A DNA stretch of 31,782 bases, taken from NCBI GenBank assembly GCA_046759445.1, contig JBHICG010000038.1:1-31782 (forward strand), given 5' to 3'. The DNA is from Candidatus Scalinduaceae bacterium. GTDB lineage: Bacteria > Planctomycetota > Brocadiia > Brocadiales > Scalinduaceae. How positions within the stretch are numbered: the stretch's first letter is position 1; each line of letters opens with the position of its first letter. A program made the position numbers and the translations under genes. The notes beneath the pieces are model-generated. The model made no database searches and had not been told where the DNA came from. It worked only from the letters and a program-made list of their open reading frames with translations. Shown here piece by piece: positions 1 through 31,782 of the stretch.

Positions 1-458
1 GTCGTTGCCCTGACAGAATGGCAAAAATCACAGATGACGCCTCCCTTTTCGTCGTCCAGGGGAAGATCCTTTTCACCCGAACTGTGGCCAATAGGATGGT
101 GGCAGCGTACACATGATTCTACGTTACGCTTTTGCCATTCCCCTTTGGCAGTCTTTTTACCTAAATTATAAAGGGCCTGGAAGAGAGGGTTTCTCCATGC
201 ATTGGCATGGGTGGAGCCACTCCACATTTTGAAGATTTCAGGATGACAGGCGCCACAAGAGATAGGGCTGAAAAACTGGCTTTTTTCTACATCGCCTGGT
301 ACCGTTATAGCTTCGTTTACGATATTTTCCGGCTTCTTTCCTGGAGGTAGTTTCCATGTGGGAGACCATTCACTGGGATCACTTGCAAAGGAAAACTTAG
401 TAGATATAATGAGCAAATAAAATGTGAAACATAATATAAGTCTAAAATAAAAATGCAT
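1..458 (-). CDS. Exported multiheme c-type cytochrome (cytochrome c554-like N-terminus); 5' part only, runs off the window
   Basis: Missing from the ORF track; hand translation from ATG at 458 (SD-like AAGAAAGGA upstream) gives MHFYFRLILCFTFYLLIISTKFSFA-SDPSEW... with a signal-peptide-like start and three heme motifs CGACH, CVRCH and CDFCH. Frame is open to position 1. Confidence 0.88.
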   Translation of the reverse strand, partial: MHFYFRLILCFTFYLLIISTKFSFASDPSEWSPTWKLPPGKKPENIVNEAITVPGDVEKSQFFSPISCGACHPEIFKMWSGSTHANAWRNPLFQALYNLGKKTAKGEWQKRNVESCVRCHHPIGHSSGEKDLPLDDEKGGVICDFCHSVRAT

Positions 459-537
459 AGATTTACGTCCTTTCTTAAAAATTTGTGCTTATTGGTTAAA
501 CTTGTTTCTTTATTAAAGTATTTATTTAATAAATATT

Positions 538-566
538 ATTAAACAACAATGATTACAGATTGTCAA
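538..566 (-). promoter_or_regulatory. Putative sigma70 promoter of the cytochrome gene
   Basis: Minus strand TTGACA (566-561), 17-nt spacer, TTTAAT (543-538), about 80 nt upstream of the ATG. Confidence 0.5.
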
Positions 567-693
567 CCTAAATTAATTTTTTGCACTATGTATGATATTG
601 TGAATTATTAGTTAAGAGTTGGTCTAATGAAGCTCAAATAGGTGAAAAGGGGAAGGAATAGTAAAATAAGATTCCAATTACTTACTCTACATG

Positions 694-730
694 GCGCCCT
701 TTTTTAAGATAGCAAGGGGGCGCATTTTTT
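694..730. terminator. GC-rich hairpin / possible intrinsic terminator next to the HDOD stop codon
   Basis: GCGCCCTTTT...AAGGGGGCGC followed by ATTTTTT on the + strand. Confidence 0.5.
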
Positions 731-731
731 A

Positions 732-1619
732 CTAAAAGAACAGACTTAAGGCATCAGTCTCCTTTTCCACATTTTCAGCAAGAACCTGTTGAAACCTGTT
801 AAGGTTAGACTCATTCCATTCAATTCCATACGATTTAGCCAGCTTGATAATATCAGGGTAAAGAGATTCGGCCTTAAAGGGATTATCCTCTTCATCTTCA
901 GCTTGTATCTTGTATATATGTGCAAACATATCAGCAATGTGTGTAACTAGTGGTAAAAGAGATTTTTTGTCTGTTTCCTGTGGGCGATGATGAAAACCAA
1001 CAGCCGTTAGTAGATTTTCAGGAAACATCCACTTTTTCAGAAGTCTCAATCCAACTTCATCATGGGTTATTCCAAAGATGTTTTTCTCCACCTCAAAGGC
1101 CATGAATTTTAGTTTCAAAGGGCTTACAATTTCAATCAACTTAAAAAATTCTATTGGCAAGGCAATGTATATGACCAGTTTCCCTATATCATGAATGAGA
1201 CCAGCCACAAAGAATTCATTACTTGCATTTTTCAAATCGGTCGCAATAATCTTTGCTGCAAGACCACAAACAAATGAATGTTTCCAGAATTTCCCGATAT
1301 CAAATTTTGCATTTTTTTCAATATTCTTAAAACTATCAAATACGACTGTGGATATAACCAGGTTTCTCACCTCCTTAAAACCCAAAACCATTATAGCGTG
1401 TTGCAGTGAGTCTACATTCCTTGAAAGTCCATAAAATGGTGAATTGGCTATTTTAAGTATCTTTGTGGTAAGGGATACGTCAGGATTGATAACATTCATA
1501 AGATCATTTGCCGAACTGTCCTTGTCGGCAGTAATTTCCAGAACCCTGAACGCCACGGTTGGCAATGTGGGAATGGAATCCATTTTAGCGGTGAGAGTGG
1601 AAATTGTATTAGAACTCAA
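732..1619 (-). CDS. HDOD domain protein
   Basis: IPTLP...DVSLTTKILKIANSPFYG...AIMVLG...FWKHS...AGLIHDIGK...FHH motifs; TTG start with GGAGG SD. Confidence 0.92.
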   Translation of the reverse strand: MSSNTISTLTAKMDSIPTLPTVAFRVLEITADKDSSANDLMNVINPDVSLTTKILKIANSPFYGLSRNVDSLQHAIMVLGFKEVRNLVISTVVFDSFKNIEKNAKFDIGKFWKHSFVCGLAAKIIATDLKNASNEFFVAGLIHDIGKLVIYIALPIEFFKLIEIVSPLKLKFMAFEVEKNIFGITHDEVGLRLLKKWMFPENLLTAVGFHHRPQETDKKSLLPLVTHIADMFAHIYKIQAEDEEDNPFKAESLYPDIIKLAKSYGIEWNESNLNRFQQVLAENVEKETDALSLFF

Positions 1620-1667
1620 ATTAAGTTATCCTCCTTTTTTATAAGTGTGTGTCTAAGTACTACGGAT

Positions 1668-3302
1668 TCAGGATTTAACTTTTACCATGATCCCCCGCAC
1701 TTTTTCATTTGCCTTTGTTAAAACTTCTTCAGATACGTTAAGTAGTCCCTTTTTCCCAATGATTTCAAGAAACAGAGAAACCAGCATGGGATCGAACCGT
1801 TTTCCAGCATTATCAGCAAGTTTTTCAATTATATTTTCAGCAGGAAGGTTTTTCTTAAAAGATTGTTCAGATAACATATTGACGATTGCATCGGCTATTG
1901 CGAATAGTCTTGCACCGAGAGGAATTTCATTAGCCTTAAGCCCTTCAGGATAGCCAGAACCATCAAAATTTTCATGATGGTATAGAAGCACCGATCTTTC
2001 ATTGCCAAAAAAGTCGAACAATTCGGTCAGTTCTGCCATCATATATGGATGGTCTTCAATCTCGACCCTTTCGCTGGTATTCAGTGCTTTACTTTTACTT
2101 TTCAACGTTTTTTTCAACAATGTTTTGAAGTTGTCGTGAAGAGATGCTGCGCGTTTAAAGGTGTCAACAATAGAAGGGGGAAGATTAAGCCTTTCTCCTA
2201 TGAGTTTAATGTATTGCTTAACTTGCTGGTTGTGTTTCTGGTATTCAGAGGTACTTATATCCCGCACTAATAGTCCCAAAGATTCCATAGATGCCTTTTT
2301 TGTTTTTTCCAAAATAGATGAGAGGTTTTCCTTTAGGTATCTGATATCTTTGTCTTCACTTATTTCACCATCTACAGACTGCCATGAAGTGCCATCCATG
2401 TAAACCTTGACCCTGTTTCTTCCCTCTGCCTTGGCACAATAAAGGGCCTTGTCTGCAAATGCTACAAGCTCTTTACTTTTTGACGGTTGATGAAGTTTCA
2501 CGGATGCCACACCTATACTCACGGTTGCAGTTGTTGAACTGGTTCCATCGTCATACGTTTTTGTCTCACAGGTAGAGCGAATTTTTTCTGCTAGACTCCG
2601 TGCCCCGTCTAAGCCAGTGTTTGGAAGAAGTATCATAAATTCTTCCCCACCATATCGAAAGGGAATATCCGTCTTTCTCGCGTTCTTCTTTAAACGGGCA
2701 GAAAAATCAAACAAAACAAAATCACCAAAGGCATGTCCAAAGGTATCGTTTATTTCTTTAAAATAATCTATATCAAGCAGAAGGCAGGACAAATCGGTTT
2801 GATATCTCTGGGCACTGGAAAACTCCTTTTCAAGGATTTCTGCCATATGATGACGATTATACAAACTGGTCAGCTCGTCATAGATTGCCTGTTTCTGCAT
2901 GACATTGTGTGCACATAAAAGCTTTTCATTCAATTCAATAATACGCCTTCCAGCTTTCAGTCGTGCCTTGAGTTCCATTTGATTGAATGGTTTGGTGATA
3001 TAGTCGTCCGCCCCTGCCTCCATTCCCTGGATAATATCCTCCTGTTCGCTTTTAGAGGTAAGTAACAAGATAAATGTATATGGTTCTCTGGCCAGTTTTC
3101 TAACCTTGCGGCATATCTCCACACCATCCATACCTGGCATCATCCAATCTAGGATTAGAAGATTCGGTGAATTTTCAGACTGAATGACCCGCCAGGCTTC
3201 GAGGCCATCCTTGCACGATATAACCTCATAATCCATGCTTTCTAAAAACTTTTCCAATCTGCGCCGTGAGATATTTTCGTCTTCGGCAATCAATACTTTC
3301 AT
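1668..3302 (-). CDS. Response regulator with diguanylate cyclase (GGEEF) and C-terminal HD-GYP-like domain
   Basis: REC (AEDE, LDWMMP, ITKP); GGDEF domain (DELTSLYNR, DIDYFKEINDTFGH, RKTD I-site, RYGGEEF); HD-GYP part (SLHD, HHENFDGSGYP). Confidence 0.92.
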   Translation of the reverse strand: MKVLIAEDENISRRRLEKFLESMDYEVISCKDGLEAWRVIQSENSPNLLILDWMMPGMDGVEICRKVRKLAREPYTFILLLTSKSEQEDIIQGMEAGADDYITKPFNQMELKARLKAGRRIIELNEKLLCAHNVMQKQAIYDELTSLYNRHHMAEILEKEFSSAQRYQTDLSCLLLDIDYFKEINDTFGHAFGDFVLFDFSARLKKNARKTDIPFRYGGEEFMILLPNTGLDGARSLAEKIRSTCETKTYDDGTSSTTATVSIGVASVKLHQPSKSKELVAFADKALYCAKAEGRNRVKVYMDGTSWQSVDGEISEDKDIRYLKENLSSILEKTKKASMESLGLLVRDISTSEYQKHNQQVKQYIKLIGERLNLPPSIVDTFKRAASLHDNFKTLLKKTLKSKSKALNTSERVEIEDHPYMMAELTELFDFFGNERSVLLYHHENFDGSGYPEGLKANEIPLGARLFAIADAIVNMLSEQSFKKNLPAENIIEKLADNAGKRFDPMLVSLFLEIIGKKGLLNVSEEVLTKANEKVRGIMVKVKS

Positions 3303-3431
3303 ATTTACAATTCTTTTTTAATTAGAAAACCATGAAAACAAGAAATTAATCTTGAATTACCCTTTTTATCTCCAAGGTAACCTTTGCAAAATTTAATAAA
3401 AATCCGTGTTTCTTACCCACTGATTATTAGA

Positions 3432-3833
3432 TTAATTATTGGGTTTAATAAATTCCCTTAACGCATTCACCAGACGTTCTACTTCCCTCACCAAAATTCC
3501 ATAAATTTCTTCAACATCGTCCAGTCTGCTTTGTTCACTCATCATTTCCAACTTCAAGGCTGTTTTAAATACTGGCTTTTTCCCAAAATAAGCAACTGCC
3601 CCCTTCAGTTTATGGGCTGATTTCTCCAGAGCTTTGAGATTACGGCTACTAACGGCCTCTTTTATATTAGACATAAGTTCAGGAGAGTCATTAATAAACA
3701 TTTCTGCCAGTTCTTTCAGAAATTCCTCGTCGTCCTCGATTATTTTGAGTGCTTCGTCCTTGTCAAAGACCGTCTTGCTCTCTTGTACCTTTTCTTCATT
3801 GTAATTAACGATATCGTTTGAATTTGTTTTCAT
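3432..3833 (-). CDS. Stand-alone Hpt phosphotransfer protein
   Basis: SAHKLKGAVAYFG motif in a 133-aa helical protein. Confidence 0.9.
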   Translation of the reverse strand: MKTNSNDIVNYNEEKVQESKTVFDKDEALKIIEDDEEFLKELAEMFINDSPELMSNIKEAVSSRNLKALEKSAHKLKGAVAYFGKKPVFKTALKLEMMSEQSRLDDVEEIYGILVREVERLVNALREFIKPNN

Positions 3834-3884
3834 TCTAAAAACTCCTTATATATTCGAGATACTTTTATTTTCCTTATAATCTAG

Positions 3885-4460
3885 CTAAACACGCAGCTTG
3901 CCTAACCGAGAAATAAGCTTGTTGCGAATGCCTTTTGGTGATAGGACATAATCTACGTTCCCCGTATCAATGGCAGCTTTAGGCATTCCCCAGATTACGC
4001 TGGTTTTCTCATCCTGTGCAAACGTAGTCCCACCGATTGATTTAATATAGCTTATTCCTTCAGCCCCATCTCTTCCCATACCGGTCATGATCATACCGTT
4101 GATGTTGATTTCTGGAGTTCTTCTAATTGATTTCATCGTTACGTCCACAGAGGGGCGAACGTAACACACCTTTGGACTGTTAGTTAATCGGATTTTCCGA
4201 TTGTTTACGAGTTCCAGATGAATCTCACTTGGAGCAATGTAAACCGTTCCAGTTTCCAGGTGTTCTCCGTGGTTGGCAATTCTCACGTCCATTTCAGTTA
4301 AACTGTCTAATGTATTTCTTATCGATTTGTTCACAAACCTGGGCATGTGTTGGACCAGTACAATACTTGCATCCAGAAGTGGTAGCCCCTCAAAGAATTT
4401 TCTCAAGATTTTGGGACCTCCCGTTGATATACCTATGATGACGATGTTTTGCTTTATCAT
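3885..4460 (-). CDS. cheB: CheB-type methylesterase, catalytic domain only (no receiver domain)
   Basis: GISTGGP, VQHMP, RPSVD, TGMGRDGAEG, AQDEKTSVIWGMP; only 191 aa. Confidence 0.88.
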   Translation of the reverse strand: MIKQNIVIIGISTGGPKILRKFFEGLPLLDASIVLVQHMPRFVNKSIRNTLDSLTEMDVRIANHGEHLETGTVYIAPSEIHLELVNNRKIRLTNSPKVCYVRPSVDVTMKSIRRTPEININGMIMTGMGRDGAEGISYIKSIGGTTFAQDEKTSVIWGMPKAAIDTGNVDYVLSPKGIRNKLISRLGKLRV

Positions 4461-4506
4461 TGTTATGATGCTCTATATTTATGTTTAGGAATTGCAAAGT
4501 ATCTTG

Positions 4507-4579
4507 GTAGGAGCCAACTCCTGTTGGCGACAGGGGCTTGTAAGCCGTTGTGGGGTCGCCGTCTGGAAACGGCTCCTAC
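4507..4579. repeat. Inverted doublet of GTAG-family REP sequences (REPIN-like)
   Basis: GTAGGAGCCAACTCCTGTTGGCGA (4507-4530, +) and GTAGGAGCCGTTTCCAGACGGCGA (4579-4556, -). Confidence 0.8.
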
Positions 4580-4602
4580 CGTGTATACATATTAAAGTTG
4601 TC

Positions 4603-4633
4603 GTTGGGTTTTTGTTTTTTAAAACCCAACCTA
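4603..4633 (-). repeat. Degenerate GTAG-type REP
   Basis: Minus strand TAGGTTGGGTTTT...AAAACCCAAC palindrome. Confidence 0.55.
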
Positions 4634-4660
4634 ATTTCATTTCACGTATGCAATGGATTT

Positions 4661-5035
4661 TCATTGCACGTATCCAATATACTCTGCCACCGTTTCTAAT
4701 AGTTCCTCAGAAGTGAAGGGCTTTCTCACGTAGTCTATCACACATTCAGTCAGCTTTTCCATTTTTGGGCCCGGAGCATTTACCGCCGTGAGCATGCAGA
4801 TGACATTTCCGCCGTGCAGTCCTTCATCCTCAATCGCCGCAATTGTATCCCATCCATCCATTTCTGGCATCATAATATCCATGAGAATCAAACCCCTGAA
4901 ACCATTTCTCAGTTTGTCCAGACATTCCATTCCGCTCTCGACGGCACAGATTGAATATCCACCGGCACCAAGGACAATCTTCACTGTTTCCCTGATAGAT
5001 GGATCATCATCCACTATCATTACTTTCTTGTTCAT
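4661..5035 (-). CDS. Single-domain response regulator (REC only)
   Basis: MIVDDD, ILMDIMMPEMDG, LTA and VRKP motifs; 124 aa. Confidence 0.92.
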   Translation of the reverse strand: MNKKVMIVDDDPSIRETVKIVLGAGGYSICAVESGMECLDKLRNGFRGLILMDIMMPEMDGWDTIAAIEDEGLHGGNVICMLTAVNAPGPKMEKLTECVIDYVRKPFTSEELLETVAEYIGYVQ

Positions 5036-5088
5036 TTTTCACACTCCTTTTTAGCGAAAGCATGTTTTTATGTTCGGCAAAAATAATT

Positions 5089-5173
5089 GGTGGATTCGGC
5101 CTACCGGCCTTAATCCACCCTACATCTTACATTTATCACCATGTAGGGTGGGTTAAGCTACAGCGAACCCACC
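5089..5173. repeat. Back-to-back pair of GTAGGGTGG REP sequences
   Basis: GTAGGGTGGATTAAGGCCGGTAGGCCGAATCCACC (5123-5089, -) and GTAGGGTGGGTTAAGCTACAGCGAACCCACC (5143-5173, +). Confidence 0.8.
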
Positions 5174-5183
5174 ATTACCTCTT

Positions 5184-6314
5184 TTAGTTTGTATTACATA
5201 GTGGAATCGCAAAATTCATCGTTGTTCCCTGCCCGGGTCCTGGACTTTCTGCCCAGATAGCCCCTTCATGCTTTTCGATTATTCGTCGGCAGATAGCAAG
5301 ACCCAACCCCGTAGAGGAACGGTCATTCCGAGAATCATCCACCTTGTAGAATTCTTCAAATATATGCCTAAGCTGTTCCTCGGTCATCCCCACACCTGTG
5401 TCTTCAATGGATATCCTTATATTGCCATCACTACAGAACCCTTCAAACGTTACAAATCCTCCACTATTTGTGTATTTAACGGCATTGCTGATGAGGTTAT
5501 GAAGTAATTCCTTGATCAATACCCTATCTACCTCAAGCACAAGGGGAGAGACAATATTGTTTACGACTGTAATACCACCCTCTTCGAATACGGATGAAAG
5601 ACTGGCAATGATGTTCCGAATTTCGCTTAGGAGATCTATTCTTTCATAATTCAATTGCACACTCGGTGCATTCAACCTTGCAAGCTGTAATGTCATTTCA
5701 GTCAGATTTTTCATATAGCCTACATTTTCCATAACCAGGCTCAGCATCCTCTTGGACTCTGGGTCATTAGTTTTGCTCTCTACCATAGGTAAAAGAGCCA
5801 CAAGTGGTGTCAGTGGCGTCTTTAGGTCATGACTGAGCTGGTTTACGAACGCATCCTTTTGTCGAAGAAGTTTTTTGATCTCGGCCGTCCGTTGTTCCAC
5901 CCGCTCTTCCAACTCCAGGTTGAGTTTTGCTAACTGATCCTGAAGTTGCTTAGTGCGTAAGGCAGCCCGAACGCGGGCTCGTAATTCAAAAGCGTCAAAA
6001 GGTTTTGTAACGTAATCCACAGCCCCCAGATCCAGCCCTCTAACACGACTTTTATTATCGTCCCAGGCGGTCAGGAAAATTATGGGAATCGTACAAAGCT
6101 CAATATCATCCTTAAGGATTCGGCAGACCTCGAAGCCGGACATATCAGGCATGTCCACATCCAAAAGGATTAAATCCGGCTTGCTTTGTCGAGCCACCTC
6201 CAGGGTGTTTTTTCCACCCTCTACGCAGATTACGTTAAGCTTTTCCTTCGCCAGACGGGCCTTGGCGATGGCTGAGGCCTTCGGATTATCATCAACAATT
6301 AGAACCTTCATCAT
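5184..6314 (-). CDS. Cytoplasmic hybrid histidine kinase (REC-HisKA-HATPase)
   Basis: REC (VDDN, LLDVDMP, VTKP); H-box LSHDLKTPL; N-box NLISNAVKY; G boxes DTGVG and TGLGLAI. Confidence 0.93.
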   Translation of the reverse strand: MMKVLIVDDNPKASAIAKARLAKEKLNVICVEGGKNTLEVARQSKPDLILLDVDMPDMSGFEVCRILKDDIELCTIPIIFLTAWDDNKSRVRGLDLGAVDYVTKPFDAFELRARVRAALRTKQLQDQLAKLNLELEERVEQRTAEIKKLLRQKDAFVNQLSHDLKTPLTPLVALLPMVESKTNDPESKRMLSLVMENVGYMKNLTEMTLQLARLNAPSVQLNYERIDLLSEIRNIIASLSSVFEEGGITVVNNIVSPLVLEVDRVLIKELLHNLISNAVKYTNSGGFVTFEGFCSDGNIRISIEDTGVGMTEEQLRHIFEEFYKVDDSRNDRSSTGLGLAICRRIIEKHEGAIWAESPGPGQGTTMNFAIPLCNTN

Positions 6315-6381
6315 ATCTTATCTCCAACGTTTATGCGCATGTGTCTATCCATGACTGCAATGCAAATGCCTACCTGTCCAA

Positions 6382-6410
6382 TTGCAGATTTCGGAATTCG
6401 AATTTCAGAT
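6382..6410. repeat. Heptamer repeat array downstream of the four-helix-bundle pseudogene
   Basis: + strand TTGCAGAT TTCGGAA TTCGAAT TTCAGAT. Confidence 0.6.
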
Positions 6411-6411
6411 T

Positions 6412-6766
6412 TTATTTAGTTTTCTTAGCTGTTTTGATAGATGCAACCGTAATAGCCAAAAGTTAATTAGCCCCTTTCATCAAGGGTTCCAGTTTCTTAG
6501 ATTCCATAATTTTTGCCTCAATCAGGAGTTACATCCAGTAAAGGGGTTCGTCCGTTTCTTCCTCCACAATTCCCATCTTGTAAACAAAATCAGCGGTCGA
6601 TTTAGCTCGACATGCAGCCCGATAATTTGCCCCTACTGAAGTGCCTGAACGCAACAATTGTTTACCAAGCACAATCTTCTGTTCTCCCTTTAGGTAATGA
6701 TTCAACCAAGCGAATAACACGAAGCGCAAACTGCCTTGTCCTATGTTTCATATCATTCTTATTCAT
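6412..6766 (-). pseudogene. Four-helix-bundle protein (TIGR02436 / '23S rRNA IVS protein'-like) pseudogene
   Basis: Reconstructed MNKNDMKHRTRQFALRVIRLVESLPKGRTED / one extra base near 6673 / VLGKQLLRSGTSVGANYRAACRAKSTADFVYKMGIVEEETDEPLYWM*LLIEAKIMESKKLEPLMKGAN*LLAITVASIKTAKKTK*. The family motif QLLRSGTSVGANY is clear; there is one frameshift and two in-frame TAA codons. Confidence 0.88.
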
Positions 6767-6777
6767 CTATTATTCCA

Positions 6778-6800
6778 TTTCAGAATTCAGATTTCAGTTT
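6778..6800. repeat. Heptamer repeat array upstream of the four-helix-bundle pseudogene
   Basis: + strand TTCAGAA TTCAGAT TTCAGTT. Confidence 0.6.
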
Positions 6801-6803
6801 GAA

Positions 6804-6837
6804 GGTGGATTCGTCCTTTGTCCTTAATCCACCCTAC
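6804..6837 (-). repeat. GTAGGGTGG REP sequence
   Basis: Minus strand GTAGGGTGGATTAAGGACAAAGGACGAATCCACC; same stem as the copy at 5089-5123. Confidence 0.8.
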
Positions 6838-6842
6838 TTATG

Positions 6843-9800
6843 CTATATTTGCACTTCCCTGCCTCGATCCACTGCCTGGCAAAGTATGGCAAATTTATCC
6901 AGGGCCGACGTGCATGCATCGTTATCTTTCGCCTTTGCCGCACCCTCAAGTATCGTTGCCGCCTCGGTCAACATCGGATATCCGTAGCTTCCACCTGCCC
7001 CCTTCATCTGGTGTGAAAGCCGACGAAGACCGTCATAGTCACCATGTTCTAATGCTAGACGCATAGCCTTTATATCATCTCCCAGCCCGGCAGCAAACTC
7101 ATCGATGAGTTCTACCAGGTCTAAATCGTCTGTATACTCCGAGTAAATAACCTCTGGCGCCTCCTGTTTTGCCGTTTCTGTATCCGTCACTACGGATAGT
7201 GAAGATTGTTGAGATTTATGTTCCTTGCCGTTATGGAGGCATCTCTCGATCACATCGGCAAGTTCCCGTACGTTAATAGGCTTGGTAACATAATCATCCA
7301 TACCAGCCTCAAGACACTTCTCACGGTCACCCCTCATGGTATTGGCAGTCATGGCTATTATGGGAATCCTATGATTCCTGACTGTTGAATTCTCATTTCG
7401 TATCGTGCGCGTAGCCTCATAACCGTCCATCTCCGGCATCTGGCAGTCCATCAGTACCAGGTCGTAATCCAATCTCTCCAGCGATTCGATGGCCTCCTTG
7501 CCGTTGGTAACTACATCAGCATGATATCCAAGTTTTTTGTCCAAAATGCGTAAGGCGATCTTCTGATTGATGATGTTGTCCTCAGCCACGAGGATGCGAA
7601 TACGTCTCTTGTGATCCTCGGATATAGAATGTCGCGTGACAATCTGTCTGGAAGTATCTTTCCCTGTACTTGCAGATTTCCCGGTAACAATCCTGAGACA
7701 ATCAAACAATTGCGACTGCTTAAGCGGCTTGACCAGATACGCCGCAAAACCCATCCTTCTAAAATGACTGGCATCTCCTCGCTTGCCAACGGAAGTCAGC
7801 ATTACAAGAATCAGGTCTTTAAGTTGGGGATCTTCCTTGATTTCCTTGCTAAGTGATTCTCCATCCACCTCCGGCATACAATAGTCAAGCAAGGCAATCT
7901 TAAATGGATCGCCTTCGTTAACGGCATCACGAAGTTTCTTCATAGCTTCCTCGGCCGAGCCGGCCTCTTTAACCCGGCAATGCCAGGATTCGAGGTATGC
8001 TCTAAAGATGTGAAGATTTGTACTGTTGTCGTCAACAACAAGCACTCGCATATTCTCTATATCACCTAATTCAATTGGAACCTGTTGCTGGCCAGAAGGC
8101 TGTTTTTCCAGCACTACCGTAAACCAGAAGGTTGATCCCTTGCCCTCTTCGCTTTCGACATCAATCACACCCCCCATTAACTCGACAATCTGTTTGGAAA
8201 TCGCAAGCCCCAGACCGGTGCCACCGTACTTTCTGGTGGTAGAGGTATCTACCTGAGAGAATGATTGGAACAGCCGATTCATACGGTCGGCAGGGATGCC
8301 AATGCCCGTATCTCTAACAGCAAACCGCAGAGTGGCGTGTGAATCAGTTTCTCTGGCCAGACTTATGCTGATGGCAACCTCGCCATCCTTTGTGAATTTT
8401 ATGGCGTTGCTAATAAGGTTAATCAACACCTGTCGCAACTTACCAGGGTCGCCGCGTAAAAGAGGTGGAACTTCAGGATCAATAAAGTACGTAAGCTCCA
8501 AGCCCTTCTCACTTGTCTTGAAGGTGAAGATATCTATGATGCTATCCACCGAGATGCGGAGATCGAAGTCTATCTTCTCCAGCTCCAGTTTCCCGGCTTC
8601 TATCTTGGAGAAATCCAGTATATCATTAATAATAGTGAGCAAAGAGTAAGCGCTCTCACGAACTGTGCTTGTGTATTCATACTGTTCCCGGTTCAATTCT
8701 GTATCCATCAGCAGATTCGTCATGCCTATAACACCGTTCATGGGTGTTCGTATCTCATGGCTCATGTTGGCCAGAAACTCACTCTTGGCTGTGTTAGCAA
8801 CTTCGGCATCCTCTTTTGCAAGCTTCAGTTCATTCTCTGACTGCTTACGGGCTATCGCATCAGCCAGTAGGTTAGCTACAGCCTGAAGGAAGTTGATGTC
8901 ATCTTGGCCAAAGGTCTTGCTATGGGTTGCATGCGTACCCAACACACCCCATGGGCCTTTTTTACCCTGAATAATCACGCTCATTCCACTAACTACACCA
9001 TGGTCATGTAGCAGTGGTGGTCCAGAAAATCGCTTTTCAGTGCTCAGGTCTTCTACAATTACGGGTTTGTTTGACTTCAACGTATAGCCTGCCTGTGAAT
9101 CCAATCTTGTGGGGACAGTAGTCTGTCCTACAAGACCTTCCTTCCAGCCAACACCCGCCCGTAATAGCAAGGCCTTGCCGTCAGGCACCAGCTCGAGAAT
9201 TTTGCAGTATTTGTTATCCAGTATAGCTGCAATGTTCCTTACTACATCGTTCATTAAGGTCGTTAGGTCTCCACCTGATAGGGCCTTATGTCCTAGATTA
9301 ACCACAATATCCTGTTGACGAGCATGTATTTTCAATGCTTTCTCAGTTCGCTTGCGCTCGGTGATGTCTTCTTTGACTGCAATGAAATGTGTGATCTTTC
9401 CATCCTGATTCTTTATTGGAGAAATGGAGGCATACTCCCAATAAAGTTGGCCGTTCTTTTTCTTATTATGAAATTCTCCCACCCATTCATTACCAGAAGT
9501 AATGGTATCCCAAAGCTCCCTGTATTCTTCAGAGGTTTTGTCATCTGATTTTAGTACTCTTGGGTTTTTCCCTATGACTTCTTCGTATGTGTAACCTGTT
9601 GTTTGCATAAATTTTTTGTTAACATATTCGATATTACCTTTGGTATCCGTAATAACTACAGAAACCGGGCTTTGTTCAATGGCTCTGGATAATTTACGGA
9701 TTTCTTCTCCCCTTTTTTCCCTTTCAGTTATATCCCTTATGATAGACATAAAAGTGTATCGATCCTCACTATCCTTTTGAAAGGATAAAGACATTTCTAT

Positions 9801-12101
9801 TGGTATTTCAACCCCTTTTTTCGTTATTCCATAAATTTTTACTGTTTTACCTATAATTCTAGTTTCATGTGTCTTTAAAAACCGCTCCAGTCCCTCTTTA
9901 TGCTGCTTCCTATATCTTTCAGGAATAATGGTTGTTATCGGTTGTCCTATGATTTCACTTTTTGTATATCCAAAGGTATCTTCTGCTAATTTGTTCCAGA
10001 CATTAACTATACCTTTTTCATCAATGCTGATAATTGCATCTTGTGCATTTTCTATAAGTTTCCGATATCCTTCTTCAGATTTTCCTTGTAACACCTCTGC
10101 CCGCTTGCGGTTTGTGATTTCACTTGTAAGCCCATCGGCCATTTTGTTAAAGTTGGTAGCTAGGATGCCTATCTCATTTCTTGACTTAATTTCAGCCCTT
10201 AAAGACAACTCCCCATCGGCTATATTTTGCGTAATCTTGGTCAATCCCAAAATGGGTTTTAAAACTCGATTCCTTGACCACCAAATGAAAAAAATGAAAG
10301 CAAAAAATGTAAAACCAATAATAATGTAACTTATCTGCATGTTTCTTTTTGCAGTAGAATCTATCGCTAACATTACAGTATTTGCCTCTTCACCAGCAAT
10401 ATTCGAGATAGCTAATCCTGTATTGATAGCCTTTGTTGCTGCATCGAACCAAGCTGAAGCGCTTACTGGATACTCCACTCCTTTGCCTCGTTTAATAATA
10501 ACCCAGAATTTGTCGTTGTCAGACTCAAAATTGAGGAATAATGGTTTATAAACAATCACTCTTCCTGAAACTAAACGTACACTCCCTACTTTCCCTGAAA
10601 GTATCTGTTCTGCTACATCGGGATAGTCTTGTCTTATATTATGATGAGATTTGTTGAGCAACTCCATCATTCCCCATTCTTTCACTTCATCTGGATGATG
10701 GATGTAAAACCCATCTTGATTAGCTAAAATATAGTCTCCTTTTTCTTCCTTCTCTATGACTTTATGCAAAAATAACGGAGTATTTGTCAGTAAGTTAAAG
10801 ACGATAATGCCGGCTTGCTTTCCATCCACAAAAACTGATGTTGCAAAGCGAATAACAGGTTTATGAGGAATTTCGGTTTTTCCATGCTCTATGTTAAGGT
10901 CGAGCGGAGAAGTATATATTCTCCCTGGTGGTAGGTTTATGGATTCTTGGAAATAATATCTGTTACTTTTATTCTGTAATTGTGTTCCGCGAATTATTTT
11001 GGTGGTCTCACCATCAAAATCAACACGCACACGCTCATACCCGAAATTATCCAAAAACCGAATCTGCGCATAGACCCTTTTTAATTGAGAAAATGTGCTA
11101 AGCAAATTTTCCACAGAAATTAGCCATTCAGATAAATGAAAATCTTCCTCAGCCTGCCAGGCTCTAGCCAATGTTATTACACTTTTATGTTTGCTTATAT
11201 TCAACAAATCATTGAATATTCCAGATAAATAATTTTGAAAAATCATACTTTTTTTTGTGATTTGCTCTTCTGCATTCTTTATCTCTTCTTTTTGTCTCTT
11301 GCTCGACGAAAAAACTTCTTCCCTTAAAAGTTGAAATTCAACAATGAATTCCTCTACAAACGTATCAATAGCCTGTTTCATCTGGTTTGAAGTAGATGGC
11401 AACTCTTTCAAAAGCAATACCTGACCAAGAGATTGCACCACTATGGAACGGTAGTTTTTGATACTATTGATGGTATCATTAGTAAAAGGCAATCCTGATG
11501 CAATGGCATTACCCACAAGAGCGCGCTCCCGTCCAGCAAATTCGCATAATCTTGCTATATTGGGACGCAGGACATTGTTCAAATAGAGTATATTTTCTTC
11601 CATTTTTTGCGGGGTAAGGGCAACACTGCGCAAGTTAAATTCGCTATTTATATTATGGGTGGCAATATGGAGCCATTTATCTTTGGAAATGTCATTATTT
11701 GCGATTTTGGAGCGGGTAAGTACTAGAATCTCATATATCTTACGCCATTTTTTTAGTCTTTTTTCAAATGTTTTATCCTTTTTTATACTTAATATTTTTT
11801 TTATGTTTTCTTCAATTTGTAAGACTACGGAATCTCCTTTCTCTGCCATTTCAAGGAATTTTGAGAAGAGGGGAGATGAGTTACCTTTACCACTTCCGAT
11901 TATTGTGGCACCATAACCACGTTCAATTGCCTGCCACCCTGCTGCAATATTCACGTGGCCAGCTATTGCATTTTTTATAACATATTCTTCTGATTGCTTA
12001 CGCGTTTCAAATGATCTTCTTATTGATATTCCTAACAGTACAACAAATACGCATAGTAAAATTGCCGAAACAAGGAAGATTTGGAATTTTAGTGATTTCA
12101 C
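6843..12101 (-). CDS. Membrane-bound hybrid histidine kinase: TM-[NIT-like domain with inserted Cache]-TM-HAMP-PAS-PAS-GAF-HisKA-HATPase-REC-REC-Hpt
   Basis: Two TM segments (aa ~7-26 and ~590-608); HAMP ([13 protein letters not shown]); two PAS domains; [30 protein letters not shown]; two REC domains (LLDYCMP, LMDCQMP); Hpt [12 protein letters not shown] start with GGAG SD. Confidence 0.93.
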
Positions 12102-12225
12102 TTGCTTTCACTCCATTATCTGATCAGGGTACTTTTCATTGGACACAATCCCCGCATAAAGGTCTGCGAATAGTATATATGTGGCCTTGATAGGCTGTTT
12201 TCCCTCAGCAAAAATACTGTTAATC

Positions 12226-12253
12226 ATTATACTTACATCAAACTATGTGCCAA
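12226..12253 (-). promoter_or_regulatory. Putative promoter of the signalling cluster (sigma70-like, overlapping a sigma54-like box)
   Basis: Minus strand TTGGCA-N16-TATAAT; the same DNA also reads TGGCAC-ATAGT-TTGA (GG-N10-GA). Confidence 0.5.
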
Positions 12254-12780
12254 TTTGTACCAAATGGGACTCTAGACAATGTATTAATATCAATAAGATA
12301 TTGTTTTTTGCGCTATTTCCTTCCTCGTGAAGGAAGATAACAAGGGGTGAGCCTTAATCCAATAGAATTCCACTTGATATTGAGCAATTACCCTTAAGTA
12401 AAAGTTGAGCTACTGTTGAAAAAATGCATTCAATTGTATAAGAAATAAACATTTTTATTATTTAAGGAGATAGAATGGGAAATTCTTGAAAAACTTTATA
12501 AGAAATATACAACTTCAGAGTTGATATTTTCTTAGTCTTACAAACAAAGTAAAAAACATTCGAGGTAAAAATGACTATTTACTCTTTGTTTTAAGTATTT
12601 GAGACCAGGCAGGTAAGGTTGGTCTGTGGGAATTCAGAACAATTCGGTTGAAAGGAGACACGGGAATTGTCTTGCATCGACAATATTGGGGTGAAAAGTT
12701 TTCTGACTACAAAATATTGTATGGCTTAATCACAATAGAAATCTACTGACTAAATATTATCTGTTGCGGAAACACGGTTT

Positions 12781-12845
12781 TGTCACCCTGAACCAGGTAC
12801 TGAACTCGATTCAGGATTAATTTGTATAGATTCTGAAACAAGTTC
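12781..12845. repeat. Degenerate nested GTCA-type palindromic repeat
   Basis: TGTCACCCTGAAC-CAGGTACTGAACTCGATTCAGGA...AGATTCTGAAACAAGTTC. Confidence 0.55.
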
Positions 12846-13031
12846 TATTAGACTATAGTATTATTAGAATATAACTTAATGTGCTTTTTTTAATGCAGGA
12901 GAACGTAATGAAACGGAGTGTAATGGAATTCTCCGGTATGCTTATGCGAATGGACTTTTCCTTTGTTTAGTCCCCACTCGTACTACGCAAATAGAAATAA
13001 AATGGGATGATTATGTTCTCGGTTCACTATT

Positions 13032-13673
13032 TTATGAAAAAATCACTCTTTCGCGTGCGATACGTTTGAGTTCCTGAGTAAACATTTTATTGTCTTTTTC
13101 TTCTGAGGGTAGTTCTTTCTTCTCAGGCTCAGTGCCTTTGCTTACTTTTCCTAAACGACTATTTAGTTTTAATATCTTCCCTGTAACTTGTTCTACATCT
13201 GCAATATCGTCGGACAATTGTTTATTTATTTTTTCAATCTTCTTTTGCAAATTGCCCTTCCCTTTTAATTCTGCAAGCTTCTTTCGTGCGTTTTTTATCT
13301 CCTTTATTTCTTTGCTGTGAGATTTTTCAGTTTTTTTTGGGTTCATATCAGCTTCTATGTCACGAATCTCTTTGTCTAACTGCTGTTGGAATGCTTCAAT
13401 TTCTGAAGTCGAATGTTTTCCCATTTCACGGATACTGTTTTCAAGACATTCATTCATCTGGTTAAGCCTGGCACGAAGTTGTTCTATTTTAGCGAGATAG
13501 CGTTTAATAGAAGCGATATAGCGCTTTTGTTTCTGGAAAGATTTGGAATTAACAAGCTTGTCTTTCCATATTCGAATAGCATTAATATGTCTTTCTATTT
13601 CTTTTCTTGTTGTATTCTTTTGAGTAATATCATGTTTTAGCTTCCTTACAATAGTTGTGTTTGTGTTCACCAT
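13032..13673 (-). CDS. Hypothetical Lys/Glu-rich coiled-coil protein
   Basis: 213-aa ORF with a strong SD (GGAGG 7 nt before ATG) and heptad-like charged helices; no recognised motif. Confidence 0.75.
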   Translation of the reverse strand: MVNTNTTIVRKLKHDITQKNTTRKEIERHINAIRIWKDKLVNSKSFQKQKRYIASIKRYLAKIEQLRARLNQMNECLENSIREMGKHSTSEIEAFQQQLDKEIRDIEADMNPKKTEKSHSKEIKEIKNARKKLAELKGKGNLQKKIEKINKQLSDDIADVEQVTGKILKLNSRLGKVSKGTEPEKKELPSEEKDNKMFTQELKRIARERVIFS

Positions 13674-13723
13674 CTCTTATCCTCCATTTCTGAACTAAGA
13701 TTAGTTTTAAATTATTTGTTTAA

Positions 13724-13871
13724 CCTAAATTGAGCGATTTTGTAGCCGCAACCTTGAGGTTGCGTAACTTACGTGGATCCATCAAATGATGAGAAACGCA
13801 GGCGGTCAATCTTAAGATTGCCTTAAGCCAGCGGCTACAATATCATATAATATAAAATCGCTCAATTTAGG
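13724..13871. mobile_element. 148-bp MITE-like element with 18-bp terminal inverted repeats and flanking TTAA, enclosing a REP doublet
   Basis: CCTAAATTGAGCGATTTT (13724-13741) and its perfect reverse complement (13854-13871); TTAA on both sides (13720-13723, 13872-13875); internal GTAGCCGC...GCGGCTAC. Confidence 0.75.
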
Positions 13872-13948
13872 TTAAATAAACTTTTTAAGTACATTAGACT
13901 TCACACTTTCGAGAAACTTATAAATTCGTGCATATTTAAGGCTATCTT

Positions 13949-14398
13949 TTAAATCAACTCTATATCATCCGAACCCATGAGGCGTTCACAATAGTGACAT
14001 CTTATCTTTATGGGGTTTTTATTAATTACATGAAATCTGCTTTGTATACTCTGATGATTGCTAACACAATTTGGATTAAAACATTTTACAATTCCTTCGA
14101 TAGAGTCAGGAATAGCAACTTTAAATTTTCTAACAACTTCAGAATCCTTGATAATGTTCAGAGTAGCATCTGGAGCAATTAATGCAATCTTATTTGCTTC
14201 CTCTTGTGTTAGAAGTTTGCCACCAATTTTTATAATACCTTTTTTGCCTAACTTCTCACTCGATAAATTAACTCCGACAAGTACAACTTTATCAATATTT
14301 TGAATATTCAAGATATTTGCCACTTTGAATGTACTCTTGCTTGCAATCTGGTCAATAACGGTTCCTTCTTCAATTGCCGAAACCTCAAGTTTTTTCAT
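13949..14398 (-). CDS. pyrI: Aspartate carbamoyltransferase regulatory subunit
   Basis: LEVSAIEEGTVIDQI, KKGIIKI, zinc ligands CFNPNC...CHYCE; ATGA overlap with pyrB. Confidence 0.96.
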   Translation of the reverse strand: MKKLEVSAIEEGTVIDQIASKSTFKVANILNIQNIDKVVLVGVNLSSEKLGKKGIIKIGGKLLTQEEANKIALIAPDATLNIIKDSEVVRKFKVAIPDSIEGIVKCFNPNCVSNHQSIQSRFHVINKNPIKIRCHYCERLMGSDDIELI

Positions 14399-15321
14399 TG
14401 TATGGCACCTAATACTGCAGCTAAAAGCGCTTCTCTTACTGGAATACCACTATGTGCTTGCTGAAAATACATTGCATAAGTTGTAGTATCCAGACTTTCG
14501 TCCATCTCCTCTACTCTGGGAAGTGGATGGAGTATTTTGAGGTCCTTTTTAATCCTTAGATCATCTAGTATGGACTTGCTGAGCTTGTAAACACCCCTTA
14601 CCTTTTCATACTCTACTGGGTCTGCAAAGCGCTCCTTTTGTATCCTTGTACAATAAAGGATATCGAGTTCTTCGATTATTTCAAATATAGAATCTGCCTC
14701 GTGATAAGAAATACCTCTCATTTCTAATTCCTCTAGATAGTCTTTAGGAATCCTGAGACTTGGCGGCGAAATAAAGTGCATCTTAGCATTAAAAAGAGCA
14801 AGGGCATAAACCAAGGAGTGTGCAGTTCTGCCATATTTTAAATCTCCCAAAAAACCAACCGATAAATTTTCAAGTGTACCTTTAGCATTTTTTATAGTAT
14901 AAAGGTCTAAAAATGTTTGAGTAGGATGCTGACTTGATCCATCGCCGGCATTGATTACGGGTATATTTATGGAGTCAGAGGTAAGACGAGATGCTCCTTC
15001 GAGGAAATGCCTTAAGACAATAATATCACAATAACCTTCAATAATTTTAACAGAATCCCTCAATGACTCCCCTTTCACAGTAGATGTCGTATCAAGATCG
15101 TCAAACCCGATAACCTCTCCACCAAGACGTTTCATTGCTGCTTCAAAACTTAATCTCGTACGTGTGGAAGGTTCAAAAAACAAATTGGCGAGAACCATAC
15201 CCCTTAATATGTTAGGATGGCTTTCTCCCTCCATCCTCTGTGATAAGTCTAAAACGTATGAAATTTCTTCCTTTGTGAAGTCTAAGATTGAAATGATGCT
15301 CTTATTTTTTAAACTTACCAT
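14395..15321 (-). CDS. pyrB: Aspartate carbamoyltransferase catalytic subunit
   Basis: FFEPSTRTRLSF, KGESL, NAGDG..HPTQ, GDLKYGRT, TRIQKER and HPLPR motifs. Confidence 0.97.
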   Translation of the reverse strand: MVSLKNKSIISILDFTKEEISYVLDLSQRMEGESHPNILRGMVLANLFFEPSTRTRLSFEAAMKRLGGEVIGFDDLDTTSTVKGESLRDSVKIIEGYCDIIVLRHFLEGASRLTSDSINIPVINAGDGSSQHPTQTFLDLYTIKNAKGTLENLSVGFLGDLKYGRTAHSLVYALALFNAKMHFISPPSLRIPKDYLEELEMRGISYHEADSIFEIIEELDILYCTRIQKERFADPVEYEKVRGVYKLSKSILDDLRIKKDLKILHPLPRVEEMDESLDTTTYAMYFQQAHSGIPVREALLAAVLGAIQ

Positions 15322-15409
15322 GACTATTCTTAGCCAAATTTTCTTTTGTTTTTAAAATTTTCCAAGTGACATAACACTACATGCACTTATCTGCCAAAAT
15401 AGCATTAAG

Positions 15410-15438
15410 ATAATATCAAAGAGTCTTTGTTATGACAA
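15410..15438 (-). promoter_or_regulatory. Putative sigma70 promoter for pyrBI
   Basis: Minus strand TTGTCA-N17-TATTAT. Confidence 0.5.
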
Positions 15439-15502
15439 GGAAAAAACACCCATCAAAGTTGTAACAAGTAGTAATCTTATAATAACTTACATCCAAATTT
15501 TA

Positions 15503-15531
15503 TTGATATAATTCTGAGCGTCTGTTATATT
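15503..15531 (+). promoter_or_regulatory. Putative sigma70 promoter for hom
   Basis: TTGATA-N17-TATATT with a TGn extended -10. Confidence 0.5.
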
Positions 15532-15572
15532 GTGTTTTATTTTCTGAAACATAGTAATTTGAGATCCCAAAA

Positions 15573-16877
15573 ATGAAGACAATTTATGTAGGTATAATTG
15601 GGTTTGGTACTGTTGGTTCAGGCATTGTAAAGATACTTTTAGAAAACCCTTCTAGGTTTGCAGAAAAGTTAGATAGGAGGATTGTTTTACGGGGTATTGC
15701 AGATAGGGCTATAGACAAAAAGAAACAGTTAACATTGCCTTCTGATATAATCCTCACCAATGATGTAGATGAGATACTAAATAATCCAGACATAGACATA
15801 GTGGTGGAGTTGATAGGCGGTATCCATCCCGCAAAGGAAATAATCATAAAAGGTCTTGAGAAAGGTAAAGACATTATTACTGCTAACAAAGCGCTTTTGG
15901 CGCTTCATGGTTCAGAGCTTTTTAGAATTGCGCATAAAAGCGGTAAAAGTATTTCATTTGAGGCAAGCGTAGGTGGTTGTATACCGGTAATATCTGCACT
16001 CAGAGACAGCTTTATTGCAAACGAAATAGAATGCATCTTTGGCATAGTGAACGGAACTACAAACTATGTACTAACAAAGATGACTAAGGAACACATAAGA
16101 TATGGCGAAGCCTTAATAGATGCACAAAAAAAGGGTTATGCAGAAAAGGATCCATCAACTGATGTTGATGGAATAGATTCTGCGCATAAACTTGCTATCC
16201 TTGCAAGGATGGGATTTAATTGTGATTTTGATTATGATGATATTTATGTTGAGGGTATTACTGATGTGGAGCTTAAGGATATATATTATGCTCACGAGTT
16301 GGGTTATACTCTAAAATTATTAGCTATTTCTAAGAAAAGGAATGACGGACTGGAACTTAGAGTGAATCCTACTTTATTACCTCACGAACACGCTTTATCC
16401 TCCGTAAGCGGCGTGTTTAATGCTATATGCATTCGCGGAAATGCGATTGGTGAGACAGTTCTTTATGGACAGGGAGCGGGGCAAATGCCAACAGCAAGTG
16501 CGGTTGCATCCGATGTGGTTGATGTAGCTTTAGGGAGAGCAAAATTAACGTTTGATTCAATCAAACCGCTCTCGGGGAATTGTGAAAGAATTAACGTCCT
16601 TGATATATCAATGATAAAGACACGTTACTACCTGAGATTTTCTGTTATTGACAAACCTGGCGTTCTGGCGAAGATAACAAGCATACTTGGAAATCATAAT
16701 ATTAGTATAGCATCAGTCATACAAAAGGAAGCAAAAGAAAATGAGTTGGTGCCTCTTGTAATGATGACACATCTGGCGGAAGAAGGGAATTTACAAAAAG
16801 CCATCCTGGAAATTAACAATCTGGATGTTGTAAAAGATAAAACAAAGTTTCTTAGAGTAGAAGAGCAGAAGCCTTAG
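15573..16877 (+). CDS. hom: Homoserine dehydrogenase with C-terminal ACT domain
   Basis: GFGTVGSG, ITANKAL, FEASVGGCIP, NGTTNY, GYAEKDP..DVDGIDSAHK; ACT motif DKPGVLAKI. Confidence 0.96.
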   Translation: MKTIYVGIIGFGTVGSGIVKILLENPSRFAEKLDRRIVLRGIADRAIDKKKQLTLPSDIILTNDVDEILNNPDIDIVVELIGGIHPAKEIIIKGLEKGKDIITANKALLALHGSELFRIAHKSGKSISFEASVGGCIPVISALRDSFIANEIECIFGIVNGTTNYVLTKMTKEHIRYGEALIDAQKKGYAEKDPSTDVDGIDSAHKLAILARMGFNCDFDYDDIYVEGITDVELKDIYYAHELGYTLKLLAISKKRNDGLELRVNPTLLPHEHALSSVSGVFNAICIRGNAIGETVLYGQGAGQMPTASAVASDVVDVALGRAKLTFDSIKPLSGNCERINVLDISMIKTRYYLRFSVIDKPGVLAKITSILGNHNISIASVIQKEAKENELVPLVMMTHLAEEGNLQKAILEINNLDVVKDKTKFLRVEEQKP

Positions 16878-16887
16878 TTTAATAATA

Positions 16888-18084
16888 ATGAAATTTTGCA
16901 TCATAATTCCTGATGGAATGGCAGATTATAGACTTGAAAAGCTTGGTGGGAGGACACCACTGGAGGCGGCCCGAACTCCAAATTTAGATAACATATCATA
17001 TAATGGAATTTTGGGGCTTGTTAATACCGTACCAAAAGGGTTTATGCCTGGGAGCGATATTGCGTGTCTTTCTGTATTAGGTTACAACCCGGAGGTTTAC
17101 TATACTGGACGTGCACCGCTTGAAGCCGCAAGTTTAGGAATCAACTTAAATGAACAAGACTGGGCTATCCGTTGCAATTTAATAACAGTAAACGATGATA
17201 TTTTGGAAGACTTTAGCGCCGGGCACATCTCTGATAATGAGGCCAGGTTAATCATATCAACATTAAATGAAAGATTAGGAAACAATACAATAAGATTCCA
17301 TCCTGGTAAGAGTTATCGAAATATAATGATTTATAATGGAAATATCAGGATAGAAGCTGATTGTATTCCTCCACACGACATCACAGGTAAACCAATCAAG
17401 TCTAATTTACCAAAAGGAAAGGGTAGTGAAATATTAATAGATTTAATGAAGAGTTCGTATGATGTACTCGTAAATCATGATGTAAACAAAGTACGAATCG
17501 ACCTTGGCGAAAACCCTGCTAATATGATTTGGTTGTGGGGACAAGGGCAACGTCCCACTATACCACCTTTTAAAGAACTATACGGAGTTTCGGGGGCAGT
17601 CATAACAGGGGTAGATTTACTAAAGGGAATAGCAACATATCTTGGCTGGGACATCATAAAAGTGCCTGGCGCCACAGCGTATTTTGATACAGACTATGAG
17701 GCCAAGGCGCAAAATGCAATTGAAGCAATAGAAACGCACGATATGGTATTGATACATATAGAATCACCAGATGAGGCGGGTCATGAAGGAAATGTTCATG
17801 AAAAGATTAGGGCTATTGAAAATGTTGACAGTAAAATTATAGGTCCTGTTTACAATGCACTAAAAAAGCGTAATCGATTTCGTATGCTTGTTCTCCCTGA
17901 CCATTATACGCCAATAGAGAGAAGAACACATTCTTCTGAGTCGGTACCTTTTACCATTTACGGTACTGATTCGGGCGAGATTAGCAGGCTTTCTTTTACG
18001 GAATCTAACGCAAGTAAAACCGGTGTCAAGGTAAAAAAGGGATATAAATTGATGAAATATTTTATTGAGGGTAACATACTGTGA
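16888..18084 (+). CDS. apgM: Cofactor-independent phosphoglycerate mutase-like protein (ApgM / alkaline-phosphatase superfamily); candidate homoserine kinase
   Basis: PDGMAD, TPLEAARTPNLD, PGSDIA, YTGRAPLEAA, ESPDEAGH and PDHYTP motifs; starts 10 nt after hom. Confidence 0.85.
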   Translation: MKFCIIIPDGMADYRLEKLGGRTPLEAARTPNLDNISYNGILGLVNTVPKGFMPGSDIACLSVLGYNPEVYYTGRAPLEAASLGINLNEQDWAIRCNLITVNDDILEDFSAGHISDNEARLIISTLNERLGNNTIRFHPGKSYRNIMIYNGNIRIEADCIPPHDITGKPIKSNLPKGKGSEILIDLMKSSYDVLVNHDVNKVRIDLGENPANMIWLWGQGQRPTIPPFKELYGVSGAVITGVDLLKGIATYLGWDIIKVPGATAYFDTDYEAKAQNAIEAIETHDMVLIHIESPDEAGHEGNVHEKIRAIENVDSKIIGPVYNALKKRNRFRMLVLPDHYTPIERRTHSSESVPFTIYGTDSGEISRLSFTESNASKTGVKVKKGYKLMKYFIEGNIL

Positions 18085-18258
18085 CATGCTAAAGTATTAG
18101 ATTTATGGATGGCTTTTTGTTATAAAGATTGCTATTATATTTTTACCAAAATATGTTCGTTTGAATACATACTTAATCTTTAAACATACAAATGAATTAG
18201 GTGAAAGTGTTTAGTAAGAGATTCACTTTATTAATTATAATCTATAAAAGGAAGAGAT

Positions 18259-19509
18259 ATGGATAAGAAAGGTAGAGACAAGAAGGATAAAAACATGTCA
18301 TGCTCTTTTTGCGGTAGGAATTATAATGTCGTCAAAAGATTAATACAGGGTGACCGCAACGTGTATATTTGTAATGAATGTGTTGACGCTTGCTATACTC
18401 TTATGCAGAAAGAAAAAAAAAGGGCTTCTAAGTCTCTCTCAAAAAAGATACCGATACCTGCATATATTAAGAAACGTTTGGATGAGTATGTTATAGGGCA
18501 GGAAAAGGCAAAAAAAATCTTGGCTGTAGCTGTGCATAACCACTATAAAAGGTTGGTTTCTGATGTGATGGATGATGATGTAGAACTTGAAAAGAGTAAC
18601 ATCCTTCTCATAGGACCCACTGGCTCAGGTAAGACTTTATTAGCACGAGTACTTGCAAAGCTTCTTGACGTGCCTTTTGCAATAGCTGATGCGACTACAT
18701 TTACAGAAGCAGGTTACGTTGGTGAAGACGTAGAAAATGTACTTTTAAGATTGCTTAGAAATGCGGATTTTGATGTGGCTCGTGCGCAACAGGGAATCGT
18801 TTATATAGACGAAATAGACAAAATTGCCAGAAAAGGGCCAAATGCATCGATAACAAGAGACGTATCTGGTGAAGGAGTACAGCAGGCGCTACTAAAGATG
18901 TTTGAGCATTCTGTTATTAATGTGCCACCCCAGGGGGGTAGAAAACATCCAGAACAACAATATATACAAATAGATACTAAGGACATTCTTTTTATCTGTG
19001 GTGGAACGTTTAGCGGCATAGAGGAGATAATAAGAAGAAGGATTGGTAAAAGGGTAATAGGATTTGATGCGAAGACTGATCTTTCAGAAGAGATATCGAT
19101 AGGTGAAATTATAGTAGAAGTTAAAATGGATGACTTAATAGAATATGGTTTGTTACACGAGTTTGTAGGTAGACTTCACGTATTTTCAACACTGATGCCG
19201 CTTGACCAGGAAGATTTGATAAAAATTATGCTAGAGCCTAAGAATGCCATAGTTAAGCAGTATCAAAAAATATTTGAGATGGAAAATGCGATCTTAGAAT
19301 TTCCAAGAGAGACGCTCCTGGAAATAGGTAAAAAAGCTTTGAAACGTAAGACCGGGGCAAGGGCATTACGTTCGATATTTGAAGATTTTATGTTGGAAGT
19401 TATGTATGACTTGCCTTCAAGCGAAAAGGGTTCAGTTTACGTTGTTACTCCAGAAGTAGTAATTGGGAAAAGGCGCCTTGAACCGAGAAAGCTTCGCAAG
19501 AGTGCATAA
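18259..19509 (+). CDS. clpX: ATP-dependent Clp protease ATP-binding subunit ClpX
   Basis: Zinc-binding CSFC...CNEC, Walker [42 protein letters not shown] loop, TGARALR. Confidence 0.95.
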
Positions 19510-19624
19510 ACAAATTGGATAAAAGTTTTAAAAATATTTAACCTCCATTACCACCGAGAACATTATATTTTACATATCATTCTTCACCTTCGAGGCTCTG
19601 TTATAATTCTGTAAATGGGCATTT

Positions 19625-19736
19625 TGTAATTCTGAACCCTTCGCCTAAGGCAATCTCCGATTGCACTGTCATCTCTGAGGAACGAAGTGACGAAGAATCT
19701 CATACTTCCGGCTCAGAGCTTACTCTTCAGGATACA
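19625..19736. repeat. Nested GTCA-type palindromic repeat cluster between convergent genes
   Basis: TGTAATTCTGAACCCTTCG...[TAAGGCAATCTCCGATTGC][TGTCATCTCTGAGGAACGAAGTGACGAAGAATCTC]...GCTCAGAG...TTCAGGATACA. Confidence 0.65.
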
Positions 19737-19775
19737 TATACATCACTGTAAACTACTTTATGCTCTCAGTAGTAA

Positions 19776-21409
19776 TCAAGCATTTAGGTGGTAATATGAG
19801 GGGAGTGTAGCAATTCTTTTGTCTTCTACGGCTGCTCCAACGGTAAAATGGTAAAGGCTTTGAAAAGAATTTTCAGTAAAACCTAAGATTTCGTGTACCA
19901 TATCATCGTAGAAACACCCAATTCCAGTACCCCTGACTGAATGCGCCTCTGCCTCCAGATATAGAACCTGACCAATCATCCCTGTTTCCCAGAATAGATG
20001 ATGATACAAATATGGTGCTTTTTCGACATTTTCTCTAAATTTCGCAATCATACCCAGCGAAAACACTCCATCCCCAGCAATTTCTTGCTGGCAACTGACT
20101 GTCTTTGCTCTGTTGTGAAAGTCACCCCTTTTTAAAAAATAGATAAAGAGTTTATCAGGTGCTCCTTTTATTCTCTCCCATAAAAAATCATGATGAGTTT
20201 TCCCTTTGATTTCTTCAAAATCCTTTTCGTTGCGTATCAAAAAATACAGTCCAGGTTCTAAGTCTGAGACTCGATGTACAAATAAAAGAAGGTGTATAGA
20301 AGTTCTACCAAGTTCTAGATCAAATGGGGCACAGTGGTTTCTCGGGATTGTTTTATCTAAAATAGAGAGGAACTGCTCTTTAGTAATAGGTGTTTTTCCA
20401 TCATAAGCAAGAGCGCTTCTTCTCTGTCGAATTATTTCAATTCCACTTTTTTGGGGGGCTTGCCTTTGAAAGAAATCATAGTCATCGTACACATACGCCG
20501 CTTCATCTGTCTTAGGTTTTTGTGTCCACGAGGCAACGTTATCTATAATATCCCAATCAACGTGTTCTTTACTTAAGTCATTCGGTTTTCCTTTAAATGT
20601 AAGAGTTTCAAAGTATGAGATGATATCTGGAGGAAGGGAACGAGGAATGTTTTCACCTGTATTTTTGTAGATAAAGAATAAGAGATCGGGATGTTCTTCT
20701 TCAAATTTTGTCCATTCTGTTTGTCTTAATCCCAAAAGGTTTCTGTTTCGCGATCTGACAAGGTATTTAGATAAATAATCTTCCATCCCAAAAGATTTGC
20801 AGAAAAACTCAGACATGCCATTGCATGTCCAACATCATGATTACAATAGCGAAATGCCCGTTCTCCGTATTTCCAGGATTCTCTCCAGTAGATACTGCTT
20901 AAACCTATAAGGAAACCGTCTCTTTTAAAATGTTTTTTTACCTTGGTCCACAAATCTTCCTTAAACATTGCCCTTACTTCCAGTGCGTGGAGGTAGGGAT
21001 TATAATGGCAAACACAACCCTGATTATTATTTTCCGGGATTGGTGGCAAGATAAGGTGAGATTCTGTTGGATGGAGGTTTCCGCTTGAGGGGTTAATTCG
21101 AAGTGACCAGGAATTTCCTGGTATCGATTTCCACGCAGATAATCCCAAAGACAGTTCCAGAAAGGTGGCTATGTTTTGCATAGAAAACATGTGAAAATTG
21201 TTCTTTTTTCTTTCATACAAGCAGGAATAATCTGCATCCAGATGTTTTTCCAGGAAAGGCAACTTTAAAATTCTTGTGCCTTCGTAAAACCTAAAAGGGT
21301 TTGGTTGATTTTCCCAATCAAGAAATCCAGATGATCTTGCATACCTATTGGGATAGTGTTTTGTCTCTTCGTGATAGCGTATGGTGTTTTTGGAATTATT
21401 GTTTTCCAT
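19776..21409 (-). pseudogene. SagB/ThcOx-type nitroreductase-family protein split by a frameshift near 20725-20740 (pseudogene or sequence error)
   Basis: ORF 20726..21412 carries YHEETKH, LDWENQP, LRINPSSGNLHPTE and WRESWKYGERAFRYC; ORF 19776..20816 continues with IRQRRSA, ETGMIGQVLYLEAE and GTGIGCFYDD. The two halves join at ...ETET / LLGL... by a one-base shift. Confidence 0.82.
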
Positions 21410-21495
21410 CAAAATATGAAAAATTTATCGTATGGAGGAGCAAAATCTAGTGACTTAGTACTACATTTCATAAATACGGTTACGTATTTTAACTG

Positions 21496-21523
21496 TCATT
21501 ATATTGAGACTCTTCACTTCGTT
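21496..21523 (-). repeat. GTCA-type palindromic repeat half (coordinates approximate; motif reads to about 21533)
   Basis: Minus strand TGTCACTCTGAACGAAGTGAAGAGTCTC, related to the motif at 19667-19701. Confidence 0.55.
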
Positions 21524-21579
21524 CAGAGTGACAGACACTGTCATTTCTTATTGTCGTATTAGACCTTCTACCGTCCATA

Positions 21580-22134
21580 TTACTCAATACCAACAACCTT
21601 TATATCGAATGTAAGATCCTTTCCAGCCAGGAAGTGATTGCCGTCAACAATTATGTCACTCTCATTTATGTCTATTATAGTTCCCGGTATTGGTTGCCCT
21701 GAAGGTCCCTTTAGTTGTAAAAGCATACCTTTTTTAGGTTCAAAACCTTCAGGCAAATTGGCTCTTCTGAATTTCATTATTAAGCCTTCATTTCTATCTC
21801 CATATGCGTCTTCCGGCTTTATGGTTACCTTCTTTTCTTCATTCAATTTCATTCCTTGTACGGCTCTATCAAATCCGCTTATCATTTGTCCGCTTCCAAC
21901 CGTAAATTCTAATGGTTTTCCTTCTTTTGATTTGTCGAATACAGTGCCATCATCTAGACTTCCCGTGTAATGGACTTTGACCTTGTCTCCCTTTTCAACT
22001 ATAGTCTTTGTACCTTCTTTTTCGTTTGCGTTAACGTTGCTTAGATATCCATTAATTAAGACCAATTCCAATATTAAAAATAAACTCAAACTAACTTTCA
22101 TCAATGTTTTTAACTTTACAACTTTCTTCCTCAT
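21580..22134 (-). CDS. FKBP-type peptidyl-prolyl cis-trans isomerase (SlyD/SlpA-like) with N-terminal signal peptide
   Basis: VKVHYTGSLDDGTVFD, GQMISGFD, PEDAYG, DGNHFLAGKDLTF; basic then hydrophobic N-terminus ending VNA. Confidence 0.92.
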   Translation of the reverse strand: MRKKVVKLKTLMKVSLSLFLILELVLINGYLSNVNANEKEGTKTIVEKGDKVKVHYTGSLDDGTVFDKSKEGKPLEFTVGSGQMISGFDRAVQGMKLNEEKKVTIKPEDAYGDRNEGLIMKFRRANLPEGFEPKKGMLLQLKGPSGQPIPGTIIDINESDIIVDGNHFLAGKDLTFDIKVVGIE

Positions 22135-22187
22135 TTTATCTCCTTCCTTTAAAAAGTTTGTAAAAAATCAATACAAATTAAATTAAT

Positions 22188-22216
22188 ATAATAATCAATT
22201 GTTTACTAATACGCAA
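22188..22216 (-). promoter_or_regulatory. Putative sigma70 promoter for the FKBP gene
   Basis: Minus strand TTGCGT-N17-TATTAT. Confidence 0.4.
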
Positions 22217-22371
22217 GATTACAACAAATCCTTTCTTCTTAATAGGTAATCTACATTGTGAATAACGATTTGAGAATAATAGTAAAACTTTAGAACATAT
22301 AATATATATTGAAATGTTTGAAAATATGGAGGTTATATGTGACTTAAAAGATTATTTTGTAAACTAAGCAA

Positions 22372-24207
22372 TTATCTTATGGAGTTTCGAAATGTGCTTT
22401 TGATGAAGGTTTTTGTTAGAAAGATTGAAAGATGGTACATTGATGCAAGGAAATTCCTGTTCATGGCAAGTGTTAGAAAGATTATGGGTTTCTTTATCCT
22501 GTTCGCCCTTGCTATATCGTATCTGCTGGAGAGGGCAACTATCCTTTTGAGAGGTAAATGTTCCTCAAAATTTAAGATGTCATCCAGATAGAAACAGATA
22601 CATCTATAACCTCTTTCCTTTTTACTATCCGTTATTGATAGGTTTGCTAGACTTCCATTCAGCGTAAGTTTAAAATCAATGCTCTTACCTTCTGAATGAC
22701 AGAACCTGAATATAATTTTCTTACCAAGACTTTTTAATATCTTGGAGTCTCTGAATTTGGCGTCTTTTATGTCACCTCCCACAAGGGCATGTAGATATTC
22801 AAACATATAGTCTTTTAAATCGTTAAGGCTGTTCCTATCATCATTTTTTTCGATAACGGCTACATTTATTAAACGATAGATTGCTTCAAGAACCGTACCC
22901 ATTATTGAGCGCTGTCGGTTAGATGAGTCTATACCATAAAATTTTCCATTACAATATGCCAGCATCTTTTTTAGTGTCTTCAAGTCTATCTTATTGGGTT
23001 CTACCACAGTCCCAAAATTATTATACATATCCCATCTGTAACTGTTTATGGAGTTTTCATTTTTATATTCGTAGAATATTTGTGTCCCCGGGTAAGGGGT
23101 CATTACCATAAACACAGCCTGCTTCAAGCCAGCCGTCTTGGCGTATTCTGGATATCTCTTGATATCTTCTACTGTTTCATTTAGATGCCCAATTATAAAA
23201 TACCCCTGAACCTTTATTTTATAATCATTTAATATCTCAATGGCTTTCTCGCATGTCTTTGGAGTTGTCCCTTTCCTGATTTTTTTCAAGGTTTCAAGAT
23301 TCGGGCTTTCAATGCCAAGACTTACATGTCTGAGGCCAATGTCATGAAGTTTTTGCATTATTCTTTCTGCTCGTATGATGTCCGTGGTTCTGCTTTCCGT
23401 CCATATCTTGAAATTTGTCAAATTGTTCTCAAACATCAGGTCGACAATCTTCTCCATCCTGTCCACGTCAGTTAATACGTTTGCATCCCATATCTTCAGT
23501 ATCTTGCGCTTTTTGGTGGTGTGTATCATCTTCAGTTCTTCAATCACATTTAAGGGGCTTCTGTGTCGCCAGTTCTTGTTCACCATATCGTTTGAACAGA
23601 ACGAGCACTTTATCCTGCAACCCCTTGATGTGAATACGGTATCAAACAAATAATCAGCGCCTTTATTTCCGAACCGTTTTGGTCGTATTTCACGCAGTGG
23701 TTGTGGAAGTACGTCAAGGTCTGCAATAACATCTCTATCAGGATTGTGAATGATATTGCCGTTGTCTTTGAAAGATAAACCCTGAACGCCTTCTGATGGG
23801 CCATCATTCACAAGTTCCTTAAAGGTAAATTCTCCCTCTCCTCTAATTACGGCATCAACGTAAGGAGATTTAAGTACTTCATCTGGTAGCGCTGTAGGAT
23901 GATATCCTCCCAAAACCACGTATAAATTATGTTCTTTAGCTATCTTTGCATATTCTAAGGCATTAGTATATGCGCCCGTCATGGAGGAAATGCCTATCAT
24001 ATCGGAGGGATAAGTTCTCAGGTATCTTTTAAAGTCACGTAAGGGATTAGGTGCATATGTGTTTACGGGAATAGTTATGGAGTCTACAGCCTCCTTAACT
24101 ATTGCGGCAAGATAGCACACTTCGGTAATATCGGAAAGTATTAATCCGTAAGGTATATCTACCTTTTGGGGAGCCTTTAATAAGCAAACATTCTTAAAAT
24201 AACTCAT
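22372..24207 (-). CDS. Cobalamin-binding radical SAM protein with C-terminal extension
   Basis: B12-binding domain (IGISSM, VVLGGYHPT, VIRGEGE); SRGCRIKCSFC (CxxxCxxC); SLGIES; PYPGT; ATGA overlap with leuA. Confidence 0.9.
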   Translation of the reverse strand: MSYFKNVCLLKAPQKVDIPYGLILSDITEVCYLAAIVKEAVDSITIPVNTYAPNPLRDFKRYLRTYPSDMIGISSMTGAYTNALEYAKIAKEHNLYVVLGGYHPTALPDEVLKSPYVDAVIRGEGEFTFKELVNDGPSEGVQGLSFKDNGNIIHNPDRDVIADLDVLPQPLREIRPKRFGNKGADYLFDTVFTSRGCRIKCSFCSNDMVNKNWRHRSPLNVIEELKMIHTTKKRKILKIWDANVLTDVDRMEKIVDLMFENNLTNFKIWTESRTTDIIRAERIMQKLHDIGLRHVSLGIESPNLETLKKIRKGTTPKTCEKAIEILNDYKIKVQGYFIIGHLNETVEDIKRYPEYAKTAGLKQAVFMVMTPYPGTQIFYEYKNENSINSYRWDMYNNFGTVVEPNKIDLKTLKKMLAYCNGKFYGIDSSNRQRSIMGTVLEAIYRLINVAVIEKNDDRNSLNDLKDYMFEYLHALVGGDIKDAKFRDSKILKSLGKKIIFRFCHSEGKSIDFKLTLNGSLANLSITDSKKERGYRCICFYLDDILNFEEHLPLKRIVALSSRYDIARANRIKKPIIFLTLAMNRNFLASMYHLSIFLTKTFIKSTFRNSIR

Positions 24208-25715
24208 TTTTTGCGATGTTTTATTGCAACTTTATTAATGACATTCAAATATGCCTTTGCGCTTGCTTCTATTGTGTCTGTACTCACGGCGCGGCCTCTA
24301 TAGCTATTGCCTTTAACTTCTACTTCTACGCTGGCTTCTCCCAGGGCATCCTTTCCACTTGTTACCGCTCTGACACTATAATCGAGGAGTATTCCTTTTA
24401 TTCCGGTTAGTAGATCGATTGTTTTAAAAATGGCGTCAATTGGCCCGTCACCTTTTGTTGAATCGGCTAATATTTTGTCCTTGCCTGCACGGAGTCTTAC
24501 ACTGGCAGTTGGTACCGGGCCGCAATTTATACTCAGGCTATCAAGTTCGTAAATATGCGGAACTTCTGATTTTTCATCCTGTATTAATGCTTCTATATCC
24601 TGATCATAGATTTCCTTTTTCTTGTCAGCCAGAAGTTTAAATTGCTGAAATGTATGTTCAAGTTCTTCATCAGGAAGATCATAACCAAGCGCCTTGACAC
24701 GTCTTTTGAATGCGTGTCTGCCGGAAAGTTTACCAAGGATAATTTTGGTCTTTGGCAGGCCGACTTCTTCCGGCCTCATAATCTCGTAAGTTGTCCTTTC
24801 TTTTAATATCCCGTCTTGATGCACACCGGATTCGTGTGCGAATGCATTTTCTCCTACTATTGCCTTATTCCTTTGTACCCATAATCCTGTTAAACCGCTA
24901 ACGATTTTGCTTGTGGCTATTATTTCATTTGTTCTTATGCGTGTGGTGTGTTTGAAAAAATCCTTTCTTGTTTTAATTGCCATGACAATTTCTTCCAGTG
25001 AGGCATTTCCTGCTCTTTCTCCAATACCGTTTATGGTACATTCTACCTGAGTTGCACCTGCCTTTACGGCTGCTAATGAATTAGCAACAGCCAAGCCAAG
25101 GTCATCATGGCAATGGACACTGATAACGGCTTTATTTATGTTTTTTACGTTATCTTTTAGATTTTTTATTATAGACGCATATTGTTCCGGTACTGAGTAT
25201 CCTACCGTGTCCGGTATATTTACGGTTTTTGCTCCGGCATCAATTACGGCCTCAACGACTTCTACAAGGAAATCTGGTTCTGTCCTTGATGCGTCCTCTG
25301 GGGAGAATTCTACATCATCAACATATTTACGTGCGTGTTTTACGCCTTTTACTGCGGTCTTTATGATTTCTTCCTTTGCTTTAATTAATTTATATTTTCT
25401 ATGAATCTCAGATGTTGCAAGAAAGACGTGAATCCTGGGAGACTCGGCAGATTTTAGCGCCTTTGCGGCACATTCTATATCTTTCTCGACTGCTCGCGAA
25501 AGTGCGGCAATACTTGCGCCTCGTATCTCCTTTGCAATTTTACTTACTGATTCGAAATCACCCTTTGATGTTATTGGGAATCCAGCTTCAATTACGTCAA
25601 CGTTCAATAAGGAGAGTTGTCTTGCTATCTGGAGCTTTTCTTTTATGTCCAGACTTGCGCCAGGAGATTGTTCCCCATCTCTTAAAGTGGTATCGAAAAT
25701 TATGATTCTTGCCAT
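24204..25715 (-). CDS. leuA: 2-isopropylmalate synthase
   Basis: FDTTLRDGEQSPG, HCHDDLG, NGIGERAGNA, AHESGVHQDG, LGKLSGRHA; regulatory domain GDGPIDA. Confidence 0.96.
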   Translation of the reverse strand: MARIIIFDTTLRDGEQSPGASLDIKEKLQIARQLSLLNVDVIEAGFPITSKGDFESVSKIAKEIRGASIAALSRAVEKDIECAAKALKSAESPRIHVFLATSEIHRKYKLIKAKEEIIKTAVKGVKHARKYVDDVEFSPEDASRTEPDFLVEVVEAVIDAGAKTVNIPDTVGYSVPEQYASIIKNLKDNVKNINKAVISVHCHDDLGLAVANSLAAVKAGATQVECTINGIGERAGNASLEEIVMAIKTRKDFFKHTTRIRTNEIIATSKIVSGLTGLWVQRNKAIVGENAFAHESGVHQDGILKERTTYEIMRPEEVGLPKTKIILGKLSGRHAFKRRVKALGYDLPDEELEHTFQQFKLLADKKKEIYDQDIEALIQDEKSEVPHIYELDSLSINCGPVPTASVRLRAGKDKILADSTKGDGPIDAIFKTIDLLTGIKGILLDYSVRAVTSGKDALGEASVEVEVKGNSYRGRAVSTDTIEASAKAYLNVINKVAIKHRKK

Positions 25716-25729
25716 GATTAAAAATATTG

Positions 25730-25833
25730 TTCACCACGGATATTCACAGAATTACACAGATTCATTTACTTGCCTGTAACTCATAAATAAGTTGATAAAT
25801 TTTCAGTGGTAATCCGTGTGTTTCTGTGGTGAA
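25730..25833. repeat. 104-bp inverted element with three 10-bp units per arm
   Basis: Left arm TTCAC-CACGGATATT-CACAGAATTA-CACAGATT; right arm reverse-complemented TTCAC-CACAGAAACA-CACGGATTAC-CACTGAAA. Confidence 0.75.
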
Positions 25834-25840
25834 GAGTTTC

Positions 25841-26836
25841 TCATTTTGCTTGTATCCATTTCATAAGCTTGCGTAGTTTTGCCCCAACTTTTTCAATCTG
25901 ATGATTTTTATCTTTTGTAACAAGTGCATTAAACATTGGGCGACCTGCTTTGTTTTCGAGTATCCATTCCTTGGCAAAACTGCCGTTTTGTATTTCGGAG
26001 AGTATTTTTTTCATCTCTTTTTTCGTCTTTTCGTTAATTATCCTTGGCCCCCTTGTCAGATCGCCGAATTCGGCTGTATTGCTGATTGAATGTCTCATGT
26101 ACGTTAAACCTCCCTGGTAGAACAAGTCTACTATGAGCTTAAGCTCATGCATACATTCAAAATATGCCAGTTCTGGTTGATAACCTGCCTCAACAAGTGT
26201 CTCGAATCCTGCCTTTACTAAAGCAGAAGCCCCACCGCACAAAACGGCCTGTTCACCAAAAAGGTCTGTTTCCGTTTCCTCTGCAAATGTAGTTTCAAGC
26301 ACACCCGCTCTTGTTCCACCGATACCTTTGGCATATGCCAGGGCGATCTTTTTTGCCTTCTTTGAATAATCCTGGTGAACGGCTAATAAACATGGCACAG
26401 CGCCGCCTTTAACGTATTCACTTCTGACCAGATGTCCGGGTCCCTTTGGAGCAACCATAATTACATCAACGCCTTTTGGAGGAACGATTTGGTCAAAGTG
26501 GATGTTAAAGCCATGAGAGAATAAGAGGGTTTTCCCTTTTTTTAGATGAGGCATAATTTCTGTCTTGTAGACGTCTGTTTGCAACTCATCAGGTATCAAT
26601 ACTGCGATTAGGTCACCCTGTTGTGATGCCTTATCGGCAGATACGGGCTTAAAGCCATGTTTAAGCGCTAAATCATAATTTAGAGAGCCCTTTCTCTGCG
26701 CAACTATAACTTTGAGACCACTGTCACGAAGGTTTTGCGCATGGGCGTGCCCCTGGCTACCGTAACCAATGATTGAAATCTTTTTACCTTTTAGCAAATT
26801 AAGATTAGCGTCTTTGTCTGTATATATCTTTACCAT
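25841..26836 (-). CDS. ilvC: Ketol-acid reductoisomerase
   Basis: [53 protein letters not shown]. Confidence 0.97.
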
Positions 26837-26891
26837 ATTTTATTACCTTTCTATGTTGGTGAAAAACTTTGTAATAAATTATCTACAATGT

Positions 26892-26919
26892 TGTCATTTC
26901 TGCTTTTGTAGGAATGACA
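26892..26919. repeat. Short GTCA palindrome
   Basis: TGTCATTTCTGCTTTTGTAGGAATGACA imperfect hairpin between ilvN and ilvC. Confidence 0.55.
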
Positions 26920-27014
26920 GATAGTGATGATTTACAGCCAGAGTTATCCTAATACATTAAAAGGAAAAATTCTCAAAGTTGTAAACGTTAAATTATCAAT
27001 CAAAGTAAGCCAGC

Positions 27015-27494
27015 TCACTTTGGTCCACGGTTCATGGCAATTCTACCCGTTCGTGCAACCTCCTTTATGCCATACGGCCTGAGCAGGTTTAACATTGCTT
27101 CCAGCCTGTCCTCAGGGCCTGATATTTCTATAACCATATCTTTTTGGCCGACGTCTATAATCTTCCCTCTAAAGACATCTACAAGTTCTACGATTTCGCC
27201 TCTTTTTCCTGGTATTGCGCTTACCTTAATAAGCATCAGATCACGCTCAACATAATCCGTTCCCGTAAAGTCTGTTACCTTAATCGTATCTATTACTTTA
27301 CCCAATTGTTTTCTAACCTGTTCAAGTATTGAGTCATCACCACTAACGACAATAGTCATTCTGGACACAGCCATATTTTCAGTTTCTCCAACGGCAAGGC
27401 TTTCTATATTAAAGCCTCTGCCACTGAATAAACCAGTGATGCGCGACAGAACACCAACTTTATTTTCGACTAAAACAGATATTACGTGTTTCAT
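27015..27494 (-). CDS. ilvN: Acetolactate synthase small (regulatory) subunit
   Basis: VLVENKVGVLSRITGLFSGRGFNIESLAVG, ERDLMLIKV, EVARTG. Confidence 0.96.
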   Translation of the reverse strand: MKHVISVLVENKVGVLSRITGLFSGRGFNIESLAVGETENMAVSRMTIVVSGDDSILEQVRKQLGKVIDTIKVTDFTGTDYVERDLMLIKVSAIPGKRGEIVELVDVFRGKIIDVGQKDMVIEISGPEDRLEAMLNLLRPYGIKEVARTGRIAMNRGPK

Positions 27495-27566
27495 AATACG
27501 ATTAGCTCCTTTCAGCCCAACCTTGCTTTTTGGCCTGGTAGACCTAAAAAATCAGCAAACGTAAAC

Positions 27567-28751
27567 TCAGCTCTGCTGAGCAGCCTTTATGGCGGCGTTG
27601 TAGACCAGTCTTAGTGGCAGACCTCTTGTATCTGCAATTTTTTTACAATCCTCGTGTTCGGGGGCAATGTTTTTAATACTTCCGTTAAGCATACCAACCT
27701 TTACTTTTATCATGCCGAATTCAGTTTGCACATCAATCAGTTTCCTTTTGAGCTTCTTGCGATTTGTCTTGTATTTCCTGATACCAAATGTTGTAGATTG
27801 ATTGAATATGACATCTTCTACCTTTGGCAGGTTTGCTTCATCTACAATGATGCTGATGAGTGTTCCGGGACGAGATTTTTTCATTTGGACCGGCGTTAAG
27901 TATCCATCCAATGCGCCAGCCTCCATGACCTTTTCGAGCAAGTAACCAAGATGTTCTCCAGGCATATCATCAATATTTGATTCCACTATCCATACCTCAT
28001 CTTGTTCACCTACCGAGATTGTCTCACCAATCATCACCCTGAGTAGATTGGGAATTAAGGGGTTTTTATAACTCCCTGCACCATACCCGATTTGTGATAA
28101 CATAATTTCAGGACACATTTGCACGTTTTCTCCCAATGTGGTTAGAATGGCAGCCCCTGTGGGAGTTATAAGCTCATGTTGTATGTTCGTGCCTATTATG
28201 TGACAGCCTTTTAGGAGTTCAACGGTTGCTGGCGCCGGAATTGGGAACTGTCCGTCGTGACATTTTACAAATCCAGTACCCACCCTTATAGGTGAAAAAT
28301 ATATCTTCTCAATCTTTAAGTCATGAATGGCGATTATGGCTCCAACTATGTCTACAATAGAGTCAATGGCTCCAACTTCATGAAAATGAACCTCATCCGG
28401 TGATGAGTTATGTGCCTTTGCCTCTGCCTTCGCCAAATTTTCAAAGATTCTAATGCTATCTCTTTTTATGTCTACGCTTAATGTGCTTCCGTTAATAATC
28501 TGAGAGATATCTTTAAGAGTTCTGTTATGATGGTGTTCATTGTGTATTTTCTCTTTATGGATTAAGACGTCTAATTTTGTCCCCGTTATACTGGAACGAA
28601 GTGTTTTTTCCAAACCAAGTTCATAGTTTTTTACGTTAAGTTTTTTAAGTTCTTCTTTAAGATTGTCCAGACTAAATCCGGCATCTATCAGGGCTCCCAG
28701 AATCATATCACCGCTGGCGCCGGAGAAACAATCAAAATACGCTATCTTCAT
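27567..28751 (-). CDS. larC: Nickel pincer cofactor biosynthesis protein LarC (nickel insertase)
   Basis: DCFSGASGDMILGAL, short His-rich stretch, VHFHEVGAIDSIVDI, PAPAT, TPTGAA, NIDD, MKKSRPG. SD AAAGGA favours the ATG at 28751. Confidence 0.93.
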   Translation of the reverse strand: MKIAYFDCFSGASGDMILGALIDAGFSLDNLKEELKKLNVKNYELGLEKTLRSSITGTKLDVLIHKEKIHNEHHHNRTLKDISQIINGSTLSVDIKRDSIRIFENLAKAEAKAHNSSPDEVHFHEVGAIDSIVDIVGAIIAIHDLKIEKIYFSPIRVGTGFVKCHDGQFPIPAPATVELLKGCHIIGTNIQHELITPTGAAILTTLGENVQMCPEIMLSQIGYGAGSYKNPLIPNLLRVMIGETISVGEQDEVWIVESNIDDMPGEHLGYLLEKVMEAGALDGYLTPVQMKKSRPGTLISIIVDEANLPKVEDVIFNQSTTFGIRKYKTNRKKLKRKLIDVQTEFGMIKVKVGMLNGSIKNIAPEHEDCKKIADTRGLPLRLVYNAAIKAAQQS

Positions 28752-28906
28752 GGACATCCTTTATTCGCAATTGCTCAATATCAAATAGAATTCTACTTTT
28801 CAAAACATTACAAGTTCTTTTGTTGTATAAAGTTATTGAAATAACCAATTTAAAAATATTAGCACACACCTTATATAGAGTCAAACAAAAACCAAACCCA
28901 TTTATA

Positions 28907-28934
28907 TTGACATAGCTTATGGGCAACCTATAAT
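28907..28934 (+). promoter_or_regulatory. Consensus sigma70 promoter of the R-M gene
   Basis: TTGACA-N16-TATAAT, about 30 nt before the ATG at 28964. Confidence 0.7.
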
Positions 28935-28963
28935 TATGTCCAAGTTCCTGAGGTTTTTTGCCT

Positions 28964-31782
28964 ATGTTAAAAACATATCTAAAAAGAATATTTGAGGTAG
29001 CAAAGAGAGGCGATGCCACAGAAGAAAGCTATTATTCATGTCTTAAAGAACTACTTGAGAATTATGCTGCTTCTGTAAATAGAAAAAAGACCCACGTTAC
29101 GATAATTCCTAAAAGGACTGAAGCAGGCAACCCAGACTTTAGAATATGGGACGGTAAACAACACATTGTTGGTTATATTGAGGCAAAAGCTCCTACAGTT
29201 GAGCATCTAGATCAAATAGAAACTACAAACCAATTAAAACGCTATCTACATACCTTCCCTAATTTAATACTTACCAACTTCTTTGAATTCAGGCTTTATC
29301 GAAACGGCACGTTGATAGATAAAGTTTTAATAGGTAGACCGTATCATATACACAAACTTAAATCTACGCCTCCGGTAGAAAGGGAAAAAGATTTTTTTAA
29401 ACTCCTTGAAAAATTCTTCTCCTTTAAGCTTCCAAAAACATATACTGCAAAATCTCTTGCCATAGAACTTGCAAAAAGAACACGCTTTTTGAAAGATCAA
29501 GTAGTAGCAGAAGAATTAAAAGAGGAAAGCGAAAAGGAAGAAGGTTTTATCCTGGGATTCTACAAGGCATTTCAGACTCACCTGATTGGCAATCTTACAC
29601 ACGATGATTTTGCTGATTTATATTCACAAACTATTACATATGGCCTTTTTGCTGCAAGAACACGGTCTGAAAACGGTTTTAATCGTAAACTTGCTTTCGA
29701 TAATATTCCTCGCACAATAGGAATCCTAAGAGATGTATTTAGGTTCATTTCACTTGAAGATCTACCCAAACAGATGGAATGGATTGTTGATGATATTGCA
29801 GAAGTCTTAGCTGTTACCAATGTAAATAATATACTTCACAAGTATTATCACGAAGGTAAGGGCAAGGATCCTATCATACACTTTTATGAAACGTTTCTTG
29901 CTGAATATGACCCTAAAGAACGGGAGAAAAGGGGTGTCTATTACACTCCGGAACCTGTAGTTTCATATATTGTTCGTTCAATACAATATCTCTTAAAGCA
30001 AAGATTTGGTAGAGGTGATGGTTTTTCGTCAAGCTCTGTAACTGTGCTTGATCCTGCTGCTGGCACCTTGACCTTTCTCGCCGAGGCAGGCAAACTGGCG
30101 ATTCAAGAATTTATCACAAAATATGGAGAGGCAGGTAAGAAGGACTTGATAAAAGAACACATTCTGAAGAATTTCTATGCCTTTGAGCTTATGATGGCGC
30201 CTTATGCAGTTGGTCATTTGAAGATGTCATTTCTCATAGAGGAGTTTGGATATAAATTACAAGATAGTGATAGGTTTAAGTTATACCTTACAAACACCCT
30301 GGAAATGGAAGATCTTGCGGAATCTGTTTTCCCTGGTATGTCATCATTAGCGGAAGAATCTCATTTAGCAGGGAAAGTTAAGAAACAACAGCCTATCCTA
30401 GTTTTACTCGGAAATCCACCTTATTCGGGTCACTCCTTCAATCCTAGCGAAAAATGGGTGTCTTATACAAATCAGAAAAGTGGTAAAGAAACAAGAAGGA
30501 AGAAAAAAACATGGATAGGAAAGCGTATCGAGGATTACAAAATTGTGGATGGAAAAGAACTTGGAGAGAAAAACCCAAAATGGCTACAGGATGATTATGT
30601 TAAGTTTATTCGTTTTTCGCAGTGGAAAATCGATCAGGCAGGAGAGGGAGTTTTGGGTTTTATTACTAACCATAGCTATCTGGATAATCCTACCTTTAGG
30701 GGTATGCGACAATCTTTGACGAATAGTTTCAATGAGATTTTTATCCTTGATTTACATGGTAACAGCCTCAAGAAAGAGAAATGTCCTGATGATTCTAAGG
30801 ATGAGAATGTTTTTGATATTCAGCAAGGGGTAGCTATCGCCCTCTTTATAAAAAGACTAAATGTAAAAGGAAAATGTAGGGTTTATCATTCTGAGAGATG
30901 GGGCTTAAGAGAAGATAAATACGATTGGCTATTGCAGAATGAAATAGAGACTACAAAGTGGAAGAAGTTGTCACCAAAATCTGAATTTTATTTTTTTATT
31001 CCAAGGGATGAAAAACTATCAAAAATTTATGAGAAGTATCCGAAGATAACAGACATTTTCCCTGTTAAAAGTGTTGGGATAGTCACTGCAAGGGATAAAT
31101 TTGTGATCGATATAAATAAGGATTCCCTAAAAGGACGTATTATGGAGTTTCGCAATAAAACCGTATCCAATGAAATCATTCGAAAAAGCTTTAATTTAAG
31201 GGACAAATCCAACTGGAAGTTAAAAGAAAGAAGAGAAAAGATAATAAATGATAAGAATTGGGAAGAAGCTATTACTAAAATTCTTTACAGGCCCTTTGAT
31301 ACCAGATGGATTTTTTATCATGATGATGTTGTAGAACGTTCACGCAAGGAGGTTATGCAACATATGATGCAGGAAAATATAGGGTTGATTGTCAACAGAC
31401 AAATTCGTATGGAGAAAATCCAACATTCATTGGTTACAGATAAAATTGTAGATTTACATATACTTGAAACAGCACATGCAAGCGCTTATGTCTTTTCCCT
31501 TTATCTCTATCCACAAAGAAATAACCCCGGAAAACGCTCTTTTAGTAGTACTATGATGCTTTTTGAACCAAAAGCAGATTACAATGTAAAAAAACCAAAC
31601 CTCTCTAAGGTGCTACTCAAACAACTTACAACAAATTTTAGAAAAGAACCAATTCCTGAACAAATTTTCTATTATATTTATGCAGTGCTTTATTCAAACA
31701 TTTACCGCACTAAATATGCTGAATTTCTGAAGATAGAGTTCCCGAAGGTTCCATTCACAAAGGATTTTAAACTTTTTCAAAA
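28964..31782 (+). CDS. Single-chain restriction-modification enzyme (PD-(D/E)xK nuclease + N6-adenine methyltransferase + Type ISP/LlaBIII-like specificity domain); truncated at window end
   Basis: Not in the ORF track because there is no stop. Motifs are all in one frame: GNPDF...GYIEAK, GVYYTPEPVV (29933), VLDPAAGT, GNPPYSG (30410), LQDDYVKFIR, YAVLYSNIYRTKYAEFLKIEFP (near 31680). Confidence 0.9.
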   Translation, partial: MLKTYLKRIFEVAKRGDATEESYYSCLKELLENYAASVNRKKTHVTIIPKRTEAGNPDFRIWDGKQHIVGYIEAKAPTVEHLDQIETTNQLKRYLHTFPNLILTNFFEFRLYRNGTLIDKVLIGRPYHIHKLKSTPPVEREKDFFKLLEKFFSFKLPKTYTAKSLAIELAKRTRFLKDQVVAEELKEESEKEEGFILGFYKAFQTHLIGNLTHDDFADLYSQTITYGLFAARTRSENGFNRKLAFDNIPRTIGILRDVFRFISLEDLPKQMEWIVDDIAEVLAVTNVNNILHKYYHEGKGKDPIIHFYETFLAEYDPKEREKRGVYYTPEPVVSYIVRSIQYLLKQRFGRGDGFSSSSVTVLDPAAGTLTFLAEAGKLAIQEFITKYGEAGKKDLIKEHILKNFYAFELMMAPYAVGHLKMSFLIEEFGYKLQDSDRFKLYLTNTLEMEDLAESVFPGMSSLAEESHLAGKVKKQQPILVLLGNPPYSGHSFNPSEKWVSYTNQKSGKETRRKKKTWIGKRIEDYKIVDGKELGEKNPKWLQDDYVKFIRFSQWKIDQAGEGVLGFITNHSYLDNPTFRGMRQSLTNSFNEIFILDLHGNSLKKEKCPDDSKDENVFDIQQGVAIALFIKRLNVKGKCRVYHSERWGLREDKYDWLLQNEIETTKWKKLSPKSEFYFFIPRDEKLSKIYEKYPKITDIFPVKSVGIVTARDKFVIDINKDSLKGRIMEFRNKTVSNEIIRKSFNLRDKSNWKLKERREKIINDKNWEEAITKILYRPFDTRWIFYHDDVVERSRKEVMQHMMQENIGLIVNRQIRMEKIQHSLVTDKIVDLHILETAHASAYVFSLYLYPQRNNPGKRSFSSTMMLFEPKADYNVKKPNLSKVLLKQLTTNFRKEPIPEQIFYYIYAVLYSNIYRTKYAEFLKIEFPKVPFTKDFKLFQ

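Follow-up and report, generated by a model that had tools for sequence, protein, structure and literature searches.

Can one periplasmic sensor domain be housed inside another, and would both then still sense? The question is raised by a gene in the stretch of DNA analyzed here (31,782 nucleotides; the window), which encodes a histidine kinase of the Scalindua lineage, a marine anammox bacterium. Anammox bacteria remove a large share of the ocean's fixed nitrogen, and, to our knowledge, little is known about how they sense nitrite or nitrate. A preliminary description, made from the sequence, had proposed that the ectodomain of this kinase is a nitrate/nitrite (NIT) domain split by an inserted Cache domain. 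The region it named (10330–11975) corresponds to aa 43–590 of the open reading frame at 6843–12101 on the minus strand, thus the ectodomain minus its first ~15 residues. Overall, we confirm the observation itself and find its interpretation partly supported. The features to which we refer below are as follows.

6843..12101 (-): whole gene, GTG start, encoding a transmembrane hybrid histidine kinase of 1752 aa (ORF list, translation, Pfam)
12021..12086 (-): TM1, aa ~6–27 (22 residues), a hydrophobic stretch lying within model helix 4–70
11295..12014 (-): NIT-type helices 1–7, aa 30–269 (weak Pfam NIT match, insert-less alignments, conservation)
10485..11294 (-): inserted double-Cache (double-PDC) domain of the PF21623 type, aa 270–539 (Pfam, PDB, Foldseek, alignment gap)
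10341..10484 (-): aa 540–587, NIT helix 8 preceded by the conserved linker Y544-P545-V546 (second stretch of the insert-less relatives, model, split-chain fold)
10278..10340 (-): TM2, aa ~588–608 (21 residues; translation, model helix 548–609)
10128..10274 (-): HAMP, aa 610–658 (Pfam PF00672, 46.8 bits)
6846..10127 (-): cytoplasmic signaling part (Pfam), with PAS at aa ~682–790 and 803–915, GAF at 945–1083, HisKA at 1105–1170, HATPase_c at 1217–1331, two REC (better match 1503–1618), and Hpt at 1664–1745

The domain order is therefore TM1, split NIT with nested Cache, TM2, HAMP, two PAS, GAF, HisKA, HATPase_c, two REC, and Hpt, so that the phosphorelay domains lie in one chain (Pfam: HisKA 82.5 bits, HATPase_c 112.8, Response_reg 158.6 over two stretches, Hpt 40.6). 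The periplasmic part (aa ~28–587) is an eight-helix NIT-type domain with the Cache domain between helices 7 and 8. Helices 1–7 carry E60-R61, R130, W143, E192-R193, and R260; helix 8 carries W551 and T556 and continues directly into TM2. An NCBIfam scan of aa 1–610 matched no family. Related proteins are already present in public databases, under generic names.

The host domain consists of two duplicated four-helix halves, each with E-R on its first helix, Arg on the third, and Trp on the fourth. The motifs from which this was originally read are all exactly where they had been placed: WQAIERG at 56–62, LTRSKI at 128–133, and an 11-residue motif at 142–152 in half 1; CEFAGRERA at 186–194, QLLREEVF at 257–264, and a matching 11-residue motif at 550–560 in half 2. 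The Arg-to-Trp spacing is 13 residues in half 1 (R130–W143) and 291 residues in half 2 (R260–W551), as had been described. The internal duplication itself exceeds chance: in a profile–profile comparison (hhalign, with half profiles built from 24 natural insert-less relatives), the halves align over 102 columns with a probability of 82.6% and E 9.7e-6, and the ER, R, and W..AT..I motifs of one half are each paired with their counterparts in the other.

The segment that separates R260 from W551 was correctly called a double-Cache module (proposed at aa ~268–541, with the Cache motifs within 344–536). The Pfam family PF21623 (HK_sensor_dom_bact) matches aa 329–530 at 82.1 bits (cut-off 27), and the excised Cache segment at 84.7 bits. 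By sequence, the insert matches PDB entries 2P7J/3LID at E 1e-15, and Foldseek searches with the model return 3LID/2P7J/3LIE (E 9e-18 to 4e-14, target TM-score 0.75–0.84), with dCache chemoreceptors next. Matches in the ESM Atlas are Cache-type clusters only, all with scores <0.9, and are uninformative. In the AlphaFold model the insert opens with a long helix and continues with two alpha/beta modules that resemble PAS, and its flanks are NIT helices 7 and 8, not TM helices. Because the Cache domain dominates the model, Foldseek with the whole of it (aa 1–610) found Cache structures only, and an insert-less relative was therefore folded separately.

The boundaries of the insert are marked by natural relatives. 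Homologs without it had been suggested as a check on the split of the host domain, and they exist: in 26 of 150 listed relatives, aa ~30–270 and ~539–594 of the kinase match two stretches that are only 0–17 residues apart. These insert-less relatives align to NIT helices 1–7 at E down to 6e-85; their last NIT helix, which comes directly after helix 7, aligns with the post-Cache helix of the kinase at E down to 2e-16. Stand-alone Cache relatives align across aa ~270–540 only, right behind their TM1. In a 95-row alignment the gaps are complementary and clean, the insert-less rows being gapped across the Cache domain. The double-Cache domain, which is complete, is inserted in the loop between NIT helices 7 and 8, and the last helix is displaced by ~270 residues. 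Five proteins in which the Cache domain starts near residue 210–270 (P0124, P0129, P0130, P0136, and P0149) were considered as further nested forms and rejected, because Pfam places HAMP directly after the Cache domain, with no later NIT helix.

The structure models agree with this arrangement. The AlphaFold2 model of aa 1–610 (mean pLDDT 93.9, pTM 0.84) has a continuous N-terminal helix (4–70) and then, in order, a helix at 239–303, the beta modules, and a helix at 548–609. NIT helix 7 thus continues unbroken as the stalk of the Cache domain in this model, whereas helix 7 in the model of the insert-less relative P0039 (pLDDT 95.1) comprises residues 231–261 only. Both models contain eight NIT-type helices. 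From the helix directions, the Cache domain would sit on the end of the NIT bundle that points away from the membrane.

Packing of the last helix on the N-terminal bundle had been set beforehand as a test, and it was recovered when the two parts were folded as separate chains. The pair aa 30–269 and aa 540–596 scored 0.79 (best of three controls 0.00). Of 157 solved complexes, 116 score as high, as do 2 of 215 mismatched pairs; this calibration is only roughly valid here, given that our own alignment was used. The runs share at least 97% of contacts, with a partner pLDDT of at least 75. Contacts are between aa 540–577 and aa 168–205 and 228–269 (helices 5–7), with W551 beside R193, R196, R197, and R200. 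Such a test is often passed by the two halves of a single domain, owing to their likeness to solved folds, and this model-based result is to be read as likeness of packing, not as binding. The nested architecture is supported because the insert-less and Cache-only relatives, the two AlphaFold models, and the split-chain fold agree independently.

Whether the host should be called a NIT domain is a matter of degree. The kinase falls below the cut-off of Pfam NIT (PF08376; 24.9 bits), with 19.0 bits on aa 1–610 and 15.0 at full length, and excised aa 35–270 score 16.2 bits. The subthreshold match pairs aa 181–264 with profile positions 125–203 of 239. The last helix alone (aa 535–600) gave no Pfam match, and the N-terminal half alone (aa 35–183) gave Pfam matches at chance level only. 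Some relatives do pass, namely 10 of 24 insert-less ones (30.3–43.9 bits, with all 10 matches extending to at least profile position 225) and 8 of 28 fused ones. The matches of 7 of these 8 end at profile positions 148–203, just ahead of the Cache domain; in P0021, the NIT match ends 75 residues ahead of the start of the PF21623 match. A Pfam NIT match at E≤0.01 is absent in 14 of the 24 insert-less and 11 of the 28 fused relatives. Because domain searches give only a truncated or subthreshold NIT match, nested sensors of this kind are systematically missed.

With the insert-less model P0039, the only PDB hits of Foldseek at E≤0.001 were both NasR chains in 4AKK (E 2.6e-4 and 5.1e-4). The rmsd values are high (13.8–35.6 Å) and the TM-scores low (0.28–0.34), the latter because superposition fails for the TM/HAMP and ANTAR parts. 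NasR was not found among PDB sequences with a profile of seven short insert-less forms, the matches of which involve the TM2/HAMP region only (Tsr, NarQ, and others). The NIT label thus survives in part: relatives pass Pfam and NasR comes out first in the structural search, albeit with low TM-scores, but the kinase itself does not reach the cut-off. Judged by homology to members, it belongs to NIT at the superfamily level only.

The combination is not confined to this genome. A genome scan that used a 26-row alignment as the query found at least 36 fused loci among 72 listed, in three phyla. Among the matches listed, at least 19 are from Planctomycetota, at least 15 from Pseudomonadota (including Thiomargarita/Parabeggiatoa), and at least two from Nitrospinota, and the carriers are mostly nitrogen-cycle organisms (Scalindua, Thiomargarita/Parabeggiatoa, Nitrospinota). 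In Scalindua the family is expanded, with up to three or more fused loci per genome bin. The enrichment in nitrogen-cycle organisms could reflect shared marine low-oxygen habitats plus gene transfer, rather than function.

Trees of the two domains are both unrooted and were built with a quick method. In the tree of Cache domains, a branch of 98% support has 57 of the 58 rows labeled as fused on the same side, and the lone exception, P0130, proved to be non-fused. In the NIT tree the fused and insert-less forms are intermixed, with eight changes, at least five of which are forced by well-supported branches. The parsimonious reading of these unrooted trees would be one insertion followed by at least five state changes, probably losses.

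Residues of both pockets are conserved. Among 53 fused rows, the NIT residues R61, W143, R193, and W551 are kept in 52, 53, 51, and 52, respectively, and the Cache residues R348, E356, R359, R418, and H469 in 48, 52, 50, 49, and 50. The same residues are also conserved in 24 insert-less rows (NIT) and 18 Cache-only rows (Cache). The paired E60/R61 and E192/R193 are conserved in 50–52 of the 53 fused and 23–24 of the 24 insert-less rows, and the Cache residues common to the insert and the 18 stand-alone relatives are R348, E356, R359, K378, Y383, R418, Y466, and H469. Because conserved pocket residues are kept in both domains, both probably bind ligands.

The reading we favor, with a probability of about 0.6, is that of a nested NIT/Cache kinase of single origin in which both pockets bind ligands and the signals are joined on helix 8/TM2. 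We infer nitrate/nitrite binding and two-ligand integration by the ectodomain, the coincidence detector suggested in the preliminary description, in the following way. The Arg/Trp pocket of the NIT domain would take a nitrogen oxyanion (nitrite or nitrate), and the Arg/Lys/His-rich Cache pocket a second small ligand, probably anionic. The last Cache strand returns via the conserved Y-P-V linker into helix 8, which completes the second bundle, sets W551 against R193, and continues into TM2 and HAMP. Changes in both domains would then reach the same helix 8/TM2, which would set kinase activity and the downstream phosphorelay.

Known NIT domains offer precedents for and against the first of these steps. 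The nitrate pocket of NasR is predicted to be lined by helix-5 residues E175/R176 (PMC7496416), and for PscN and Dd15070 binding of nitrate and nitrite by the NIT ligand-binding domain is reported, with micromolar affinity (PMC12358799). The NIT domain of PA4520 is reported to bind neither ion, and the authors of that study suggest that NIT is a superfamily with differing ligands (PMC6381276). The nesting could thus be real but the helical host blind to nitrate and nitrite, responding to another ligand or acting as a rigid stalk or dimerization scaffold, with the Cache domain as the sole ligand binder. We regard this as unlikely, although it deserves serious weight, given the example of PA4520, the subthreshold Pfam NIT score of the kinase, the relatives with no NIT match noted above, and a gene neighborhood in which no nitrogen-metabolism gene was found adjoining the kinase gene. 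However, the paired E-R, the R, and the W, at positions matching the predicted pocket of NasR, hardly vary among the 53 fused and 24 insert-less rows, and a conserved site fits this better than a passive stalk does. Moreover, in insert-less kinases and chemoreceptors the helical domain is the only ectodomain, and it must therefore sense something alone. The concentration of the family (among the matches listed) in organisms that use nitrite or nitrate also speaks against a host indifferent to these ions.

It is improbable, in our estimation, that the roles are reversed, with NIT as the sensor and the Cache domain ligand-free, where it would instead dock a partner such as a periplasmic binding protein, promote dimerization, or act as a spacer. 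The double-Cache-like LuxQ, listed with "no cofactor or ligand binding" in PMC8694187, does work through a partner protein, and the insert has probably been lost several times with no destruction of the receptor. Yet the conserved polar and aromatic residues of the insert are the same as in its 18 stand-alone relatives, and the closest solved relative (VP0354/3LID), listed as phosphate-binding, contains a bound anion (PMC8694187); this phosphate may stem from the crystallization solution. Virtually no credence can be given to a plain tandem (NIT, Cache, and a linker helix to TM2) or an assembly artefact, already contradicted: Pfam alone does give a truncated NIT match and then PF21623, but the post-Cache helix is homologous to the last NIT helix of the 26 insert-less relatives and packs on helices 5–7 in the split-chain fold, and the same arrangement recurs in the at least 36 independent loci of three phyla.

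Returning to the nested kinase with two ligand-binding pockets, a bolder and distinctly speculative proposal is that it is a natural two-input periplasmic logic element, possibly the long-sought primary sensor with which anammox bacteria weigh nitrite/nitrate against a second environmental cue. If so, one signaling helix would receive input both from a NIT bundle that binds nitrite/nitrate and from a Cache head that binds an anion, anammox cells would read both their substrate nitrite and their product nitrate, and the repeated clean loss of the Cache domain would show the gate to be reducible to a sensor with a single input. The family in question includes several paralogous kinases per anammox genome and is also found in nitrate-storing sulfur bacteria and nitrite oxidizers.

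The locus provides a defined sensor candidate, from a family that is expanded in Scalindua and common to other users of nitrate and nitrite. Two extracytoplasmic sensors, one cleanly nested within the other and each with conserved pocket residues, occur together here in nature, and the insert-less and Cache-only natural relatives are built-in controls. The combination of two inputs on one transmembrane helix is directly testable and may be a template for engineered two-input biosensors. The preliminary description knew of no account of this architecture; likewise, we found no published description of a Cache domain within a NIT domain, both component domains being already known.

Comparison with known systems shows what is shared and what differs. 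Like the NIT domains (PF08376) of Klebsiella oxytoca NasR (4AKK), PscN, and Dd15070, the host is internally duplicated, with E-R opening each half, and it is all-helical in the models; in other kinases and chemoreceptors, too, NIT domains are flanked by a TM helix on either side. Unlike them, it is interrupted by a 270-residue Cache domain ahead of its last helix, and the kinase is below the Pfam cut-off. The insert shares its family (PF21623) and fold with VP0354 (vpHK1S-Z8) of Vibrio parahaemolyticus (PDB 2P7J/3LID/3LIE), and the motifs IRxLD..G.E.VR, KS.R.YF, and P..P..R are conserved in their alignment. However, in VP0354 and the stand-alone relatives the Cache domain hangs between TM1 and TM2, whereas here it is placed between NIT helices 7 and 8, which stand in for the membrane helices; this placement is what is new. 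In the calcium-channel alpha2-delta subunit, a VWA domain interrupts a Cache domain; there the Cache domain plays host, whereas here it is inserted into a domain that is a sensor in its own right. Multimodular sensors (dCache, HBM, Cache_3-Cache_2) also have more than one sensing module per ectodomain, but these are like modules duplicated or fused in series, whereas here a helical bundle houses an alpha/beta PAS-like domain of unrelated fold. In line with the theme of the report entitled "Bacterial sensor evolved by decreasing complexity" (PMC11804620), the simpler receptors here appear to have arisen from a more elaborate receptor via module loss. Finally, Cache_heme, as described in a recent preprint (bioRxiv 10.64898/2026.05.25.727664), is a Cache fold with a helical heme-binding insertion, and thus also a domain-in-domain arrangement that involves Cache; in that case, however, Cache is the host, whereas in the Scalindua kinase it is the guest.

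The kinase is encoded by a single open reading frame on the minus strand (window positions 6843-12101, GTG start, 1752 amino acids), and its Pfam domain content marks it as a transmembrane hybrid histidine kinase. Two hydrophobic stretches (aa ~6-27 and ~588-608) flank ~560 residues, and this region must therefore be periplasmic; the interval 10330-11975, in which the preliminary description had placed a NIT sensor domain split by an inserted Cache domain, corresponds to aa 43-590. G+C content is 0.47 at 7001-9000 (cytoplasmic domains), 0.36-0.37 at 10001-12000 (ectodomain), and ~0.34-0.40 across most of the remaining window; the contrast within the gene could reflect amino acid composition or recombination between paralogous kinases. 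Given that the ClpX of the window shares 84% identity with its Candidatus Scalindua rubra counterpart (67%-69% with those of Brocadia), and that the nearest homologs of the sensor part among the matches listed are also from Scalindua, the organism belongs to the Scalindua lineage of marine anammox bacteria.

Pfam domains of the kinase (amino acid positions)
aa 610-658, minus strand, HAMP
aa ~682-790 and 803-915, minus strand, two PAS domains
aa 945-1083, minus strand, GAF
aa 1105-1170, minus strand, HisKA
aa 1217-1331, minus strand, HATPase_c
C-terminal part, minus strand, two receiver domains
aa 1664-1745, minus strand, Hpt

We put the probability that one sensor domain is nested within another above 0.9. 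Searched exhaustively with HMMER, aa 30-595 matched 8135 proteins at E ≤ 0.001, and local realignment of the best 150 of these separates three classes. Relatives with the full architecture ("fused"; 38 full-length proteins plus fragments) align as a single stretch across the entire ectodomain, at 28%-67% identity. The 26 insert-less proteins align as two stretches, aa ~30-270 and then aa ~539-594 (E down to 2e-16 for the second), with 0-17 residues between them, and many Cache-only proteins align over aa ~270-540 only, directly after their own first transmembrane helix (TM1). These classes and the complementary gaps, which are clean in a 95-row alignment, place the insert at aa ~270-539. The proposed split of a host domain by a ~270-aa segment is thus borne out by the 26 natural insert-less relatives, in which the flanks are adjacent, and helix 548-587 is the last helix of the host domain, shifted away from the other seven. 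In five relatives with a PF21623-type Cache (P0124, P0129, P0130, P0136, P0149), an unannotated stretch of ~200-270 residues precedes the Cache, and HAMP follows immediately; that position of HAMP makes them tandem rather than nested forms, with an N-terminal extra domain not assigned to a family.

The insert is, as suggested, a double-Cache: it scores 82.1 bits against Pfam PF21623 (HK_sensor_dom_bact; cut-off 27), and a Vibrio parahaemolyticus sensor (2P7J/3LID/3LIE) is matched both in sequence (E = 1e-15) and in structure (Foldseek E = 9e-18, target TM-scores 0.75-0.84), followed among structural matches by double-Cache chemoreceptor domains. The NIT label for the host domain stands at the superfamily level, via relatives, but not for the window protein by itself, which matches Pfam NIT (aa 181-264 to profile positions 125-203 of 239) at 19.0 bits, below the cut-off of 24.9; the last helix alone has no Pfam match. 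Ten of 24 insert-less relatives pass the cut-off (30.3-43.9 bits), and all 10 matches extend to profile position 225 or beyond and so include the last helix. NIT is found at E ≤ 0.01 in 17 of 28 fused relatives and above the cut-off in eight, seven of these eight matches ending at profile positions 148-203, just ahead of the Cache, which is where a split domain should break off (in one relative, P0021, 75 residues separate the end of the NIT match from the start of the PF21623 match). When an insert-less model was compared with the PDB using Foldseek, the only matches at E ≤ 0.001 were the two NasR chains (4AKK; 17% identity), with low TM-scores (0.28-0.34), since neither the TM/HAMP helices nor the ANTAR domain has a counterpart in the other structure; a small sequence profile gave no match to NasR. 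At the superfamily level, we regard the host as a divergent branch of NIT.

Every motif named in the preliminary description is found in its place in the kinase translation, and the Arg-to-Trp spacing is indeed 13 residues in half 1 (R130 to W143) and 291 in half 2 (R260 to W551). The internal duplication it had noticed is recovered by hhalign (probability 82.6%, E = 9.7e-6, 102 columns) from half profiles built from natural insert-less relatives, which pairs WQAIERG with AGRERA, the helix-3 Arg with the helix-7 Arg, and W..AT.NI with W..ATkAI; the duplication is more than a chance pattern.

An AlphaFold2 model of aa 1-610, made with the 95-row alignment (mean pLDDT 93.9, pTM 0.84), has helices at 4-70 (TM1 + helix 1), 79-106, 110-134, 140-161, 167-202, 208-232, and 239-303, then a series of short helices plus the strands that make up two alpha/beta modules (last strand 532-539), and finally a single helix, 548-609, which extends across TM2. 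In the model of an insert-less relative (P0039; pLDDT 95.1), helix 7 is confined to 231-261 and helix 8 begins at 269, whereas helix 7 of the window protein is predicted to extend unbroken as a stalk for the Cache. Because the helices alternate in direction from TM1, the loop between helices 7 and 8 would be membrane-distal, with the Cache atop the NIT bundle. When aa 30-269 and aa 540-596 were folded as two separate chains, the last helix packed onto the bundle, as had been proposed, with a score of 0.79 (best of three controls 0.00), a value attained by 116 of 157 complexes of solved structure but by just 2 of 215 mismatched pairs (rough figures here, because a custom alignment was used). 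Runs agreed in at least 97% of contacts, with partner pLDDT of at least 75; residues 540-577 contact 168-205 and 228-269 (helices 5 to 7), and W551 lies against R193, 196, 197, and 200. Halves of the same domain tend to pass such a test through likeness to known folds, and what the modeling shows is a fit of the last helix to the second bundle rather than an affinity.

Conservation of NIT residues (53 fused rows; 24 insert-less rows)
E60: fused 51/53, insert-less 23/24
R61: fused 52/53, insert-less 24/24
R130: fused 52/53, insert-less 24/24
W143: fused 53/53, insert-less 24/24
E192: fused 50/53, insert-less 24/24
R193: fused 51/53, insert-less 24/24
R260: fused 49/53, insert-less 24/24
Y544: fused 52/53, insert-less 24/24
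W551: fused 52/53, insert-less 24/24
T556: fused 49/53, insert-less 24/24

Cache residues are similarly conserved in the 53 fused rows (R348 48, E356 52, R359 50, K378 46, Y383 49, R418 49, Y466 52, H469 50, W476 47) and also in 18 stand-alone relatives, so that both domains look functional from their sequences.

The NIT-part tree (77 rows, insert columns omitted) intermixes fused and insert-less forms, requiring at least eight changes, at least five of them forced by well-supported branches. In the Cache-part tree (116 rows), 57 of 58 rows labeled as fused group on the same side of a branch supported at 98%, along with two Cache-only proteins; the sole outlier, P0130, proved to lack NIT and to be unfused. 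Read most simply, the trees imply a single ancient insertion, after which the NIT and Cache parts co-evolved and the insert was cleanly lost on repeated occasions, the direction of change being only inferred because both trees are unrooted and were built by a fast method.

Scanning a single genome for each species, with the two E-R motifs as seed, gave at least 72 loci, reclassified by tblastn as fused (at least 36), insert-less (at least 20), and partial or other (at least 16).

Fused loci by lineage
Planctomycetota (Scalindua, Scalinduaceae, Anammoxibacter, others): at least 19
Thiomargarita/Parabeggiatoa: at least 4
Alphaproteobacteria (Rhodospirillaceae, Thalassospiraceae, Sneathiellales bins): at least 6
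Gammaproteobacteria bins: at least 2
Magnetococcales: at least 2
Unclassified Pseudomonadota: at least 1
Nitrospinota: at least 2

Insert-less carriers among the loci listed include Nitrospinota, Nitrospirota, Thiomargarita, one Scalindua bin (L018), Myxococcota, Sedimenticola, Gracilimonas, and others. At least two to three fused loci, with differing cytoplasmic parts, are present in each of several Scalindua bins, and the 28 fused relatives scanned with Pfam comprise 26 kinases and two chemoreceptors. Some fused and insert-less members (P0025, P0041, P0059) end in a hemerythrin domain, which would give the same receptors an oxygen, iron, or NO-type cytoplasmic input.

The models show helix 8 as part of the NIT bundle, continuous with TM2 and HAMP, and a conserved 8-residue linker (Y544-P545) joins it to the last Cache strand. 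A ligand at the predicted NIT Arg/Trp pocket, adjoining W551, would act on helix 8, as would ligand-driven movement of the Cache; with both acting there, the kinase may integrate two periplasmic signals, whether by AND, OR, or modulation. For the ligands, published work offers leads: E175/R176 of NasR helix 5 are among the predicted lining residues of its nitrate pocket (PMC7496416), micromolar affinity for both nitrate and nitrite is found in the NIT domains of PscN and Dd15070 (PMC12358799), that of PA4520 binds neither (PMC6381276), and VP0354 (3LID), the closest solved Cache, appears in a published table as a phosphate binder (PMC8694187). In the Cache of the family, the abundance of conserved basic residues suggests that the ligand may be anionic. 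The putative nitrate/nitrite sensing and two-ligand integration are plausible, and we lean toward the full statement (architecture including two-signal integration), appreciably less firmly than toward the architecture itself.

Genes downstream of the kinase
5184-6314, minus strand, receiver-HisKA-HATPase
4661-5035, minus strand, single receiver
3885-4460, minus strand, CheB-type methylesterase domain on its own, lacking the receiver
3432-3833, minus strand, Hpt protein
1668-3302, minus strand, receiver-GGDEF-HD
732-1619, minus strand, HDOD protein

This set suggests a phosphorelay ending in c-di-GMP control, its linkage to the kinase being uncertain because of a 529-base gap between them. The methylesterase is an oddity, with neither a chemoreceptor nor CheR nearby. 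Elsewhere in the window, a 213-aa Lys/Glu-rich ORF (13032-13673, minus strand) with no Pfam match, probably a coiled-coil, lies between the kinase and pyrI/pyrB. At 19776-21412 (minus strand), a 346-aa nitroreductase-family ORF (weak, 29 bits) overlaps by ~90 bases a 228-aa TTG-start ORF with no Pfam match, and the start of one or the other may be miscalled. A large Type ISP restriction-modification enzyme (28958-31780, plus strand; N6 DNA methylase + Type_ISP_C specificity domains) runs off the window end.

Full-text searches, which covered few subscription journals, did not turn up any account of a Cache domain inserted into NIT, any published use of PF21623, or any work on NIT from anammox bacteria. 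Public databases already contain proteins of the family, labeled generically ("PAS domain S-box protein," "response regulator"). Both domains are known; what appears to be new is their nested arrangement, its apparent single origin, and its repeated loss.
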